From assembly GCF_002087085.1 (NCBI RefSeq), contig NZ_MWQY01000008.1:124001-188000 (forward strand): a stretch of 64,000 nt of DNA. Direction: 5' to 3'. The notes beneath the pieces were generated by a model. The model had not been told where the DNA came from. It saw only the letters and a list, made by a program, of their open reading frames with translations, and ran no database searches. Made by a program: the position numbers and the translations under genes. Below, piece after piece: positions 1-64,000 of this stretch; the first letter of the stretch is position 1, and each line of letters opens with the position of its first letter.

Positions 1-11
1 GAGGTCCTACA

Positions 12-521
12 ATGAGGCAGTCTTCATCCGACAACAACATGAATCGCTTAAAGTATCTATCCAAAAAGATCGAGGACGGAGAATCTGTGGTGGCGGGCGT
101 CTGCCTCATTGCTTCGACCTCCCTTATCTTTCTGGCGGCGGTTGTACGGTCGTTCTCGCGGCCCATCAACTGGTCGCTGGATATATCCCTTTTTCTGTTT
201 TCCTGGGCCGTATTTTTCAGTGCCGACGTGGCTTACCGGGACAACAAGCTGGTCAACCTTGATTTCTTTCAGGCCAGACTCTCTGACAACATGCGGCGCA
301 TCCTGTCGCTGGTCATCCATCTGATCATCCTTGTATTCCTGCTGGCCCTGGTCTACTACGGAATCATCCTGGCCTATAAAACCCGGGAACGGGCGTTTCA
401 GGGAATTCCCAACTTCAGCTACTCCTATATAACCATGAGTCTTCCCGTGGGGGCATTGCTTCTGCTTCGTTCCACGGTGGAGAAGATTATTACACTCTTT
501 CGTAAAGACGGGGGTCAGTGA
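12..521 (+). CDS. TRAP transporter small permease (DctQ-like)
   Basis: About 4 hydrophobic segments, WSLDISLFLFSW motif; stop overlaps the large permease start. True start may be slightly downstream. Confidence 0.85.
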   Translation: MRQSSSDNNMNRLKYLSKKIEDGESVVAGVCLIASTSLIFLAAVVRSFSRPINWSLDISLFLFSWAVFFSADVAYRDNKLVNLDFFQARLSDNMRRILSLVIHLIILVFLLALVYYGIILAYKTRERAFQGIPNFSYSYITMSLPVGALLLLRSTVEKIITLFRKDGGQ

Positions 522-1804
522 TGCTTGTAGTAGCCGTCGTATTTCTGTTTTTCCTGGCCATCGGCATGCCCGTGGCCTTTGCCATCGGCATTTCCGGGGT
601 CATGTTCTTTCTGCAGCACCCGGAACTCCCCTTTACCATGATTGCCCAGCTCCCGGTATCCCAGACCCAGACCGTGCCCATGCTGGCAATCCCGCTTTTC
701 ATATTTGCCGGGAACCTGATGAATGCCACCGGAATCACCTCCAGGCTCGTGAAACTCTCCACCCTGCTTACCGGACATATGAAGGGCGGCCTGGCCCAGG
801 TGAGTGTCGTTTTGAGTACCCTGATGGGGGGAGTCTCCGGATCGGCCACTGCCGACGCGGCCATGGAAGCCCGTATACTCGGTCCAGGCATGCTCAAGCG
901 GGGATACTCCAAGGGCTATACCGCCAGTGTAATCGGCTTTACATCTCTTATAACCGCGACCATTCCCCCGGGAATCGGCATAATCATATACGGTACCGTA
1001 GGAGAGGTATCCATCGGCCGCCTCTTTGCTGCGGGACTCATGGTGGGATTCCTGATGATGGTCGTAATGATGGGAACAGTCGCGGTAACAGCAAGAATCC
1101 GTAAATGGAAGCCCGAGAGGGAAAAAAAGGCAAGCATCAGGGAGATATTCGAGTCCCTGGCCGATACGATCTGGGCCCTCGTATTCCCTATCCTGCTCCT
1201 CGTGGGTATCCGCTTCGGACTTTTTACACCTTCGGAGGTCGGCGCCTTCGCCTGCGTATACGCGGTTCTGGTGGGAGTTTTCGTCTACAAGGAATTTACC
1301 TGGGAACGCCTCAAGGAGACCATGCATCACACCATTCGCGACATCGGTGCCATAATGTTTATCATCTCCCTGTCGGGGATCTTCGGCTACGGCATCCCCA
1401 TAGACCGGGTTCCGCAGATGCTGACCAGGTTCATCTCCGGCGTATCCCTGAACCCCTCGGTGGTACTCCTCATGATAATCGGTTTCCTGATTATCGTCGG
1501 AATGATAATGGAAGGCTCCGTGGCCATTCTGCTTTTGACGCCCATTCTTCTGCCCATGGTGGAGGAACTCGGTGTCGATCCGGTTCACTTCGGACTGATC
1601 ATGTGCTCGGTTATAACCATGGGACTTCTTACCCCGCCCATCGGTATATCCATGTACACGGTCTGCTCCATTCTGGAGTGCCCCACAAAGGAGTATCTGC
1701 GGGAGTTCATGGTCTTCCTGGTGGCCTTCGTAATCTACATTGTGATTCTCGTCTTTTTACCTGATGTGGTACTTTTTGTACCAAGGATACTGTATGGCAG
1801 CTGA
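518..1804 (+). CDS. TRAP transporter large permease (DctM-like)
   Basis: LAIPLFIFAGNLMN, GGVSGSATADAA, GLFTPSEVGA and GLLTPPIG DctM motifs. Confidence 0.92.
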   Translation: MMLVVAVVFLFFLAIGMPVAFAIGISGVMFFLQHPELPFTMIAQLPVSQTQTVPMLAIPLFIFAGNLMNATGITSRLVKLSTLLTGHMKGGLAQVSVVLSTLMGGVSGSATADAAMEARILGPGMLKRGYSKGYTASVIGFTSLITATIPPGIGIIIYGTVGEVSIGRLFAAGLMVGFLMMVVMMGTVAVTARIRKWKPEREKKASIREIFESLADTIWALVFPILLLVGIRFGLFTPSEVGAFACVYAVLVGVFVYKEFTWERLKETMHHTIRDIGAIMFIISLSGIFGYGIPIDRVPQMLTRFISGVSLNPSVVLLMIIGFLIIVGMIMEGSVAILLLTPILLPMVEELGVDPVHFGLIMCSVITMGLLTPPIGISMYTVCSILECPTKEYLREFMVFLVAFVIYIVILVFLPDVVLFVPRILYGS

Positions 1805-2561
1805 TACAATTGCCGAAGCAAAATTGCTGGCAGAAAAGATTACAATCGTTACCGGCGCGGCCCGCGGAATCGGGGCCGCCATTGCCAGACGCTTTGCCGC
1901 CGCCGGATCGCTGGTTATTGCAGTCGACCTGGAAGAGCCCTCTGAGCTTGTCTTTTCCATCGAAGCGGAAGGGGGACAGGCGGTTCCCGTGGCCCTGGAT
2001 GTAACGGACCATGGTATGGTGGAACGTACCATTCAGCAGCTCGCCGCGGAGTACGCCCCCTGTGACATACTGGTGAACAATGCCGGTATCATCGCCAGGG
2101 AGACCATAGAAAACCTGAGCCACGAGAAGTGGCTTTCAGTAATGGATGTAAACCTCAACGGGGCCTTCAATATGTGCAAGGCGGTTGTTCCCTACATGCA
2201 GGAGCGTAAATCAGGATCCATCCTGAACATCACCTCCATTGCCGGTAAAATGGGCGACATCACCGCCTCCCCGGCCTACGGAACCTCCAAGGGAGCGGTC
2301 AATACCCTTACCCGCTCTCTGGCCCGCCAGCTGGCGGAATACTCCATAACGGTCAACGCCGTTGCTCCCCATGCGGTGGAAACGGACATGAGCGCGGAAT
2401 GGTCACAGGAAAAGCGCAGAGCGGTTATAGAGTCCATCCCCTTGAAGCGTCTCGCCCGGCCGGAGGAGATTGCCGACGCGGCCCTTTTCCTCGTCTCCCC
2501 CGGCGCCCGTTTTATTACCGGAGAGGTACTCAACGTCAACGGCGGAGCATTGATGGATTGA
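1794..2561 (+). CDS. SDR family NAD(P)-dependent oxidoreductase
   Basis: TGAARGIG, NNAG and YGTSK motifs; start set at the ATG at 1794 (the ORF track starts at 1764, deeper inside dctM). Confidence 0.9.
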   Translation: MAADTIAEAKLLAEKITIVTGAARGIGAAIARRFAAAGSLVIAVDLEEPSELVFSIEAEGGQAVPVALDVTDHGMVERTIQQLAAEYAPCDILVNNAGIIARETIENLSHEKWLSVMDVNLNGAFNMCKAVVPYMQERKSGSILNITSIAGKMGDITASPAYGTSKGAVNTLTRSLARQLAEYSITVNAVAPHAVETDMSAEWSQEKRRAVIESIPLKRLARPEEIADAALFLVSPGARFITGEVLNVNGGALMD

Positions 2562-2566
2562 ATCCT

Positions 2567-3187
2567 TCACAGTACGCCGAGCTTCGGGAGCCATTCCTTA
2601 AGTCCCTGCATGATCATCTCCACCGCGAAGGTCCCAATAACGATGGAGGTGATCCTGCCGGCGATTTCCGTATAGCGCTCGATGAGTTTTTCGTTCTTCG
2701 GCCGGACATAGTCGTGAACAATTCTCAAGAGCATCATGACCCCTATGCAGATGACCATGGCGACTATTATGGCCAGCACCGCGAGCACGCTCTGCAGTCG
2801 CTGTCCGGCAAGAACGCTGATGCTGATGGTTCCCGGTCCTATCATGATGGGCATGGCGATGGCCCCGGCGATATATTCCGATTCGCCCCTGAGGCCTTCA
2901 ATGGCGGAGTTGCCGTGAAACACGAACTGGATACCGATTAAAAGAAAGATGACCCCGCCGAATATCTGAAACGAGGCAAAATCGGCCTGAAGGAACCTGG
3001 CGAAAATGGCATCTCCCAGAACGGCGAAAATACTGAACACAACGGTGGAAATCAGTCCCGCCCGGACAAGAACGGACAGAAACCTGGGCCGGGACAGCTT
3101 GTTTATTACATCCACCAGATAGACAATTACAAGAAAGGGGTTCAGGAGAATCAGGATTAAAAGAGTTGTCTGGATAAAGGTATGCAT
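2567..3187 (-). CDS. MarC family membrane protein
   Basis: ILLNPF start, FQIFGGVIFLLIG, MPIMIGPGTIS. Confidence 0.85.
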   Translation of the reverse strand: MHTFIQTTLLILILLNPFLVIVYLVDVINKLSRPRFLSVLVRAGLISTVVFSIFAVLGDAIFARFLQADFASFQIFGGVIFLLIGIQFVFHGNSAIEGLRGESEYIAGAIAMPIMIGPGTISISVLAGQRLQSVLAVLAIIVAMVICIGVMMLLRIVHDYVRPKNEKLIERYTEIAGRITSIVIGTFAVEMIMQGLKEWLPKLGVL

Positions 3188-3312
3188 ACCGGATCAGTGT
3201 AGCAATCCCCGGATAAGATGTTAAGGGAAGGGCGTTATTTTCCCCTTCTTCGCTTGACCAAGGGAAAAGGGGCATGCTGTAATATTTAAAACTTTCATTT
3301 TAGGATACAAAC

Positions 3313-4122
3313 ATGGCGAATTACCGTTATTTTCTGTCAATTCAGACCCTGCTGCCCGACAATTATCGCAATAACCGGGATTTTATCGACAACATGAAGA
3401 CCCTGCAGGAAGAAGGTTTCGACGGAGTGGAACTGAATATCCGGGATCCCTTCAGTATCGATCCGGCGGACCTGAAGAGTTTTCTGGGCGATTTCGGCCT
3501 GCAGCTCGCCATGTTCGCCTCCGGGGCAACAGCCAAGGGGATGGGACTGTCTCTGGCCTCAACAGATGATAAACAACGCAGCGAGTCGGTCAGGCAGAGC
3601 ATAGCCTTCCTCGAGTTCGCCTCCCGGTTCGGTGCCGGGGTTATAGCCGGCTTCCTGAAAGGGCCCCTGGAGCACAGGAGCCCGGAAAACAGGGAACAGC
3701 TTCGTCAGTCGGTCAGTGAGCTCGCTCCCCATGCCCTGCGCCTCAAGACCCCTCTTCTGCTTGAGGCCATCAACCGCTTTGAATCACCTTTAGGAAACTC
3801 CCTGGATGACACCTTCGACCTGATCGGAAAAGCGGCGAACCCCTACACCTGGATTCTTCCGGATACCTGGCACATGAACATCGAAGAGACCAGCATGGCC
3901 GGAGCCATGATGAAGCACCGGGAACATTTCGGGTCCTTCCATCTGTCGGAGAATAACCGCTTCTTTCCCGGATACGGTGCCCTGGATTTCAAGCAGATCA
4001 TCGAAGTCCTGGACGCCTGCGGCTATACCGGGAAACTGGCAATCGAAGGTAATATAAAAAAGAGCTTCCGGGAGGACGTACAGCATTCCATGCGCTTCCT
4101 GAAGCCACTGCTGGAAAAATAG
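3313..4122 (+). CDS. Sugar phosphate isomerase/epimerase (xylose isomerase-like TIM barrel)
   Basis: GFDGVEL, LLEAINRFE, DTWHMNIEE, HLSENNRFFPGYG metal-binding motifs. Confidence 0.88.
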   Translation: MANYRYFLSIQTLLPDNYRNNRDFIDNMKTLQEEGFDGVELNIRDPFSIDPADLKSFLGDFGLQLAMFASGATAKGMGLSLASTDDKQRSESVRQSIAFLEFASRFGAGVIAGFLKGPLEHRSPENREQLRQSVSELAPHALRLKTPLLLEAINRFESPLGNSLDDTFDLIGKAANPYTWILPDTWHMNIEETSMAGAMMKHREHFGSFHLSENNRFFPGYGALDFKQIIEVLDACGYTGKLAIEGNIKKSFREDVQHSMRFLKPLLEK

Positions 4123-4143
4123 AAAAGCTTTAAAGGAGTATAC

Positions 4144-5154
4144 ATGAAGGTTCTTGTTATCGGTGGAACCGGCGTTATAAGCCGGGAACTGGTCCGCCAG
4201 CTTGCAGAGGGAGGAATGGAGACCACCATCGTCAACCGCGGACAGCGGAGCGTGGTTCTTCCCCGGGGCGTGGAAACACTGCAGATGGACAGAAACAACA
4301 AGGAGGGCTTTGCGAAGCTCTTTGAAAACAAAAGGTATGACGCGGTCATCGACATGGTAGCCTTTGAGGAGGAGGAAGCCCGACAGACCGTCGATGTATT
4401 CCGGGACAAAACCGACCAGATCATGATTGTCTCCTCCGTGGCGGCCTACGAACGGCCCATCCGACCCGTACCGACCAGGGAAGACCAGGTCAGCCTGTGG
4501 AAGACCGACACAGGCTACACCTACGGCTACAAGAAAGCGGTGCTGGAACGCTATCTGAACACCGAAAGCGAAGCCGGGGTTCCCATTACCATTATCCGAC
4601 CCTCCCTGACCTTCGGCGACGGGGCCCGCAACGTAGGTGCCCTGCGGCAGAACATGGGCATCATCGAAAGAATCCGTCAGGGAAAGCCCCTTGTAATGTT
4701 CGGCGACGGTATTCACCCCTGGAGTTTTACCTTTACCCCCGATCTGGCGCGCATGATGATCCGCCTGCTGGGAAACAGCAGGGCCATCGGCGAAGCCTTT
4801 CACCTGGTGAGCCAGGAACAGAACAACTGGCTGGACCTTTACTACGGCTTTGGAAAACTCGTCGACAGGGAACCGGAACTCGTTCACATCCCCTCTCCGG
4901 TACTCTACCGGCAGAATCCCGCCCTTTTCGGGCATATCTATTTTGAGAAGTCCCACTCCGGCTACTTTTCCAACGAGAAGTACCTCGATGCCACGGGGGA
5001 TGATTTTACCGGCATGAGCCTGGATGAGGGACTGGCTCAGCTGAAGGATTCCTGGGAACGGGACGGCCTCACGGTGGACCCCGAACTGGACGCCCTGGAA
5101 GACAGCATGATAGAGGCGGTCAGCCGGGGATACGAGGCCCTGAACGCTTTATAG
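4144..5154 (+). CDS. NAD-dependent epimerase/dehydratase
   Basis: VIGGTGVIS Rossmann motif, YGYKK catalytic motif, IIRPSLTFG. Confidence 0.85.
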   Translation: MKVLVIGGTGVISRELVRQLAEGGMETTIVNRGQRSVVLPRGVETLQMDRNNKEGFAKLFENKRYDAVIDMVAFEEEEARQTVDVFRDKTDQIMIVSSVAAYERPIRPVPTREDQVSLWKTDTGYTYGYKKAVLERYLNTESEAGVPITIIRPSLTFGDGARNVGALRQNMGIIERIRQGKPLVMFGDGIHPWSFTFTPDLARMMIRLLGNSRAIGEAFHLVSQEQNNWLDLYYGFGKLVDREPELVHIPSPVLYRQNPALFGHIYFEKSHSGYFSNEKYLDATGDDFTGMSLDEGLAQLKDSWERDGLTVDPELDALEDSMIEAVSRGYEALNAL

Positions 5155-5232
5155 GAAGGTAAAAGGGTACATCAGTCTGAATCTCCAGGGGGAATTGCCA
5201 TCCGACCGCCCCCTGGAGTACATTAAACATAT

Positions 5233-5916
5233 ATGTGGAATGTAATTCTCAGCCAGGAACTGACCCTTCCGGTCATTGCCGTTCGCCTCGTTCTCAGTTT
5301 TATCGCCGGAGGCATAATCGGTGCGGAAAGGGAGCGGCGCACCACCCCCGCCGGCCTTCGTACCCATATACTCATCTGTACCGGGGCGACCCTTCTGATG
5401 CTTGTCTCCATCCATATCGGCTCGGGGAGCGGAGACCCGGGACGAATCGCAGCCCAGGTTGTCTCCGGAATAGGTTTTCTGGGGGCCGGGGCCATCATGC
5501 GCTTTGGCGCGACGGTACAGGGGCTGACCAGCGCCGCCTCAATCTGGGCCATCGCCGCCCTGGGACTCAGCATAGGTGCGGGATACTTCTTTGCCGCCGG
5601 AATTTTTACCCTGCTTCTGCTGATAGCCCTGATAATTCTGGACTGGATAGAAAAACGCTACATGCCCCACAGAGCCTTACGGGCAATCTATATCGTGCAG
5701 AAAGGACAGAATTTCAATATCGATCCCTATCGAAAAACCCTGGAAAAATACAATATTGAATTGAAACATTTCGAAATCTCCTTCTCCAAGGACAAGATGC
5801 AGACCACCCTGAAGCTGGTGGCCAGGGTACCTCTGAACCTGAATCTCGCCGCAATGGCGGAGGAGATAAGCGCCAGGAAGCGGCTTATTAAATTCCGTAT
5901 TAATCAGGATCTCTGA
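5233..5916 (+). CDS. MgtC/SapB family protein
   Basis: IGAERE..PAGLRTH, DPGRIAAQVVSGIGFLGAG, GLTSAASIW. Confidence 0.92.
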   Translation: MWNVILSQELTLPVIAVRLVLSFIAGGIIGAERERRTTPAGLRTHILICTGATLLMLVSIHIGSGSGDPGRIAAQVVSGIGFLGAGAIMRFGATVQGLTSAASIWAIAALGLSIGAGYFFAAGIFTLLLLIALIILDWIEKRYMPHRALRAIYIVQKGQNFNIDPYRKTLEKYNIELKHFEISFSKDKMQTTLKLVARVPLNLNLAAMAEEISARKRLIKFRINQDL

Positions 5917-6045
5917 TTTCCTTGAAATTTTAATCCATAAAACGACATAAACAAATGCTTTGTACTTTTTCTTTCATGCCAAAATAGTAGGATCATAATA
6001 ACTGAGCTTTTTTCACATTAAGTGAAAACATATTTATAAAAAAGG

Positions 6046-6103
6046 TTGACAGGTGCAAAAACGTGAAGTAGCATGGATCTGGATATTGGATCCAATATCC
6101 AGA
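6046..6103 (+). promoter_or_regulatory. Sigma70-type promoter with overlapping palindromic operator for the tartrate TRAP operon
   Basis: TTGACA (6046-6051), 17 nt, TAGCAT (6069-6074), then a perfect 26-bp palindrome TCTGGATATTGGA|TCCAATATCCAGA (6078-6103). Confidence 0.8.
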
Positions 6104-6131
6104 AAATCAACCGTTACAAAGGAGTAAGCGT

Positions 6132-7148
6132 ATGTTGAAAAGAATTTTAAAGTTAGCAATGGTGTCCTTGTGCCTGTTCCTCATAACAGGAATCCCTCTC
6201 CTTGCTGAAGGTCAAAAGGATGGGGCAGATGAAAAACCGATTACCCTTAAGTTAGGGCATGTAGCACCTGAATCAGAGCCCTATCATTTAGCAGCAGTAA
6301 AATTTGCAGAGCTGGTTGAAGAGCGTACTGACGGAATGGTCAAGATTAATATCTTTCCTAACAGCCAGTTGGGTGCTCAGAGAGATATGATCGAAGGACT
6401 GCAGATGGGAACCGTAGATATTACTCTTACCACTTCAGCGGTCCTGGCAAACTTTGTCCCGACATCTCAGGTCATCGAGCTGCCTTTTATGTTCAGAAGC
6501 CGTGATCATGTCTACTCCGTAGTCGATGGCCCATTGGCAAAGGAGATCTATAAAGGGGCTGAGGATCAGGGTCTTAAAGTGATCAGCACATGGGAGAATG
6601 GTTTCCGCAATATTACAAATAACGTTCGGCCTGTAAGTACACCTTCTGATATGGATGGAATCAAGATACGAGTTATGGAAAACCAGATGTACATCGATAT
6701 GTTCAACGCCCTTGGAGCAAATCCTGTTCCCATCGCTCGTAGTGAACTCTTCACAGCCCTTCAGCAGGGTACAGTTGACGCTCAGGAAAACCCGATGGGA
6801 CAAATCTACTCCTCCAGGTTCTATGAGGTACAGGATTATGTAACCCTGAGTCGGCATACCTATTCACCTGAAGTCGTTGTTTTCAGTCTGAAGAATTGGA
6901 ATAAAATTCCTTCAGAATACCAGTCGATCATCCTGAAGGCTGCCGAGGAAGCCCGGGATTACTGTCGGAAAATGAAGATCGAAAAAGATGACGAATTTAT
7001 CGAAGGAGTAAAAAAGGAAGGTATGCAGGTTACTGAATTAACTCCTGAGCAGGTTTCAATGTTCCAGGACAAAATGAAACCCGTATGGACCAAGTATTAC
7101 AAAGTGATCGGCGAGGACCTCATTCAGAAGGTTTATAATTACCGGTAA
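6132..7148 (+). CDS. dctP: TRAP transporter substrate-binding protein (DctP family)
   Basis: Signal peptide, FPNSQLG, WENGFRNITNN, LQQGTVDAQENP. Confidence 0.92.
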   Translation: MLKRILKLAMVSLCLFLITGIPLLAEGQKDGADEKPITLKLGHVAPESEPYHLAAVKFAELVEERTDGMVKINIFPNSQLGAQRDMIEGLQMGTVDITLTTSAVLANFVPTSQVIELPFMFRSRDHVYSVVDGPLAKEIYKGAEDQGLKVISTWENGFRNITNNVRPVSTPSDMDGIKIRVMENQMYIDMFNALGANPVPIARSELFTALQQGTVDAQENPMGQIYSSRFYEVQDYVTLSRHTYSPEVVVFSLKNWNKIPSEYQSIILKAAEEARDYCRKMKIEKDDEFIEGVKKEGMQVTELTPEQVSMFQDKMKPVWTKYYKVIGEDLIQKVYNYR

Positions 7149-7166
7149 TCTATAGTACACCAAAAT

Positions 7167-7198
7167 GAAAAAGGGACGATCGTCTTCGTCCCTTTTTC
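7167..7198 (+). terminator. Stem-loop between dctP and dctQ (partial terminator or mRNA stabiliser)
   Basis: GAAAAAGGGACGA, 6-nt loop, TCGTCCCTTTTTC. Confidence 0.6.
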
Positions 7199-7209
7199 TA
7201 TAAAAGGAG

Positions 7210-7719
7210 ATGCAGTACATGCATAAGTTTAAGAATTTTGTAGATACTGTGGATAGAGTTGCTACCTGGCTGACATACCTGACGGTGACAGTAATGGTGG
7301 GCATGGTAGCCATGCAAGTCTTCACCCGCTATTTATTACATAATTCATTCAGTTTTACAGAAGAGCTTGCCCGATACATGTTTATTTGGTCCGTTGCTCT
7401 TGGCTCTGCCTTGGCATTGAAAGAAAGAAAACATGTTGCTGTAACTGTAGTTGTCAGCATGTTTCCCAGTAAAATCGAGAGGATAGTCCGATCCATGGCG
7501 GATGCCCTGGCCGTCATCTTCTTCATTTTGCTTCTTGTCTTCGGGATTGTCATGGTATTCAACACCCGCATGCAGACAACGCCTGGATTGGGAATAAGTA
7601 TTGCATTTGTCTATCTGGCTATTCCTGTCTCTGCAGTTATTTTAATTATCGACGGTATATACAACGCGTTAATTGATTTTGCAGGAGAGGAGAAGACATC
7701 CAGCGAGGGGGAAGAATAA
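7210..7719 (+). CDS. dctQ: TRAP transporter small permease
   Basis: QVFTRY..SFTEELARYMFIW; 4 hydrophobic segments. Confidence 0.9.
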   Translation: MQYMHKFKNFVDTVDRVATWLTYLTVTVMVGMVAMQVFTRYLLHNSFSFTEELARYMFIWSVALGSALALKERKHVAVTVVVSMFPSKIERIVRSMADALAVIFFILLLVFGIVMVFNTRMQTTPGLGISIAFVYLAIPVSAVILIIDGIYNALIDFAGEEKTSSEGEE

Positions 7720-9002
7720 TGATAGCATTGACACTATTCTCAACATTACTGATTTTTCTTTTACTTCGAGTACCTATTGCAGCCGCATTGGGGCTTTCTA
7801 CTGCGTTAGCAGTACTTCAGGCAGACTTGCCTTTGACGCTGATCGTTCAAAGGATGGTTGTTTCCAATGATTCATTTCCACTCATGGCAATACCGTTCTT
7901 TATTCTCGCAGGAAATGTAATGACCTATGGAGGTGTATCCCGCAGGATTGTAGCCTTTGCGGACACCCTTGTAGGCTGGATGACAGGAGGATTAGGTCTC
8001 GTTGCAACCGTTTCAGGTGTATTTTTCTCCGCCATATCGGGTTCCTCAGCTGCTACAACTGCTGCCGTTGGCTCGGTTCTGTTTCCGGAAATGGAGAAGA
8101 GAGGGTATGACCGATCATTCTCAGCCGCAATAGTCGCGGCTGCCGGGGAAACAGGGATTATTATTCCTCCCAGCGTAGTCATGGTTGTATATGGAGTTAT
8201 TGCCGGTGTGTCTATTGGAGACATGTTTCTCGGAGGTTTCGGGCCTGGCTTACTGATGGGTTTCTCGATGACAGTTCTAATTTACGTTCTATCCCGTAAA
8301 AAAGGACTGCAGAGTACATCGAAATTCGTCGGGTTCAAACAAGTTATAAAGTCTTTTTCAAGTGCAATCTGGGGATTGATGATGCCCGTAATAATCCTGG
8401 GAGGAATCTACGGCGGTATCTTTACTCCAACAGAAGCGGCTGTTGTAGCTGTACTATGGGGCATTTTTGTAGGATTTTTTATCTATAAAGATTTAAAAGC
8501 TGCAGATTTGCCTAAGATCCTGAGAAAATCGGCAATCGGAGCCGCAGTAATTATGTTCATAATGAATGCTGCGGGACTGTTCAGCTGGATTATCACCAGC
8601 GAACAGATTCCACACAAACTGGCACAATCATTTGTAGCAATATCTGGTGGCAGCGAAATAATCTTTCTCATGTTAATAAATGTTTTACTGCTCATTACCG
8701 GTACAATGATCAATGCCTCAGCGGCTATCACAATCCTGGCGCCCATTCTGGTTCCTGTTGCGATGACTTTCAATATAGATCTCGTGTTCTTTGGTGTATT
8801 GATGGTTGTCAACATGGCGATCGGATGCATCACCCCGCCTGTCGGTGTCGATCTGTTCGTTGCAACAACTATATCCGGAGTACCTATAGAAAAAATCGCT
8901 AAAGCGATTTTCCCATTCCTGGTTGTTTTGATTGTCGATTTGATTCTTATCACATATGTGCAGGATATCATTATGTGGCTGCCAAACATGTTCGGTGGCT
9001 GA
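7719..9002 (+). CDS. dctM: TRAP transporter large permease
   Basis: LMAIPFFILAG, SGSSAATTAA, GGIFTPTEAA, TPPVG. Confidence 0.92.
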   Translation: MIALTLFSTLLIFLLLRVPIAAALGLSTALAVLQADLPLTLIVQRMVVSNDSFPLMAIPFFILAGNVMTYGGVSRRIVAFADTLVGWMTGGLGLVATVSGVFFSAISGSSAATTAAVGSVLFPEMEKRGYDRSFSAAIVAAAGETGIIIPPSVVMVVYGVIAGVSIGDMFLGGFGPGLLMGFSMTVLIYVLSRKKGLQSTSKFVGFKQVIKSFSSAIWGLMMPVIILGGIYGGIFTPTEAAVVAVLWGIFVGFFIYKDLKAADLPKILRKSAIGAAVIMFIMNAAGLFSWIITSEQIPHKLAQSFVAISGGSEIIFLMLINVLLLITGTMINASAAITILAPILVPVAMTFNIDLVFFGVLMVVNMAIGCITPPVGVDLFVATTISGVPIEKIAKAIFPFLVVLIVDLILITYVQDIIMWLPNMFGG

Positions 9003-9028
9003 ACAATTTTCTTTATGCTTATTAAGGA

Positions 9029-9925
9029 GTGAATATGTTCGACAAAGAAAAGTTTACAGAAATTGTAAGCAATTTCGTTACCATGTCGGGGAAAATACTA
9101 CCCGATGATGTTACACAAAAGCTGGAAGAGCTAAAAAACGCCGAAACAGGTGAACTGGCCAAAACAGTATATAAATGTTACTTCGACAATCAGGAACTAG
9201 CACGTAAGCTATCCAGGCCCAGTTGTCAGGATACCGGGGTTATAAATTTCTATGTGAATGCAGGCGAGCATTTTCCCGCTTTAGGCCAGATTAACGATTG
9301 CCTGAAAGAAGCAGTCAGACGTTCGACAGCCGAAGCGCCCCTTCGCCACAATACGGTAGCAATCTTCGATGAAAAAAATGAAGGTACCAATGTCGGCGAG
9401 CGTGCTCCGTATATCCACTGGGAGATTGTTCCCGATAGCGATAAAATCGAAATAAAACCCTACATGTCCGGCGGCGGTTGCAGCCTGCCGGGAAGAGCGA
9501 TCACCTTGATGCCCTCCGCAGGCTACGAGGCTATTGTGCAGTATGTCTTCGATACAATCGTTGATTGGGGAATCAACGCATGTCCTCCTCTTCTGGTCGG
9601 CATTGGAATAGCGGGATCAGTTGAAAATGCTGCAGTTCTGTCAAAAAAAGCCCTGTTGAGGCCAATCGACGAACGTCATCCTAATCCAAAGGGTGCCCAA
9701 ATGGAAAAGGACCTGGAAAAAGGCCTGAACGAACTCGGATTAGGGCCGCAGGGAATATCAGGGAGATCCACCGTAATGGGAGTCCATATTGAAACTGCAG
9801 CGCGTCATCCGTCCACTATTTCAGTGGCTATCAATGTTGGATGCTGGTCCCATCGTTGGGGAGATATCATCATTGATAAGGATATGAATTATGAAATCAT
9901 CTCTCATAAGGGGGCTAAAATATGA
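9029..9925 (+). CDS. ttdA: L(+)-tartrate dehydratase alpha subunit (class I fumarase N-terminal family)
   Basis: [42 protein letters not shown] is the TtdA-type signature. Confidence 0.88.
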
Positions 9926-10530
9926 AGAAGATCCTGTCAACACCTGTTTCGGCCGAAGACCTCAAGGATATCAAGATAGGCGATATAATATATCTGAACG
10001 GAACGGTAGTAACATGCCGGGACGTTGCCCATCGCCGTCTGATTGAATACGGAAGAGAACTGCCGGTTGATCTTAAGGGCGGGTGCATTTTTCATGCAGG
10101 ACCGATCGTGAGAAAAAAAGGCGACGGAAAGTTCGAAATGGTTTCCATCGGCCCGACAACCAGCATGAGGATGGAAAAATTCGAAAAGGAATTCATCAAG
10201 GAGACCGGCGTAAAGGTTATCGTCGGTAAAGGCGGAATGGCCGAAAAAACTGCAGAAGGATGCCGGGAATACAAAGCCATCCACTGCGTTATACCTGCAG
10301 GCTGCGCTGTTATGGCTGCAGTGGAATTTGAAGAGATTATCGGAGCCGAATGGACAGACCTGGGCATGCCGGAGACACTGTGGATAAGCAGAGTAAAGGA
10401 ATTCGGCCCATTGATTGTTTCTATCGACGCCGAAGGAAATAATCTTTTTGAAAAAAACAAGAAAGTATTCAACAAGAGAAAAGAACAGCAGGTTAAAGAG
10501 ATTTCTGAAAAAGTCAGGTTCATAAAATAA
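9922..10530 (+). CDS. ttdB: L(+)-tartrate dehydratase beta subunit
   Basis: [38 protein letters not shown]. Confidence 0.88.
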
Positions 10531-10537
10531 GCCCTCG

Positions 10538-10572
10538 GCCGTGCTTCCAACGAATGAAGCACGGCAAATTTA
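10538..10572 (+). terminator. Stem-loop downstream of ttdB
   Basis: GCCGTGCTTC/GAAGCACGGC inverted repeat followed by an AT-rich tract. Confidence 0.55.
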
Positions 10573-10621
10573 TCTTTATTCTATGTAACATGTATGATAT
10601 ATTCCATCTCAGGAATAAGAT

Positions 10622-11284
10622 ATGCTTAAACAGATTATAGTATTACCCATACGTGAAAGAGTAGCTTCGGAGTTAAGAAATGCCATTTTCTCCGGGAAGT
10701 TCGGTCCCGGATACGAATTACGACAGGATTATCTAGCCAAGAAGTTCGGAGTCTCCCGTATGCCTGTTCGGGAGGCTTTACATATTCTCTCCGGTGAAGG
10801 GATTGTGGAACTCAGGACAAACAAGGGAGCAATTGTAAAAGAAATCTCCAAGGACTTTGTCAGGGAACACTTTGAACTAAGATTAATACTGGAGTGCGAG
10901 GCAATCGCAAAAGCATGCATTCATGTTAAGGATATCTCCGAACTGGAATATATCCACGCCCAGCAGAAACAAGCAATCGATGCATTGGATGTGGAAGAAA
11001 TCAGCATGTGTAACCAGGCATTTCATATGTTTATATGGAAAAACGCGAATAATAAGAAAATGGAAATGATGCTGGAAAACCTTTGGAATGGATTATCAAC
11101 CGGGATAGTGGTCGCACCCCGCATACATGCAACAGAATCCTACCAGGAACATAGTCAAATGATTGATGCTATAAAAGACAGAAATCCGGAACTGGCTCGG
11201 GATATCATGAAAAAACATATAACGCGCAGCATGGGAAATATGCTGATGGGGATATCCGATCATAAAAACAGCTTAGAAGATTAA
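10622..11284 (+). CDS. GntR (FCD) family transcriptional regulator
   Basis: LAKKFGVSRMPVREAL wHTH plus FCD domain (NQAFH, QEHSQMIDAI). Confidence 0.9.
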   Translation: MLKQIIVLPIRERVASELRNAIFSGKFGPGYELRQDYLAKKFGVSRMPVREALHILSGEGIVELRTNKGAIVKEISKDFVREHFELRLILECEAIAKACIHVKDISELEYIHAQQKQAIDALDVEEISMCNQAFHMFIWKNANNKKMEMMLENLWNGLSTGIVVAPRIHATESYQEHSQMIDAIKDRNPELARDIMKKHITRSMGNMLMGISDHKNSLED

Positions 11285-11305
11285 ATATTTTTTAACCTGA
11301 AATAA

Positions 11306-11338
11306 TAGAGGTCATCATGTTGTACATGATGACCTCTA
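11306..11338. terminator. Probable bidirectional terminator between convergent gntR and tkt
   Basis: TAGAGGTCATCATGT-TGT-ACATGATGACCTCTA, a 15-bp perfect stem. Confidence 0.7.
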
Positions 11339-11370
11339 AAACTGTCAGCCCGATATTTATTATATCCTGA

Positions 11371-13692
11371 TTAACTCAAGGCTTTACGCAGGGTTTCAAG
11401 CCGTTTATTCCGGTCCTTCACAAAGCGCTCTATGCCGTCGGCTATATGGTCGGGAGAAAGATGGGCCTCCTCCAGGACCTCGTCTATACTGCCTCCGGTA
11501 CGCCAGTTGTTGTCCCAATCGGGACTCAGGGCGTACTCCTCGGAGAACTTGTTGAAGAGCCAGGGCAGCATAAGCGTGCGGGACGAGGTGGTAACCACGG
11601 TGGAATTCTGCTGGTCCGCGGGACTCAGAATGGAGTTTTTATAGGCCTCATCCTGCATCTCGAAGAGCTCGGCGCTGGCGGATACAACGATCTTGACGTT
11701 CAGCCCCCGCCTGTCCAGTTCCGGCAGAGCCTTGATCATGTTGCTCACTGCGCCGGTCCCCTGTACGATGATCGTACCCCCCTTATCCTCTCCGGGCTTG
11801 TAGTCCCGCATAAGGTAGGCGCCTCTGGCGGCCTCGTAGTGGTGGGCCATGCCGATGGCCTTACGGTCGGGAATCTCGATATTCGGCCGGGTCAGGTGCA
11901 GGGCAATAATGGGAACATCCTGACTGAAAGCCGCCGCAAGAAGTACCGGTACGTCGTTGTATTCCCAGGGATGCAGATTGATCACCTTGCCTTTGGGGAA
12001 GAACTGGGTAACCCCGGGGGAGAATACGCCGAAGTGGGTACGGCTGTCCTCGGCGGTTTCCGGTCCCGAGTGGCCGGCAATCCAGAGCACCTTGCCGGTT
12101 TTATACTCACAATCCTGGGCCAGCTGGCTGAAGAGCCGGAAAGGGCCGTAGAGCAGGTACGAAAAACTTCCGTAGGTGGAGGTTGCCCCCCAGAAGCCTT
12201 CGAACTCCTTCTCGGGTTCCTTCGCCATATTGACGGAAGCGAGCCCCGCCAGAATACCGGCATTGGAAAACTCGGTGATCTCCTGGGGCAGCATTATACC
12301 GTCTTCCGTGCCGACCCTCTCGTACCAGCCGTAGCCTTTGGTGTCGCCGTAATCCGAGGCAAAGCCGGAGATATTGGTGGAACCCGATAAATCCGCGGAG
12401 CTGATAATAAAGAGGGGTCTGTCGTACTCCTTTTTACCGAAGGCATTGGCCCAGGCGCCCCACTGGGCGAGGGCTGCGCGGTTGGAGTTCTTGGTCCCCG
12501 GTTTTGCCCACATGTCCTCGGGGTACTTTTTGAAGTCGTAGAGCCGCTTGTCCTTGAAGGGGTTGCCCTTTTTCCCCAGAACAAAGCTTTTCGACACCTC
12601 CGGCACGCTGTCGCCGATTTCAACCAGGCGCTCCGCCAGATAGTCAACCAGAGCCGTGTCCGAGGCCAGCACATCCATGACCACCTTAAGGTTGGACCGG
12701 AACTCCTCCTTCAACAAGGCGGGGTCGGCAGGGGCTTTTCCGCCCATGTTCACGAAATTGACCCCGTATTTATCGGCGAACTCCTTCTTGACCTGCCAGA
12801 AGGCCTCGCTGTTCATGGGATGGGCAGCACCGTGGGATGCATTGTCGTATTTTCCATAGCCCCGGCCTTTGCGGGTTTTGAACCACAGGGCACTGGGGAC
12901 CCGGTCGGGATTGGGAGAGCTCATCATGGCGGTCATTCCCCTGGCCAGGGATTCCCAGTCGCTGCCGTTTTCGGCACCGAATACCCGCCACCCGTGGGGA
13001 GCGAACCAGTCCTCGGGAGTTCCATATACGACATCGCTGGCCTTGTGATCGTCGATACCGTAGTCGTTCCAGTCCACCATGTAGTAGAGGTTATCCAGGG
13101 CAAGGCCCCAGGCGGAATTGGCCGTCTCGTGGGTAGCCCCGGGGGTGAGCCCGCCTTCGCCTTCAAAAATAAATACCTTGGCTCCGTCGACCTTTGCCCG
13201 CTTCAGGGCTACCGCAATACCCGCCGCCGCGGGGCTGCCATGGCCTGAAGGCCCGGTGTTGAACTTCAGAAAGAGGGTCTTGCCGGAGGCTTCGGCATGG
13301 CCGGAAAGTCCTCCCCGGTGACGGAAGCCCAGCAGGTCTTCCCAGGTGAGGATCCTCTCCTGGGGCTGGGTGCTCAGAAAACGTTTGTCCCCGGTTCTTT
13401 CATACTTGAGCTTCAAAGCCTCGTTGAAAACCGCCAGGGAGGTATAAATCAGGGGAACTGTATGCCCGGCACCAAGAACAAAACGGTCGGCAAAGCGCTT
13501 TCCCGGATCCCGAAGATCCCAGCGCATGGCGCCGCTCAAAGTCGTCATCAGAAAGGCATGGACCTTTGACCGGGAACCACCGGGATGCCCGCTCTGACGA
13601 TAGTTCAGAATAATATCCAGCAGCTGATCAATAAGGTCCTTTGTCTTTTCCCAATACTGAAAATCACCTTTAATCTTTTCCAATGAATCCAT
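11371..13692 (-). CDS. tkt: Transketolase family protein
   Basis: SGHPGG, DRFVLGAGH, SADLSGST, HSGPETAEDSRTH; divergent TPP motif (FEGEGGL...DWN). Confidence 0.8.
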   Translation of the reverse strand: MDSLEKIKGDFQYWEKTKDLIDQLLDIILNYRQSGHPGGSRSKVHAFLMTTLSGAMRWDLRDPGKRFADRFVLGAGHTVPLIYTSLAVFNEALKLKYERTGDKRFLSTQPQERILTWEDLLGFRHRGGLSGHAEASGKTLFLKFNTGPSGHGSPAAAGIAVALKRAKVDGAKVFIFEGEGGLTPGATHETANSAWGLALDNLYYMVDWNDYGIDDHKASDVVYGTPEDWFAPHGWRVFGAENGSDWESLARGMTAMMSSPNPDRVPSALWFKTRKGRGYGKYDNASHGAAHPMNSEAFWQVKKEFADKYGVNFVNMGGKAPADPALLKEEFRSNLKVVMDVLASDTALVDYLAERLVEIGDSVPEVSKSFVLGKKGNPFKDKRLYDFKKYPEDMWAKPGTKNSNRAALAQWGAWANAFGKKEYDRPLFIISSADLSGSTNISGFASDYGDTKGYGWYERVGTEDGIMLPQEITEFSNAGILAGLASVNMAKEPEKEFEGFWGATSTYGSFSYLLYGPFRLFSQLAQDCEYKTGKVLWIAGHSGPETAEDSRTHFGVFSPGVTQFFPKGKVINLHPWEYNDVPVLLAAAFSQDVPIIALHLTRPNIEIPDRKAIGMAHHYEAARGAYLMRDYKPGEDKGGTIIVQGTGAVSNMIKALPELDRRGLNVKIVVSASAELFEMQDEAYKNSILSPADQQNSTVVTTSSRTLMLPWLFNKFSEEYALSPDWDNNWRTGGSIDEVLEEAHLSPDHIADGIERFVKDRNKRLETLRKALS

Positions 13693-13750
13693 TATGTCTC
13701 CTTTCCTTGCTCAGACTTATATTGATGGGTCCCTCGGGACCTCCGGATAT

Positions 13751-14452
13751 TCATGCATGACTGGGGAAATCGTCCCCCATCTGCTTGAGAATGGGCACAT
13801 AGGCGTCCTGGATGTGCTCCCGCATCATGGAGTCGGCCTCCAGGGGGTCCCCTTTAAGGATGACGTCCACCAGCCGCCTGTGCCAGTCTTTCTGTACCTC
13901 CGCCTTCGAGCCCCGCCGCCACTGAACACTGCTCATGAGAAGCCAGAACAGGTTGGCCTGACGCAGGCTTTTGACCAGGGTCTCATGCCCGGTGAGTTTT
14001 GCCAAAAGCAGATGGAACTTGTAATGGGTATCGTAGATTATCTGCTGGGTGTCCTCGGTGTAGGGGGTTTCGTCCAGTTTCCTGGCAATCTCGTACAGGC
14101 CCTGGGCCTTCTCCCTGGTCAGGGTTATGGCCAGGATACGGGCCGCCTGGCACTCCACGGCCTCCCGGAGCACATACATATCCTTGACCTTCTGGGCCGT
14201 CGGAACGGTAACCACGCAGCCCCACTGGGGCCGGTACTCGACCAGGCCTTCCTGCTCCAGCCGTTTCATGGCCTCCAGCACCGGAATCTGACTTGACTGG
14301 GTTCTCTCCGCAAGTTTTCTGCGGGGAAGTCTGCTGCCGGGGGGAAACTCCCCGGTGAGAATCATCTTAAGGATGCTGTTGTAAACCCTTTCGGCGGTGG
14401 TAATAAAAACAGAACCGTCGCCGGCACTCTTTTCTTCGATCGTATTGGTCAT
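13751..14452 (-). CDS. GntR (FCD) family transcriptional regulator
   Basis: FPPGSRLPRRKLAE..SQIPVLEAMKRL wHTH; start moved to the ATG at 14452 because a promoter lies inside the ORF-track extension. Confidence 0.88.
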   Translation of the reverse strand: MTNTIEEKSAGDGSVFITTAERVYNSILKMILTGEFPPGSRLPRRKLAERTQSSQIPVLEAMKRLEQEGLVEYRPQWGCVVTVPTAQKVKDMYVLREAVECQAARILAITLTREKAQGLYEIARKLDETPYTEDTQQIIYDTHYKFHLLLAKLTGHETLVKSLRQANLFWLLMSSVQWRRGSKAEVQKDWHRRLVDVILKGDPLEADSMMREHIQDAYVPILKQMGDDFPSHA

Positions 14453-14492
14453 ATATGGTATATATGCTATAGCAACAGTATCCAAGAGTCAA
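14450..14492 (-). promoter_or_regulatory. Promoter and palindromic operator of the gntR-tkt unit
   Basis: Minus strand TTGACT (14492-14487), 17 nt, TAGCAT (14469-14464); palindrome CATATAT-GGT-ATATATG at 14450-14466 covers the start codon. Confidence 0.65.
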
Positions 14493-15022
14493 GTTTTCTG
14501 GAATGAAAATGAAAAGGAATGGCCCGGCCGGGGATTCAACAGGGGCCGCCGGTTGTCCGGAAGAATGGTATCCCGCTTTCTTACAGCCCGTTGAAACCAG
14601 GCCCGCACCAGGGCGGCATCTTCGCGCCACAAGTAGAGGTCGGCGAATCCGCTGCGTAAATTATCTGCCAGACGGGGCGGAATAATGTCCCGCTTGACCA
14701 GGGAAGGGCTTCCGGCGGAACAGGTGGGAAGAAGCACACCGAAAAGACCTGTGTGCAGGTAGCGATCTGTTTTCATCAGGGAGGCAAAGATCTCCCGGTC
14801 GACCTGATCGGATGCAGCCGTCTGGGGACCGACCAGGACAATCGTGGCGACGGCGTTCCGGATGTGGTTATCCTTTACCTCGGCTTCCGGCAAGCCTGCG
14901 GTAATCTCGCTGCTGTCGGTACAGCGCAGGCAGTCGCTCCGAATGAGTCGCTGAAACAGCAGCGCATACTCCTGGTCGATCGGTTGGAGATAACAGATGT
15001 GAATTCTGAAGGGTGATATCAA
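14489..15022 (-). CDS. TIR-like domain protein (MTH538/DUF1863, ThsB-like), degenerate N-terminal motif
   Basis: TIVLVGPQT..SDQVDREIFASL, GLFGVLLP, IPPRLADN..GFA..Y.W match MTH538-type TIR; TTG start at 15022 after a GGGGAGGAG RBS. Confidence 0.7.
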   Translation of the reverse strand: MISPFRIHICYLQPIDQEYALLFQRLIRSDCLRCTDSSEITAGLPEAEVKDNHIRNAVATIVLVGPQTAASDQVDREIFASLMKTDRYLHTGLFGVLLPTCSAGSPSLVKRDIIPPRLADNLRSGFADLYLWREDAALVRAWFQRAVRKRDTILPDNRRPLLNPRPGHSFSFSFQKT

Positions 15023-15085
15023 AGCTCTCCTCCCCTGAAAACTGGTATATACACCCATTTTTCAGTCGGGAGAAGCAAATCGTCA

Positions 15086-15119
15086 ATTGGCCAGGGGGCT
15101 AATGTATGAAAAAGTAGAC
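15086..15119 (-). promoter_or_regulatory. Shared 34-bp upstream motif, copy 2 (candidate LuxR/NarL-type box)
   Basis: 27/34 identical to 16587-16620. Confidence 0.55.
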
Positions 15120-15120
15120 T

Positions 15121-15975
15121 TCAAGCTTCCCCTTCGTCGTCCCAGCGGTTATGACGACAGAGATCGATAAGCGCCCAGCGGTTATCCACCCCCATCTTGT
15201 CGAAGATGGAGGCCAGGTGTGCCTTGACGGTTGAACGGGAAATCCCCAGCCGCTGGGACAGCTCGACATTGCTTCCGCCGTAGAGGATCAGAGCCCGGAG
15301 GACCCGTTTTTCCGCGGCTGTTATTCCCCGGGAATCCAGATCGAAGGGTTCAGCCTCCTTCCGGTACCCCTCCACCTCTTCGGTCAGATCAGCAAGCCTC
15401 TCCTGAAACTGCCGGGACTTGCGCTTCTGTTCCCGTTTCAGCCGCCGGATATACGCGGTCTGTCGCCTGGAGAAGGCGACATACTTTTTCAACTCATCGG
15501 CATATATAAAAAAGAGCAGAATTCCAACCAGAAGCAGGTACAGCACTGCATTGATGCCCCTGCCGATACTGTAGTCCGGATCGACAGCGGCGGAGGCCAG
15601 TATTACCGTAATAAAAATGTAGGCCAGATAGACACCGAGTTTCAGTTTGAAACCCCGTCTGAGGAGGCCATGCTTTAAAGCGATAATGAAGGAGACGGCA
15701 TAGAGTCCCAGACCGTAGACCGACTCATAATCATCAAAAACGGCGATGGTACCCACCAGAAGAGGAAGAAAGGTCTGGACCCATCTGGCAAAACCGAAAC
15801 GGAGCCGGGCGGTAAAGAGGATAAGCAGACTGAAAAGGAAGACAAGATAGACCCGGAAATACTGAAGGGCAGCGACAAAACCGGCCCCGGCGGCAATGGA
15901 AAGCAGGTTCACCGCCGCCGCCGCAAAGCCGACAGAGGCGAACAGGTAGCCTATCCGCCTCTGAACAGGACTCAT
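15121..15975 (-). CDS. Membrane-anchored LuxR-family transcriptional regulator
   Basis: About 5-6 N-terminal hydrophobic segments, a coiled coil, and a C-terminal HTH ITAAEKRVL..GGSNVELSQRLGISRSTVKAHLASIFDKMGV. Confidence 0.85.
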   Translation of the reverse strand: MSPVQRRIGYLFASVGFAAAAVNLLSIAAGAGFVAALQYFRVYLVFLFSLLILFTARLRFGFARWVQTFLPLLVGTIAVFDDYESVYGLGLYAVSFIIALKHGLLRRGFKLKLGVYLAYIFITVILASAAVDPDYSIGRGINAVLYLLLVGILLFFIYADELKKYVAFSRRQTAYIRRLKREQKRKSRQFQERLADLTEEVEGYRKEAEPFDLDSRGITAAEKRVLRALILYGGSNVELSQRLGISRSTVKAHLASIFDKMGVDNRWALIDLCRHNRWDDEGEA

Positions 15976-16526
15976 ACCGACCAGAACCCCCGGATGGATT
16001 CCTCAAGGTCCATGATCTCGTCCATTTCCCGGTGAGGATGGGCAAGGATATCGCTGCGAAGCTGTTCCATGATCTCTTCGGCGTTCCAGACTCCCGCAGC
16101 TACGGGATTGTACTTCGTGTTATGCATGTCCTTGTCCATGTCACGAAGGTATCCCGCAACCATCTGCAGTTTCAAGAGGTTCATTCCCCGGGTAATAACA
16201 CCGGGGTCCCCGCCGCAGAACTGCATGATCGGCTGCAGACGGTGCTCCAGGCAGCAGTCATCCTCTTTTGTGTGAAGAAAAAACTCTTTGGTACCCTCCA
16301 GCTGGGCGAGGACGTAGATGGAGACATGCTGAATCGAGGTCTGCATGGCATGCTCGCAGCCGGCAAGAAAAGGAAGAGCCCCGATCAGTCTGGCGGTTTT
16401 TTTGGCTTCCAGCTTTCTTCTGAACTCCCTGTCCATGTTGAAGGATACGGCCGTGCGTTCCACGATCCAGTGCCAGAGGGCGGCATTGAAGTCCGTACTT
16501 TTTTTCATTGTTTCCATTGCGGTCAT
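15972..16526 (-). CDS. Hypothetical protein coupled to the LuxR gene
   Basis: GGAGG RBS; ATGA overlap with luxR; Asp-rich RDMDKD..KYNP motif. Confidence 0.7.
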   Translation of the reverse strand: MTAMETMKKSTDFNAALWHWIVERTAVSFNMDREFRRKLEAKKTARLIGALPFLAGCEHAMQTSIQHVSIYVLAQLEGTKEFFLHTKEDDCCLEHRLQPIMQFCGGDPGVITRGMNLLKLQMVAGYLRDMDKDMHNTKYNPVAAGVWNAEEIMEQLRSDILAHPHREMDEIMDLEESIRGFWSV

Positions 16527-16586
16527 AAAAATACCTCCGTAATTTTTGTGGGCTCCTCACTATAAAACAAGCGGGTCGACGGAGGT

Positions 16587-16620
16587 ATTGGCCGCCCGGC
16601 CAATGTATACAAAAGTAGAC
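16587..16620 (-). promoter_or_regulatory. Shared 34-bp upstream motif, copy 1 (two adjacent dyads)
   Basis: ATTGGCCG-CC-CGGCCAAT and GTATAC-AAAA-GTAGAC, upstream of the gene starting at 16526. Confidence 0.55.
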
Positions 16621-16629
16621 ATACGGGGG

Positions 16630-17595
16630 TCAGTGAAAAAGCAGCACATCCACCGGGCTTCCAGCCTTACTGCCCCGGCATCCGGAGTTGAAGAGGGCGC
16701 AGCCCTGAGCACCGATCAGCCCGGTAACATGATCGGGACCCTCAATATTCAGCGGTTCGGCAGTAAGCAAGCCATCCGGTCCGGAACCGAGACGCACCGG
16801 AACGAGCCTGCTGCAGGTATCGGCACCGCCCCCGGGGGCTTCCGTCAGGGTACAGCGGAGCATAACAGCAGGGTCGCCCCCTCCGTTCAGGCCGTAGAGG
16901 AAGGGCCGCACAAAAAGATAAAAATAGAGAAAAGCCGGTACCGCCCCGGAGGGAAAAGAAAAGAGAAAGCCCGCAGATACCCCCTGATCGGACGTTATCC
17001 GCCCGAAGAGAAGCCCTTTCCCCCCCTCTATCTCGACACCATCACACAGAAGCTCCCGCCCCGGAGCGGCAAGGAAATCCCGCACCTCGGCGGGATCAGC
17101 CCCGGCAACTATGAAAACAGGACACTCCTCGAGCCCCTTCTCCATGGCCCTGCGGACGGACATCCCTTCAGGAAGAATTCCATAATCCACCGGCCAGGCC
17201 CCCGCCCCGTCGAGAAGAACAGAGAACATGTGTCCCAGGGGGCTGTACTGCTCTCCGGGTTCCCGCCTCTCTCCGGGGACTTTGAGTCTCACCCCCTCCC
17301 ATTCAACAGCAAGGAAACCGGCATTGACCATACGTCGCACCATGACCCGGCTGATTCCCGCCGCGGCAAGACCGGCGATTTCGGCGGGGCCGAGCCTGCC
17401 GCAGGGAACAAAATCAACCCCGGCCTTCAGGTAACGGCCTTTTTTCACTAAGCCTGCCACCGGAGGCAGGTCTATGGGGCTCGCAAGGGGCTCCGTCGGA
17501 AAGCGTCCCGCCGCTTCAGAGAGGGGCACCGATTCCGGTCGCAGATCCAGGGACTGGGAAAACAGCAGGGCCCGGAACTCCTTCAGGCTGGTCAC
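16630..17595 (-). CDS. Divergent MoeA-like protein
   Basis: ESVPLSEAAGR..LASPIDLPP, LGPAEIAGLAAAG, GSPVDVLL; GTG start at 17595 overlaps the upstream stop. Confidence 0.65.
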   Translation of the reverse strand: MTSLKEFRALLFSQSLDLRPESVPLSEAAGRFPTEPLASPIDLPPVAGLVKKGRYLKAGVDFVPCGRLGPAEIAGLAAAGISRVMVRRMVNAGFLAVEWEGVRLKVPGERREPGEQYSPLGHMFSVLLDGAGAWPVDYGILPEGMSVRRAMEKGLEECPVFIVAGADPAEVRDFLAAPGRELLCDGVEIEGGKGLLFGRITSDQGVSAGFLFSFPSGAVPAFLYFYLFVRPFLYGLNGGGDPAVMLRCTLTEAPGGGADTCSRLVPVRLGSGPDGLLTAEPLNIEGPDHVTGLIGAQGCALFNSGCRGSKAGSPVDVLLFH

Positions 17596-18506
17596 TTGAG
17601 GGCCTCCTTTTTTGCGGGAGAAGAATAGACCCGGGCCGTGAAACCGGGTACCAGCAGAAAAGCTGCGGCCCCGTAGGCCAGACCGGCCAGAATATCCACC
17701 AGGTAGTGGGTGTACAGATACACCGTGGAAACAACCAGAAGCAGATACAGGGGCAGCATGAGCCGTCCCAGGAGCCTGACATGCCGCAGGCTCAACAGCA
17801 GCCCCAGCAGCCCCATGGCCACGTGGGAAGATGGCAGTGCCGCCCCGGCCATGGTGGAGGGAGTAAAGAGCTGCTTCATGATCATGGTAAAGAGTCCCCC
17901 GGAAAAATGCTCGTACCAGAGGGATCTCAGCTCGGGGTAGAAAAACTTGGGCCCCTCCACGGGAAAGACTATGTACCACATGTACAGCAGGCTGAAACTC
18001 GCGATCAGGGTAAAGAGAGACTCCTCCGCTTCCCGCTTTTTCCCCTGAAAATAGAGAACCCACCAGGGAAGGGTAAGAAAAAAATAGAAGGAGAAATAGG
18101 CAAAGAAAAAGAGCTCGTTCAGTGCCGGAGTCCGGGGAAAGGCTTCAAAAAAGGCAAGCACCGGCTTTCCCCCGAAGAGGAGCTCCTCGAACCGGGCCAC
18201 AGGGGCATCAAAAGCCACGGGGTGAAAAATCCGGGAGAGGCGGATGCTCTGGGTAAAATAGAGAACAAACATCCCCTGGGGGTAAAAGAAGCGCAGCCAG
18301 TGCAGGAATCGGGATGAGGACCTGTCCGCCGCGCGTATCAGCAGAAGAGCCGCCGGTATAGTCAGAACAAACAGGGACAGCATCACCAGGGATACCCCGT
18401 CGACGCCCTTCAGCAGCAGGGCAGCCAGATAGATCAGGGCAAAGAGGGAATTGAGCCCGATAAAGAGCCTGTCCAGAGGCCTCAGAACACCATGTATTCC
18501 CGCCAT
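17592..18506 (-). CDS. PAP2/inositolphosphotransferase-like membrane phosphatase
   Basis: FPVEGP, AALPSSHVA, STVYLYTHYLVDILAG. Confidence 0.85.
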   Translation of the reverse strand: MAGIHGVLRPLDRLFIGLNSLFALIYLAALLLKGVDGVSLVMLSLFVLTIPAALLLIRAADRSSSRFLHWLRFFYPQGMFVLYFTQSIRLSRIFHPVAFDAPVARFEELLFGGKPVLAFFEAFPRTPALNELFFFAYFSFYFFLTLPWWVLYFQGKKREAEESLFTLIASFSLLYMWYIVFPVEGPKFFYPELRSLWYEHFSGGLFTMIMKQLFTPSTMAGAALPSSHVAMGLLGLLLSLRHVRLLGRLMLPLYLLLVVSTVYLYTHYLVDILAGLAYGAAAFLLVPGFTARVYSSPAKKEALK

Positions 18507-18509
18507 CAG

Positions 18510-19304
18510 CTACTCCTGTAAAAAGGCCTCGACCTTCCGCTTCAGCTTGCTCATTCCGGGAAGTTTGGGATAGCTCTTCTCGGCCCCCTTGTAGTTCTGC
18601 GCCGCCATATAGAGGTCGCTCCTTTTCAGGTAGATCTCCGCCATGGCCTTGTATATTCTCGCCCGGTCCTTGTCGGTGTAGTCCAGGTCGGACAGCTCCT
18701 TCATCATGCTCAGGCGCAGTGCGTCGTCCTCGTCCTCCTCTATGGGCCCCCGGACAATCCGCCACAGCAGAATCAGCACCTCGGGGTAAAAATGCTTGAA
18801 GTAGGGTTTACGCTCCTCCTCCAGGGCAATGGTCCTGAGAATCTGGAAGGCCTTGACCGGCATGCCCCGGTGAACATACTCCTCGGCGATAATGAAGGTG
18901 TAGTCCATAAAGTCTTCCCGCTCCAGGTAGCTGCGGATCTCCTCCACCTCACCGAAAAAGGCCTCTTCGTAGACCTCCAGGGCTTCGGACTCCAGGTCGT
19001 GGAGCAGGTCGTAGCAGATCAGCTTGGCCTGGCTCTCCTTGTCCCACATGCGGCTCTTCAGGAACTCCCGGTAGTTGAACTCCTGGACGCCGAAAAAGGA
19101 GTTGTAGGCCCGGTCGTACTGTTCCCGGGTCCCCTCGTCGATCAGGATCTCGTAGGCCTCCCTGAGGAGAATAAAGTGTTCTTCCGGGTTTTCACCGTCG
19201 TTCAAGTCGGGGTGATACTCTTTTGCCAGCTGGCGGTACGCCTTCCGCACCAGCGCACTGGAGGCGTCCCGGGGAAGCCGCAGAATCGAATAGTAGTCCT
19301 TCAC
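18510..19304 (-). CDS. J-domain (DnaJ N-terminal) protein with helical C-terminus
   Basis: DYYSILRL..YRQLAKEYHPDLN J-domain HPD motif. Confidence 0.85.
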   Translation of the reverse strand: MKDYYSILRLPRDASSALVRKAYRQLAKEYHPDLNDGENPEEHFILLREAYEILIDEGTREQYDRAYNSFFGVQEFNYREFLKSRMWDKESQAKLICYDLLHDLESEALEVYEEAFFGEVEEIRSYLEREDFMDYTFIIAEEYVHRGMPVKAFQILRTIALEEERKPYFKHFYPEVLILLWRIVRGPIEEDEDDALRLSMMKELSDLDYTDKDRARIYKAMAEIYLKRSDLYMAAQNYKGAEKSYPKLPGMSKLKRKVEAFLQE

Positions 19305-19405
19305 GAAATATCTGCTCCTGTTTCCAAAAGGAGGTTTTTGAAATCCCGTAATGATAGCGAAAAATCACCGGAAAGAGAAGGAGGGGGAACACCGGGTTAG
19401 CTTTC

Positions 19406-19533
19406 CACAGCCGATGACTCAGTACCCCTTCGCCAAGGTCCGGGGAAGCAGACGGAAAAAAGTCGCTCTCTTCGCTCCGCTCCAATTTTTTCCGCCCGCT
19501 CCCCTCCCCTTGTCTGGAACTCAATCGGCTGTG
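19406..19533. repeat. Intergenic nested inverted repeat / long hairpin
   Basis: Outer CACAGCCGAT/ATCGGCTGTG; inner GGGGAAGCAGACGGAAAAAA/TTTTTTCCGCCCGCTCCCC. Confidence 0.55.
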
Positions 19534-19621
19534 AGCAGCCCTCCGCTCTTTCCGGCAGTTTTCTTTGAAGCTGCTCCCCCTCGCTTCCGCCCTTCAGGGC
19601 TCCCGCTACCCCCTCGTGGAT

Positions 19622-20488
19622 TCAGGGGGCGCCGCCGGTATCGGCGTACTCGTATTCGATTTCGGTAATCTCGCCCCGCCAGTAGGGTTTTTCTCCCCCC
19701 GGAAGCAGCCAGAGGACTTCTCCCGAGAGGGGAATCAGCATGCCCTCCCTCCATTGATAATTGCTCCAGCGTCCCTCCCAGGGAGTGCGCTCCGTTCCGC
19801 CCGCCACCATACGCTCCCGTCCGTCGCTCCAGACCGAGTCTATCAGCCCCTCATCGGTAAAGCGGAAGAGCAGGCTGAGGTCGATTCCTCCATCCTGCAG
19901 GACCGCCCGGGCGCTGGTTCCGTCCACAGCTTCCCAGTGAAGGTTTCGACCCGGCAGCAGGGCCGTGGGGTACCAGGCGGCTTCGGCGAGCCAGCGCATC
20001 AGCTCCCCCCGGGCTATCTCTCCGGATCCCTCAAGCTCAACCAGGGGAATCAGTCCCCCCAGGGAGGCCTTCAGGAGACCTTCGCCATCTATGTAGCCAT
20101 CATGGACCCGGGCATCCAGTCCCGGGAGAATCGAGATCCTGGCGTCCCACAGAAAACCGGGAGGATACACACTGACCCGCTGTTCGGAACTGAAGGCTTT
20201 CCAGTTGCTGCCTTCCTCCGCCATGTTGAAGGTCCCCCGGTGCAGAACCCGGACCCCGGTAAGCAGCGGTACTCCGGGCTCAAGGACAGTGCGAAAGTAG
20301 CGCTGCACCGGTTCGGGAAGCCCCTCGAGCATCTGTGGCCGGTAAAACCCGCTTTCCGGAACCTCCACTGCGCTTTCCATGCCTTCCAGGAGTTTCCGGC
20401 TTTTGTCCTTCCAGCGGAAGCCGGCGATTATCAGACTTCCCGTTACGAGCAGCAGGACTGCTGCGACAGTGATTACCAGATATTTCAT
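19622..20488 (-). CDS. Membrane-anchored conserved protein (DUF6544-like)
   Basis: N-terminal TM; LPEPVQRYF, GELMRWLAEAAWYPTALLP. Confidence 0.7.
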   Translation of the reverse strand: MKYLVITVAAVLLLVTGSLIIAGFRWKDKSRKLLEGMESAVEVPESGFYRPQMLEGLPEPVQRYFRTVLEPGVPLLTGVRVLHRGTFNMAEEGSNWKAFSSEQRVSVYPPGFLWDARISILPGLDARVHDGYIDGEGLLKASLGGLIPLVELEGSGEIARGELMRWLAEAAWYPTALLPGRNLHWEAVDGTSARAVLQDGGIDLSLLFRFTDEGLIDSVWSDGRERMVAGGTERTPWEGRWSNYQWREGMLIPLSGEVLWLLPGGEKPYWRGEITEIEYEYADTGGAP

Positions 20489-20586
20489 TCCACCTTCTCC
20501 AGTCCCTACTTTTGCACCAGGATTGCCTTTCTATCAAGCACTTTTCCTGTTCCCCATTCCCGCCCCTGCAGGTACAATAGAGGCCT

Positions 20587-21294
20587 ATGCAGCAGAGCCC
20601 TCCTTTACGTGAAACAGATCTCTACCCCCCCGTCAAAGCCTGGCTTGAGGAGCTGGGCTATACCGTCCGTGGAGAAGCAGCGGGACTGGATGTGGCTGCG
20701 GTAATTGAGCATGATACGGGAGAAGAGCTTATCGCGGTGGAGCTGAAAAAAGGCCTCTCCATGAAGCTCCTCGCCCAGGCTGTGGAACGGCAGGACTCGG
20801 CGGACGGGGTCTACCTGGCCCTGCCGGCGGAGGGAAGCAGCTTTCCGGAGAAGCTTCGGCCCTACCTCAAGCTTATCCGCCGCCTGGGTCTGGGACTCCT
20901 CCTGGTCCGCTTTTTAAGCCGCCGGGTCAGAATCGATCCGGTTCTGCATCCCGGAAAGGGCGGCATCCGCAGAAACAAACGCCGCCGGTGGGCGATACTG
21001 CGGGAGGTCCGCGGCCGTTCCGGCGACCACACCCCAGGGGGAATCCGGGGCAGGGTTGTAACCGCCTACCGCGAGGAGGCCCTCAGCCTGGCCCTCCTCC
21101 TGAAGGAACACGGTGAGCTCAGCCCCGCGGGCTGCGTCAAACTCGGAGGGCCTGAAAAAGCGGGGAGAATTCTGCTGGACAACCATTACAGCTGGTTCGA
21201 GAAGGTCCGCACCGGGGTCTATCGGCTGAGCGGCGGGGGAGAAGCCGCCCTCGGGGAGTATGCCGACATCGTCCGGCTGATTCGGAAGGAATAA
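20587..21294 (+). CDS. DUF2161 family putative PD-(D/E)XK protein
   Basis: RETDLYPPVK..GYTVRGE, IAVELK, QAVERQ, TAYRE.AL, NHYSWFE. Confidence 0.8.
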   Translation: MQQSPPLRETDLYPPVKAWLEELGYTVRGEAAGLDVAAVIEHDTGEELIAVELKKGLSMKLLAQAVERQDSADGVYLALPAEGSSFPEKLRPYLKLIRRLGLGLLLVRFLSRRVRIDPVLHPGKGGIRRNKRRRWAILREVRGRSGDHTPGGIRGRVVTAYREEALSLALLLKEHGELSPAGCVKLGGPEKAGRILLDNHYSWFEKVRTGVYRLSGGGEAALGEYADIVRLIRKE

Positions 21295-21457
21295 TTCGTA
21301 TCGGAATAATTGGATGTTTATTTATTCAAAAATGACTCAGATACTATGCAGAACCATATGACTACAAATTTGGAGTAAATCACTGTATGATATGGAATCA
21401 TGTAGATAAAAAAAGACATCCTTGATGTAATAAACATACAGGAACAGGAGTATCATA

Positions 21458-23001
<1,544 letters not shown>

Positions 23002-23005
<4 letters not shown>

Positions 23006-24021
23006 GTGATGACAACCGATTTGTCATTTATCGCGATGATAAGCAGGGCGTTCGGGTAGAGGCTCGCATTGAAGAGGAAAGCATCTGGCTGACCCAGCGT
23101 CAGATTGTCGAGCTCTTTCAGACTGCCAAATCAACGGTCAGCGAACATATCAGGAATATTTTTACTGAGGATGAGCTGCTCCCCGAGGCAACTGTTCGGA
23201 AAATCCGAACAGTTCAAAAGGAAGGAAGTCGTGAGGTTTCCCGGGAGCTGGATTACTACAATCTCGATATGATTATCTCCCTTGGGTACCGCATCAATTC
23301 TAAAATTGCTACCCATTTTCGACAGTGGGCCACCCAGAGACTCAAAGAGTACATTGTAAAAGGCTTCACCATGGATGATGAACGCCTGAAGAACCTCGGC
23401 GGCGGGAACTACTGGAAAGAGCTGCTGGACCGTATTCGCGACATCCGCTCCAGCGAGAAGGTCATGTACCGTCAGGTGCTGGAACTCTACGCCACCGCAA
23501 CCGACTATGATCCCAAAAGTGAGGAGAGCCTTCAGTTTTTCAAGATCGTACAAAACAAGCTCCACTACGCCGCCCACGGCCACACCGCCAGCGAGGTGAT
23601 TTATCTGCGGGTTGACAGCGACAAGCCCTTCGCGGGCTTAAGCAACTTTAAAGGCAGTCAGCCCACCCAGGCCGAAGCCATGATCGCCAAAAATTATCTG
23701 AGCGTTCAGGAGCTGCAGGTTTTGAATAACCTTGTATCCGCGTATTTTGATCTGGCCGAACTGAACGCCATTGAACAGCGAGAAATGCGTATGGCCGATT
23801 ATGTACGGGAGCTGGATAACATTCTGGGTTCAACCGGACGCGCGGTCCTGGAAAACTCCGGCAATATCTCCCACTCCCGGGCAGTGGACAAAGCCAGATT
23901 GGAATACAAAAAATACAAAGCCAGGACGCTGGAAAACGTGGAAAAAGAGTACCTGGAAACCATCGCCGCACTGGAAAAACAGGCCAGGAGAGAGAGCCGG
24001 AAAAAGGGCGGTGAGGGATGA
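23002..24021 (+). CDS. RhuM family DNA-binding ('virulence') protein
   Basis: [55 protein letters not shown]. Confidence 0.9.
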
Positions 24022-24830
24022 AAACAAACAAAACGATAATAGTCCTGGACGAAGAAATCCGGGTCACCAAGGATGACTATATTTTACTAACCGACATGCT
24101 ACGCTCCAAGGATGGAAACTTTTTCATCACCGATTGGCTACGAAACCGCAACACTCTTGAATATCTTGGCATATGGGAGAGGGTCCATAACCCCAATTTT
24201 AATTGGGGCGAATTCGCCATAATTAAAAGTCAGGCCGGACTTAACAGGTATAAAATTAGCGTAAAAGAATGGGTGGCCAAAACCAATGCAATTGGAATAC
24301 AGGCTAAAGCCGGACGTTACGGCGGAACCTATGCACATTCTGATATTGCCTTTGAATTTGGAATGTGGATCAGCGCAGAATTTAAAATATATCTTGTTAA
24401 GGAGTTTCAAAGGCTAAAAAACGAAGAGGCTAAGCAGCTCGGCTGGGAGGTTAGACGCCAGCTTACCAAGATAAACTATCGCATTCATAGCGAGGCGGTT
24501 AAAGAAAATCTGATTCCTCCGACGTTGACCAAACAGCAAACCAGCCTTGTCTATGCTACAGAAGCGGACCTGTTGAACATGGCTCTTTTCGGCAAGACAG
24601 CCAGGCAGTGGCGAGAGGAGAACAACGACAAAAGCGGCAATATACGTGATTACGCCAATGTCTCCCAACTCGTTTGCCTGGCCAACCTTGAAACCCTGAA
24701 CGCACACTTGATCCAGCAGAATATGGTTCAGGCGGAACGATTGAAGCTGTTAAACCAGACCGCCATTCAACAGATGCGCCTGTTGACAGAAAGTAACAAT
24801 ATTAAAGAACTGCAGGGCGGTGAGGGATGA
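24018..24830 (+). CDS. KilA-N domain protein
   Basis: WLRNRNTLEYLGIWE, GRYGGTYAHSDIAFEFGMWIS, KINYRIH. Confidence 0.9.
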   Translation: MKTNKTIIVLDEEIRVTKDDYILLTDMLRSKDGNFFITDWLRNRNTLEYLGIWERVHNPNFNWGEFAIIKSQAGLNRYKISVKEWVAKTNAIGIQAKAGRYGGTYAHSDIAFEFGMWISAEFKIYLVKEFQRLKNEEAKQLGWEVRRQLTKINYRIHSEAVKENLIPPTLTKQQTSLVYATEADLLNMALFGKTARQWREENNDKSGNIRDYANVSQLVCLANLETLNAHLIQQNMVQAERLKLLNQTAIQQMRLLTESNNIKELQGGEG

Positions 24831-24866
24831 GGAAGGGAGTCTCACGCGAAGGCGTAAAGAAGATGG

Positions 24867-24934
24867 AACCACTGAAAACACTGAAGACACGGAAAGGGAC
24901 TAACAATTCTGTGTATTCCGTGTATTCCGTGGTT
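24867..24934. repeat. 9-bp-periodic palindromic element, copy 1
   Basis: AACCACTGAAAACACTGAAGACACGGAA...TTCTGTGTATTCCGTGTATTCCGTGGTT. Confidence 0.9.
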
Positions 24935-24954
24935 AAAGCATTGGGAGTTATGGC

Positions 24955-26193
24955 ATGAGCGAATTGAGCTTTATAGAAAGGCTGCTGGATGGGGCCCGGG
25001 TTGAATGGAAGGCGTTGGGGGAAGTTTGCGACGTTTTTACAGGTGGTGAGGCTCCAGAAAACAGTATCAAAGGCTCAATACCAACTAACGACTACAAATA
25101 CCCAATTTATGGAAACGGTGCCGAAATATACGGTTACACAGACACCTATAGAATTGATAAAGATGCTGTAACTATCTCATCTATTGGTGCAAATACCGGT
25201 ACCATCTATTACAGGGAAGCATTTTTTACCCCAATTATTAGGCTCAAAGTATTAATGCCGAAGCAGGAATGGCTAATATCAAAGTACATTTTTCATTATT
25301 TGGCATCTCAAACAATTTATAGCAAGAAAAGCAGTGTTCCAAATATGAACGCTGCGGATGTAAAAAGAATCCAAATCCCCATCCCCTGCCCGGATGATCC
25401 GGAAAAATCCCTGAAGATCCAGGCGGAAATTGTCCGTATTCTGGACGCGTTCACCGAGCTTAGCACCGAGCTTAGCACCGAGCTTAGCTTGCGGAAGAAG
25501 CAGTATGGGTACTATCGGGAACGCTTGTTGAGTTTTGAAGAGGGGACCACGAAGGACACGAAAAGCACGAAAGGGGTTGAGTGGAAGACCTTGGGGGAGA
25601 TAATAAAAAAGTCATACTCTGGAGGGACCCCCACGGCGGGCAATTCAGAATATTACGATGGTGGGACAATTCCTTGGTTGAGAACACAAGAAGTCAGATT
25701 TTCTGATATTGAGAAAACAGAAGTTAAGATAACGTCTTCTGCATTGAAAGATACCGCAGTTAAATGGATTCCTACAAATTGCGTTATTATTGCAATTTCA
25801 GGTGCTACCGCAGGAAGGTCTGCGATCAATAAAATACCTTTAACGACAAATCAGCACTGTTGTTGTTTAGAAATCGATCCTAAAAAGGCATTATACCGAT
25901 ATGTTTTTCATTGGGTAAGTTTAAACTATAATAATCTGAAAGGACTTGGGCAAGGTGCTAGAGGGGATCTCAATTCGGGAATCATAAAGAATTTTCAGAT
26001 ACCTATTCCGTATGCTGATGATCCTGAGAAATCGCTTAATGAACAAGCCCGGATCGTCGCCATCCTTGACAAGTTTGATGCCCTTACCAACTCCATCTCC
26101 GAAGGACTGCCCCGGGAAATCGAATTGCGGAAGAAGCAGTACGAATATTACCGGGATATGTTGTTGAGTTTTCCCAAGCCGGAGGAGGAATAA
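24955..26193 (+). CDS. hsdS: Type I R-M specificity subunit with two TRDs
   Basis: VEWKALGEV, QAEIVRILDAFTEL, RKKQY.YYR..LLSF repeated; type IC-like conserved regions. Confidence 0.95.
   Translation: MSELSFIERLLDGARVEWKALGEVCDVFTGGEAPENSIKGSIPTNDYKYPIYGNGAEIYGYTDTYRIDKDAVTISSIGANTGTIYYREAFFTPIIRLKVLMPKQEWLISKYIFHYLASQTIYSKKSSVPNMNAADVKRIQIPIPCPDDPEKSLKIQAEIVRILDAFTELSTELSTELSLRKKQYGYYRERLLSFEEGTTKDTKSTKGVEWKTLGEIIKKSYSGGTPTAGNSEYYDGGTIPWLRTQEVRFSDIEKTEVKITSSALKDTAVKWIPTNCVIIAISGATAGRSAINKIPLTTNQHCCCLEIDPKKALYRYVFHWVSLNYNNLKGLGQGARGDLNSGIIKNFQIPIPYADDPEKSLNEQARIVAILDKFDALTNSISEGLPREIELRKKQYEYYRDMLLSFPKPEEE
25453..25488 (+). repeat. 3 x 12-bp tandem repeat ACCGAGCTTAGC (TELS)3 in the hsdS central conserved region
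   Basis: Exact triplication; same position as the TAEL repeats of EcoR124I HsdS. Confidence 0.9.
25546..25572 (+). repeat. Left half of the palindromic element, in frame inside hsdS (TTKDTKSTK)
   Basis: ACCACGAAG GACACGAAA AGCACGAAA matches the left arm at 26198. Confidence 0.8.
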
Positions 26194-26197
26194 TGGA

Positions 26198-26797
26198 ACC
26201 ACGAAAGACACAAAAATCACGAAAAAGAATCTTGAATACTTCTTTCGTGTATTTTGTGCATTTCGTGGTAAAAAAAGAGCAGTATGATCAAAGTGATTTG
26301 TTGTTGAGCTTTCCCAAACCGGAGAGGGATTAATGGAACCACAGAATACACAGAAAACACGGAAAAAGAATAATAAAATTTCCGTGTATTCCGTGGTTTC
26401 CGTGGTTAAAAAAGAGCTTGACAAATGAGCAATAAAAAAAGGACTTATTCTTGCAAGCCAATGAGCTGCTTCAAGATTTCAAGACGCTGATTGAGCAAGG
26501 TCGACATAAGGCGGTTGCGGCGGAAGCAATATGAATATTACCGGGATATGTTGTTGAGTTTTCCCAAGCCGGAGGAGGAATAATGGAACCACGAAAGACA
26601 CAAAAATCACGAAAAAGAATCTTGAATACTACTTTCGTGTATTTTGTGCATTTCGTGGTAAAAAAAGAGCAGTATGATCAAAGTGATTTGTTGTTAAGCT
26701 TTCCCAAACCGGAGGAGGATTAATGGAACCACAGAATACACAGAAAACACGGAAAAAGAATAATAAAATTTCCGTGTATTCTGTGTTTTCCGTGGTT
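26198..26797. repeat. Palindromic elements 2-5 (26198-26269, 26337-26407, 26588-26659, 26727-26797) in a 390-bp-period duplication
   Basis: Near-identical blocks offset by 390 bp; each element is preceded by an hsdS-tail copy ending in TAATGGA. Confidence 0.92.
26425..26523 (+). pseudogene. 5' remnant of a second DUF1016 allele (frameshifted, truncated)
   Basis: AAGACGCTGATTGAGCAAGGTCG..TAAGGCGGTTGCGGCGG matches about 26875-26917; A7 instead of A8 near the start; joins an hsdS tail. Confidence 0.8.
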
Positions 26798-26814
26798 AAA
26801 AAAGAGGTCAAGCA

Positions 26815-27861
26815 ATGAGTAAAAAAAAGGATGGTGTAAGCAAGACGAGTCCTGCGGATTTACTTCGCGATGTGAAGACGCTGATTGAGCAAGGTCGGTA
26901 TAAGGCGGTTGCGGCGGTCAACAGTGCGCTTACCGTTACCTATTGGCAAGTTGGCAAACGCATTAACGAAGAGGTGTTGCAGGGCGAACGGGCGGAATAC
27001 GGAAAACAGGTTGTGAAGACATTGGCCAAAGAGCTTGTCATAATCTACGGCAGAAGTTTTGAGGCGAAAAACCTTCGGCGTATGATGCAATTTGCGGAGA
27101 TTTTCCCGGATATTGAGATTGTCGTTCCGCTGGCACGACAATTAAGCTGGTCACATTTTTTAGTATTAATTCCTTTGAAATCACCTGAAGCCAGACTCTT
27201 TTATGCTCGCACTGCCTGTGAATCACACTGGAGCAAGCGGGAGTTAAGGCATCAGATTGAGCGCAAAGCCTTTGAACGCTCCGAAATAGCCGATACCAAA
27301 TTGGCTTTGGCAGAAGCAAATCATTTGAACGGCAACTTCAAGGATCCCTACTTTTTGGATTTTCTAGGATTGAAAGAAGGTTACATGGAGAATGAGCTGG
27401 AAAATGCCTTGCTCAAAGAGCTTGAGTTGTTCATCCTTGAACTGGACAAGGGCTTTGCCTTTGTGGAACGCCAGAAGCGTATGATTATTGATGGCGAAGA
27501 TTTTTATCTCGACTTGCTTTTCTATCACCGGAAACTCAAGCGTCTGGTTGCAATCGATCTAAAAATAGACCGATTCAAAGCTGGATTTAAAGGACAGATG
27601 GAGCTTTACCTGAACTGGCTTGATAAATTCGAACGTCAGGAGGGTGAAGAAGCTCCGATTGGGCTGATACTATGTACGGAGGCGGGCACCGAACAGGTGG
27701 AACTGCTCAACATGCAGAAAGACAACATTATGGTGGCAGAGTATTGGACAAGTCTTCCGCCGAAAGAACTATTGGAGGAAAAACTTCACAATGCACTGAT
27801 TGAAGTCCGCGAACGGTTGGCGGAACAAAAGTTATTAGAGGGAGGTGGCGGATATGCTTGA
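26815..27861 (+). CDS. DUF1016/YhcG family PD-(D/E)XK nuclease-domain protein
   Basis: [51 protein letters not shown]. Confidence 0.92.
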
Positions 27862-27970
27862 TTACAAACCCACCACCGAAGGGCTGCCCCGGGAGATTGA
27901 ACTGCGGCGGAAGCAGTACGAATATTACCGGGATTTGCTGTTGAGTTTTCCCAAACCGGAGGAGGATTAA
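27854..27970 (+). pseudogene. 38-aa chimeric ORF carrying the hsdS C-terminal tail
   Basis: [38 protein letters not shown]; tail nearly identical to the HsdS C-terminus. Confidence 0.75.
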
Positions 27971-27973
27971 TGG

Positions 27974-28181
27974 AACCACAGAATACACAGAAAACACGGA
28001 AAAAGAATAATAAATTTTCTGTGTATTCCGTGTTTTCCGTGGTTAAAAAAGAGCAGTATGATCAAAGTGATTTGTTATTAAGCTTTCCCAAGCCGGAGGA
28101 GGATTAATGGAATCACAGAATACACTGAAAACACTGAAAAAGAATAATAAAATTTCTGTGTATTCCGTGTTTTCCGTGGTT
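27974..28181. repeat. Palindromic elements 6-7 (27974-28044, 28111-28181)
   Basis: Same 9-bp-periodic arms and hsdS-tail linker as elements 2-5. Confidence 0.9.
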
Positions 28182-28197
28182 AAAAAAGAGGTTTTCC

Positions 28198-28578
28198 GTG
28201 AATGAGGTTCTGTTATTTGAAGAAGAAAGCTATCAGATCCGTGGTGCTATTTTTGAAGTTTACCGTGAGATGGGTTGTGGCTTTCTTGAGGCTGTCTACC
28301 AGGAGTGTCTTGAGAAGGAACTAAACAAGCAGAGAATTCCGTTTATTGCCCAACCGGAACTTGAGTTGTTCTATAAGGATGAAAAACTTCAACAAACTTA
28401 CAAGCCTGATTTAATTTGCTATGACCAAATCATTGTTGAACTTAAAGCAGTCAGAGAAGTTTGCGATGAACATCGTGCCCAGTTACATAATTACCTGAAA
28501 GCAACAGGGCTTAAACTCGGGTTGTTAGTTAACTTCGGTCACTACCCAAAAGCAACCATTGAGAGGATAGTTAAATGA
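28198..28578 (+). CDS. GxxExxY protein (PD-(D/E)XK-like nuclease fold)
   Basis: GCGFLEAVYQECL, YKPDLIC..IIVELKAV, QLHNYLKATG..LGLLVNFG. Confidence 0.92.
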   Translation: MNEVLLFEEESYQIRGAIFEVYREMGCGFLEAVYQECLEKELNKQRIPFIAQPELELFYKDEKLQQTYKPDLICYDQIIVELKAVREVCDEHRAQLHNYLKATGLKLGLLVNFGHYPKATIERIVK

Positions 28579-28588
28579 CATTTTATCC

Positions 28589-28616
28589 TTTAGTGTTTTC
28601 CGTGTATTTCGTGGTT
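28589..28616. repeat. Right half of the palindromic element after GxxExxY
   Basis: TTTAGTGTTTTCCGTGTATTTCGTGGTT. Confidence 0.75.
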
Positions 28617-28639
28617 AAAATAAAAGAGGTAAAAAATTA

Positions 28640-31600
28640 ATGATTGATTATACAAAACCCATTGCAGAAACAAACAGGTTTATCGTCCTCGACAAATACA
28701 CCAAGGAATGGCAGGTTGCTGAAAGCTATCAAAGTGAAGCCGATCTGGAGCGGGAGCTCATTGAAGACCTGCAAAACCAGGGCTATGAATACCTTCCAGA
28801 CCTGAACTCGTCGGATAAAATGCTGGCTAATGTGCGTAAACAGCTTCAGGTTTTGAATGGCGTAACCTTCCAGGAGGGTGAGTGGAAACGCTTTGTTGAA
28901 CAATACCTGGACAAACCCGGCGATACTCTCATCGACAAAACCCGTAAAATACATGATGACTATATCCATGATTTTGTCTTTGATGACGGCCATATTGAAA
29001 ACATTTACCTTCTGGACAAAAAAAATATTGCCCGCAATAAGGTTCAGGTCATTAAACAGTTTGAACAGACCGGCTCCCAGGCCAATCGCTATGATGTAAC
29101 GATTCTGGTAAACGGTTTGCCCTTGGTACAAATCGAACTGAAAAAACGCGGCGTGGCTATCAGGGAAGCCTTTAATCAGGTGCACCGCTACAGTAAAGAG
29201 AGTTTCAATACTGAGAACTCTTTATTTAAATATCTGCAGCTTTTTGTCATTTCCAACGGTACCGACAGCCGCTATTTTGCCAATACAACCAAACGTGATA
29301 AAAACAGCTTTGACTTTACCATGAATTGGGCGAAAGCCGACAATACCCTGATAAAAGATCTTAAAGACTTTACCGCTACCTTTTTCCAGAAAAACACTCT
29401 GCTGAACGTGTTGCTCCATTACTCGGTATTTGATGTCAGTGATACCTTGCTGGTCATGCGTCCCTACCAGATTGCCGCCACGGAACGTATTTTGTGGAAA
29501 ATTAAAAGCTCCTGGCAAGCCAAAAACTGGAGCAAGACAGAAAGCGGCGGGTATATTTGGCACACCACCGGTTCGGGTAAGACCTTGACGAGCTTTAAGG
29601 CTGCCCGTTTGGCTACCGAACTGCATTTTATTGATAAAGTGTTTTTTGTGGTGGATCGAAAAGACCTGGACTATCAAACCATGAAGGAATACCAGCGCTT
29701 CTCTCCCGATAGCGTCAATGGTTCCGACAGCACCGCCGGTTTAAAACGCAATCTTGATAAAGATGACAATAAGATTATCGTAACAACCATTCAAAAGCTC
29801 AATAACCTGATGAAAAGTGAAGGCAGCCTGCCTGTTTACCAGAAACAGGTTGTCTTTATCTTTGATGAGGCACACCGCAGCCAGTTTGGAGAAGCCCAAA
29901 AGAACCTGAAGAAGAAATTCAAACAGTATTACCAGTTCGGTTTTACCGGTACTCCCATCTTTCCGGAAAATGCCCTGGGAGCGGAAACCACAGGCAGTGT
30001 ATTCGGACGGGAGTTGCATTCGTATGTCATAACCGATGCCATACGGGATGAGAAAGTACTGAAATTTAAAGTTGATTATAACGATGTTCGCCCAAAGTTT
30101 AAAAACATTGAAAGCGAGCAGGACGAGAAAAAGCTCACCGCCGCGGAAAACAAGCAGGCCCTGCTGCATCCCGACCGTATAACTGAGATTACCCAGTACA
30201 TCTTGAATAATTACAGGCAAAAAACTCATCGTTCCCACGCCGGAGCCAAGGGCTTTAATGCCATGTTTGCCGTAAGCAGTGTTGATGCTGCCAAAGCCTA
30301 TTATGAATCCTTTAAAAACATGCAGAAGGAACCCGACGGCAATAAAAAGCTGAATGTGGCCACCATATTCTCTTTTGCCGCCAATGAAGAACAGGACGCT
30401 GTTGGTGAGATCCTTGATGAGAGCTTTGAGGTTTCAGCAATGGAGAGCAGTGCCAAGGAATTCTTGAGCGCTGCTATAGCTGACTATAATACTGCTTTTA
30501 AAACCAACTTTGGTGTAGACAGCAGAGGCTTTCAAAACTATTACCGCGATCTCGCCCAGCGGGTAAGAAATCAGGAAGTAGATTTGCTGATTGTGGTGGG
30601 CATGTTCCTGACAGGCTTCGATGCACCGACTCTGAACACCCTGTTTGTTGATAAAAACCTGCGTTACCACGGCTTAATGCAGGCCTTCTCACGTACAAAT
30701 CGTATTTACGATGCGACAAAAACCTTTGGGAATATCATTACTTTCCGGGATCTGGAACCGGCTACAGTCGATGCTATTACCTTGTTCGGTGATAAAAACA
30801 CCAAAAACGTTGTATTGGAAAAAAGTTATAAGGAGTACATGGAAGGTTTTACCGATATCACCACCGGCGAGGCCCGCCGTGGATATCTGGATGTGGTAGC
30901 AGAATTACAAAGACGTTTCCCAAATCCTGAAGAGATAGAAAAAGAGAAGGACAAAAAAGAGTTCGTCAAACTCTTTGGCGAGTATTTAAGGGTTGAAAAC
31001 ATACTTAATAACTACGATGAGTTTGCCGGCTTGAAAGCTTTGCAAAACGTCAATCTGGATGACCCCGAGGCGGTCGAAGCATTTAAGGAAAGACATTATC
31101 TGGATGATGACGACCTCACCGAGATGAAATCCATTGATGTTCCATCAGAACGCTTGATTCAGGATTACCGTTCTACTTATAACGACACCCGCGATTGGCT
31201 GCGTCGCGAGAAAGACGCTGACCAAAGAGATTCTTCCGGTATTGATTGGGATGATGTGGTTTTTGAAGTTGACTTGCTTAAATCCCAGGAAATAAACCTG
31301 GATTACATTCTTGAACTGATTTTTGAAAACAACAAAAGGAACAAGAGCAAGGCAGAATTAATTGAAGAGGTGAGAAGACTTCTGCGTTCCAGCCTGGGCA
31401 ACCGTGCCAAAGAAAGCTTGATGGTGGATTTTATTAATCAGACTGACCTGGATGATATGGACGACAAGGCAAGTATCATTGATGCGTTCTTTACATTTGC
31501 GCAAGCAGAACAAAAGCGTGAGGCTGATGAACTCATTCGTTCTGAAAGTTTAAATGAAGAAGCCGCAAGGCGTTACATTACATCATCATTAAAGCGAGAG

Positions 31601-31747
31601 TTTGCCAGTGAAAATGGTACTGAATTGAATTCAACTCTGCCTAAAATGAGCCCTCTTAATCCGCAATACAAAGCAAAAAAACAAAGTGTTTTCCAAAAAA
31701 TTGCTGCATTTGTAGAAAAATATAAAGGCGTCGGAGGTCATCTATGA
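28640..31747 (+). CDS. hsdR: Type I R-M restriction subunit (EcoR124I-like)
   Basis: QIELK nuclease motif, [35 protein letters not shown]. Confidence 0.97.
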
Positions 31748-32046
31748 CAAAAGCATTGTTTTTCCTGGTAGCGGCGATCCTGATACTCTCCATGTTCACC
31801 GGATGCCTGCCCAGGGAAACCCATCTGGCGGGAGAACGGCCCGCGGGCTTTCTTATGGGAATCTGGCACGGCTGGATTGCCCCAATCTCGCTGATAGTCG
31901 GGATATTCAGGCCCGGAGTCCGGGTTTACGAGCCCTTCAACAGCGGCTGGTGGTACGATTTCGGCTTCTACATCGCCATCATTTCCGGTTTCGGGGGAAT
32001 CAGCCTGACCCGTAAAAAGGCATCCGCTCACAGACAAAACCTCTGA
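31744..32046 (+). CDS. Small membrane lipoprotein, conserved hypothetical
   Basis: Lipobox-like [30 protein letters not shown]. Confidence 0.7.
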
Positions 32047-32064
32047 TTAGCCTACAAGCTTTTC

Positions 32065-32093
32065 TTGCATTGCGCTCAATACGCATATATGAT
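32065..32093 (+). promoter_or_regulatory. Promoter of the moa operon
   Basis: TTGCAT, 17 nt, TATGAT just upstream of the riboswitch. Confidence 0.55.
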
Positions 32094-32107
32094 AAACCGT
32101 ATAAAGA

Positions 32108-32208
32108 TTTTCTTCGAACCGCCGGACCTGCAAGATATATATCCATGGTACGGCGGTCGATGGGTACAGCGGGAAACTGATGTGCCTCCCGTGATTGGAA
32201 AGGAGAGA
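32108..32208 (+). ncRNA. Moco/Tuco RNA motif (cofactor riboswitch) upstream of moaA
   Basis: P2 ACCGCCG/CGGCGGT; GAAA-tetraloop stem GGGTACA..GAAA..TGTGCCT; 3' CCTCCCGTGATTGGAAAGGAG like the E. coli moaA leader. Confidence 0.85.
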
Positions 32209-32210
32209 AT

Positions 32211-33008
32211 ATCAAAGACCTGTTTAACCGCGAAATAAACTACCTGCGTATATCCATTACCGACAAGTGCAACCTGCGCTGCACCTACTGCATGCCCGAC
32301 GGAGAAGTCCCCCGACGGAAACACTCGGACTTCCTGAGCTTCGAAGAGATTACCCGCATCGCAGAAGTCGCCGTCTCCCTGGGAATTCGAAAGGTGCGTC
32401 TGACCGGCGGAGAACCCCTGGTCAAGCGGGGAATATGTGATCTTGTCGCGATGCTGAAAGCCCTCCCCGGCCTGGAGCACCTTGCAATGACCACCAACGG
32501 GGTACTCCTGGGAAGCATGGCCCGGGAACTCAAAAACTCTGGCCTCGACAGCATGAACATATCCCTGGACAGCCTGAACCCTGAACGCTACCATCGGATA
32601 AGCCGGGTAGGAGACCTCAGCGTTACCCTGGCAGGAATCGAAAGCGCCCGAAGACTCGGCTTTCCCATCAAGATCAACACTGTGGTAATGGACGATACCC
32701 CGGAGGGGGAGATCGCGGCCCTGGCGGAGTTCTGCCGCCGGAACGGTTTCCGTCATCAGCTTATCAACCACTACAGCCTGAGCGCGGACAAGAAGGACAA
32801 CTACAGCTTCGACAGACCGCCGAAATGCTCTGCCTGCAACAGGATCCGCCTCCTGGCGGATGGAAAGCTGAAGCCCTGTCTGCATTCGGACCATGAGGTT
32901 CAAGTAGATATGAACGACATTGCCGGTTCGATCCGGGCCACGATTGAGAAAAAACCCGAACGGGGCGGCATCTGCTCGAACCGCTCCATGGTCGAGATTG
33001 GAGGATAA
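32211..33008 (+). CDS. moaA: GTP 3',8-cyclase (radical SAM), short form; non-canonical start needed
   Basis: NYLRISITDKCNLRCTYCMP begins upstream of the ORF-track ATG; LTGGEP; CSACNRIRL..G.LKPCL; C-terminal IGG. Confidence 0.88.
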   Translation: MKDLFNREINYLRISITDKCNLRCTYCMPDGEVPRRKHSDFLSFEEITRIAEVAVSLGIRKVRLTGGEPLVKRGICDLVAMLKALPGLEHLAMTTNGVLLGSMARELKNSGLDSMNISLDSLNPERYHRISRVGDLSVTLAGIESARRLGFPIKINTVVMDDTPEGEIAALAEFCRRNGFRHQLINHYSLSADKKDNYSFDRPPKCSACNRIRLLADGKLKPCLHSDHEVQVDMNDIAGSIRATIEKKPERGGICSNRSMVEIGG

Positions 33009-33009
33009 G

Positions 33010-33462
33010 ATGGAACTGAGCCACGTAGATGCCGCCGGCAACGCCCGCATGGTGGATGTTTCCGCGAAACCGAAGGTATTGCGCACCGCCTCCGCCGCGG
33101 GGAGCATCCACATGAAGCCGGAAACCGCGGAACTTATCCGGAAGAACGGAATACAGAAAGGGGATGTCCTTACCACCGCCAAGATCGCCGGCATCAACGG
33201 CGCCAAACAGACGGCAAGCTTGATTCCCCTCTGCCACAGCATCGCCATCGACCATGTTGACCTGGAGTTCGAAGTCTTCGAAAGCGGGGTTCATATCCGC
33301 TCCCGTGCGGTCTGCACGGACAAGACGGGCATAGAAATGGAGGCCCTTACGGCGGTCAGCGTAGCAGCCCTTACCATCTATGATATGTGCAAGGCGGCGG
33401 ACAAGTCCATGCGAATCGGCGAAATCCGTCTACTGGAAAAAACCAAGGAAGAACGGACCTGA
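33010..33462 (+). CDS. moaC: Cyclic pyranopterin monophosphate synthase
   Basis: ARMVDVSAK, LIPLCH, TGIEMEAL, IYDMCKA. Confidence 0.95.
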   Translation: MELSHVDAAGNARMVDVSAKPKVLRTASAAGSIHMKPETAELIRKNGIQKGDVLTTAKIAGINGAKQTASLIPLCHSIAIDHVDLEFEVFESGVHIRSRAVCTDKTGIEMEALTAVSVAALTIYDMCKAADKSMRIGEIRLLEKTKEERT

Positions 33463-33467
33463 AGACC

Positions 33468-33908
33468 ATGAGAAAATCCTTTACAATCCTGTCCATAAAC
33501 ATCTCCGAGAAAGCAGGGGAACAGAAGACCCCCGTACCCCGGGCAACCCTGCGCCCCGACCACGGCCTCGAGGGGGATGCCCACGCCAGAAACTGGCACC
33601 GTCAGATATCCCTCCTGGCGGACGAGGACGTGGATACCATGCGGGGCAAAGGGGTTGAGCTCAAAGCCGGAGACTTCGCAGAGAATATAACCACCCGGGG
33701 TGTGGATCTTGCCTCCCTTCCGGTGGGAACAAAGCTGTACCTGGGGAAAACAGTGCTCGAGGTAACCCAGCACGGCAAGGCCTGCCACCATGACTGCGAG
33801 GTTTTCCGCAAGGTTGGAGACTGCGTAATGCCCCGGAAAGGGATCTTCGCCAGGATCCTTGAAGGGGGAGAGATCAGCTGTGAAACTCTCTGTTATTACG
33901 ATATCTGA
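33468..33908 (+). CDS. MOSC domain protein
   Basis: GLEGDAHA..WHRQISLL, GDFAENITT, GKACH..C......GDCVMP..GIF. Confidence 0.9.
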   Translation: MRKSFTILSINISEKAGEQKTPVPRATLRPDHGLEGDAHARNWHRQISLLADEDVDTMRGKGVELKAGDFAENITTRGVDLASLPVGTKLYLGKTVLEVTQHGKACHHDCEVFRKVGDCVMPRKGIFARILEGGEISCETLCYYDI

Positions 33909-34350
33909 CCGGGCATCCAGGGGAGAATACCAGGACCTTTCCGGACCGGCGATTATGGAACTGCTGAGGGACTCCTTTCCCGGGGCCGATATCCGGAGTG
34001 TCATCGTTCCCGATGATGCCGACGCCCTCCTTTCCGCCTTTACAGCCCACGCCGACGCGGACTATATCCTGACCACCGGAGGAACCGGGATCTCCCCGCG
34101 GGACATTACCCCGGAGACCACGGAAAAATGGTGCGAAAAAGCCCTCCCGGGGATCGCGGAGTTGCTGCGGGCCAAATCCTACAAAGAGACCCCCAACGCC
34201 CTCTTTTCCCGGGGGTACGCGGGAATCAGGGGAAGGACCATCGTGGTCAACTTCCCCGGCTCCGTCAAAGCAGTCCGTTTCTGCACCGGACTCCTTGTAC
34301 CCGTAATGGAACACGGAGTGCGGATGCTCCGGGGCGAAGGCCATGGTTGA
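33880..34350 (+). CDS. mog: MogA/MoaB molybdopterin adenylyltransferase
   Basis: VITISDRAS.G..QDLSGP, TTGGTGISPRDITPE, NFPGS. Confidence 0.88.
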   Translation: MKLSVITISDRASRGEYQDLSGPAIMELLRDSFPGADIRSVIVPDDADALLSAFTAHADADYILTTGGTGISPRDITPETTEKWCEKALPGIAELLRAKSYKETPNALFSRGYAGIRGRTIVVNFPGSVKAVRFCTGLLVPVMEHGVRMLRGEGHG

Positions 34351-35590
34351 GCTCTTCCGTCTCAGCCGTCCTGAGGATGCCCTTGAGGCCCTGCTCTCCG
34401 CCCTTCCCTCCGGCACCTTCCGCCGGGAAACCCTGCCCCTTGAAGAGGCCCTGGGACGGGTCTGTTCTCGGGAGATCCGTTCCCCCCAGGCCCTTCCCTC
34501 CTTTGTGCGCAGCACCATGGACGGTTACGCCCTCAGGGCTGCGGATACCTACGGTGCCAGCGAAGGACTCCCGGCCTACCTGCAGCTCACCGGAGAGGTC
34601 CCCATGGGCGCAGCCCCCTCCTTCAGTCTCAAAAAAGGCGAATGCGCCCTGGTCCACACCGGCGGCATGATTCCCGAAGGTTCCGACGCCGTTGTCATGG
34701 TGGAGCGTACCCAGAAATCCCGGGACGACGAGATCGAGGTCCTCCGCTCCGTCGCCGAAGGGGAGAACCTTGTCCAGATCGGCGAGGATGTGGCGGCAGG
34801 TTCCCTGGTCTTTCCCGCCGGCCACCTGCTGCGTCCCCAGGACATCGGCGGACTCAGCGCCCTTGGAATAGAGTCCCTCGAGGTAGCCGGAAAACCGAAG
34901 GTCGCGATTATCTCCACCGGAGACGAAGTCGTGCCTCCCGGGACCAGACCTGAACCCGGTCAAGTCCGGGACATCAACAGCTACACCCTCTCGGCCCTGA
35001 TTTCCGATGCGGGAGGAATCCCCGTGAAAAAAGGTATCATCGCCGACGACTACAAGCTGATTCTCTCCGGCGCAAAAAGCGCCCTGGAAGAATCGGAGGC
35101 CCTGGTAATCTCCGCAGGTTCATCCGTCTCTGTTCGGGATGTGACCGCCGAGGTAATCGACGAGCTCGGAAAACCGGGGGTCCTTGTTCACGGTGTTTCC
35201 ATCAAGCCCGGTAAACCGACGATTCTGGCGGTCTGCGACGGAAAACCGGTTATCGGACTGCCGGGGAATCCCGTCAGCGCCTTCGTCGCGGCCAGGCTTT
35301 TTCTGCTCCCCCTGGTCAGGAGGCTGCTGGGAACAGAGGAAAACCCGCTGAATACGGCAGAGCGAAGTGTCCGGGCCCGGCTTTCCCGGAACATCGCCTC
35401 CAGTGCCGGCAGATCGGACTATGTTCCCGTCAGGCTCATCCACGGGAAGCAGGAATTACCGGAAGCAGAGCCGGTTTTCGGCAAATCGAACCTGATCTAC
35501 ACCCTGATCCGCGCCGACGGACTTGTCAGCATCCCCGAGGAGGCCAACGGACTGCACCGGGATGACGAAATAACAGTGCGGCTGTTTTAA
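34343..35590 (+). CDS. moeA: Molybdopterin molybdotransferase
   Basis: RSTMDGYA, STGDEV, SAGSSV, IKPGKP, GLPGNPVS. Confidence 0.93.
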   Translation: MVELFRLSRPEDALEALLSALPSGTFRRETLPLEEALGRVCSREIRSPQALPSFVRSTMDGYALRAADTYGASEGLPAYLQLTGEVPMGAAPSFSLKKGECALVHTGGMIPEGSDAVVMVERTQKSRDDEIEVLRSVAEGENLVQIGEDVAAGSLVFPAGHLLRPQDIGGLSALGIESLEVAGKPKVAIISTGDEVVPPGTRPEPGQVRDINSYTLSALISDAGGIPVKKGIIADDYKLILSGAKSALEESEALVISAGSSVSVRDVTAEVIDELGKPGVLVHGVSIKPGKPTILAVCDGKPVIGLPGNPVSAFVAARLFLLPLVRRLLGTEENPLNTAERSVRARLSRNIASSAGRSDYVPVRLIHGKQELPEAEPVFGKSNLIYTLIRADGLVSIPEEANGLHRDDEITVRLF

Positions 35591-35616
35591 GAGCTGTTTT
35601 AAGAAAGGAATCGGAT

Positions 35617-37566
35617 ATGCAACGGCGAATTTATCTGGACGACATCCCTCTGCCCGAAGCCCGGGAGCGGATGTCCAAATTTCTTCGGAACAACAATCTT
35701 GCAGGACCCCTGGAAGCTGAGAAAATTCCCCTCTCTGAAGCTGCGGGCAGAATAAGCGCGGAGCCGGTCTGGGCCTCCCTCTCCTCGCCGGGTTACCACG
35801 CCTCGGCCATGGATGGGTACGCCGTAAAGTCAAAAGAGAGTTCCGGGGCCACGGAAACCTCCCCGGTGCGGATTCCCCTGGGACCTGAAGGTCCCGCTTC
35901 CTACGTCGACACCGGCGACCCCATGCCCCCCTGGGCCGATGCGGTGGTAATGATAGAGAACGCCGAGCTCGTGGACGACGACACAGCCATCGAAATCCGT
36001 GCCGCCGTGGCCCCCTGGACTTCCGTCCGCCCCATGGGTGAAGACCTGGTAGCCACAGAGCTTGTTCTTCCGGCCAATCACTGCCTGAGTCCCGTCGATT
36101 TGGGGGCCATAGCCGGAAGCGGCCACGCCACCGTGTCGGTGCGGAGAAAACCGGTGGTCGTCATCATTCCCACGGGCACCGAACTCATCAGCCCCGAAGA
36201 GGCTGAAAGCCGGGCCATGAAACCGGGGGAGATTATCGAGTACAACTCCCTGATGCTGGCTGCCCAGGTTGAATCCTGGGGCGGGGAGGCCCGGCGCTAT
36301 TCAACGGTTATCGACGATCCTGAGCTGATCCGAAGGGCTCTGGCCCGGGCAGCCGGGGAGGCGGACCTGGTGGTAATGATCGCCGGGTCCTCCGCCGGCA
36401 GCGAGGACTACAGCGCTTCGGTAATCGGAGACCTGGGGGAGGTCTTTGTCCACGGAATCGCCGTAAAACCGGGGCATCCGGTTATTCTGGGTATGGTAAA
36501 GGGTACCCCGCCGGTACCGGTCATCGGATCTCCCGGCTACCCGGTATCCTGTGCCCTGACCGGGGAGATCTTCATCGAACCGATCCTCTCCCAGTGGCTC
36601 GGCCGGAGCGGCAGACAGCGGCCGGAAACTGAGGCCGTAATGAGCCGTAAACTCCACTCCGCCGCCGGAGCCGAGGAGTTTGTCCGGGTGGCCCTGGGAG
36701 AAGTGGACGGAAAAACCGTAGCCGCCCCCCTGCAGCGGGGAGCAGGGGTAATCAGCTCCCTGGTAAAGGCGGACGGAATCCTGCGCATCCCCGCCCTCTC
36801 GGAAGGGGTGGACGCCGGTGAGATGGTCCGGGTCAGCCTGCTCCGGGACCCGGCAGAAATCAGACGAACCATCGTGCATATCGGGAGCCATGATATATGC
36901 CTTGACGTGCTGGCCCAGTACATCGCCGGGCGTTCCTCCCGTTTTACCAGCTCCAACGCCGGCAGTCTCGGCGGGCTTGTCGCCCTTAAACGGGGAGAAG
37001 CCCATGTCGCGGGCTCCCACCTTCTGGATCCGGACACCGGAAACTTCAACGACAGCTACATACGGCGCTACCTGTCAGGAGAGAAGGTGGCGGTCATCAG
37101 CTTTGTCCACCGGGAGCAGGGTCTCATTACCGCCAAGGGGAATCCGAAGGGGATACGGGACTTTTCCGACCTGACCCGGGAGGACCTGCGCTATGTTAAC
37201 CGGCAGCGGGGAGCAGGAACCAGGGTGCTCCTGGACTACAACCTGGAGCAGCTGGGTATCGATCCCGAACAGGTTCCCGGTTACCGGAGGGAGGAGTATA
37301 CCCACCTGGCGGTCGCCGCGGCGGTGCAGTCGGGAGCAGCGGACTGCGGCCTGGGAATCGCCGCAGCGGCCATGGCCCTGGACCTCGACTTCATTCCCCT
37401 GGCCCATGAACGGTATGAGCTGGTTACCCTGGAGCGCTTCTTCGAAGGACCTGTTCTCAAGCCCCTGCTGGAGGTCCTGGAGGATCAGGAATTCCGGAAA
37501 ACCGTCGACTCCATGGCGGGATACGCAACGGCCGATATGGGCAGGGTCCGCAAAATCGAGGCCTGA
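35617..37566 (+). CDS. moeA: MoeA fused to a C-terminal PBP (oxyanion-binding) domain
   Basis: SAMDGYA, PGYPVS; C-terminal GSHD, GSLGGL, VNRQRGAGTR. Confidence 0.9.
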   Translation: MQRRIYLDDIPLPEARERMSKFLRNNNLAGPLEAEKIPLSEAAGRISAEPVWASLSSPGYHASAMDGYAVKSKESSGATETSPVRIPLGPEGPASYVDTGDPMPPWADAVVMIENAELVDDDTAIEIRAAVAPWTSVRPMGEDLVATELVLPANHCLSPVDLGAIAGSGHATVSVRRKPVVVIIPTGTELISPEEAESRAMKPGEIIEYNSLMLAAQVESWGGEARRYSTVIDDPELIRRALARAAGEADLVVMIAGSSAGSEDYSASVIGDLGEVFVHGIAVKPGHPVILGMVKGTPPVPVIGSPGYPVSCALTGEIFIEPILSQWLGRSGRQRPETEAVMSRKLHSAAGAEEFVRVALGEVDGKTVAAPLQRGAGVISSLVKADGILRIPALSEGVDAGEMVRVSLLRDPAEIRRTIVHIGSHDICLDVLAQYIAGRSSRFTSSNAGSLGGLVALKRGEAHVAGSHLLDPDTGNFNDSYIRRYLSGEKVAVISFVHREQGLITAKGNPKGIRDFSDLTREDLRYVNRQRGAGTRVLLDYNLEQLGIDPEQVPGYRREEYTHLAVAAAVQSGAADCGLGIAAAAMALDLDFIPLAHERYELVTLERFFEGPVLKPLLEVLEDQEFRKTVDSMAGYATADMGRVRKIEA

Positions 37567-37637
37567 CCCCGGGATTCTGAACAGTACATTTGCATTTCTG
37601 ACTGAAACGTTTATAATTATCAGGCGGAGGAAGTCAG

Positions 37638-38558
37638 ATGGACAGACGGGAATTCCTTAAGATGCTGGGACGCTTCAGCGTCGCCGCCGGCATGGCGGCC
37701 CTGGCGGGCGGAAGGAGGCCTCTCTTCGCTCAAGCAAACGGAACTTCAGCCTGGGATCTGGCTGCCGTCATGGGGGGAGAACCGGGGGATATGTTCGACG
37801 CCGGAATCGCCTCCTTCGGCGGTATGCCGTCCTTTGTAAAACCCGGGCAGTCGGTCTGCATAAAGGTCAACGCCAGCTGGAACGCTCCGCCCGAGCGGGG
37901 AGCCACCACATCCCCGTCCCTGGTTGAGCGGATCGTCCGGCGCTGCCGGGAAGCAGGAGCCTCCCGGGTCTACGTGCTGGACCATACCATCGAGAACGCG
38001 AAGCTTGCCTTCTCTTCCACGGGCATCGAAGAAGCGGCCAGAACCGGCGGTGCACAGATCGTCCCGGCCAACTCCAGGGGCTACTACCAGGAACTCTCCG
38101 TTCCCGGAGCACAGCGGCTCAGGTCGGTTATGGTTCACGAGCTTCTTCTTGAAACGGATGTATTTATCAACGTTCCCATCCTGAAGCACCACGGCAGCAC
38201 CACCATTACCAGCGCCATGAAAAACCTCATGGGGGTAATCTGGGATCGGGGCTACTACCACGCCAACGACCTTCACCGCTGCATCGCCGAGTTTCCCCTG
38301 CTTGTCAAACCCGACCTGAACGTCGTTGATGCCTATACGGTCATGAACTCCGGCGGTCCCCGGGGCTTCTACTCCGGCTCGGACCTATCCGTTCGAAAGA
38401 TGCAGATAATCTCCCCGGATATCGTCGCCGTCGACGCCGCGGCCGCCCGAACATGGGGCACCGAGCCCGAAAAAGTCCGCTACATCGGGCTGGCTCACGG
38501 TTTCGGTCTGGGAGAATCCAATCTGGAGGCCCTGAGAATCAACAGGATACGGGTGTGA
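37638..38558 (+). CDS. DUF362 domain protein with Tat signal
   Basis: DRREFLK Tat motif, INVPILKHH, AMKNLMG, DIVAVDA. Confidence 0.85.
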   Translation: MDRREFLKMLGRFSVAAGMAALAGGRRPLFAQANGTSAWDLAAVMGGEPGDMFDAGIASFGGMPSFVKPGQSVCIKVNASWNAPPERGATTSPSLVERIVRRCREAGASRVYVLDHTIENAKLAFSSTGIEEAARTGGAQIVPANSRGYYQELSVPGAQRLRSVMVHELLLETDVFINVPILKHHGSTTITSAMKNLMGVIWDRGYYHANDLHRCIAEFPLLVKPDLNVVDAYTVMNSGGPRGFYSGSDLSVRKMQIISPDIVAVDAAAARTWGTEPEKVRYIGLAHGFGLGESNLEALRINRIRV

Positions 38559-40156
38559 AGCGGACAAAGTCCGCCGGGATGTATCCCGCCCTCAGGATTC
38601 TACGTATTCTGACAGCCGCTCTTGTTCTCGCCGGTTTTGTCGCGGGGATGAGCTTAAGCAGCATCTTCTTTGACAGGATACTTTCTCTGCTTGTATCCGT
38701 CCAGTTCCTTCCGGCTCTCCTGCGGCTGCTGCTTTCCGGCACAGCTCTGGCCATTTCCGCACTGGTTCCGCTTCTTGTAATCGGAGTCCTGACCTTCCTT
38801 GTCGGCAGGGTCTACTGTTCGGTGCTTTGCCCCCTGGGAATTCTGCAGGATCTGCTGCTCTTTCTCAGCAGAAAACTCGGGCGGCGAAACATGCGCCATG
38901 AGCCATCCCGCATGGGTATTCATGCAGCCGTCTGGTCAGCCTCCGTTATTCTTGCCGCCGCCGGTCTGCCCGTCCTGCTCAGTCTGCTGGAACCCTACGC
39001 CTTTTTCGGCAGAATCCATCGGGACGTCTTTGTCCCCCTGACGACCCTTTCCAGCACAGCAATCGTTGAGATATTGAAGAACTACGAGATATACCTGGCG
39101 CCCGTCCCCTTCCGGGGGGAGCTGCGGGCGGTACTCTCCAGCCTTGCCCTTCTTGCAACCCTGATATTTCTGACCCTGCGATGGGGCCGCTGGTACTGCA
39201 ACCGGCTCTGCCCCGCGGGCTTCATGCTGAGACTTTTAAGCATTCATCCTGTTTTCGGCCTGCGGCTCAAACGGGAGGATTGTATAACCTGCGGACTCTG
39301 CACCAGGGTCTGCCGGGCCGCCTGCATTGACCTTGAGAACCATTCCCTAGCGACTGACCGCTGCGTCCTCTGCTTCGACTGCGCTGCAGCCTGCCCCACC
39401 GGAGCCATAGCCTTCCAGCCTGCACGGAATCATTCCCCTGATGTCAGGGATATCTCCCGGCGAAGGGCCCTTCTCAGCGCCGCAGGTACCCTGCTCGCCG
39501 CCGGATCAGCCTGGGCCCTGAGCCCCTTAAAGAATCTGGAGGGACCGCCAGCCCTTCCGGAGACGGATACCGGCAATCCCGAACAGCCCGTCCTGCCGCC
39601 GGGAGCGATATCCCGTTCCCATTACAGCGCCCGCTGCATCTCCTGCCATACCTGCGTATCCTCCTGCCCTACCCACGTACTGCAGCCCTCCTTTTTTGCC
39701 CTGGGCCTGCGGGGATTTCTGCAGCCTGTAATGGACTACCGCAGCGGCTACTGCGAGTGGGAGTGCAACACCTGTTCCACCGTCTGTCCCACCGGGGCCA
39801 TCGCCCCGATTCAGCTCAAAGAGAAGAAGATGCTGCAGATGGGAACGGTAGACTTCATCCAGGACCGCTGCGTGGTATTCACCGAAGGGACAGCCTGCGG
39901 GGCCTGCGCGGAAGTCTGCCCCACCGGAGCCGTGTGGATGGCCCCCTACCAGGGTGAGCTGACCCAGCCCCTGACGGACACGGCTTTCTGTTCCGGCTGC
40001 GGCAGCTGCCAGCACGCCTGTCCGGTGGAAGGAGAAAAGGCAATACTTGTCCAGGGACTTGAAGAGCATGGAAGACGGAAGGAAAAACCTGTCGACCAGC
40101 AGGAGGAAGAAGAACCGGGTTCCCCCGGCGAGGAATTCGAGGAGTTTCCCTTTTAG
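38555..40156 (+). CDS. Membrane polyferredoxin (NapH/MauN-like 4Fe-4S binding protein)
   Basis: GRVYCSVLCPLG, WYCNRLCPAG, several CxxCxxCxxxCP motifs; start set at GTG 38555 (ATG 38579 is an alternative). Confidence 0.85.
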   Translation: MKRTKSAGMYPALRILRILTAALVLAGFVAGMSLSSIFFDRILSLLVSVQFLPALLRLLLSGTALAISALVPLLVIGVLTFLVGRVYCSVLCPLGILQDLLLFLSRKLGRRNMRHEPSRMGIHAAVWSASVILAAAGLPVLLSLLEPYAFFGRIHRDVFVPLTTLSSTAIVEILKNYEIYLAPVPFRGELRAVLSSLALLATLIFLTLRWGRWYCNRLCPAGFMLRLLSIHPVFGLRLKREDCITCGLCTRVCRAACIDLENHSLATDRCVLCFDCAAACPTGAIAFQPARNHSPDVRDISRRRALLSAAGTLLAAGSAWALSPLKNLEGPPALPETDTGNPEQPVLPPGAISRSHYSARCISCHTCVSSCPTHVLQPSFFALGLRGFLQPVMDYRSGYCEWECNTCSTVCPTGAIAPIQLKEKKMLQMGTVDFIQDRCVVFTEGTACGACAEVCPTGAVWMAPYQGELTQPLTDTAFCSGCGSCQHACPVEGEKAILVQGLEEHGRRKEKPVDQQEEEEPGSPGEEFEEFPF

Positions 40157-40419
40157 CTTTTCCCGCTTATGGTGCTTTCATATTCCGGAAAATAACGTCC
40201 GATTACCTGCAGATCAAAACTCCTGAGAATAGATTCCTTGGGTTCATGTTCCAGAAGAAACTGAAAGGATTCTTTTATCAGCCGTTCTTTATCCCCGGTA
40301 CCCCCCGTCAGTTTCTGAAAATAGGTATCATCCAGGCGGACCGTATGTTTTGTGACACTCCCGCCTTCCGTGACACTTACAATAAAGGTATTCTGGTTTT
40401 CTTTTCGGACATCGACCAT
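40153..40419 (-). CDS. Small conserved hypothetical protein
   Basis: GGAGGG RBS; SFQFLLEHEPKESILRSFDL..I.RYFPEYE. Confidence 0.65.
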   Translation of the reverse strand: MVDVRKENQNTFIVSVTEGGSVTKHTVRLDDTYFQKLTGGTGDKERLIKESFQFLLEHEPKESILRSFDLQVIGRYFPEYESTISGKS

Positions 40420-40471
40420 GGCATCCCTCCATCTGCGGACTGGTATCTGCTGCTTTTAGAGGTAAGAACTA

Positions 40472-41497
40472 TCAGTACAAACGTACAGTGGAGGCTTTGA
40501 AGGAGACAAACACCCTGGAACCGGGACTCAAACCAAGTTCCGCGCTGGATTCCCCGGTAACACGAGAGGTAAGGACAAGATTCTCCACCCTTACCGCAAC
40601 ATCGATAAGGGGATGAGCCTGCTCCCTGTTTTTCACCGGCGTAACGGACTCCACCGTCCCGGGAAAGTTGTTCCGGGCCGATGAATGAAGAGCCTCCCGG
40701 GAGAGGATTATCCTGTCGTAGTCCACAACGGCCTTGGTAAAATCCCCCTCCAGGTCCGGACAGTGTATCGATACCCCGTCGGACACAAAGAGCCGCTCGT
40801 CCTTCTGTCCGGGAACCATTCTTCCGGGAAGGATATTCTCCCCTGCGGGAACAACCCTGCCCTCATCCAGGTGGACCAGCCGGTCGCAGATGCGGTAGGC
40901 GAAGGGGAGGTTATGGGTGCTCACGATTATTGTTGTCCCATAAAGATCACGTATGGAGGGCAGAAGCTTTTCAAAACGCCGGACGTTCTCCCGGTCGATA
41001 CTGGATGTGGGTTCATCGAAAAGGATCACCTTGGGTCTCAATACCAGGGCCCTGGCAATGGCAACCCGCTGGATCTCCCCTCCGGAAAGAGCGTTGGACC
41101 GCCGCTTTTCAAAACCCTGGAGTCCTACCACCTCCAGAGCTTCCATAACCTTTTCCCTGATCTCACAGCCGGATTGCTTTCTGATCTTCAGGCCGTAGGC
41201 AATGTTGTCATATACCGTACCGCTCAAAAGCAGGGGGTTCTGGTGCAGATAGACGGTCTGTTCCCGCAGCGCCCTGCTCCTGCTCACATCCCTGCCCTCA
41301 AAGAGAATCCGCCCCTTTTCCAGGGGCAGCAACATGTTCAGAAGCTTCATAAGGGTCGTTTTACCCGAACCGTTGGGCCCCAGGAGCACGTGTATCCTGT
41401 TCTCCTGGAAGTCGAGCTCTTCCACAATCAGGGCCGGCTCCGAGTCATAACCGAATTCTATATTCTCAGCACGAAAAACGGGATTCTCAGACATCAT
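40472..41497 (-). CDS. tupC: Tungstate ABC transporter ATPase with TOBE domain
   Basis: GPNGSGKT, LSGGEIQR, DEPT; SSARNNFPG TOBE. Confidence 0.8.
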   Translation of the reverse strand: MMSENPVFRAENIEFGYDSEPALIVEELDFQENRIHVLLGPNGSGKTTLMKLLNMLLPLEKGRILFEGRDVSRSRALREQTVYLHQNPLLLSGTVYDNIAYGLKIRKQSGCEIREKVMEALEVVGLQGFEKRRSNALSGGEIQRVAIARALVLRPKVILFDEPTSSIDRENVRRFEKLLPSIRDLYGTTIIVSTHNLPFAYRICDRLVHLDEGRVVPAGENILPGRMVPGQKDERLFVSDGVSIHCPDLEGDFTKAVVDYDRIILSREALHSSARNNFPGTVESVTPVKNREQAHPLIDVAVRVENLVLTSRVTGESSAELGLSPGSRVFVSFKASTVRLY

Positions 41498-42170
41498 TCT
41501 TTACCAGGCTGTGGGTTATGATATTGATACCCAGGGCGATGGCCAGCAGAATCAGCCCCAGGGAGATCCCCAGCTCGAACTGCCCCTTGCTGGTCTCCAG
41601 GGCAATGCTGGTGGTCATGGTACGGGTATACCAGCGGATATTGCCTCCCAGCATCATGGACACCCCCACCTCGCCTACGACCCTGCCGAATCCCGCCAGA
41701 ACCGCGGAGATTATGATAAAGCGGGCCTCTATTATCGACGCCTTGAGCACGTCTCCGCGGCGGGCGCCCAGGGTTATCAGGGTCTCATGAAAACGGGGAT
41801 CCATTCTGGAGAGCCCTGAGTAGACAAGGGATGTCAGGACCGGCAGCACCAGGAAAACCTGGCCGATAATGATAGCCCCGGGGGTGAAGAGCAGGTTCAG
41901 CTCCCCCAGGGGACCGGAGCGGGAGATAACGGAAAAAACAAGAAGACCGATAACCACGGTGGGAACCGCCATAAGGGCGCTCAACACGGAGATTATCGGC
42001 CGTTTGAAGGGGATCCTGCCGAAATGCAGAGCTATCCCCAGGGGAATACTCAAAAGGGAAGCGAAGAATGTGGAAGCCAGGGCCAGACGCAGGGAGGTAA
42101 AGGCGATGAAAAAGACCTCCCGGTCGCCTGACACTATCAGACGCAGAGCTTCCGTAAAAATGGAACCCAT
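41487..42170 (-). CDS. tupB: Tungstate ABC transporter permease
   Basis: SRSGPLG..LLFTP, GEVGVSMMLGGNIRWYTRTMTTSIALET. Confidence 0.88.
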   Translation of the reverse strand: MGSIFTEALRLIVSGDREVFFIAFTSLRLALASTFFASLLSIPLGIALHFGRIPFKRPIISVLSALMAVPTVVIGLLVFSVISRSGPLGELNLLFTPGAIIIGQVFLVLPVLTSLVYSGLSRMDPRFHETLITLGARRGDVLKASIIEARFIIISAVLAGFGRVVGEVGVSMMLGGNIRWYTRTMTTSIALETSKGQFELGISLGLILLAIALGINIITHSLVKNDV

Positions 42171-42191
42171 GGTACTCCCGGTTCTTCCGCC

Positions 42192-43052
42192 TTAACGGGC
42201 GTCGGGATAGAAGAGCTGTTCGCCGCCCTTCTTGAAATCTCCGATCAGCTGCTGACCCTTCCCGCTGACAATCCAGTCAATCAGGGCCATGGCGCCGTCA
42301 AAGTTCACATGGGGGTGAAGTTCAGGATTGACCGCGATGATGCCGTAGGGATTGAAGAGGGAGGCCTCGCCGTCGAAACACACCACCAGGTCGATGGAAT
42401 CCTTCATGGCGATAAAGGTTCCCCGATCGGCAAGGGTATAGCCCTGAAGGTCATTGGTCATGGTTATTACCGCGCCCATTCCCTGTCCGGCCTCTTTATA
42501 CCAGGAACCTTCGGGGGTAATCCCGGCACCCTCCCAGAGACTGAGTTCCTTAAAATGGGTCCCGGAATTGTCTCCCCGGGAAACGAAATCCGCCTCGGCC
42601 TCGGCTACCAGCTTGAGTGCCTCGGCAGCAGTCCCGGCCTCTCCGATTCCAGCGGGATCATCCTCAGGTCCGAGAACAACGAAATCGTTATACATTACGT
42701 CTTTCCGGTTTACCCCGTAACCGGCGTCGACAAACTTGTCTTCCTGGGCCCGGGCATGGACAAATACAACATCCACATCGCCCTTTTCGCCAAGACCAAG
42801 GGCAGCGCCGGTTCCGACGGCGATAACATCAACGGTGTATCCCGTGTCTTTGGTGAACTCCGGCAGCAGGAAGCCCAGAAGGCCGCTGTTGTCCGTACTG
42901 GTGGTGGTGGCAAGTTTTACCCTGGGATTCTCCGGGGCGGGGGCCTGTTCTTCAACTTTTGGTGACTGGGGGCTTTCAGCGGCGCCGCCTGCAAAAAGGG
43001 ACATGGAAAACACTGCAAACAGCACGACGGCAAGAGTTATTGCCTTTTTCAT
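42192..43052 (-). CDS. tupA: Tungstate-binding periplasmic protein
   Basis: ATTTSTDNSGLL, AVGTG.AL, FVHA, MYNDFV, SRGDNSGTH.KE; ATG at 43052 after the riboswitch SD. Confidence 0.92.
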   Translation of the reverse strand: MKKAITLAVVLFAVFSMSLFAGGAAESPQSPKVEEQAPAPENPRVKLATTTSTDNSGLLGFLLPEFTKDTGYTVDVIAVGTGAALGLGEKGDVDVVFVHARAQEDKFVDAGYGVNRKDVMYNDFVVLGPEDDPAGIGEAGTAAEALKLVAEAEADFVSRGDNSGTHFKELSLWEGAGITPEGSWYKEAGQGMGAVITMTNDLQGYTLADRGTFIAMKDSIDLVVCFDGEASLFNPYGIIAVNPELHPHVNFDGAMALIDWIVSGKGQQLIGDFKKGGEQLFYPDAR

Positions 43053-43058
43053 TTGGGA

Positions 43059-43180
43059 ACTCCTTTCCAAATTTCGGGAGGTTGCCTGATTTCTCAGCCA
43101 GCCCTTGGACAGCCATACGACTGCCCGGGACCGGTCGCCTTAGATCCGGAGACGAATCCTTAGGCTAACGGTTCGGAGAA
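43059..43180 (-). ncRNA. Moco RNA motif (riboswitch) upstream of tupA
   Basis: Minus strand CTCCGAACC..CCTAAG..GAGAAATC..ACCTCCCGAAATTTGGAAAGGAG; promoter TTGATT-17-TACAAT at 43221-43193. Confidence 0.85.
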
Positions 43181-43233
43181 TGTCTGAAAGGGATTGTAGT
43201 ATAGGAGGATCAGAAAATCAACAAAGCTCTATA

Positions 43234-44355
43234 TTATTTTTCCGCCAGTCGCGGCACCCTGCCGGAAATGCGGGTGACGATCTCGTAGTTTATGGTCCCC
43301 AGAACTTCGGCCTGCTCCCCGGCTCCGATGAACTGGTCAGCCTGCGCCCCGATTATCACCACCTCGTCGCCTTCCTCGACCCTGCCCCTTAAAGGGCTTA
43401 CATCGATAAGGCACTGGTCCATGCAGATCGTTCCCACCTGCCGGCAGCGCCGGCCGCCGACGAGCATCTCGATGCGGTTGCTCAAGGCCCGTGCGAGTCC
43501 GTCCCCATACCCCACAGGCACCGTGGCTATCAGGGACTGACGGGAGGTAATATAACTGTGACCATAACTCAACCCGGTGCCGGGAGAAACCTCCTTTAAC
43601 TGGGTTATCGCGGTTTTCCAGCTCAGAACCGGTTTAAGCTCGTCCACCCGGGGATTGCGGATTTCGGAAGAGGGCTTTAATCCATACAGGGCGATTCCCG
43701 GCCTGCAGGCATCAAAGCAGGCACCGGAGACATCAAAGATCGCGGCGCTGTTGGCCATGTGGGTCTCAAAGTCCCTGAAGTCCGCGGTCTTTTCCACCAG
43801 GTCCCGGAACCGGCCAAGCTGTTCCAGGGAATACTCCGGGTCTCCCTCATCGGCCCGGGGAAAATGGCTCATGAATCCGGCAATCTTCAATCCCGGATAC
43901 CCTGCAATCCTGGCCAGCACCGTGTCGGCCTCCCGGGGGCAGAATCCCACCCTTCCCATGCCGGTATCGAATTTCAGATGCACCCTGATATCCCGTCCCT
44001 GACGAAGCGCCTCCCTGGAGAGCGCCCGGAGCTGAATGTCCGTGGCCACTACAGGCTCAAATCCATGGGCGGCGATCTCCTGCGCGGTATCTCCCAGATC
44101 CGGAGACAGGATAATAAAGCGGGCATCAATCCCGTTTTCCGCCAGCTCCAGAGCCTCCTGCACCTGAGCGACCCCGAAGGTATCCACTCCCCGGGAGACA
44201 AGATGGGATGCCACAATACGAGCCCCGTGGCCGTAGGCATCGGCCTTGATGGCGGGCCATAAAGGCCGACCGCCGGCCAGCTCCCGCAGCAGAGAAAGGT
44301 TGTGGTCAAGATTCTTCAAGGATATGTATACCCTGGTCAGGGGAAGTCTGCTCAT
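43234..44355 (-). CDS. alr: Alanine racemase
   Basis: AIKADAYGHG, HLKFDTGMGRVG, MSHF, GYGDG, GTICMDQ, TINYEI. Confidence 0.95.
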   Translation of the reverse strand: MSRLPLTRVYISLKNLDHNLSLLRELAGGRPLWPAIKADAYGHGARIVASHLVSRGVDTFGVAQVQEALELAENGIDARFIILSPDLGDTAQEIAAHGFEPVVATDIQLRALSREALRQGRDIRVHLKFDTGMGRVGFCPREADTVLARIAGYPGLKIAGFMSHFPRADEGDPEYSLEQLGRFRDLVEKTADFRDFETHMANSAAIFDVSGACFDACRPGIALYGLKPSSEIRNPRVDELKPVLSWKTAITQLKEVSPGTGLSYGHSYITSRQSLIATVPVGYGDGLARALSNRIEMLVGGRRCRQVGTICMDQCLIDVSPLRGRVEEGDEVVIIGAQADQFIGAGEQAEVLGTINYEIVTRISGRVPRLAEK

Positions 44356-44447
44356 ACTTTGCTCCGTCGGGAACCAAGAATACCATAGACCCCTGCCCGA
44401 GGGGAATAGATTTACAGTCGGCGTTTTTCTGATATGATACTGACACC

Positions 44448-45686
44448 ATGGATACACAAAATCCTGCACTGAAGATCCGCAGCGAAGTCGGCCCCTTGAA
44501 AACAATCCTTCTCCACCGCCCGGGAGGGGAGCTGGAACGGCTTATTCCCAAATACCTGGACGAGATGCTCTTTGAAGATATTCCCTATCTGGCACAGATG
44601 CAGGCAGAACACGACAAGTTCGCCGAAGTGCTGCGGGCCAACGGAGCGGAAGTACTCTATTTTGAAAAACTCCTTGAGGATATCCTTGAGGCCGGGAAGG
44701 TAAAAGAGGCTGTCATCGCAGAAATTACCGCCGGGCTCAGGGTAAACTCAGCACCCTTAAAAGAGGACATCCGGGCTCTCCTTGCAGGGATGCCCCCCAG
44801 GGAACTCACTGCGACCCTGCTTTCGGGCCTTTCAAAGAAAGAGGTGCCCCATTCCGAGGCGGAAAAGAGACTCTCCTTCTACATAAAGGACGAATACCCC
44901 TTCTATATCGACCCCCTGCCGAACCTGTACTTCTCCCGGGACTACGGGACGGTCATAGGTACCCGGCTTTCGGTGAACACCATGAAAGCCCGGGCCCGGA
45001 AACGTGAGAGCATGCTGCTGCAGCATATCGCTGAGCATCATCCCCGCTTCAGAGGCTGCAGACTCTGGCACCGTCACAACGAACCGGACAGCATCGAGGG
45101 GGGAGACATCCTGGTTCTGAATGATTCGGTCATCGCCGTCGGCTGCAGCGCCCGGACCAGCCCGGAGGGAATCGAGACCCTGGCATCCAGGCTTTTCGCA
45201 GAGGACGAAACAGTACGGGAAGTCCTGGTTATCCAGATTCCTTTTACCCGGGCCTATATGCACCTGGATACGGTCTTTACCATGGTGGATGTGGACAAGT
45301 TCACCATCTTTCCCGGCATCGCCGATTCGGCCCATATATTTCGCCTGAGCCCCGGGGGGCAGAAAAACAGGGGGGGAATCCGCATACGCCAGGAGAAGAA
45401 CCTGGCCAGGACTCTGGCAAAGAGTCTGAACCTCCCCGCAGTCAGGCTTATCGCCACCGGGGGCGGGGACACCTGGAGCGCCGAACGGGAACAGTGGAAC
45501 GACAGCACCAATACCCTGGCAATCGCCCCGGGCAAGGTCATAACCTACAGGCGCAACATCCTCTCCAACGAGATCCTGCGGCAGAACGGCGTGGAAGTTC
45601 TGGAGATTGCAGGGTCGGAGCTGGTGCGGGGAAGGGGCGGCCCCAGGTGCATGAGCATGCCCCTGAGGCGCAGTTCTACAGGGTAA
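44448..45686 (+). CDS. arcA: Arginine deiminase
   Basis: SEVGPLKTILLHRPG, PNLYFSRD, IEGGD, MHLDTVFT, GRGGPRCMSMP. Confidence 0.95.
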   Translation: MDTQNPALKIRSEVGPLKTILLHRPGGELERLIPKYLDEMLFEDIPYLAQMQAEHDKFAEVLRANGAEVLYFEKLLEDILEAGKVKEAVIAEITAGLRVNSAPLKEDIRALLAGMPPRELTATLLSGLSKKEVPHSEAEKRLSFYIKDEYPFYIDPLPNLYFSRDYGTVIGTRLSVNTMKARARKRESMLLQHIAEHHPRFRGCRLWHRHNEPDSIEGGDILVLNDSVIAVGCSARTSPEGIETLASRLFAEDETVREVLVIQIPFTRAYMHLDTVFTMVDVDKFTIFPGIADSAHIFRLSPGGQKNRGGIRIRQEKNLARTLAKSLNLPAVRLIATGGGDTWSAEREQWNDSTNTLAIAPGKVITYRRNILSNEILRQNGVEVLEIAGSELVRGRGGPRCMSMPLRRSSTG

Positions 45687-46407
45687 AGCCGCCGTCCACA
45701 GTAAGGATCTGTCCGGTCATCAGATCGGCATCCATGAGCAGACTGACAATAACCTGGGCGACATCGTCGGGGCTGCAGACTTTCTTTAGAGGAGTCCCTT
45801 CGGACATCCTCGCGATATGATCCTCCTTGCCTGAAACCCAGCGGGTGGTGACGATTCCCGGAGCGACGGCATTCACACGCACCTCCGGCGCCAGCACGTG
45901 GGCCAGGCTTCGGGTCAGGGTGCTGACCCCTCCCTTGGACACACAGTAGGGTATGGAACTTCCGGTTCCCAGGGCGGCAATGGAAGAGACGTTGACGATT
46001 GCTCCTCTGTTTTTTCTGAGCTCCGCAGCACAGGCGCGGCTCACCTTGAAGGTTCCCTTGATATTTACATCGAAAATGGAATCCCAGTGCTCGTCCCGGA
46101 CGGCGTCCAGATCTTCCAGAGGGATGAACTCGGTTTTACCTGCATTATTAACCAGGTAATCGATGCGGCCGAAGCTCTCAAGGGTTGCGGCTGTCATCTT
46201 TTTGACTGCATCTTCATCGGCAATACTGGCACAGAAGGATATGGCTGTGCCCCCGGCAGCCCTGACATCCTTTACCGTTTTTTCAGCTTCATCCCGGGAT
46301 CGGGAATAATTAATTACACACGCAACATTCCGCCTGGCCAGCATCAGGGCTGTGGACCGCCCTATGCCGGTGCCTCCGCCGGTTATGATTGCTACTTTGT
46401 TTTCCAT
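45676..46407 (-). CDS. SDR family oxidoreductase
   Basis: TGGGTGIG, NNAG, YCVSK. Confidence 0.9.
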   Translation of the reverse strand: MENKVAIITGGGTGIGRSTALMLARRNVACVINYSRSRDEAEKTVKDVRAAGGTAISFCASIADEDAVKKMTAATLESFGRIDYLVNNAGKTEFIPLEDLDAVRDEHWDSIFDVNIKGTFKVSRACAAELRKNRGAIVNVSSIAALGTGSSIPYCVSKGGVSTLTRSLAHVLAPEVRVNAVAPGIVTTRWVSGKEDHIARMSEGTPLKKVCSPDDVAQVIVSLLMDADLMTGQILTVDGGFTL

Positions 46408-46667
46408 GGTAAAGCTCCTCGAAAATTCGTAAGGGAAAATTAATCTGACAAGATCTTAGCATGAAAGCAGGGACTACAAAAACCAGCAGACAGCACAGGG
46501 CAAGCTGCATGAGAAAGAGCTCATCTATACAATGCGCACTTTTATACACATACGACGAACATACTGCCTTTACATCCGTGCAAATTTACACAGGCCTTAT
46601 CCCATAGCTCATGACGATCTGATAAAAATCGTGTAAGGTTTTTGTTAGAAACGAAAACGGAGCCGCC

Positions 46668-48383
46668 ATGCTGAAAAAATTCATACGCTACTACCGCCCC
46701 CATCTGAGCCTCTTTGTTATTGATATGTTAGTGGCCTCCGCCATGTCGCTGCTTCTGATCTTTTTCCCCTACATAACCCGGAACCTTCTGCGAAGCTATA
46801 TACCGGAAAGCAATGTTCCCATGATCATCTGGTCCCTCGCGGCGCTTGGTTCAATCTGTCTGTTCATGCTCGTTTTGAATTATATCCGGATAAAATGGGG
46901 ACATATCCTGGGTGTGCGCATGGAAGCCGATATGCGGAAGGATATTTTCCGGCATGTGCAGAAACTCTCCTTTACCTGGTTTGACAACACAAAAACCGGC
47001 CACATCATGTCCCGAATCTCCAATGATCTGAACATGATCGCCGAAGTCGCCCACCACGCCCCGGAGGACCTGTTGATATCCCTGGTGGTATTGATCGGAG
47101 CATATATCTTCATGTTCAGCTTCAGCTGGCCCCTGGCGCTCATCTCGCTGATTCCCTTCCCCTTCATGCTGATCTGGGGAATCATTTTCGGCGGCCGAAT
47201 GCGCTCCGGCTTCCGGAAGGTGAGAAAGGAGATCGCCGAAATCAACAGCACCGTCGAAAACTCGGTCCAGGGAATCCGGGAGGTAAAGGCTTTCGCCAAT
47301 GAAGAGCTCGAAGAGGAGAAATTCCACAATTCGAATACGACCTTCCGCTATGCCAAGGAGAACGCCTACACCGCCATGGCAGGCTTCCACTCGGTAATCC
47401 ATTTTCTCCGGGACTCCTACTATCTCGTGGTCGTGGGCGGCGGAGTGCTGCTTATATTTCACGGGCTTATCGAGGTCTACGACCTGCTCTCCTTTGTACT
47501 TTTTGTGGGGATCATACTGCCCCCCATCGACAGACTGATCAACTTTAATGAGCAGCTGCAGCAGGGGACCGCCGCCTTCGAACGCTTTGTGGAAATCATG
47601 GAGATTGAACCCGACATCGCTGACCGTCCGGGATCAAAAACCCTCGCGGAGCACAGCAGGGAGATTCGCTTCAGGGATGTGCATTTCAGCTATGCCGGAT
47701 CCCCCGAGCCGGTCCTGAAGGGAATCAACCTGACTGTCCCCTTCGGCAGCAAGGTGGCTCTGGTGGGTGAGTCGGGAGCCGGAAAAAGCACCCTGGTTTC
47801 GCTGATCCCCCGGTTCTACGAGGTCAGTCAGGGAGAGATCAGCATCGACGGGATGGATGTGAAAAACCTGACCCAGAAATCCCTCAGGGAGCAGACAGGA
47901 ATCGTACAGCAGAACGTTTTTCTCTTCGACACCTCCTTACGGGAAAACATCATGTACGGCAATCCCCTGGCAACGGAAGAGGAGATGGTCCGGGCGGCAA
48001 GCTGGGCAAACATTCTGGATTTTATTCAAAGTCTGCCGGAGGGCTTCGATACCGAAGTGGGAGAACGGGGAGTAAAGCTGTCGGGAGGACAGAAGCAGCG
48101 TATAGCCATTGCCAGGGTCTTTCTGAAGAATCCCCCCATTCTGATCCTTGACGAGGCGACATCCGCCCTCGATACCGAATCGGAAGCCCTTATCCAAAAT
48201 GCCATGTTCAGGCTGGCGGAAAACCGTACCACCATAATAATTGCCCACCGGCTTTCCACCGTCAGAAACGTTGACAGAATCTATGTAATGAAGGAGGGGC
48301 GTATCATTGAAGAGGGAGCACACTCTGAACTGCTGGCATTGAAAGGGTACTATGAACGATTATATACCCAGCGAAGACTCTGA
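46668..48383 (+). CDS. ABC transporter, fused permease/ATPase (exporter type)
   Basis: Six-TM domain; GESGAGKST, LSGGQKQR, DEATSALD. Confidence 0.93.
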   Translation: MLKKFIRYYRPHLSLFVIDMLVASAMSLLLIFFPYITRNLLRSYIPESNVPMIIWSLAALGSICLFMLVLNYIRIKWGHILGVRMEADMRKDIFRHVQKLSFTWFDNTKTGHIMSRISNDLNMIAEVAHHAPEDLLISLVVLIGAYIFMFSFSWPLALISLIPFPFMLIWGIIFGGRMRSGFRKVRKEIAEINSTVENSVQGIREVKAFANEELEEEKFHNSNTTFRYAKENAYTAMAGFHSVIHFLRDSYYLVVVGGGVLLIFHGLIEVYDLLSFVLFVGIILPPIDRLINFNEQLQQGTAAFERFVEIMEIEPDIADRPGSKTLAEHSREIRFRDVHFSYAGSPEPVLKGINLTVPFGSKVALVGESGAGKSTLVSLIPRFYEVSQGEISIDGMDVKNLTQKSLREQTGIVQQNVFLFDTSLRENIMYGNPLATEEEMVRAASWANILDFIQSLPEGFDTEVGERGVKLSGGQKQRIAIARVFLKNPPILILDEATSALDTESEALIQNAMFRLAENRTTIIIAHRLSTVRNVDRIYVMKEGRIIEEGAHSELLALKGYYERLYTQRRL

Positions 48384-48531
48384 AAAAAAGTTCAACATCA
48401 AATTTTAACCAAAATATCCTCCCGCAAGGGCTTCACAAAAAAAACAAGCCTTTACGGGGGAGAATTTCATTAATCTTTTTACAAATGACGAAAGTCGAAT
48501 TACAATAAAATCAAAAATAGGAGGCCCGCCG

Positions 48532-49068
48532 ATGGAACTGACCATCAAGGAAATCCCCGCGGCATTCAAAGCCAATATACCCCAGGGGATGCGCCTTTTT
48601 GCCAAGCACGGAAAAGAGGTACTTCTCGTTGAATCTGTTTTCTGTCCCAACGGCCACAACCTGCTGGTGGACAGCGTACGTATTCACGATGAGCCCTCCA
48701 TACGCCTGAATATCAGGCTGGGAAACCAGAAGGGAGTGGTGTTCCTCGACTCCTTCTGGGGAAGCCACGCGAATCTTTTTTCGTTTCTTCCCACGAAGAT
48801 GGAGGCGGACAGCGCAGTGGAAGCCCACTGCCCCTACTGCGATGTTCTTCTTAACGTCAAACAGCCCTGCGAAAACAAGGATTGCGATTCCCGGGAACAG
48901 ATCGCCCTCTATCTTCCGGGACGCAACAACAGGATCTACATCTGTCCCAAGGTGGCCTGCCCCCATCACATGCTGGTGGTGGAGGAGATACCCCACGACA
49001 TTCTGGAAGTCATAGATGAAATCAACTACTTCGGTACCGGTCAGGACGAAGTTTTCGGGGGGATCTGA
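48532..49068 (+). CDS. Cys/His-rich hypothetical protein leading the oxidoreductase operon
   Basis: GGAGG RBS; CPNGH, CPYC, CENKDC, CPKVACPHH; TGATG coupling to the next gene. Confidence 0.75.
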   Translation: MELTIKEIPAAFKANIPQGMRLFAKHGKEVLLVESVFCPNGHNLLVDSVRIHDEPSIRLNIRLGNQKGVVFLDSFWGSHANLFSFLPTKMEADSAVEAHCPYCDVLLNVKQPCENKDCDSREQIALYLPGRNNRIYICPKVACPHHMLVVEEIPHDILEVIDEINYFGTGQDEVFGGI

Positions 49069-49292
49069 TGAATTACGTTCGAATAGCCGCAGACGAGTGC
49101 AAGGGCTGCCGCCTCTGCGTGCAGAACTGTCCCAACAACTGCCTGGGAATCGGTTCCGAGATAAACCAGATGGGATATCAGGCCGCGGTCTTCAAAAACC
49201 CCAACTGTACCGCCTGCGGAATATGCTTCTACGTCTGTCCGGAACCCGGCGCCGTTACGGTGTATAAGAACGAGGAGCGGATCAATGCATAA
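49068..49292 (+). CDS. 2-oxoacid:ferredoxin oxidoreductase delta (2x4Fe-4S) subunit
   Basis: CKGCRLCVQNCP and CTACGICFYVCP. Confidence 0.88.
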   Translation: MNYVRIAADECKGCRLCVQNCPNNCLGIGSEINQMGYQAAVFKNPNCTACGICFYVCPEPGAVTVYKNEERINA

Positions 49293-50343
49293 GCAGCTGA
49301 TGAAAGGAAACGAAGCAGTCATATACGGCGCCCTGCTGGGAGGCGCTACCCACTTTTTCGGCTACCCCATAACACCGGCCAGCGAAATAGCCCACGCCGC
49401 GGCGGCCTACTTCAGGGCCGCCGGCAGAGTATTTCTCCAGGGCGAGTCGGAGGTCAGCGTTATCAACATGATCTACGGTGCCGCCGGTGCCGGAGCCCGG
49501 GTCATGTCCGCCTCATCCGGGCCGGGGGTAGCCCTTATGGCCGAAGGGATCTCCTACATAGCCGGAGCGGAACTGCCCGCGGTCCTTGTGGATGTACAGC
49601 GTGCCGGTCCGGGACTCGGCAACATATGGCCGGAACAGTCCGATTACAACATGGTGGTAAAAGGGGGAGGCCACGGAAACTACCGCAACATAGTGCTGGC
49701 CCCGAACTCTGCCCAGGAGATGTGCGATTTTACCTACAGGGCTTTTGAGCTGGCGGACAAATACCGCATGCTCGTTTTCATTCTGACGGATGCCTATATC
49801 GGACAGATGATGGAGCCCGTCTCCTTCCCGGAAAAAGTACTCCACGGAGAACGCCACCCATGGGCGGTCTATGGAGACTCCCGGAGCAGGGAAAACCTTA
49901 TCACCTCCATCCTGATGAACAGGGAGCTGCTGTCCCGGCACAACCTCCACCTCCAGGAGAAGTACCGGCGCATCGAGAAGGAGATATGCGATTTCCAGGA
50001 AGTACAGACAGAAGATGCCGAGCTGATCTTCGTGGCCTACGGAATCAGTTCCAGGCTCTGTTACTCTGCGGTATCCCAGCTGAGAAAAAAGGGAATAAAA
50101 GCCGGACTGCTGAGGCCCAGGACCCTCTATCCCTTCCCGCGGCAGCGCCTCAAGGAGCTTTCTTCCTCGGCAAAACTGTTTATCACCGTGGAACTGTCCA
50201 ATGGACAGATGGCCGACGATGTGGAACTCGCCCTCGAGGGCCGCAGGCCTCATCTGCTGTACAACTGGATGGGCGGTGTAGTTCCGGAGGTGTCGGAGAT
50301 TATAGCCCGCACCGAGTCCGACATGCAGGGGGTACCGGTATGA
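49285..50343 (+). CDS. vorB: 2-oxoacid (2-oxoisovalerate-type) ferredoxin oxidoreductase alpha subunit
   Basis: GNEA, FGYPITPASE, SSGPG, RAGPGLGNI.PEQSDY, GGGHG. Confidence 0.8.
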   Translation: MHKQLMKGNEAVIYGALLGGATHFFGYPITPASEIAHAAAAYFRAAGRVFLQGESEVSVINMIYGAAGAGARVMSASSGPGVALMAEGISYIAGAELPAVLVDVQRAGPGLGNIWPEQSDYNMVVKGGGHGNYRNIVLAPNSAQEMCDFTYRAFELADKYRMLVFILTDAYIGQMMEPVSFPEKVLHGERHPWAVYGDSRSRENLITSILMNRELLSRHNLHLQEKYRRIEKEICDFQEVQTEDAELIFVAYGISSRLCYSAVSQLRKKGIKAGLLRPRTLYPFPRQRLKELSSSAKLFITVELSNGQMADDVELALEGRRPHLLYNWMGGVVPEVSEIIARTESDMQGVPV

Positions 50344-51743
50344 TAGTAAAGGAAAAACCGAAAAGCTTCTACGAGGTCTTTGAACGCAAGGGCCCCGGGC
50401 AGAAAACGACCCATTACTGCCCCGGATGCGGCCACGGCACGGCGCATAAGCTTCTTGCCGAGATTATCGACGAGATGGGTATTCAGGACCGGACGGTGTT
50501 TCTCTCCCCCGTGGGATGTTCCGTCTTTGCCTACTACTATTTTGACACCGGGAATATTCAGTGCTCCCACGGCCGCGCACCGGCGGTGGGCACCGGGGTC
50601 AAACGGGTCCGGGACGATGCGGTGGTCATCTCCTATCAGGGAGACGGAGACCTGGCCGGAATCGGCACTACGGAAATAATCCACGCCGCCAACCGCGGGG
50701 AAAACATGACGGTCATTTTCATCAACAACGCCATCTACGGTATGACCGGCGGCCAGATGGCACCCACGACCCTCAGCGGACAGAAGACCCTGACTACCCC
50801 CGAAGGACGTGACCTGTCCCTTGACGGGGCACCCATCGGCATGGCGGAGGTCATGAATGCCCTTGCCCCTCCGGTGTATATCGAACGGGTGAGTCTCTCC
50901 TCCCCCGCCGGCATAATGAAGACCCGCCGGGCTTTCAAAAAGGCCCTTCAGAATCAGATCGACAAAAAAGGCTTCTCCTTCGTGGAAGTTCTCTCCCCCT
51001 GCCCCATCAACTGGAAGATGGACCCCGTCAGGGCCCGGGAATGGATGAAGGAGACCATGGAGGAGATCTTTCCCCCGGGATGTCTGCGGGACACCGCCGA
51101 TCAGTGCACGCCCCACACCCTGCTGAAACCCCTGAACGACCGGGAGCTCATGGACCTTTTCCGGGTAAAAAAGGAACTGCCCCAGGTGCAGAAACAGGAA
51201 CTGCCCCAGGAGCAGCACATCAAGATATCCGGCTTCGGCGGACAGGGCGTACTGTCAGCGGGAATTCTGCTGGCCAACTGCGTTATCGCCGAAGGCCTTG
51301 AAGCAACCTGGCTCCCCTCCTACGGACCGGAGATGCGCGGCGGAACCGCCAATGCCAGCGTCATTCTTTCGCAGGAGGCGATAGGTTCTCCCGTTGTCGA
51401 CGAGCCGAACGTTCTCATGGCGATGAATCTTCCCTCACTCCTGAATTTCGAGGAAAAGGTGCTCCCGGGAGGACTCATAATCGTCAACTCCTCAGTCGTT
51501 GACCGCAAGGTGAAGCGAAAAGACGTCAAAGCCCTGTATGTACCCGCCTCCGAGATGGCCAGAAACGAAGGATTGATCTCAGCGGCCAATATCGTAATGC
51601 TGACGGTGTATCTGCTTGAGTCCCGGGTTGTGGATCTGGAGACCTTCAAGGCAGTTCTGCCCCTCAGCCTGAAAAAGAAGGAGTTCCTGGATCTTAACCT
51701 GCGGCTCATACAAAAGGCAGAAGCCTTTTATGCGGGCCTCTGA
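50340..51743 (+). CDS. 2-oxoacid:ferredoxin oxidoreductase fused beta-gamma subunit
   Basis: HYCPGCGHG, YQGDGDL..NN..YGMTGGQ; then SGFGGQG, SYGPEMRGG; ATG 50340 overlaps the alpha stop. Confidence 0.9.
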   Translation: MIVKEKPKSFYEVFERKGPGQKTTHYCPGCGHGTAHKLLAEIIDEMGIQDRTVFLSPVGCSVFAYYYFDTGNIQCSHGRAPAVGTGVKRVRDDAVVISYQGDGDLAGIGTTEIIHAANRGENMTVIFINNAIYGMTGGQMAPTTLSGQKTLTTPEGRDLSLDGAPIGMAEVMNALAPPVYIERVSLSSPAGIMKTRRAFKKALQNQIDKKGFSFVEVLSPCPINWKMDPVRAREWMKETMEEIFPPGCLRDTADQCTPHTLLKPLNDRELMDLFRVKKELPQVQKQELPQEQHIKISGFGGQGVLSAGILLANCVIAEGLEATWLPSYGPEMRGGTANASVILSQEAIGSPVVDEPNVLMAMNLPSLLNFEEKVLPGGLIIVNSSVVDRKVKRKDVKALYVPASEMARNEGLISAANIVMLTVYLLESRVVDLETFKAVLPLSLKKKEFLDLNLRLIQKAEAFYAGL

Positions 51744-52815
51744 CTCCATCTTTGTCCTGGTTATAAACCCGGGATCCACCTCCACCAAGCTGGCTCTCTT
51801 TCACGGGGAGACATGCCTGCAGAATTATACAATCCGCCATTCCGCAGAGGAGCTGAGGCGGTTCTCCTCCGTCGCCGGGCAGAAGAATTACCGAAAGGAG
51901 CTGACCGAGACCTTTATCAGCGACACGCTGCCGAAGGATGCAGAGCTTGCGGCCGTCATCGGCCGGGGCGGACTCCTGGCACCTTTGGAAAGCGGGGTCT
52001 ACTCCGTGAACAGCAGCATGCTGGAGGACCTGGAAAGCGCCCGCTGGGGAGAGCATGCAAGCAACCTGGGAGCAATCCTTGCGGAGGAAATCGCCCGGCC
52101 CAGGGGCATACCCTCCTACATTGCAGACCCGGTTGTTGTGGACGAAATGCTTGACGAAGCCCGCTTCTCCGGCTGCCCGGAGATACAGCGGGTCAGTATC
52201 TTTCACGCCCTGAACCAGAAATCCGCCGCACGCAAGGCCGCAGCCCGGCTCGGCAAAAGCTATGAAGAGCTGAACCTTATTGTAGCTCACCTTGGGGGGG
52301 GGATCTCAGTTGGCGCCCACCGCCGGGGACGGGTCATCGATGTAAATAACGCCCTGGATGGGGACGGTCCCTTTTCCCCGGAACGCAGCGGAGGCCTTCC
52401 GGCAGGTCAGCTTGTCAGCCTGGCCCTGGAGTACCGGGACAGAGAAAAGGAAATCAGAAAAAAGATTGTCGGACAGGGCGGAATGGTCGCCTATCTGGGG
52501 ACCAACGATCTTCAGGCAGCCCTGGAGCGCATAAACGCCGGAGACACGAAGGCAGAAGCCGTGGTCCGCGCCATGGCCTACCAGGTCGCCAAGGAGATTG
52601 CTTCCCACGGTGCAACCCTCAAAGGGCGTATCGATGGAATAGTACTGACCGGAGGAATAGCCTGCAGCGGCTATGTAACGGACCTTATCCGAGAAAGGGT
52701 CTCGTACCTCGCACCCGTGCTTGTAATAGAAGGAGAGCGCGAAATGGAGGCCCTTGCAGAGAACGCCCTTGGGGCACTGAACAGAACCCGGACGATTAAG
52801 GAGTACCGCCGGTGA
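51730..52815 (+). CDS. buk: Butyrate (branched-chain acyl) kinase
   Basis: INPGSTSTK, HASNLG, FHALNQK, HLGGGISV, ERSG. Confidence 0.95.
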   Translation: MRASDSIFVLVINPGSTSTKLALFHGETCLQNYTIRHSAEELRRFSSVAGQKNYRKELTETFISDTLPKDAELAAVIGRGGLLAPLESGVYSVNSSMLEDLESARWGEHASNLGAILAEEIARPRGIPSYIADPVVVDEMLDEARFSGCPEIQRVSIFHALNQKSAARKAAARLGKSYEELNLIVAHLGGGISVGAHRRGRVIDVNNALDGDGPFSPERSGGLPAGQLVSLALEYRDREKEIRKKIVGQGGMVAYLGTNDLQAALERINAGDTKAEAVVRAMAYQVAKEIASHGATLKGRIDGIVLTGGIACSGYVTDLIRERVSYLAPVLVIEGEREMEALAENALGALNRTRTIKEYRR

Positions 52816-53687
52816 AGCTCGATCAGTTTCTTAAAGTCGAAAGGAAGACGACGGTCGCAGTCCCCTTCCCCGAGGATGATGCAATCCTGAAGACCTGTAA
52901 AACAGCGGCGGATCAGGACTGGGCCAGCTTCCTTTTTATCGGAAATCCGGAAACAATCGAAAAGGCCGCCGCAAATACAGGCCTTAAACCCGGTTCCTAC
53001 AAATGTGAGAAGGCGGAAAATGAGACCGAAGCCTGCGCTCTTACAGCCAGATACATAAAGGAAGGGAAAGCCCAGGTCGCCATGAAGGGACAGGTGCATA
53101 CCGGGGAGTTCAGCCGCGCCCTCTTCTCGAAGGATGCCGGACTGCTGGAACCGGGCAGACTCGTCAGCCACATGGCACTGTGTCAGGTGGCCTCGTATCA
53201 CAAGCTGCTCTTTCTTACGGACTGCGCCATAAACATCAGGCCGGATTACGCGGATAAACTCCGTATACTCGATAACGCCGTCGATCTTGCGAAGCGGCTC
53301 GGCATATCCAGGCCGAAGGTCGGCCTGGTGGCCCCGGTGGAAACGGTAAATCCCAAGATAGACTCAACAACCGATGCGGAGAAGCTTCGCCGTGAATATG
53401 ATCCGCAAAAAGCCCTGCTGGGAGGCCCCTTCGGCCTGGATGTCGCCCTCTCTGCAGAAGCGGCGCGGATAAAAAAGATAGAGAGTCCCGTTGCTGGAGA
53501 CGTGGACATTCTTCTATTTCCGGAGCTGAACTCCGGCAACGCCGTCTACAAAACCCTCACCGTTCTGGCCGGAGCGACCATCGCCGGCCTTCTGATCGGC
53601 CTTCAGGCTCCCGTGGTGCTTACCTCCCGGGCCGACAATGCTGAGACCAAACTACTGTCCCTGAAATTAGGCCTCGCCTCCGTGTAA
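52812..53687 (+). CDS. ptb: Phosphate butyryl/acyl-transferase
   Basis: MKGQVHT, TDCAINIRP, GPFGLD.A, GNAVYK, LTSRAD. Confidence 0.85.
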   Translation: MKLDQFLKVERKTTVAVPFPEDDAILKTCKTAADQDWASFLFIGNPETIEKAAANTGLKPGSYKCEKAENETEACALTARYIKEGKAQVAMKGQVHTGEFSRALFSKDAGLLEPGRLVSHMALCQVASYHKLLFLTDCAINIRPDYADKLRILDNAVDLAKRLGISRPKVGLVAPVETVNPKIDSTTDAEKLRREYDPQKALLGGPFGLDVALSAEAARIKKIESPVAGDVDILLFPELNSGNAVYKTLTVLAGATIAGLLIGLQAPVVLTSRADNAETKLLSLKLGLASV

Positions 53688-53731
53688 ATCCGGACACCGG
53701 GGAATGAAGCTGGACCTTTGCGCCAGATATA

Positions 53732-55648
53732 TTACTCCCGGGCCAAAGGTTCAAGAGTCTCAACAGTTTCCTGCTCATTGATTTCGAATATGGCGACCTG
53801 CTCATGCAGAGAGTGCGTTACGGCAACCATCGATTTTACCAGGGCAAGAGACTCTTCCGCATCTCTGCTGACCCTGGTTGCCTCATCGGTCATGGAACGG
53901 GCGGCATCGCTGACCTTCGTGCTGACACTGACAAGTCCTCCGATAGCGTCTATAGCGACCCTTCCGCTGACCAGCATCTCTCGTGACCCGGTTTTTACCC
54001 CTTCGGTGATCCTGCCGATTTCTTCCAGTGAAGATAGTATGATCTCGCTGCTTTGGGACTGAACATCCACCCTGCCTTTAATATCATTCAGAAGTGTGTT
54101 CACCTGTTCTGCGGAACTCGCAATATGGGAAAACGAGGCTTCCGTCTCTGCGGAGATTGCCACAGCCCGTTCAATAGACGCTCTGACTTCATTCAGGTTT
54201 TCAGAAATTGTCCGGGACTGCAGATTGGATACTTCGGAGAGTTTTCGTATCTCTTCCGCTACAACCGAGAACCCCCGTCCTGCATCGCCGGCGTGCGCTG
54301 CTTCTATGGCGGCGTTCATTGCCAGAAGGTCTGTCTGCGATGCAATCTGCTTGATCGTCGTATTTGCATCAATAATCGCTTCTGAACGAGCGCTCAAGGT
54401 GTGTACCGTCTCTTTCAGTTCATCAAGCCGGGACCTCCCGTTACTTGTTACCTGCTGTAAATGGTCCGATTCGACTGCGCTCCGTCCAAGATTTTCTGCA
54501 GTCTCCCGAATGCTTTCGATCAGTGCGGTAATGGAACGATTGCTTTCCTCCACCGTTGAAGACTGCGTGTTGATATTCGTATCCTGTTCTTCGATAGTCC
54601 GTTCGATCTCCTCCATATTCGAGGAAACTGTCGTTATTATATCGCTCTGCCGGGAAATGACCTCTTCTACCTGAGATGAGAGCAGATTAATCTGTCCGGC
54701 GGAATGACCCGTTACTGTCATGGAATCCAGCAGACGGTCTGTACCGGTTAAGGTTTCCTGTGCACCCTTCCGGGTATTGAATACGATGGCCGAGAGATTT
54801 GCGAGAAAATCATTGAAACTTCGCCCCAGAGCACCGATCTCATCCCGGTATTTCGTTTCCAGACGAATGGTCAAGTTTCCATTGGAGACGTCCTTCATGG
54901 CATGAAATATGGACTGAACGGCATTCGTAAAGCGATTACTGTAAAGAATTGAGATCAGTAGACTCACTGCCACAGCCACAAGGGAGGCGGAAAAAAGGAC
55001 GTTTCGCAGCCGATCGCCTACCGAGTCGCTCGTCTCGGTTACAGCATAAATATCATCCGTCAGTATTCCGTCCAGTGCCCCCACCGCCCGGGAGATCGTG
55101 GTATAGGTCGTCTGTAAAGTCCGAGCCGGCTGCTGCAGCACAATGCGGAAATATTCTTCATTGAAGACTGCTGAATTGTCGTTTGATCCCGTTGCATCCG
55201 TTACCGGAGATGAAACATTGCCAAGGGCCTGCCCGACGGAACGGGACAGAATCTGTTGCCTCCGTTCGATGACGGGAAGCAAATTGTTCTCGAATGTTTC
55301 GAGATACGAACCTATGCCGGTGTTTAAAACGAATACCAGGGTCTGTTGGACTTTCGGCATGCCCTTTCGATCAAAACCGCCATTCTCGCTGAAATACGAT
55401 TTCAGGCGGGTATACTCCTGGATTCCTACCTGATTACGGTTTTCAATCAGAGACTGAATATTGTTCTGCACATTATCGACCATAGCAAGGGCGTCACGAT
55501 ACGACAGGATGCGGCGGTTGTCTTCATCGATCCGATCGATGCCCCGGGAGAGAGAGTGAATACCCCAATATCCCGCACCGGCTATAACTACGATAAGCAG
55601 AACTATACTGAGAAAGGCGGAAATCAGCTGAAAACGTATACTTCTCAC
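53732..55648 (-). CDS. Methyl-accepting chemotaxis protein
   Basis: TM, periplasmic domain, TM, HAMP (DEIGAL), [36 protein letters not shown]. Confidence 0.93.
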
Positions 55649-56160
55649 TCCGTCACCACCGGTAAACCTGCAGACAGCCAGCCCCCGTTCATACCGCCGG
55701 CAAGGGAGACTGCTTCAAACCCCATCATTCTCAGAACTCCGACTACCTGTCCCGCCGCCTGACCGCTGTAACAGGTCACAAGCAGACTCCTGTCTCTGGG
55801 GAGTTCATCCAGGTGATGCCCCACGTCAAACCACCAGATGTTCACAGCTCCCTCGATGTGTCCCCTGGCAAAATCTTCTGCCCGTCGAATATCCAGGACC
55901 ATAACCGGTTCGTTATTGCTTAAACGCTCATGCAGGGCAGAAGGAACAATGATATTTTTATTTTCGTTTGATAAGCCGAGGAAGTATTGCTGCCCGGCCT
56001 CTTCCAGAGCTTCTTCCCCGGCTACAACCTGGGAGAGGAGTTCCAGGATCTCGGTATCCGACATTTCCTGGAACTCCGTCTGAGAACACCCAGGCATGAA
56101 CAGGAAAAATGCAGGCACGGCAAGGAACAGCAGAAAACGTTTACTCATTGAAAATTTCAT
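55645..56160 (-). CDS. Rhodanese-domain lipoprotein
   Basis: Lipobox-like MPGC; LDIRR..F..GHIEGA, active loop CYSGQ, LAGGM.GGW. Confidence 0.85.
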
Positions 56161-56342
56161 AGCTCAATTTTACGTGCAGGTGGTGATTTTCGCAAGAAAA
56201 TTACGATTTATTCGAATCCGCAGGAGTGGCTGAAGGACCTCAGCCCACACGAGGCGGCAAAGTGGCAGCGTCGACGGTATATGCAAGTCACCAGCGGAGA
56301 AGTTTCAAAAATAGCCTGCGCCTCCGTATAGCCAGATATCAG

Positions 56343-56780
56343 CTATGGGTGCCCTCCTGCAATTGCTTCCCTGGCTGCTTTCTCTATTTCATCATCGATT
56401 GCATCATCAAAAGAGAAGGAGTAAATCTTCCACTCGTTATCCGGTTTATAGAACTGGAACTCCATTCTTAAGGGTTGTCGATCATGCAGGGCAAGATACG
56501 TTAAATGCACAAAACGGTCAGCTATACTGACTGCGCCGAGGAACTCCTCACCGTAATACCGGCCTACCAGGCCTTGCACACCTGTAAGCTGGTTCTGCAG
56601 ATTCCGGACAGTATCCGGTGACGAGCTGATCCACCTGTTCGTACTGTAAATGCTCTCCAGTGCTTCAGCATACCTTTGAGAAGCATAGAGCTGAAAAAAC
56701 TTTTCCACCTCGGCCGAATAGTCTGCAAGCAGCAGTGATGCCGACAAAAACATGATCAGTATCGGAATAATCTTTTTCAT
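56343..56780 (-). CDS. Secreted hypothetical protein
   Basis: AGGAGGAG RBS, MKKIIPILIMFLSASLLLA signal peptide. Confidence 0.7.
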   Translation of the reverse strand: MKKIIPILIMFLSASLLLADYSAEVEKFFQLYASQRYAEALESIYSTNRWISSSPDTVRNLQNQLTGVQGLVGRYYGEEFLGAVSIADRFVHLTYLALHDRQPLRMEFQFYKPDNEWKIYSFSFDDAIDDEIEKAAREAIAGGHP

Positions 56781-56984
56781 GTGTTTTCTCCTCCTGCGAT
56801 AGACATATTCTACCCGCTTTCGCCGTTCGACGGAATCCGGCCATGGCATGGTTGACCGGAGGAGAAAAATACTCAAGCCCAGATGATATCTCGATGCATT
56901 GCCGGTTCCAGCGGAAAAGCTCCGGCCAAAGTCTACATGCAATACACGGATTTTACCGTGATGTATCCCTGCATCCTCCCTCCC

Positions 56985-58091
56985 TTATATATTTCGAACA
57001 GAGGATGCGTCAGGTATCTCCTTCTCTGCATTACAGTGCTCGCAGTAGGGAAGCAGCGAATGCCGAATTCCGTGGCATTCCGGACATTCCTCAAAAAGCG
57101 GAGTACCGCAGGCCGGACACGAGTAGGGCCTTTCTTCCTCAGCCTTATTCGGAAGGACAATCTTGTTTACCGTCCGCCTGGTCCAGAACAGAAACCTGCG
57201 AGGACCCGTTCGGACCGGATACTCACAGACAGGGCAAAGAAAACGTTCATAGGCTTCACGGTATTGTCTGGTCAGCCACTGGGTCCTGGGAAAAGCTGCA
57301 ACACGAATAAAGTAGATCAGGAGCTTGACCACGGCGATCAGAAGTCCGATCACGAGTACGTACTTGAAATACCGTGTAGGAAAATACTCATGGATTACGA
57401 GAGATACCTTCAGCAGTACCGCTGCTCCGTAACCTGCGAAAAGAGGGAAATAAATGCTGTCGCGTTTTTTTACAATCAGAAACGCTCCGGCAGCCAGAAG
57501 CGGAACCAGTATCAGAAGTTGCAGCATGGCAAGACGTAAATCATGATTTTCCTTCAGCCGCTCATACTCGCTTCTGGCGGGTTCACGCTGACCTTCGATT
57601 TCTTTTTCCAGATCCAGTCTTTCGGACTCTAATCCCCGCTTCTGATCCATGAGTTCTGAAAGCTCTTCATTGTACACCTGATACTTCTCCTGGCTGTCAA
57701 GAAAACTTTCGAGGCTCTCGGACAGATTGATCTGCTCTGCTTCGGGCAGCACAGCCGATTCTTGCACTGTGACTTTCTGTAGTTCGATCAGCTGATTGAT
57801 GGTTTTCTGAAGATTCTGAGAACTGTCGCTTACAATCTGCATCTCCTCCCGCTTACTGGCTATATCGCGATCAATTTCCGCAATGCTCTCCGCAAGCCTC
57901 CCCTCCTGCTCCACAAGGGCCTGATCAACGTATTCTTTTTCTATCTCGCTATACCGGGGACCCTGTATCGACTCAATATCCCCGACAAGAAATCCGAGAA
58001 CCCAATATACGAGTATGGCCAGAATCACTGTAAAAAGACGTATCGAGAAGCGATGAATCCAGGGACCCCTGGGCTTTGGTGCTGTTTTCAT
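56985..58091 (-). CDS. Membrane coiled-coil protein with C-terminal zinc ribbons
   Basis: TM, long coiled coil, 3 TM, CPVC..CPAC..CPEC..CEHC; AGGAGG RBS before ATG 58091. Confidence 0.75.
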   Translation of the reverse strand: MKTAPKPRGPWIHRFSIRLFTVILAILVYWVLGFLVGDIESIQGPRYSEIEKEYVDQALVEQEGRLAESIAEIDRDIASKREEMQIVSDSSQNLQKTINQLIELQKVTVQESAVLPEAEQINLSESLESFLDSQEKYQVYNEELSELMDQKRGLESERLDLEKEIEGQREPARSEYERLKENHDLRLAMLQLLILVPLLAAGAFLIVKKRDSIYFPLFAGYGAAVLLKVSLVIHEYFPTRYFKYVLVIGLLIAVVKLLIYFIRVAAFPRTQWLTRQYREAYERFLCPVCEYPVRTGPRRFLFWTRRTVNKIVLPNKAEEERPYSCPACGTPLFEECPECHGIRHSLLPYCEHCNAEKEIPDASSVRNI

Positions 58092-58353
58092 TTTACCTCC
58101 TGCACCAGGAAAGTATATATCTATAAATGAAAACATGAATACCATGCAGATATTTCCCGGGGTTCTTCCAGGATACACTGCTTTTGAAGGACTGCTCCGG
58201 CTTTTTCGTCTCGTTGCTCACTAATCCGGAAACCATGGCTATTGACTATCCTTTATCACCAGCTTGACATGTTTTGTCATTCGGTTATCTACTTTTGCAT
58301 ATACGCCCAGAGAACCTGAAGCCCATGAGTTTACAAAGGAAATGATACAGTTT

Positions 58354-60678
58354 ATGAACAGAAACACCATATCAAGTATCGAAAAAGCTTTCCTAAAAGA
58401 AACAGGTACGTCTGAAAACTCCCCGGACCCGTCCTATATAGTTGTTGATAATTTTCCTAAACTGGGGCTGTTGACTTCCCTGAGATTTCTGGAGTGGGCT
58501 TCGGAAAACCCCCGGGGAATCATCAGCCTTCCCACAGGAAAGACACCGGAGTATTTTATCAAATGGACGGCACATCTGCTTGATGTCTGGAACGAAAAAC
58601 CGGGGATAGCCGTACGTGAAAAGTACGGGCTCGCCGGTGTAAAAAAACCTGACCTGAGAGGTTTACGCTTCGTTCAAATCGACGAGTTTTATCCCATTAA
58701 TTCCGGTCAGCACAACAGTTTTTACAATTATGTAGTCAACTATTATATCAAAGGTTTTGGCCTGAATATGGATAATGCTCTGCTGATTAATTCAGACGAG
58801 ATTCCCCTCGCGGAAGGCAAACATTATTCAGAGATCTTTCCGGACCTGCGGGTCGATCTTTCTCTGCGGTATCGGGAATGCAGGAGCTCGCTGGAACAAT
58901 TACAGCAGCGATCGATATTCATGATCGATCAGTGGTGCAGTGATTATGAGAAACGGATACGTGATTTGGGAGGCCTGGGATTTTTTATGGGCGGCATCGG
59001 ACCTGACGGCCATATCGCTTTCAACACCCGCGGGTCCGATCAGTATTCCACCACACGATTGACAGAGACTAATTTCGAAACCCAGGCGGTGGCAGCCTCC
59101 GACCTGGGAGGGATTGAGATCTCTTCCAACAGGCTGGTAATCACCATCGGTCTGGAAACCATCACCTGCAATCCGGACACGGTGGCTATTATCATTGCAG
59201 CAGGCGAAGCTAAAGCCGGAATCGTGAAAAACTCTATCGAGAGCCCCATAAACAATATTTATCCGGCCACAGTCCTTAAAAGACTGCACAACAGCAGGTT
59301 TTACCTGACCAAAGGGGCCGCATCGAAACTCAGCGACACGATGGACGCCTACTATGGAGAAGGAGACTGGAACCCGGAAAAATCCGACAGAGCAGTCGTT
59401 GATCTATGCAGAAAGAATAATTCCTATGGCCATCATATATCCATCGAAGATCTGCGGCATGATCGGTATTGTCGTCACATACCTTCACTGGACAAGAACA
59501 CAGTGCCTTCGGTTCAGAAGAGTATCATCGAAAAAATAGAGCGGGGACTGGGACAGGAAAAAAACCAGGTATTCCTCCATACCGGACCGCACCACGACGA
59601 TATCATGCTGGGGATACTGCCCTACATAGCAACCCATATCAGCGAAACATCCAACCAGTTCCATTTTTCAATCCTGACGTCCGGGTTCACCGCTGTAACA
59701 AATCAGTTTATCATCACCGCACTCACCGACACGATCAGTTTCATTGACGACGGACTTATCCAGATGATAGCCTATCCCGATTTTTTTAAAGTCGGGTATA
59801 AACATAAATGGGACAAGGATGTATATCACTATCTTACCAAGGTAGCTGCCGGGGAAGAGTACGAACTGCGTCGCGGCCTGTGTCACCGAATCGTACGGGC
59901 AGTGGTGGAAATATACAGCATTAAAGACGCAGAGCACCTTAGAGAAACACTGAAGAATGTCATCCATCTCTTACAAAACAGCTACGACGGGGAGAAGAAC
60001 CCTCCTGAAATACAAAAACTGAAGGGTATGCTGCGGGAATTCGAGGAGGAACTGGTCTGGGCGCATTTCGGCGTGCAGGTAAAAAATGTTCATCACCTCA
60101 GGCTGGGATTCTATACCGGAGATATGTTCACCGAACAGCCCGAACAGAGTCGTGACGTGGCCCCCATTCTGGACATGTTGAAAGAGATTCATCCCACGGT
60201 CATCAGCCTGGCCTTCGATCCCGAAGGCAGCGGTCCCGATACACATTACAAAGTACTGCAGGCCATCGCCGCCGCACTACGCGAATGGAGCAAGAAAGAG
60301 GACCTTTCCGACCTTCGGATCTGGGGCTATCGTAACGTATGGTACAGGTTTCATCCCGCAGAGGCTGACTGCATCATTCCGGTTTCCCTCGATGAGATGG
60401 CAGTAATGGACAGCCTGTTTAGCAATTGTTACCTCAGCCAGGTAGATGCATCGTTCCCCAGCCACGAGCTTAACGGGAAGTTCAGCCATCTGTCACAGAA
60501 AATATGGGTCGAACAGTTAAAAGATATTCAACTGCTCCTTGGAAAAGACTACTTCTATCAGAATGAGAACCCGAAAATCCGTTCAAGTCATGGAATGATC
60601 TTCCTCAGGGAGATGAACCTGGAGGAGTTCCTGACATACGCCCGCAAGTTGGAAAAATCCATCGACGGAAATTTCTGA
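58354..60678 (+). CDS. nagB: Glucosamine-6-phosphate deaminase fused to a PIG-L-like deacetylase domain
   Basis: LPTGKTPE, QIDEFY, GGIGPDGHIAFN; second domain GPHHDDIMLG, DPEGSGPDTH; start uncertain (58342 or 58354). Confidence 0.8.
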   Translation: MNRNTISSIEKAFLKETGTSENSPDPSYIVVDNFPKLGLLTSLRFLEWASENPRGIISLPTGKTPEYFIKWTAHLLDVWNEKPGIAVREKYGLAGVKKPDLRGLRFVQIDEFYPINSGQHNSFYNYVVNYYIKGFGLNMDNALLINSDEIPLAEGKHYSEIFPDLRVDLSLRYRECRSSLEQLQQRSIFMIDQWCSDYEKRIRDLGGLGFFMGGIGPDGHIAFNTRGSDQYSTTRLTETNFETQAVAASDLGGIEISSNRLVITIGLETITCNPDTVAIIIAAGEAKAGIVKNSIESPINNIYPATVLKRLHNSRFYLTKGAASKLSDTMDAYYGEGDWNPEKSDRAVVDLCRKNNSYGHHISIEDLRHDRYCRHIPSLDKNTVPSVQKSIIEKIERGLGQEKNQVFLHTGPHHDDIMLGILPYIATHISETSNQFHFSILTSGFTAVTNQFIITALTDTISFIDDGLIQMIAYPDFFKVGYKHKWDKDVYHYLTKVAAGEEYELRRGLCHRIVRAVVEIYSIKDAEHLRETLKNVIHLLQNSYDGEKNPPEIQKLKGMLREFEEELVWAHFGVQVKNVHHLRLGFYTGDMFTEQPEQSRDVAPILDMLKEIHPTVISLAFDPEGSGPDTHYKVLQAIAAALREWSKKEDLSDLRIWGYRNVWYRFHPAEADCIIPVSLDEMAVMDSLFSNCYLSQVDASFPSHELNGKFSHLSQKIWVEQLKDIQLLLGKDYFYQNENPKIRSSHGMIFLREMNLEEFLTYARKLEKSIDGNF

Positions 60679-60881
60679 GCATGTACAAACCAGGACATCG
60701 CGGACTATCAGCTGACCACATCCTTTACAGTTTCAACTCATCCTTACAGGTCATGATATCCCAGACCTTCCGGTCCTTCGTATCTGCATAACCGTCTATA
60801 TCTTCAGATTTGAGCCATTGAGAGGGACCCAGGCGGAATGTAACGGGCTGCGCTTCCCATATTCTGCACTCAGCCTCATTC

Positions 60882-61361
60882 TCAAAGCACTTTGACGTAG
60901 AGACACCTGTCATCGCCATCGTCATAATAATCCTTCTGCACCGCTTCCAGGATATAACCCTGTTTTTCATGAAATCTGCGGGTGGGGGCATAGAGCATGC
61001 TCGAGGAGGTTTCGATATATGTCTTCCTTCCCCCGAGCGTTCTTATGTGGTCTTCGGTCTGTTCAAGCAGCATCCCGCCGATACCCCTTCCCCTGAGCCT
61101 GTCATCGACGGCAATCCAGTAGATGTCCCAGCGGTTGAGGGTCATCGGTATGGGGCCGTAGCAGATATACCCGGTAAGACGGCTTTTTTCCCGAGCGGTC
61201 ATGAAATAGTAGCCGCTTTCATCGCCCTTTTTCAGTGCTTCCTGCACCAGCTCCAATGCCACATCGATCTCCCGGGCTTGAAAATAACCCGAGGATTCGA
61301 GAACTTCCCGTATCCGTTCGTCATCACCGGGAAGGAGCTCTTTCCTGATTACGATATTCAT
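60882..61361 (-). CDS. GNAT family N-acetyltransferase
   Basis: YWIAVD..RGRGIGG.LL, IETSS..Y..TR.F. Confidence 0.88.
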   Translation of the reverse strand: MNIVIRKELLPGDDERIREVLESSGYFQAREIDVALELVQEALKKGDESGYYFMTAREKSRLTGYICYGPIPMTLNRWDIYWIAVDDRLRGRGIGGMLLEQTEDHIRTLGGRKTYIETSSSMLYAPTRRFHEKQGYILEAVQKDYYDDGDDRCLYVKVL

Positions 61362-62374
61362 CTTGTCCCACCCGAAGATGCTACAATCCGTTCAATCATC
61401 TCTTGGTATGATACACCCGCTTTCGCAGCCGCTTCAGGAAAACCCGCTCCGGGAGAAATGCAGGGGTTCGCGTTGACCTCCAGGACATGGGGCTGTCCCG
61501 TTTCATCCATCCGGAAATCAACCCGGGCATACCCGTTCAGACTGAAGAGGCCTGCGCATTCCCGGGCAATCGCGGTGAGCTGCTGCAGCATGGGATCGTC
61601 GTCGGAACCGAAATCAAAACTACGCAAGGAGTTCTGATACGATTCACAGGATTCATCCCATTTCGCTCTGTAATCGAGAAAAGGATTGTGCTCATCTTTC
61701 CCGCTGTAGATGATCTCAGAAGGAGGGAGAACCTCCCATGAGTCTTTTCCGTCGGAGAGAAGGGCGATATTTATCTCCCGACCAGACAGAAACCGCTCGG
61801 CGAAAAAACCCCTTCCCGACGCCGCGAGGAGTTCATCGAGTTCTTCTTCCCGGGAGACCTCGACAACGGAATCCGAGGTCAAACCTGCCGAGCCGTGTTC
61901 CCACACAGATTTGACAATGTACCGCCCCGGGAAAAAAGTGCCTGCAGCAAGCCCGCCGGCCTCATACCAGAAGGGAGTCGGAATCCCCTGTCGAAGCATC
62001 ATCCTTTTTGAAATTATCTTGTGAGAGGTCAGGTAGAGAGCATCCGCGCTGCAGCCCGTGTAGGGAATACCCTCCTGTTCAAGGATGTGGGGAAAGAGCG
62101 ATATGAACCGGCCTTCTCCCGCAGAAGGGTCGAAAAGATTAAAAATCAGACTGCCCCGGTGTGTTCCCAGGGTTCTCCGGAATTCAACCAGGTTCATGTC
62201 GGCCTCGAGTTCCCGGGTTTCATACCCGAGCTCTTCCAGTGCGGTGCTTACCGTTTCCGCCTGGTAGAGGGTATCCTGATCGTCGGCGCCCGCCATGCCG
62301 GCGGGCCGGCAGAAAAGGATTGAGATTTTTCTAGAATTCATGCAGAACGATTTTTCCATTGTGCTCTCTTTCAA
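61358..62374 (-). CDS. D-Ala-D-Ala ligase-like ATP-grasp protein
   Basis: GIPYTG, VKSVWEHGSAG, ERFLSGRE, YARVDFR, LEVNANP; start uncertain. Confidence 0.85.
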   Translation of the reverse strand: MKESTMEKSFCMNSRKISILFCRPAGMAGADDQDTLYQAETVSTALEELGYETRELEADMNLVEFRRTLGTHRGSLIFNLFDPSAGEGRFISLFPHILEQEGIPYTGCSADALYLTSHKIISKRMMLRQGIPTPFWYEAGGLAAGTFFPGRYIVKSVWEHGSAGLTSDSVVEVSREEELDELLAASGRGFFAERFLSGREINIALLSDGKDSWEVLPPSEIIYSGKDEHNPFLDYRAKWDESCESYQNSLRSFDFGSDDDPMLQQLTAIARECAGLFSLNGYARVDFRMDETGQPHVLEVNANPCISPGAGFPEAAAKAGVSYQEMIERIVASSGGTR

Positions 62375-63437
62375 GGGCGGAAGTCATGATCTCCCTGATC
62401 AGCGCTTCATAGCTTATCCCTGAAAGACGACACAGGATCGGCAGATCGGAATCGACAGGATGAAGACCGGCGAGGGGATTTACCTCGATAAAACTGGGCC
62501 GGTTCTCCGCATCCAGCCGCAGGTCGATCCTGCCTCCGTCCCTGCACCCCAAAGCTCTCCAGGCGGCAAGTGCAAGGTCCTTGCATGCTTCTCCCAGCTC
62601 CCCATTAACCAGGGAATACTCAACCAGTTCACGGTAGTTTTTTTTCGTTTCATATGAGTAAACCACCCCCGACGACTCTCCCTGAAAAACCACTTCCATC
62701 GGCGTCAGCGCTCTTGCCCTATCGCCGGTACCGAGGACCCCCACGGTAAATTCCCGGCCGGGAAGAAAGGTCTCCACGAGAACGGGCTGCCGGAATTCGA
62801 CCAAAAGATCGCTGCAGAGCTCCCGCAGTTCCCCTTCATTGTGAACCAGAGATCTGCTGCTGATTCCCTTACCGGTTCCCTCCGCGGCAGGCTTCACGAA
62901 CAGTGGGAAAGCGAGGGAATGCCCGTCCAGGTCCGAAAGGGTTTTAACCACGATGAAATCGGGAGTCGCTATCCCCAAATTTTTAAGAATGTGCTTCGCT
63001 ATCCCCTTGTGGAGGGTGATTCCGAGAACCAGCGGATCAGAAAAGGTATAGGGGATTCGATAGGCATCCAGGAGGGCGGGTATCTGGGCCTCTCTCCCCA
63101 GACCGTGCATGCCTTCAGAGATATTGAAAACAATATCCCATCGTTCACCCGCGGCGAGCTTTCCGACGAGGGATTCAATTCCTCCTATCCGGACCGGGGC
63201 ATAGCCCAAAGTGCGCAGGCTTTGCTCCAGGGCATCGATTGTTTCAGGAGAATCCAGTTCCGCCGTCTCTTCCGGACTGTAATTCCTCGCAAGGTATTCC
63301 GCCTGCAGGTCGTAGGTGAGACCTACGCACAGTTTTTCCGGTCTTCTCTTCTCAGAGCCTTCCGACCAGAAGTCTGTAGAACTGATATCTATCGGCCTAG
63401 AGGCTGTCGTCAGGATACTCATAGGTTTTCCCTTCAT
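62331..63437 (-). CDS. D-Ala-D-Ala ligase-like ATP-grasp protein
   Basis: FNISEG..G.GREAQ.PA, VKPAAEGTGKGI, RDGGRID.R, EVNPLAGL; start uncertain. Confidence 0.88.
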   Translation of the reverse strand: MKGKPMSILTTASRPIDISSTDFWSEGSEKRRPEKLCVGLTYDLQAEYLARNYSPEETAELDSPETIDALEQSLRTLGYAPVRIGGIESLVGKLAAGERWDIVFNISEGMHGLGREAQIPALLDAYRIPYTFSDPLVLGITLHKGIAKHILKNLGIATPDFIVVKTLSDLDGHSLAFPLFVKPAAEGTGKGISSRSLVHNEGELRELCSDLLVEFRQPVLVETFLPGREFTVGVLGTGDRARALTPMEVVFQGESSGVVYSYETKKNYRELVEYSLVNGELGEACKDLALAAWRALGCRDGGRIDLRLDAENRPSFIEVNPLAGLHPVDSDLPILCRLSGISYEALIREIMTSALEREHNGKIVLHEF

Positions 63438-64000
63438 AATTTCTTAGAGTCAGTTTTCCGTTAACCGTTCCCTGAATGTAGTCAGGACTAATAGGAATCT
63501 TTCCGCCTCCCCCAGGAGCATCTATGACGTAGTGGGGGACCGCGTATCCCGAGGTAAAACCCCTGAGGCTGCGGATGAGCTCTATCCCCTCTCTCACGGT
63601 GGTCCTGAAATGGGCCGAACCTGCAATGGGATCGCACTGGTAGAGATAGTAGGGCCTGACCCTGATTATCATCAGCTTATGGAAGAGATTCATCAGGGTC
63701 TCTGAATTATTATTGACCCCCTTGAGAAGAACGGTCTGACTGCCCAGGGGAATTCCAGCGTCCGCCAGACGACTGCAGGCTTCGCTCGACTCCGGAGTGA
63801 TCTCATCAGGATGTGTTGCGTGAATACTCATCCACAGCGGATGGTACTTTTTCAGCATCCTGACAAGGGATTCCGTAATCCGCTGGGGCAGGACCATTGG
63901 GACCTTCGTTCCCAGCCGTATAATTTCCACATGCGGAACTGCCCTCAGACTACTCAGAAGATACTCGAGGCTCTTCTCGGGCAAGGTCAATGGATCTCCG
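63397..64000 (-). CDS. KamA/lysine 2,3-aminomutase family radical SAM protein (5' end outside window)
   Basis: GDPL, RLGTK.P...PQRIT, QTVLLKGVN, PYYLYQCD, DAPGGGGK. Confidence 0.88.
   Translation of the reverse strand, partial: GDPLTLPEKSLEYLLSSLRAVPHVEIIRLGTKVPMVLPQRITESLVRMLKKYHPLWMSIHATHPDEITPESSEACSRLADAGIPLGSQTVLLKGVNNNSETLMNLFHKLMIIRVRPYYLYQCDPIAGSAHFRTTVREGIELIRSLRGFTSGYAVPHYVIDAPGGGGKIPISPDYIQGTVNGKLTLRNYEGKTYEYPDDSL

Follow-up and report, generated by a model that had tools for sequence, protein, structure and literature searches.

The hsd operon and its hairpins

The window is the whole stretch of DNA that was analysed (64,000 nt of contig NZ_MWQY01000008.1). It contains a type I restriction operon in which passenger genes, palindromes and short open reading frames (mini-ORFs) are interspersed between hsdM and hsdR (Table 1). 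The RhuM, KilA-N, DUF1016 and GxxExxY genes stand between hsdM, hsdS and hsdR, as is known for the hsd-nested passengers (DUF1016, RhuM, Fic) listed in PMC9881135; in the portion of that paper available to us, no hairpins, tail relics or coupling are described.

Table 1. Features of the hsd operon (positions in the window)
Feature	Position	Strand	Evidence or remark
hsdM, type I methylase subunit	21458..23005	+	Pfam N6_Mtase 1e-119, HsdM_N; stop overlaps next start, ATGA
RhuM-family passenger gene	23002..24021	+	Pfam Virulence_RhuM 1.6e-103
KilA-N passenger gene	24018..24830	+	Pfam KilA-N 3.7e-22
17-nt direct repeats around KilA-N gene	24005-24021, 24814-24830		Repeat family D11, 100% identical
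Mini-ORF, 43 aa	24827..24958	+	Through hairpin 24863-24940 (arms 24867-24895, 24909-24934)
hsdS	24955..26193	+	Pfam Methylase_S 7.9e-46
(TELS)x3 12-nt repeat in hsdS	about 25455-25490		
Arm-like in-frame insert TTKDTKSTK in hsdS	25546-25572		9-aa gap vs. hsdS of locus L063
Mini-ORF, 46 aa	26193..26333	+	Type-A hairpin 26193-26275 and diverged hsdS 3′ end relic
Mini-ORF, 31 aa	26333..26428	+	Through type-B hairpin 26333-26412
DUF1016 N-terminal remnant joined to second hsdS-tail copy	26425..26583	+	Repeat families D6, D1; ORFs 26425-26490, 26491-26583
Second copy of hairpin mini-ORF pair	26583..26818	+	26583-26723 (46 aa), 26723-26818 (31 aa); repeat family D1
DUF1016/YhcG PD-(D/E)XK passenger gene	26815..27861	+	Pfam DUF1016_N 2e-46, YhcG_C 3e-46
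ORF of displaced hsdS 3′ end, in hsdS frame	27854..27970	+	Alignment to other copies
Two type-B hairpin mini-ORFs	27970..28205	+	27970-28107 (45 aa) with tail relic; 28107-28205 (32 aa) overlaps next start by 8 nt
GxxExxY / PDDEXK_3 nuclease gene, GTG start	28198..28578	+	Pfam PDDEXK_3 2.8e-43; TIGR04256 3.8e-43
Mini-ORF, 21 aa	28575..28640	+	Through lone right arm at about 28589-28623
hsdR	28640..31747	+	Pfam HSDR_N, SWI2_SNF2, EcoR124_C

The palindromes form hairpins of about 75 nt, in which each arm is made of three CACnGAA heptads in a 9-nt register and the termini read AACCAC...GTGGTT. They conform to a family pattern of inverted arms with two to three or more CACnRAA heptads. The window has seven full hairpins, plus a right arm that stands alone; after the right arm, there is an A-rich tail with a Shine–Dalgarno-like AAGAGG. 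In the 4.2-Mb genome, the copies are confined to the hsd operon. The same arm pattern occurs in at least 124 stretches of other genomes, from many phyla, and an arm is also found inside a methylase gene (G181). The left arms contain 3.7% T and the right arms 5% A, with 34/46 left arms and 35/45 right arms free of stops in all frames. Arms of one locus resemble each other more than they resemble arms of other loci (0.83 vs. 0.74; 0.69 vs. 0.47 at the variable positions, a value reached in 0/5000 permutations). Literature searches on the GxxExxY/PDDEXK_3 family, on heptameric repeats with restriction-modification and on hsd passengers, for the most part at the level of abstracts, gave no account of these hairpins.

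A chain of coupled frames

A chain of coupled frames runs from hsdM to hsdR through every hairpin of the window. All nine mini-ORFs proposed in an earlier note on this DNA are present. Eight appear with an ATG start in the ORF listing; the ninth is listed as 27845-27970 with a GTG start and has an in-frame ATG at 27854, which overlaps the DUF1016 stop by 8 nt. The frames had been described as starting on the previous stop, and the sequence bears this out, with ATGA junctions at 24827, 24955, 26425, 26815 and 28575, TAATG junctions at 26193, 26333, 26583, 26723, 27970, 28107 and 28640, and 8-nt overlaps at 27854 and 28198. Between 23002 and 31744, stops and starts overlap or adjoin at every junction, as in coupled operons, and the chain extends beyond hsdR to a 100-aa ORF joined by ATGA at 31744. 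The single reading frame claimed for the elements also holds in the window, where the half element and each of the seven full hairpins share one phase. The break that had been described at the DUF1016 remnant is bridged by two ORFs in direct succession, 26425-26490 with an ATG start and 26491-26583 with a TTG start.

Duplications and natural variants

Part of the chain is repeated, as the earlier note had recognized, and copies of a duplicated unit account for 5/7 full hairpins. A tandem duplication of about 390 nt relates 26125-26424 to 26515-26814 (95% identical ungapped, repeat family D1) and alignment shows the unit (hsdS tail, hairpin, tail, hairpin) a third time, at 27864-28215. In the DUF1016 remnant, the segment 26469-26523 is 89% like 26863-26917 (repeat families D6/D1). 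Three displaced hsdS gene ends carry their own frame and stop.

Four sequencing runs of relatives were compared as DNA contigs. The KilA-N gene is missing from one contig of run X2, in which 24022 is followed directly by 24839. Other differences are deletions of 9 and 18 nt at 25548 in hsdS and recombinant arrangements that break at the hairpins. Nothing can be read from a variant with 9 nt fewer at 26388, since even in the reference the chain from 26333 does not pass the ATG-only rule. The ortholog of the 24827-24958 mini-ORF in a genome of the same genus (G004) shows no indel.

The nuclease gene and its arms

In the window, two arms (28104-28138 and about 28589-28623) flank the nuclease gene at 28198-28578; the left arm pairs with the lone right arm in an inverted repeat of 35 nt, 77% complementary (I4). 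We examined 80 metagenome loci, of at least 545, that encode the closest relatives of the window nuclease, 74 of them with enough flank. In these, the left arm is upstream in 55/74, the right arm downstream in 51/74 and both are present in 40/74, while arms in the wrong orientation number just 12 and 19. Defence genes adjoin 38/80 of the loci. The left arm often serves as a leader: it lies within the nuclease reading frame at 41/59 loci and, at 26 loci, among them the closest relatives (L135 and L143), an in-frame start is found at its 5′ end (leaders MNHE.HE.HE in 19, MEPQNT.. in 7). The start codon falls on the upstream stop at 14/28 loci in defence operons vs. 4/25 others and, for 22/67 and 8/50 arms, the stop codon of the preceding gene borders directly on the arm.

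The cargo protein is a predicted nuclease, the modeled core fold and the E...D...ExK residues fitting the PD-(D/E)XK superfamily. The best fold matches of the structure model (pLDDT 94) are Cas4 SSO0001 (E 6.5e-4, TM 0.61) and lambda exonuclease. Residues E31, D71, E81 and K83 are invariant in 48/48 nuclease sequences and, from what is known of the superfamily, we take them to be the catalytic E...D...ExK. A sequence search of solved structures with the nuclease gave no match, and the plasmid collection contained distant relatives only (≤54% identity).

The other nine PDDEXK_3 genes of the genome have no arms, which rules out that a GxxExxY gene always carries them. Likewise, hairpins do not always accompany such a gene: a PDDEXK_3 gene stands beside only 2/80 hairpin loci taken from the at least 124 pattern matches (206 neighbour ORFs scanned), and solo hairpins may thus spread on their own.

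Relays at homologous hairpins and in the window

Frame and overlap preservation was compared with shuffled, rotated and reverse-complemented controls. With a lenient relay rule (any ATG, GTG or TTG start, mini-ORFs of at least 5 aa, gap of -11 to +3), 20 relays of 57 are observed vs. 12.1 in shuffled, 18 in reverse-complemented and 21 in rotated sequences; this rule is useless, since shuffles pass about as often as the real sequence, and it was superseded by a strict rule. Strict relays occur at 4/38 homologous hairpins in defence operons, with 3/25 downstream (vs. 1.8 shuffled, 3.5 rotated, 2 reverse complement) and 1/13 upstream (vs. 0.9, 2.0 and 2, respectively), and at 0/48 elsewhere (0/12, 0/18 and 0/18). 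They are no commoner than in the controls. At homologous elements elsewhere, all three phases occur.

For the window itself, a phase null was used that leaves hairpins and present ATGA/TAATG gene starts in place and draws random phase shifts at one to three sites in each interval. Survival of the relay has P = 0.30, 0.73, 0.40, 0.33 and 0.33 in five intervals taken as independent, with a product of 0.009; the relay of the window is only moderately beyond chance.

Origin of the chain

We consider it probable that the palindromes stem from a selfish nuclease cassette bounded by hairpins, as copies without the gene and as remnants of arms, and that the mini-ORF chain was mostly inherited from this cassette and from duplication. 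The full cassette holds a GxxExxY (PDDEXK_3) gene flanked by both arms and is located at gene junctions, very often in restriction or other defence operons. In many gene-carrying copies, its left arm would be a translated leader with the ATG on the host stop codon and, by starting there, the element would borrow the translational coupling of the host. The A-rich tail with AAGAGG after the right arm would let the next host gene start. The mini-ORFs of the window would be the remains of this design without the nuclease gene, with three ingredients: the same ATGGAACCAC start on the host stop; arms hardly able to hold a stop (left T-poor, right A-poor, with a period of three codons); and displaced hsdS ends, each with a frame, stop and TAATG of its own, which recombination between hairpins and tails has copied. 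The chain is real, and reinitiation may well lead to its translation; the regularity would come mostly from cassette and duplication, not from selection on each mini-ORF. The cassette is presumably mobile, and the solo hairpins would derive from gene-carrying copies. Several observations count against a cassette origin. In every interval of the window, ORFs that start with ATG and overlap exactly form a bridge, at only about 0.009 under the phase null, and four distinct 3′ junctions are all in phase. The bridged elements of L063 and G002, the nine armless PDDEXK_3 genes and the scarcity of such genes beside hairpins found by pattern also speak against it, as does the lack of an identified target-site duplication, empty site or transposition enzyme.

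The earlier note proposed that selection keeps an overlapping open frame through each hairpin, so that reinitiating ribosomes unwind the stem on their way to the next gene and insertions are non-polar, or the ratio of HsdR to HsdM/HsdS is set. We regard this as rather unlikely. It agrees with the bridging of all four inter-gene intervals in the window, with the phase-shuffling value and with four distinct 3′ junctions (to hsdS, DUF1016, the nuclease gene and hsdR) that are all in phase. The mini-ORFs after hsdS tails have a strong Shine–Dalgarno sequence, GGAGGAGGA, 4 nt ahead of the ATG. In the window, the hairpin begins 4–5 nt 3′ of the ATG and, given the 30S footprint, de novo initiation should be poor at that distance, so that reinitiation should be favoured. 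Reinitiation is likewise favoured in the models of termination–reinitiation coupling reviewed in PMC12548453, as far as the consulted part of that review goes. The contigs of relatives point both ways. The one without KilA-N differs by 12 nt with the frame kept (worked by hand), and 9-nt indels leave the relay intact; however, +G variants at 26756 and 28003 make the ORF stop in the hairpin loop and, through two 1-nt deletions found in all four runs, the last mini-ORF ends 6 nt before hsdR. At other loci, the half element of L063 and the hairpin of G002 are bridged at both ends in other frames, as selection for bridging predicts, but the first hairpin ORF of L063 ends 15 nt short of the next start and L148 has no coupled ATG. 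Against G004, the first mini-ORF has 9/132 differences (2/4/3 by codon position), with no third-position bias and a faster divergence than in the neighbouring gene (23/813). Moreover, the AAGAGG that serves the downstream genes is located outside the stem, so that they need no unfolding. Selective upkeep of a ribosome relay is thus unsupported by the homologous-element controls, the reading in all phases, the chain-breaking variants and the codon positions; as judged from sequence, the idea is weakened and not refuted. Of the proposed non-polarity of insertions, one part stands, the elements being built for the interior of operons (the start on the host stop at 14/28 loci, the AAGAGG tail).

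An alternative is that the hairpins act mainly as RNA: like 23S rRNA intervening sequences (IVS), they would form a long stem that RNase III cuts or that protects the transcript, so that parts of the operon mRNA are uncoupled or stabilized and reading frames play no role. This appears quite improbable. The stems are stable on either strand, at -21 to -39 kcal/mol with z of -3.6 to -10 against shuffles (-29 kcal/mol and z -4.9 for 24863-24940; -29.2 for the hairpin of the 26193 mini-ORF; -30.2 and z -7.2 for 26333-26412), and these energies favour neither strand clearly. In the minimum-energy fold of 28095-28630, the left arm pairs across the nuclease gene with the right arm at its far end, yet this 536-nt fold is overall no better than shuffles (z -1.0). 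Compared with G004, the hairpin has 1 difference in 68 nt and the flanks 8 in 64, a conservation equally explicable at the DNA level. No Rfam family is matched at threshold, the only sub-threshold matches being microRNA precursors that reflect the hairpin shape. An integron-like array, with the palindromes as attC-type recombination sites, is hardly credible. The imperfect palindromes between the passenger genes do resemble attC sites in length and all point the same way, and recombinant orders occur in the contigs of relatives. The attC core motifs are RYYYAAC and GTTRRRY, and the termini GGAACCAC / GTGGTTAAAA do not match them by eye; no integrase or recombinase domain is found among the ORFs of 13.7–38.3 kb, and KilA-N is bounded by the 17-nt direct repeat, not by hairpins. 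A cassette origin with duplication remains the reading that we prefer.

Comparison with known elements

The IVS of 23S rRNA genes are located in helix 25 or 45; no rRNA match is found in 23800-28900, where the element lies between protein-coding genes. In the part of PMC4990558 available to us, terminal inverted repeats give the Coxiella IVS a 28-bp stem, heptameric repeats precede an ORF situated in the loop, and RNase III excises the element; the window element resembles it in the stem of about 28 bp, the 5′ heptameric repeats, the small loop gene, the existence of ORF-less versions and the presumed selfish character. The two differ in location (rRNA helices vs. gene junctions of operons), in cargo (the S23p four-helix bundle vs. 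a PD-(D/E)XK nuclease) and in the left arm, which is often translated here. By analogy, the long stem may be processed as in the IVS.

Like REP/BIME, ERIC, Correia/NEMIS, RUP and BOX, the window hairpins are short palindromes cotranscribed within operons, found in many phyla, with solo copies far outnumbering the gene-carrying form; unlike those elements, they are confined to one operon and have heptads with a 9-nt period and a defined cargo gene. A REP/RAYT assignment is ruled out by the lack of any copy beyond the operon and by 0 matches to PF01797 (RAYT, Y1 transposase) in the genome, which is 97% complete. In the Rickettsia palindromic elements (RPE), palindrome-derived sequence is in frame in protein-coding genes. 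Arms of the present family are also read in frame in proteins (the nuclease leader, the hsdS insert TTKDTKSTK, the methylase arm of G181), but the sequence is unrelated, most copies are intergenic and a cargo gene is present. Among the features of MITEs, terminal inverted repeats are present, a target-site duplication would be indistinguishable from the palindrome and the cargo is a predicted nuclease, not a known transposase; at the locus, neither a target-site duplication nor an empty site nor a transposition enzyme came to light.

The ATGA and TAATG overlaps and the short upstream cistrons that end on the next start are as in translational coupling (PMC12548453, in the part consulted). Coupling is a mechanism, however, and not an element family, and the short cistrons of the window, putatively translated, would be by-products of mobile hairpins.

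Implications

Type I restriction operons and defence loci are rich in nested passengers, and the present locus shows one route of entry in detail, in which a cassette abuts its host gene and reuses the host stop in its own start. Reshuffling of the array leaves relics of gene ends and solo hairpins. A perfect-looking chain of coupled mini-ORFs can come largely from descent and base composition, which calls for caution in the calling of small ORFs and in claims of selection based on overlaps.

The element may go further and be an operon-dwelling selfish cassette with its own translational adaptors (the start on the host stop, the stop-free arms with a three-codon period, the Shine–Dalgarno tail) that nests without polarity, its gene-less hairpins acting as leader cistrons that set HsdR against HsdM/HsdS; we put this forward as a doubtful proposal. 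In the leader-cistron expression cassettes known as “bicistronic design,” a short upstream cistron can reportedly unwind structure. If the relay of the window is used, it would be a natural counterpart of such engineered designs.

The mini-ORF chain in the restriction operon

Between 24827 and 28640, small open frames (mini-ORFs) join the genes of a single, co-directional type I restriction–modification operon with passenger genes nested inside. The earlier note had claimed nine of them, and all are present in the ORF listing of the window. For each, sequence and listing agree that the ATG lies on or across the preceding stop and that the frame ends on the following start. The one at 27854 belongs to a frame listed from GTG at 27845, of which it is the portion started by ATG. 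The break reported at the DUF1016 remnant is instead spanned by an ATG ORF (26425–26490), followed directly by a TTG ORF (26491–26583). The chain extends beyond hsdR into a 100-aa ORF, which starts (ATGA) on the hsdR stop and has zero matches in Pfam and NCBIfam.

Features of the operon and its surroundings (window positions; single numbers as listed for hairpins)
Feature	Position	Strand	Basis
Defence-like gene, weak ThsB_TIR-like match (5.9e-6)	14489–15058	−
Defence-like gene, DUF2161 PD-(D/E)XK protein	20587–21294	+
hsdM	21458–23005		Pfam
RhuM-family gene	23002–24021		Pfam
KilA-N gene	24018–24830		Pfam
hsdS	24955–26193		Pfam
DUF1016/YhcG gene	26815–27861		Pfam
GxxExxY/PDDEXK_3 gene, GTG start	28198–28578		Pfam; TIGR04256
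hsdR	28640–31747		Pfam
100-aa ORF	31744–32046
Type A hairpins	26193; 26583
Type B hairpins	24863; 26333; 26723; 27970; 28107
Unit copies	26125–26424; 26515–26814; 27864–28215
Sigma-70-like matches	26347–26374; 26737–26764; 27984–28011

The operon has 42–45% G+C (24 to 32 kb) vs. 53% for the genome. Two defence-like genes lie nearby, the DUF2161 one just 5′ of hsdM. The KilA-N gene sits between perfect 17-nt direct repeats (24005–24021 and 24814–24830) that include a Shine–Dalgarno-like stretch and the ATGA junction. A contig (depth 80) of run X2, one of four public DNA runs carrying operon variants, is without this gene; at its joint stand 19 different letters, a partial left arm among them. 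The hsdS gene contains, between its two halves, an in-frame left-arm-like insert, TTKDTKSTK (25546–25572). The insert is missing from hsdS of locus L063, present in hsdS of a further genome from the same class (G328, L227), and affected by 9- or 18-nt deletions in relatives' contigs. In the central conserved region (~25455–25490), a 12-nt repeat occurs three times (TELS-TELS-TELS), with TAEL repeats at that position in L063. In EcoR124-type enzymes, the length of the spacer in the recognition site is set by how many of these repeats there are.

Hairpins of the window

There are seven full hairpins, of about 75–80 nt each, and one lone right arm. Three CACnGAA heptads make up each arm, set in a 9-nt register, and the ends read AACCAC...GTGGTT. 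Folding energies range from −21 to −39 kcal/mol (z −3.6 to −10) on either strand. The hairpins do not qualify as intrinsic terminators, no Rfam family scores above threshold, and none occurs outside the operon in the window's own genome (4.2 Mb, 97% complete). Type B hairpins carry a weak sigma-70-like match (9/12; TACACA, 16 nt, AATAAT) over left arm and loop, possibly by chance.

One unit (hsdS 3′ end, hairpin, second and diverged hsdS 3′ end, hairpin) is present in three copies, which contain five of the seven hairpins. The first two copies (95% ungapped identity) form a ~390-nt tandem duplication, in which the first ~100 nt of DUF1016 were copied along. The single reading frame noted for all elements is indeed seen in the window, but, given these copies, it largely reflects common descent.

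The left arm at 28104–28138 is complementary to the lone right arm (28589–28623), with the nuclease gene between them. The minimum-energy fold of 28095–28630 pairs exactly that left arm with the distal right arm; the stability of this 536-nt fold is not above that of its shuffles.

A widespread hairpin cassette

The arm pattern has at least 124 matching stretches, spread over genomes from many phyla. The 80 loci fetched are mostly solo hairpins adjoining ordinary genes, with a PDDEXK_3 gene next to the hairpin in two (L029 and L063; 206 neighbor ORFs scanned). Searching from the nuclease side gives a much clearer picture. For the window nuclease, metagenome contigs yield at least 545 relatives, from which the best 80 loci were taken, 74 with enough flank. 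A left arm lies just upstream of the gene or within its first codons in 55 of the 74, a right arm just downstream in 51, and both in 40; arms in the wrong orientation number only 12 and 19. Arms resemble each other more within a locus than between loci (identity 0.83 vs. 0.74, and 0.69 vs. 0.47 at variable positions; 42 loci), a resemblance matched by none of 5000 permutations. By our own tally, restriction or defence genes are direct neighbors at 38 of the 80 nuclease loci (hsdS/M/R, EcoEI_R_C, DUF4391 with N6_N4 methylase, BREX PglZ/BrxL/BrxB, RhuM, DUF1016, Schlafen). All nine further PDDEXK_3 genes in the window's genome are without arms, so the arms mark one subfamily.

The underlying element is a widespread and barely described hairpin cassette; we found no published description of it in the literature, and an entry in Steczkiewicz et al. 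(PMC3424549) gives PDDEXK_3 as "Unknown". Its cargo is predicted to be a compact PD-(D/E)XK nuclease: the protein model (pLDDT 94) has such a fold, closest to Cas4 and lambda exonuclease, and the E...D...ExK set is intact in 48 of 48 sequences. Among described architectures, the 23S rRNA intervening sequence comes nearest, with a 28-bp terminal stem, heptameric repeats 5′ of the loop ORF, and RNase III excision (PMC4990558). The cassette does not belong there, on account of location and cargo.

Several loci show related layouts. In Treponema saccharophilum plasmid pTS1 (L240, 2440–2930), 11-nt inverted repeats flank an annotated GxxExxY gene (54% identical), and 3′ of it come AAAAAAGAGG and then a Fic gene starting with GTG. 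This is the window's layout in minimal form, in a named organism. Eight arms lie within about 30 kb at L230, in a genome of the same class (G181:C1, about 1,656–1,664 kb). One lies in frame within a DNA methylase-like gene, in its N-terminal part (..GSYGTTKDTKGTKIDFEVL..), and a sister copy has the arm and then an in-frame GxxExxY gene. At L030 (2000–2250) and L042 (2000–2550), left-arm-type heptad blocks stand in tandem, at about 95-nt or 260-nt spacing, in place of hairpins.

Origin of the mini-ORF start

Where a left arm is detectable (59 loci), it falls inside the nuclease gene's open frame in 41, and 26 of these have a start codon at the arm's 5′ end (23 with ATG). The leaders read MNHE.HE.HE (n = 19) or MEPQNT.. 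(n = 7), the latter including L135 and L143, the closest relatives of the window nuclease among the best 80 of at least 545. The arm start overlaps the upstream stop at 14/28 defence-operon loci vs. 4/25 others; with hsdS upstream, the typical junction is ..A-TGA-ACCAC.. (L175, L189, L063, and genome G002). At 22/67 arms of nuclease loci and 8/50 of generic loci, a long upstream frame closes with a stop codon ending precisely at the arm. The window's ATGGAACCAC on TAA is the same start-on-stop device: the mini-ORFs resemble the nuclease leader at their beginning and, for want of a stop, continue across loop and right arm. Left arms contain 3.7% T and right arms 5% A; 34/46 and 35/45, respectively, are stop-free in every frame. 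Taken whole, the window's hairpins are open as follows: 7/7 in the ATG frame, 3/7 in +1, and 2/7 in +2. The hsdS-tail relics contribute their own frame, stop, and TAATG.

Is the relay selected?

The observed chain is confirmed. The relay interpretation is partly supported where it describes the chain, but unsupported where it claims selection. Frame and overlap preservation at homologous elements, predicted against a shuffled null, did not emerge: strict relays (ATG-started mini-ORFs of at least 10 aa, starting −8 to +1 from the preceding stop) stay at control level.

Strict relays observed and in controls
Interval	Observed	Shuffled	Rotated	Reverse complement
Nuclease gene to next gene, defence operons	3/25	1.8	3.5	2
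Nuclease gene to next gene, other contexts	0/12	0.0	0.5	0
Upstream gene to nuclease gene, defence operons	1/13	0.9	2.0	2
Upstream gene to nuclease gene, other contexts	0/18	0.1	0.0	0
Generic hairpins between co-directional genes	0/18	0.4	0.5	1

Existing relay ORFs use all three phases at the right-arm end: phase 0 (window, L139, L172), phase 1 (L063 hairpin, G002, L187), and phase 2 (L063 half element). Variants from relatives' contigs (the four public runs) were applied to the window in silico. With +G at 26756 or 28003, the ORF ends in the hairpin loop; with the 1-nt deletions at 28621 and 28637 (all four runs), the last mini-ORF ends 6 nt before hsdR. The relay survives 9-nt (one-heptad) indels and is kept in a simpler arrangement with 26270 joined to 26798 (hsdS, one hairpin, DUF1016). 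The variant without KilA-N, worked by hand, differs by 12 nt with the frame kept. Compared with its ortholog in the same-genus genome G004, the 24827 mini-ORF has 9/132 differences (codon positions 2/4/3), and the adjoining gene 23/813. Eight of the nine fall outside the hairpin, so conservation applies to the hairpin and not to the peptide.

With hairpins and existing ATGA/TAATG starts fixed and phases randomized at 1–3 sites per interval, the relay has survival probabilities of 0.30, 0.73, 0.40, 0.33, and 0.33. The product, 0.009, is unusual, yet not extraordinary given that a single window was chosen from a very large scan.

Two points speak against a need for the relay: genes downstream carry a Shine–Dalgarno sequence of their own outside the stem, and, once folded, the hairpin itself offers Rho a poor loading site.

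Proposed mechanism

The analysis shows the anatomy, the link to the hairpin family, the coupled start of the leader, the stop-poor arms, and the duplications. From these we infer that the cassette would parasitize termination–reinitiation at the host stop codon for nuclease expression, and that its A-rich AAGAGG tail would allow the host gene that follows to start. Gene loss, and recombination between arms and between hsdS tails, would give rise to solo hairpins and lone arms; variant arrangements in relatives' contigs break at arms or hsdS tails. The hairpin base lies 4–5 nt 3′ of the mini-ORF ATG, so that, given the ribosome footprint, only poor de novo initiation is expected. When a ribosome terminates on the overlapping stop, however, it would already have opened the stem base, an argument that draws on coupling models (reviewed in PMC12548453). 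The mini-ORFs would be ghosts of the cassette's own cistron, and may still be translated. What the window adds is the link between mini-ORFs and the coupled leader start of the cassette, with the relay null quantified.

Follow-up and report, generated by a model that had tools for sequence, protein, structure and literature searches.

Hairpins within a type I restriction-modification operon as probable gene-less derivatives of a GxxExxY nuclease cassette

Seven ~70-bp palindromes punctuate a type I restriction-modification (R-M) operon in the window (the whole 64,000-nt stretch of DNA that was analysed), and are probably gene-less derivatives of a compact, selfish GxxExxY cassette, the nuclease of which would recognise the short words of their arms and mobilise the element (probability about 0.6). 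A selfish element of this kind, with one small nuclease gene and a spread over many bacterial phyla, is apparently undescribed, and no publication describing the element class was found.

The palindromes lie at 24867-28616 with three 9-nt words in each arm, as reported in an earlier note on this DNA, and the two half copies it listed are also present, one after GxxExxY (right half) and one inside hsdS (left half). A 24-nt arm pattern (up to 3 mismatches) has 13 matches in the window against 0.00 expected from 100 shuffles, and all 13 of its matches in the whole 4.2-Mb genome are at this locus; strict three-word arms are likewise restricted genome-wide, 15 of 15 falling within one 3.8-kb stretch (C75:148870-152613). 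GC content drops to 0.39-0.51 across 21-32 kb of the window, and the R-M operon found there is complete, with hsdM, hsdS and hsdR all present (TIGR00497, PF01420 and TIGR00348). Its features, in window coordinates, are:

21458..23005, + strand: hsdM, methylase subunit of the type I R-M system (TIGR00497, 660 bits); first gene of the low-GC island
23002-24021, + strand: RhuM family accessory gene (PF13310, 346 bits)
24018-24830, + strand: KilA-N domain accessory gene (PF04383, 79 bits)
24867..24934, no strand: hairpin H0, CACTGAA/CACGGAA words, between KilA-N and hsdS
24955..26193, + strand: hsdS, specificity subunit (PF01420, two stretches)
25546..25572, + strand: left half-array, three words inside hsdS, in frame, just 3' of the central conserved region
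26197..26270, no strand: hairpin H1, CACGAAA subtype, directly 3' of the hsdS stop (TAATG overlap)
26281..26333, + strand: tail', a diverged repeat of the hsdS 3'-terminal ~55 nt
26337..26407, no strand: hairpin H2, CACAGAA/CACGGAA subtype
26425..26586, + strand: yhcG 5' fragment, fused at 26515 to another hsdS-tail copy
26587..26660, no strand: hairpin H1', duplicate of H1
26727..26797, no strand: hairpin H2', duplicate of H2
26815..27861, + strand: YhcG/DUF1016 PD-(D/E)XK nuclease-domain protein, accessory gene (PF17761, PF06250)
27862..27970, + strand: hsdS 3'-end copy of ~110 nt, without the remainder of the gene (repeat families D1, D4)
27974..28044, no strand: hairpin H3
28111..28181, no strand: hairpin H4, directly 5' of GxxExxY
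28198..28578, + strand: GxxExxY gene, 126-aa PD-(D/E)XK nuclease (TIGR04256, 146.6 bits; PF13366)
28589..28616, no strand: right half-array, mixed words, followed by the hsdR ribosome-binding site
28640..31747, + strand: hsdR, restriction subunit (TIGR00348, 699 bits); the low-GC island ends here

H0 is contained in a 31-codon ORF (24863-24958), the TGA of which overlaps the hsdS ATG, and this hairpin is also found in the sister species G004. The mini-ORF of H1 reads through tail' as 17 residues, and that of H2' (26723-26818) terminates in an ATGA overlap with yhcG. Within hsdS the left half-array translates as TTKDTKSTK; the words of the right half-array, on the other strand, are CACTAAA, CACGGAA and CACGAAA. 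Folded as single-stranded DNA, all seven hairpins beat all 200 shuffles (z -3.3 to -8.3). The two word subtypes are real, with CACGAAA in the hairpins at 26197 and 26587 and CAC[A/G/T]GAA in the others, as are the periodic mismatches, which fall where one word meets the next (arm positions 10 and 19). Misassembly is an improbable source of the array: 390 bp are duplicated in tandem (26125-26514 and 26515-26904; repeat families D1 (95%), D4 and D6), and the junction at 26515 is spanned by contigs from a pair of public runs belonging to separate studies (X1, 26434-26564, and X4, 26295-26564), although one of the two may be the source sample.

Besides this duplication the locus contains 137-140-nt modules and further copies of tail' (26671-26723 and 28053-28107), and related strains have simpler alleles of the array. 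Related contigs are missing 527-nt or 137-nt modules, with the joints at right-arm ends, and in word number the hsdS half-array deviates by 18 nt in X1 and by 9 nt in X7. The first target-recognition region of hsdS (~25010-25361) is replaced in contigs of all four runs compared. Every rearrangement seen at the locus has its breakpoints in repeated sequence: at the ends of right arms, in hsdS tails, or where the joined parts overlap by 9 letters. Shuffling of cassettes, as had been proposed, is seen between alleles, in that operon modules differ and their breakpoints lie at hairpin ends, and host recombination between hairpins and hsdS tails would suffice to explain the local array.

The assignment of the protein to the GxxExxY family was confirmed by scores of 146.6 bits for TIGR04256 (cut-off 35) and 147.4 bits for PF13366 (cut-off 22). 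Its D71...E81-x-K83 motif is intact, and D71, E81, K83 and a Q...Y motif are invariant across 11 sequences. No solved structure matching it by sequence was found; the best match of a structure model (pLDDT 94.8) in a fold search was Cas4 SSO0001 (E 1e-4, TM 0.61), and on model and motifs together the protein reads as nuclease-competent with a Cas4-like fold. It shares with Cas4, RecB and lambda exonuclease the PD-(D/E)XK core, including the D, the ExK and the subsequent Q...Y motif, but is about half their size, is not accompanied here by a helicase or CRISPR partner and, by reading of its sequence, seems to be without the four-cysteine iron-sulfur cluster module. Nucleases of the Cas4/RecB type are known for end processing and not for site-specific cutting. 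GxxExxY genes are patchily distributed (0-15 copies per genome), with many gene fragments, and the subfamily comprises at least 545 confirmed relatives among 602 metagenomic stretches. The single classification paper found lists the function of GxxExxY as unknown.

Metagenomic flanks, genomes and a protein tree all tie the elements specifically to GxxExxY genes, an association that the earlier note had put forward. Among 73 metagenomic loci that encode 67-86% identical relatives and have both flanks available, left-oriented words occur within 260 nt upstream of the gene in 59, and right-oriented words downstream in 50 (both sides in 40, neither in 4). The background is far lower, with left words in 5 and right words in none of 215 distal windows (at most 2.3%), and none in 2999 random genome windows. 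Words bracket the gene exactly in L086, L103, L112 and L099, and are inverted on its two sides also in L293, L295 and L296; L048 has the layout of the window (hsdS tail, hairpin, GxxExxY, right half, hsdR). In the window, the left arm of H4 and the right half bracket GxxExxY with a score of 20.5, against a control 99th percentile of 15.5. Bracketing repeats above the control 99th percentile were found for only 6 of 26 GxxExxY genes in this genome and its relatives, and only 8 of 80 word-pattern loci have such a gene within 2 kb.

The words also follow the protein. Word-flanked proteins in seven other genomes are 53-85% identical to the GxxExxY of the window; the figure is 31-44% for the eight paralogs of this genome, which have other words at their flanks. 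All 33 CACGAAA-flanked proteins belong to one clade, and this label needs 2 changes on the tree versus ~24 in shuffles (0 of 500 shuffles were as low); more distant GxxExxY subfamilies have words of their own in the same architecture. Physical linkage would by itself lead gene and arms to diverge together. In the closest relatives the nuclease begins with MEP(R/Q)NT, encoded by ATGGAACCAC, and every hairpin of the window shares this start, which points to an origin of the hairpins from the ends of the GxxExxY cassette. We think it somewhat more probable than the contrary that all seven are gene-less copies of both ends of this tiny cassette.

In this genome the hairpin family is confined to the island, so that the description of the elements as occurring only around accessory genes is accurate here; it fails elsewhere, as the same words are found between ordinary housekeeping genes. 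Strict arms number 106, 50, 40, 174 and 100 in five genomes and 15 in this one, and are absent from 36 of 41 relatives; G041, G045, G046, G048 and G050 are each within the range of 40-174. A family-model search of G050, G048 and G046 gave 2-3 GxxExxY matches each, and each genome has a gene bracketed by CACNNAA-type words. The bracketing word is the commonest solo word in G050 (CACCGAA) and in G046 (CACGAAATA), and in G048 the gene is bracketed by CACGGAA. Two of five genomes with solo hairpins, G042 and G043, have only paralogs of at most 39% identity, both being MAGs that may be incomplete, and the paralogs examined carry other words.

Presence/absence polymorphism of the element was observed at two orthologous sites, in addition to the modules that vary among alleles of the window operon. 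At the first site, G047 is without the element and two genes overlap by GTGA, and G046 and G044 have TGA-[element]-ATGA; the second is empty in G047 and filled in G046 and G044. Only one of these empty sites is codon-precise, with TGA on both sides of the element. Among 60 elements, 32 have no direct repeat at their flanks and the remainder have repeats of 3-5 nt in A-rich flanks, and no fixed-length or consistent target-site duplication was seen. The lack of an evident duplication would suit a spread of the repeats by host processes alone (recombination, slippage and gene conversion), with GxxExxY as passive cargo trapped between the arms, and so would the location of all locus breakpoints inside repeated sequence and the shifts in word number by 9 or 18 nt, as expected from slippage. 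This explanation is nevertheless quite improbable: it does not account for one protein clade keeping one word, for six words changing together with that clade, for the recurrence of the same architecture with unrelated words around distant subfamilies, or for insertion into a 4-nt gene overlap without a prior repeat.

A core R-M or BREX enzyme gene is the immediate neighbour, mostly on the same strand, of 36 of 80 close relatives, and of 39 of 80 if YhcG, KilA-N and SLFN-type accessory genes are included. This context could mean a function in defence and not selfishness, with GxxExxY a working R-M/BREX accessory, the arrays its control or substrate sites (autoregulation operators, for example) and the gene-less copies decayed remnants. 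The Cas4-like fold, and a layout of cassette followed by hsdR that is found in the window, a Desulfobacula MAG and a Leptospiraceae MAG, count in favour of such a role. Against it, unrelated housekeeping genes surround roughly half of the close relatives and almost every gene-less copy. In addition, 40-174 arms against 2-3 gene matches where genes were counted, an empty site, many gene fragments and a patchy copy number (0-15 per genome) suit a selfish element more than they do a fixed subunit. A working accessory is unlikely.

The differences between the two subtypes had been taken as compensatory. The subtype letter is the same throughout the six words of an element, in paired and unpaired words alike, and this uniformity indicates that the subtype difference is not one of pairwise compensation. 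The identity at word position 4 is 0.72 in paired and 0.65 in unpaired words, that of the first spacer letter 0.44 and 0.53, and that of the subtype letter 0.96-0.97 across all comparisons. What is conserved is the words and not the pairing. Compensatory change as a sign of a selected hairpin found no support either, with no pair covariation and no strand bias: in 41 independent cassettes the arm mismatches comprise 35 G.T, 47 A.C and 84 other, with no excess of G.U on the sense strand, and the spacer order is direct in 12 and swapped in 12.

These counts bear on the view that the hairpins are RNA elements serving the host, in mRNA stabilisation or processing or in translational coupling, and that GxxExxY is merely one of the genes punctuated. 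Every hairpin is located exactly at a cistron junction, with a ribosome-binding site within ~10 nt after it, and in a small ORF with TAATG or ATGA overlaps; the RNA stems are predicted to be strong (-21 to -39 kcal/mol), and at the codon-precise site in G046 the insert restores a stop codon as well as a start codon. A role in RNA would sit poorly with the lack of sense-strand G.U excess and of pair covariation at variable positions, and with the placement of the words, which separate co-directional genes in 22 cases, convergent genes in 11 and divergent genes in 5. The 40-174 arms in some genomes, words that track one protein clade across phyla, and the lack of any Rfam family at threshold also argue against it, and we regard it as improbable. 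A look through public runs gave no RNA run with this stretch.

A comparison with integron attC sites had been suggested as well. The hairpins resemble these in being imperfect palindromes of similar length (~70 bp) that follow co-oriented, promoterless-looking genes in an accessory island, with outer triplets AAC...GTT, and the genome encodes an integron-type integrase (C34:3117-4061, 393.7 bits, cut-off 265), so that an integron-type cassette array without a nearby integrase might be envisaged. The attC core consensus is RYYYAAC...GTTRRRY, which matches none of the seven hairpins on either strand. The integrase, the sole one of its type, is on another contig, where a scan found no attC-like pair and no copy of the hairpin family, and 18 ORFs examined at 16.6-37.6 kb revealed no recombinase domain. 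Full elements have the gene between their arms instead of before a complete site, and no strand asymmetry is seen. The attC-like reading is close to refuted, and its probability is very small.

Under the preferred interpretation, a full cassette would consist of one GxxExxY gene between two inverted arrays, typically of three 9-nt words each, with CACNNAA ahead of the gene and its complement behind, and a hairpin would be the cassette minus the gene body, with the cassette's ATG and left arm joined by a short loop to the right arm. For the most part, the hairpin shape would then be a side effect of having arrays of a single word in inverted orientation. The cassette probably arrived with the horizontally acquired type I R-M operon, the hairpins then multiplying locally, together with 55-110-nt hsdS 3'-end copies, by tandem duplication and unequal recombination; they would persist at cistron junctions because each is inside a small ORF that keeps the stop-start overlaps. 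The words are predicted to be recognition sites of the cognate nuclease, a minimal Cas4/RecB-like core, which may start both the copying of elements into new junctions and conversion between existing copies.

Tn7 and Mu ends have several transposase-binding words in the same orientation, with the two ends inverted. The elements described here are alike in having a repeated word at each end, inverted ends, and words that are conserved while spacers drift, but there is no DDE or other known transposase, no fixed-length target duplication, and the element is shorter than 0.6 kb. Integrons differ in the adjacent integrase, absent here, as well as in the points given above. A likeness to REP/RAYT systems had also been proposed, and it is borne out in lifestyle, with a small number of gene copies lying between repeats and, in some genomes, numerous copies that lack the gene, but not in the enzyme, as the gene is not a RAYT. 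Both these elements and REPIN/REP elements with their RAYT gene (PMC3116915, PMC3337134) have short palindromes in tens to hundreds of intergenic copies, gene-less copies outnumbering gene copies, and an associated gene in one or few copies that is flanked by the inverted repeat and matched by the repeats of the same genome; the many intergenic copies are true of other genomes (40-174 arms), and here there are 15 arms at one locus. GxxExxY differs in being a PD-(D/E)XK nuclease and not an HUH/Y1 (IS200/IS605-like) transposase, in arms that are tandem arrays of 9-nt words and not a self-folding REP, and in a cassette that moves between phyla and favours R-M operons. The 23S rRNA insert known from Coxiella burnetii, an intervening sequence (IVS) with S23p (PMC4990558), is also small, selfish and tolerated inside a transcription unit, with a tiny ORF between two ends that pair into a stem; it differs in location, the GxxExxY element being in protein-coding operons and intergenic DNA, and in its cargo, a four-helix-bundle protein. 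No TIGR02436 gene was found in this genome.

More tentatively, and at rather less than even odds, GxxExxY cassettes may represent a distinct and very widespread class of mobile DNA, in which the nuclease reads arrays of its own 9-nt word. It would place copies of the element, or of the miniature that lacks the gene, at stop-start junctions of operons and overwrite older copies by conversion, and the insert would form an open relay frame that keeps translation of the flanking genes coupled, showing how an insert inside an operon need not uncouple translation. If so, the element would land or hitch-hike preferentially in R-M and BREX operons, and the hairpins would be breakpoints at which defence operons are reshuffled. 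For restriction systems, the hairpins amount to a punctuation prone to recombine, in which strains with the same operon differ. GxxExxY (PF13366), a very large orphan family, would become a testable system with a predicted substrate, the cognate 9-nt word arrays, and a second case, on an unrelated enzyme, of the gene-plus-miniature-palindrome lifestyle besides REPIN-RAYT. An explanation is also offered for a class of intergenic hairpins in many phyla. Hairpins of this class break short-read assemblies, and contigs of G004, G035 and G048 terminate at or next to them.

The type I restriction-modification (R-M) operon in the window has all of its genes co-oriented on the + strand, and forms a low-GC island (GC 0.39–0.51 across 21–32 kb, against 0.54–0.64 on either side). 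Its genes and repeats are as follows:

21458–23005, +, hsdM
23002–24830, +, RhuM-family gene and KilA-N gene
24955–26193, +, hsdS
25546–25572, +, left half-array, in frame inside hsdS
26815–27861, +, YhcG/DUF1016 nuclease-domain gene
28198–28578, +, GxxExxY gene, 126 aa (TIGR04256, 146.6 bits, cut-off 35)
28589–28616, right half-array
28640–31747, +, hsdR
Starts at 24867, 26197, 26337, 26587, 26727, 27974 and 28111, seven imperfect intergenic palindromes of 68–74 nt (hairpins H0, H1, H2, H1', H2', H3 and H4)

Each arm of these hairpins consists of three 9-nt words. The arm pattern has 13 matches in the window against 0.00 expected, which are also the only 13 in the genome, and every hairpin folds better than all 200 of its shuffles (z -3.3 to -8.3). 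The palindrome array described in the earlier note, with its two subtypes and periodic mismatches, is thereby confirmed by pattern counts, folding and a reading of the arms. The host genome (G000) carries other families of word-periodic hairpins, e.g., CACGACA/CACTACA, ACAGGATNN and TCTGCGCNN, located at C4:30064-30141, C12:137435-137539, C23:221109-221200 and C65:9493-9581, and some families of a different word adjoin other GxxExxY paralogs (C23:235945 and C23:237515).

The AlphaFold model of the GxxExxY protein has a pLDDT of 94.8, and its best matches in a fold search were the Cas4 proteins SSO0001 (E 1e-4, TM 0.61) and Pcal_0546, followed by lambda exonuclease, RecE, the AddAB/AdnAB nuclease domains and Hjc; a PDB sequence search gave no match. 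Residues D71, E81, K83, Q95 and Y99 do not vary among the 11 sequences compared, and form the pattern D...ExK...QxxxY, the signature of the RecB family. The four-helix-bundle cargo TIGR02436 was not found in the host genome. In one classification paper, the function of PF13366 is listed as unknown and multiple transfers are noted, and in the openly readable literature on GxxExxY, PF13366 and TIGR04256 an association with inverted repeats is not described.

A search of one-genome-per-species contigs with a 23-nt word pattern gave more than 121 loci among the matches listed, spread over many phyla. Eighty of these were fetched, and a GxxExxY gene was found within 2 kb in eight (seven places, as two of the loci share sequence). 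L086, L103, L112 and L099 have the gene exactly between a left arm ahead of it and a right arm behind it, and the layout of the window recurs in L048, a Desulfobacula MAG. The remaining fetched loci have just a short hairpin or a lone arm among ordinary genes, such as those for M50 protease, SpoU, DnaE, MutL, MutS, AspRS and transketolase. Going from gene to words is a stronger test than going from words to gene. A metagenome protein scan returned at least 545 confirmed relatives, of which the best 80 (67–86% identity to the window protein) were retained, and both flanks were available for 73. Left-oriented words occur within 260 nt upstream in 59 of the 73, and right-oriented words downstream in 50; 40 have words on both sides and four on neither. 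The background was 5/215 (left) and 0/215 (right) in windows taken from distal parts of these loci, and 0/2999 in random windows of the host genome. Amplification of arms on one side also occurs: L268 (in G045) has four tandem left-arm units ahead of the gene, in L187 three left arms are nested and there are three right arms, and in L101 hairpin and gene 5'-end are repeated in tandem and the right arm belongs to the other subtype.

The host genome has ten GxxExxY matches, and several of the other genes are flanked by different 9-nt-periodic inverted repeats. When all subfamilies in the host and its relatives were scored for bracketing inverted repeats against 399 control genes, six of 26 lay above the 99th percentile and seven above the 95th, so that bracketing across the whole family is enriched and far from universal. 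The repeats are specifically tied to one GxxExxY clade. Proteins adjoining window-type words in seven other genomes are 53–85% identical to that of the window, and eight host paralogs with other words are 31–44% identical. When 75 distinct proteins were placed on a quick maximum-likelihood tree, the 33 with CACGAAA words in their flanks all grouped in a single clade (SH-aLRT 96), and the word label requires two changes compared with about 24 in shuffles (0/500 shuffles as low). Distant subfamilies have the same architecture with words of their own: CGCGAAA (protein 71% identical to that of the window, on a viral contig), CATGAAA (57%), CACCGAA (43%), CACGGATT (41%) and ACAGGATTT (35%). Gene and arms thus diverge as a unit, and since physical linkage alone would give such a match of clade and word, mutual recognition is not implied by it. 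We infer that the words are recognised by the nuclease, which would mobilise or convert the elements.

Each window hairpin lies within a small ORF of 31–46 codons:

24863–24958, ORF over H0
26193–26333, ORF over H1
26333–26428, ORF over H2
26583–26723, ORF over H1'
26723–26818, ORF over H2'
27970–28107, ORF over H3
28107–28205, ORF over H4

In six of the seven, the initiating ATG shares bases with the stop codon before it (TAATG) and follows a GGAGGA site, the exception being the ORF over H0, which starts 33 nt past the KilA-N stop. At the other end, four overlap the start codon of the next ORF or gene (TAATG or ATGA), one more finishes on the start of the yhcG fragment, and another reaches 8 nt into the GxxExxY gene. 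With stops and starts chained in this way, the row of ORFs that holds the seven hairpins (24863–28205) resembles a translational relay running from KilA-N to GxxExxY. The nuclease of the closest relatives has MEP(R/Q)NT as its own N-terminus, from the same ATGGAACCAC coding as the window hairpin ORFs; the left arm lies within the open frame of the gene in 40 of 62 cassettes (GxxExxY genes bracketed by inverted word arrays), and 22 of the 62 have an in-frame ATG ahead of it. The 9-nt period corresponds to three codons per word. Given this shared start and the arm-in-frame counts, the window hairpin ORFs are best read as the start codon and left arm of a cassette joined to its right arm, the gene body having presumably been lost. 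An independently conserved mini-peptide would be an alternative, and is unlikely, because the frame differs between genomes (MEPQNT in the window and MNHRIH in L048, by hand reading) and the start is the N-terminus of the nuclease in relatives. In the CACGAAA clade (L205, L209, L224, L238, L250 and others) the nuclease is predicted to start with MNHE(K/R)HE(K/R)HEK, the left arm being read as codons.

Gene-less copies, i.e., arms and loop without the gene, exceed genes in some genomes. Strict three-word arms, counted forward and reverse with the reversed pattern as control, number 106 in G050 (control 19), 50 in G048 (control 2), 40 in G046 (control 13), 174 in G045 (control 1) and 100 in G041 (control 5), and a family-model search of G050, G048 and G046 found only two or three GxxExxY matches in each. 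In all three of the latter genomes, CACNNAA-type words bracket a GxxExxY gene: CACCGAA in G050, where it is the commonest solo word, CACGAAATA in G046, where the right arm of the gene is identical to the commonest solo arm, and CACGGAA in G048. There is a counter-case in G042 and G043, both MAGs and two of five genomes with solo copies, in which only paralogs of at most 39% identity were found; the paralogs examined carry other words. The host genome has 15 strict arms, and 36 of 41 relatives have none. Among these 41, strict arms occur in G000, G002, G004, G021 and G026, and a cognate protein (E ≤1e-25) in G000 and G002 only.

The earlier note had described the two subtypes as differing in both arms in a compensatory way, and here the data indicate instead a uniformity of words within each element. 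In 54 non-window elements with strict arms, the subtype-defining letter is identical in 0.96 of paired and 0.97 of unpaired comparisons, and in 0.96 between words of the same arm. Paired and unpaired values are 0.72 and 0.65 for word position 4, 0.44 and 0.53 for the first spacer letter, and 0.75 and 0.79 for the second. The arms are therefore complementary because all six words are alike. These comparisons fit arrays of words that a protein may recognise better than a structure kept by pairing. Some transposons have multi-site ends, and the GxxExxY elements are likewise arrays of one putative recognition word. The stem still forms with its 2–6 mismatches, and a role for it is compatible with word uniformity.

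An RNA-level reading of the hairpins is possible, as a minority view. The arms of 41 distinct gene-bearing cassettes form 1096 Watson-Crick pairs; the other positions are 35 sense-strand G.T, 47 A.C (equivalent to G.T on the opposite strand) and 84 other mismatches, with no strand bias. A strand-specific structure was considered, as the minus strand folds better in six of the seven window hairpins, and was rejected: these copies are related, and the 41 independent cassettes are unbiased. Rfam searches at E up to 1 gave sub-threshold matches to miRNA precursors (best 32.2 bits, gathering threshold 51.3) that reflect hairpin shape only. A swapped spacer order, seen in the window spacers (0/12 paired identities against 8/12 unpaired) and suggestive of a designed mismatch bubble, does not generalise (12 swapped, 12 direct, 20 ties, 10 uninformative).

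The proposal of an attC-like system fails on the features tested. No recombinase domain was found in the 18 ORFs scanned around the array (window 16.6–37.6 kb), and the integron-type integrase of the host is on another contig (C34:3117-4061, 393.7 bits, family cut-off 265), where a crude scan of all 219 kb revealed no attC-like pairs. The 64-kb window has no tRNA genes.

A copy of the hsdS 3'-end precedes each window hairpin, giving recurring modules of 137–140 nt (hsdS tail plus hairpin). There is also a 390-bp tandem duplication (26125–26514 and 26515–26904; 95% identity across 300 nt), with a junction at which a 5' fragment of yhcG is fused to the hsdS tail. Contigs of four public sequencing runs with at least 90% likeness to the window contain simpler alleles of the operon. 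The joints 26270->26798 (runs X1 and X7) and 26660->26798 (X4) lack at least one tail-hairpin module and lie at right-arm ends, while other contigs of X4 and X7 pass from H1 through about 400–408 unrelated letters to a right half-arm ahead of hsdR. Word number inside hsdS (25546–25572) is lower by 9 nt in X7 and 18 nt in X1, and H2 is 9 nt longer in X4. Runs from two studies cover the duplication junction. Together with the simpler alleles, this shows that the array is real and varies between strains, and makes an assembly artefact unlikely. The operon is reshuffled between strains at the hairpins, and recombination and slippage between repeats would account for the variation. The repeats tend to interrupt short-read assemblies, as contigs of related assemblies terminate at them or close by (G004:C29 end, G004:C43 start, G035:C67 start and G048:C227 start).

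The left half-array in hsdS encodes TTKDTKSTK, a linker that follows the central conserved region and precedes the second target-recognition domain. In EcoR124-type enzymes, the number of central-region repeats alters the recognition spacer. In the contigs of all four runs, unrelated sequence takes the place of the first target-recognition region (~25010–25361) while its flanks are kept, which points to specificity-domain swapping between strains.

Neighboring ORFs were scanned at 79 loci of the best 80 relatives, some of which are near-copies of one another. By hand count, 36 have a core R-M/BREX enzyme domain next door (hsdM/S/R, EcoEI_R_C, DUF4391 with N6_N4 methylase, PglZ/BrxL), or 39 when YhcG, KilA-N and SLFN-type neighbors are included. 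This bias is absent among the gene-less copies of the pattern scan. A role of GxxExxY as a defence accessory is possible, as a minority reading. The genes flanking gene-less copies are co-directional in 22 cases, convergent in 11 and divergent in five, with 21 more having a neighbor over 300 nt away. Carriage by phages or plasmids was considered and rejected: none of 50,697 phage records matched, the eight matches among 72,556 plasmid records are all below 60% identity (seven on replicons >400 kb), and viral contigs gave one locus.

The element shows insertion polymorphism. A comparison of three Phenylobacterium genomes revealed a codon-precise empty site at the GTGA overlap of two co-directional genes in G047, while the same site in G046 and G044 holds a hairpin element of about 165 nt, TGA-GGGG-[arms and loop]-...-ATGA, with TGA on both sides and both reading frames intact. 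The words at this junction are CACGGAA/CACAGAA in G044 (L319) and CACGAAA in G046 (L305); since these differ and the loops are unalignable within homologous outer flanks, an older copy may have been overwritten by in-place replacement or conversion. G046 and G044 both carry an element at a second site that is empty in G047, with inexact boundaries. Searches for empty sites elsewhere found both orthologous sites occupied in a Wenzhouxiangella pair, a contig that stops short of the hairpin in Pedosphaera, and an ambiguous candidate at L309. A comparison of 60 elements shows conserved termini, AAC|CAC...GTG|GTT, and an A-rich right flank; a consistent target duplication was not found, 32 of the 60 having none at all. 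A 1.1-kb segment in G046 (L306, 1190–2304) corresponds to 42 nt in G044 (C13:189086-189129), the boundaries not being clean, and holds a hairpin preceded by a 224-aa ORF that belongs to no recognised family.
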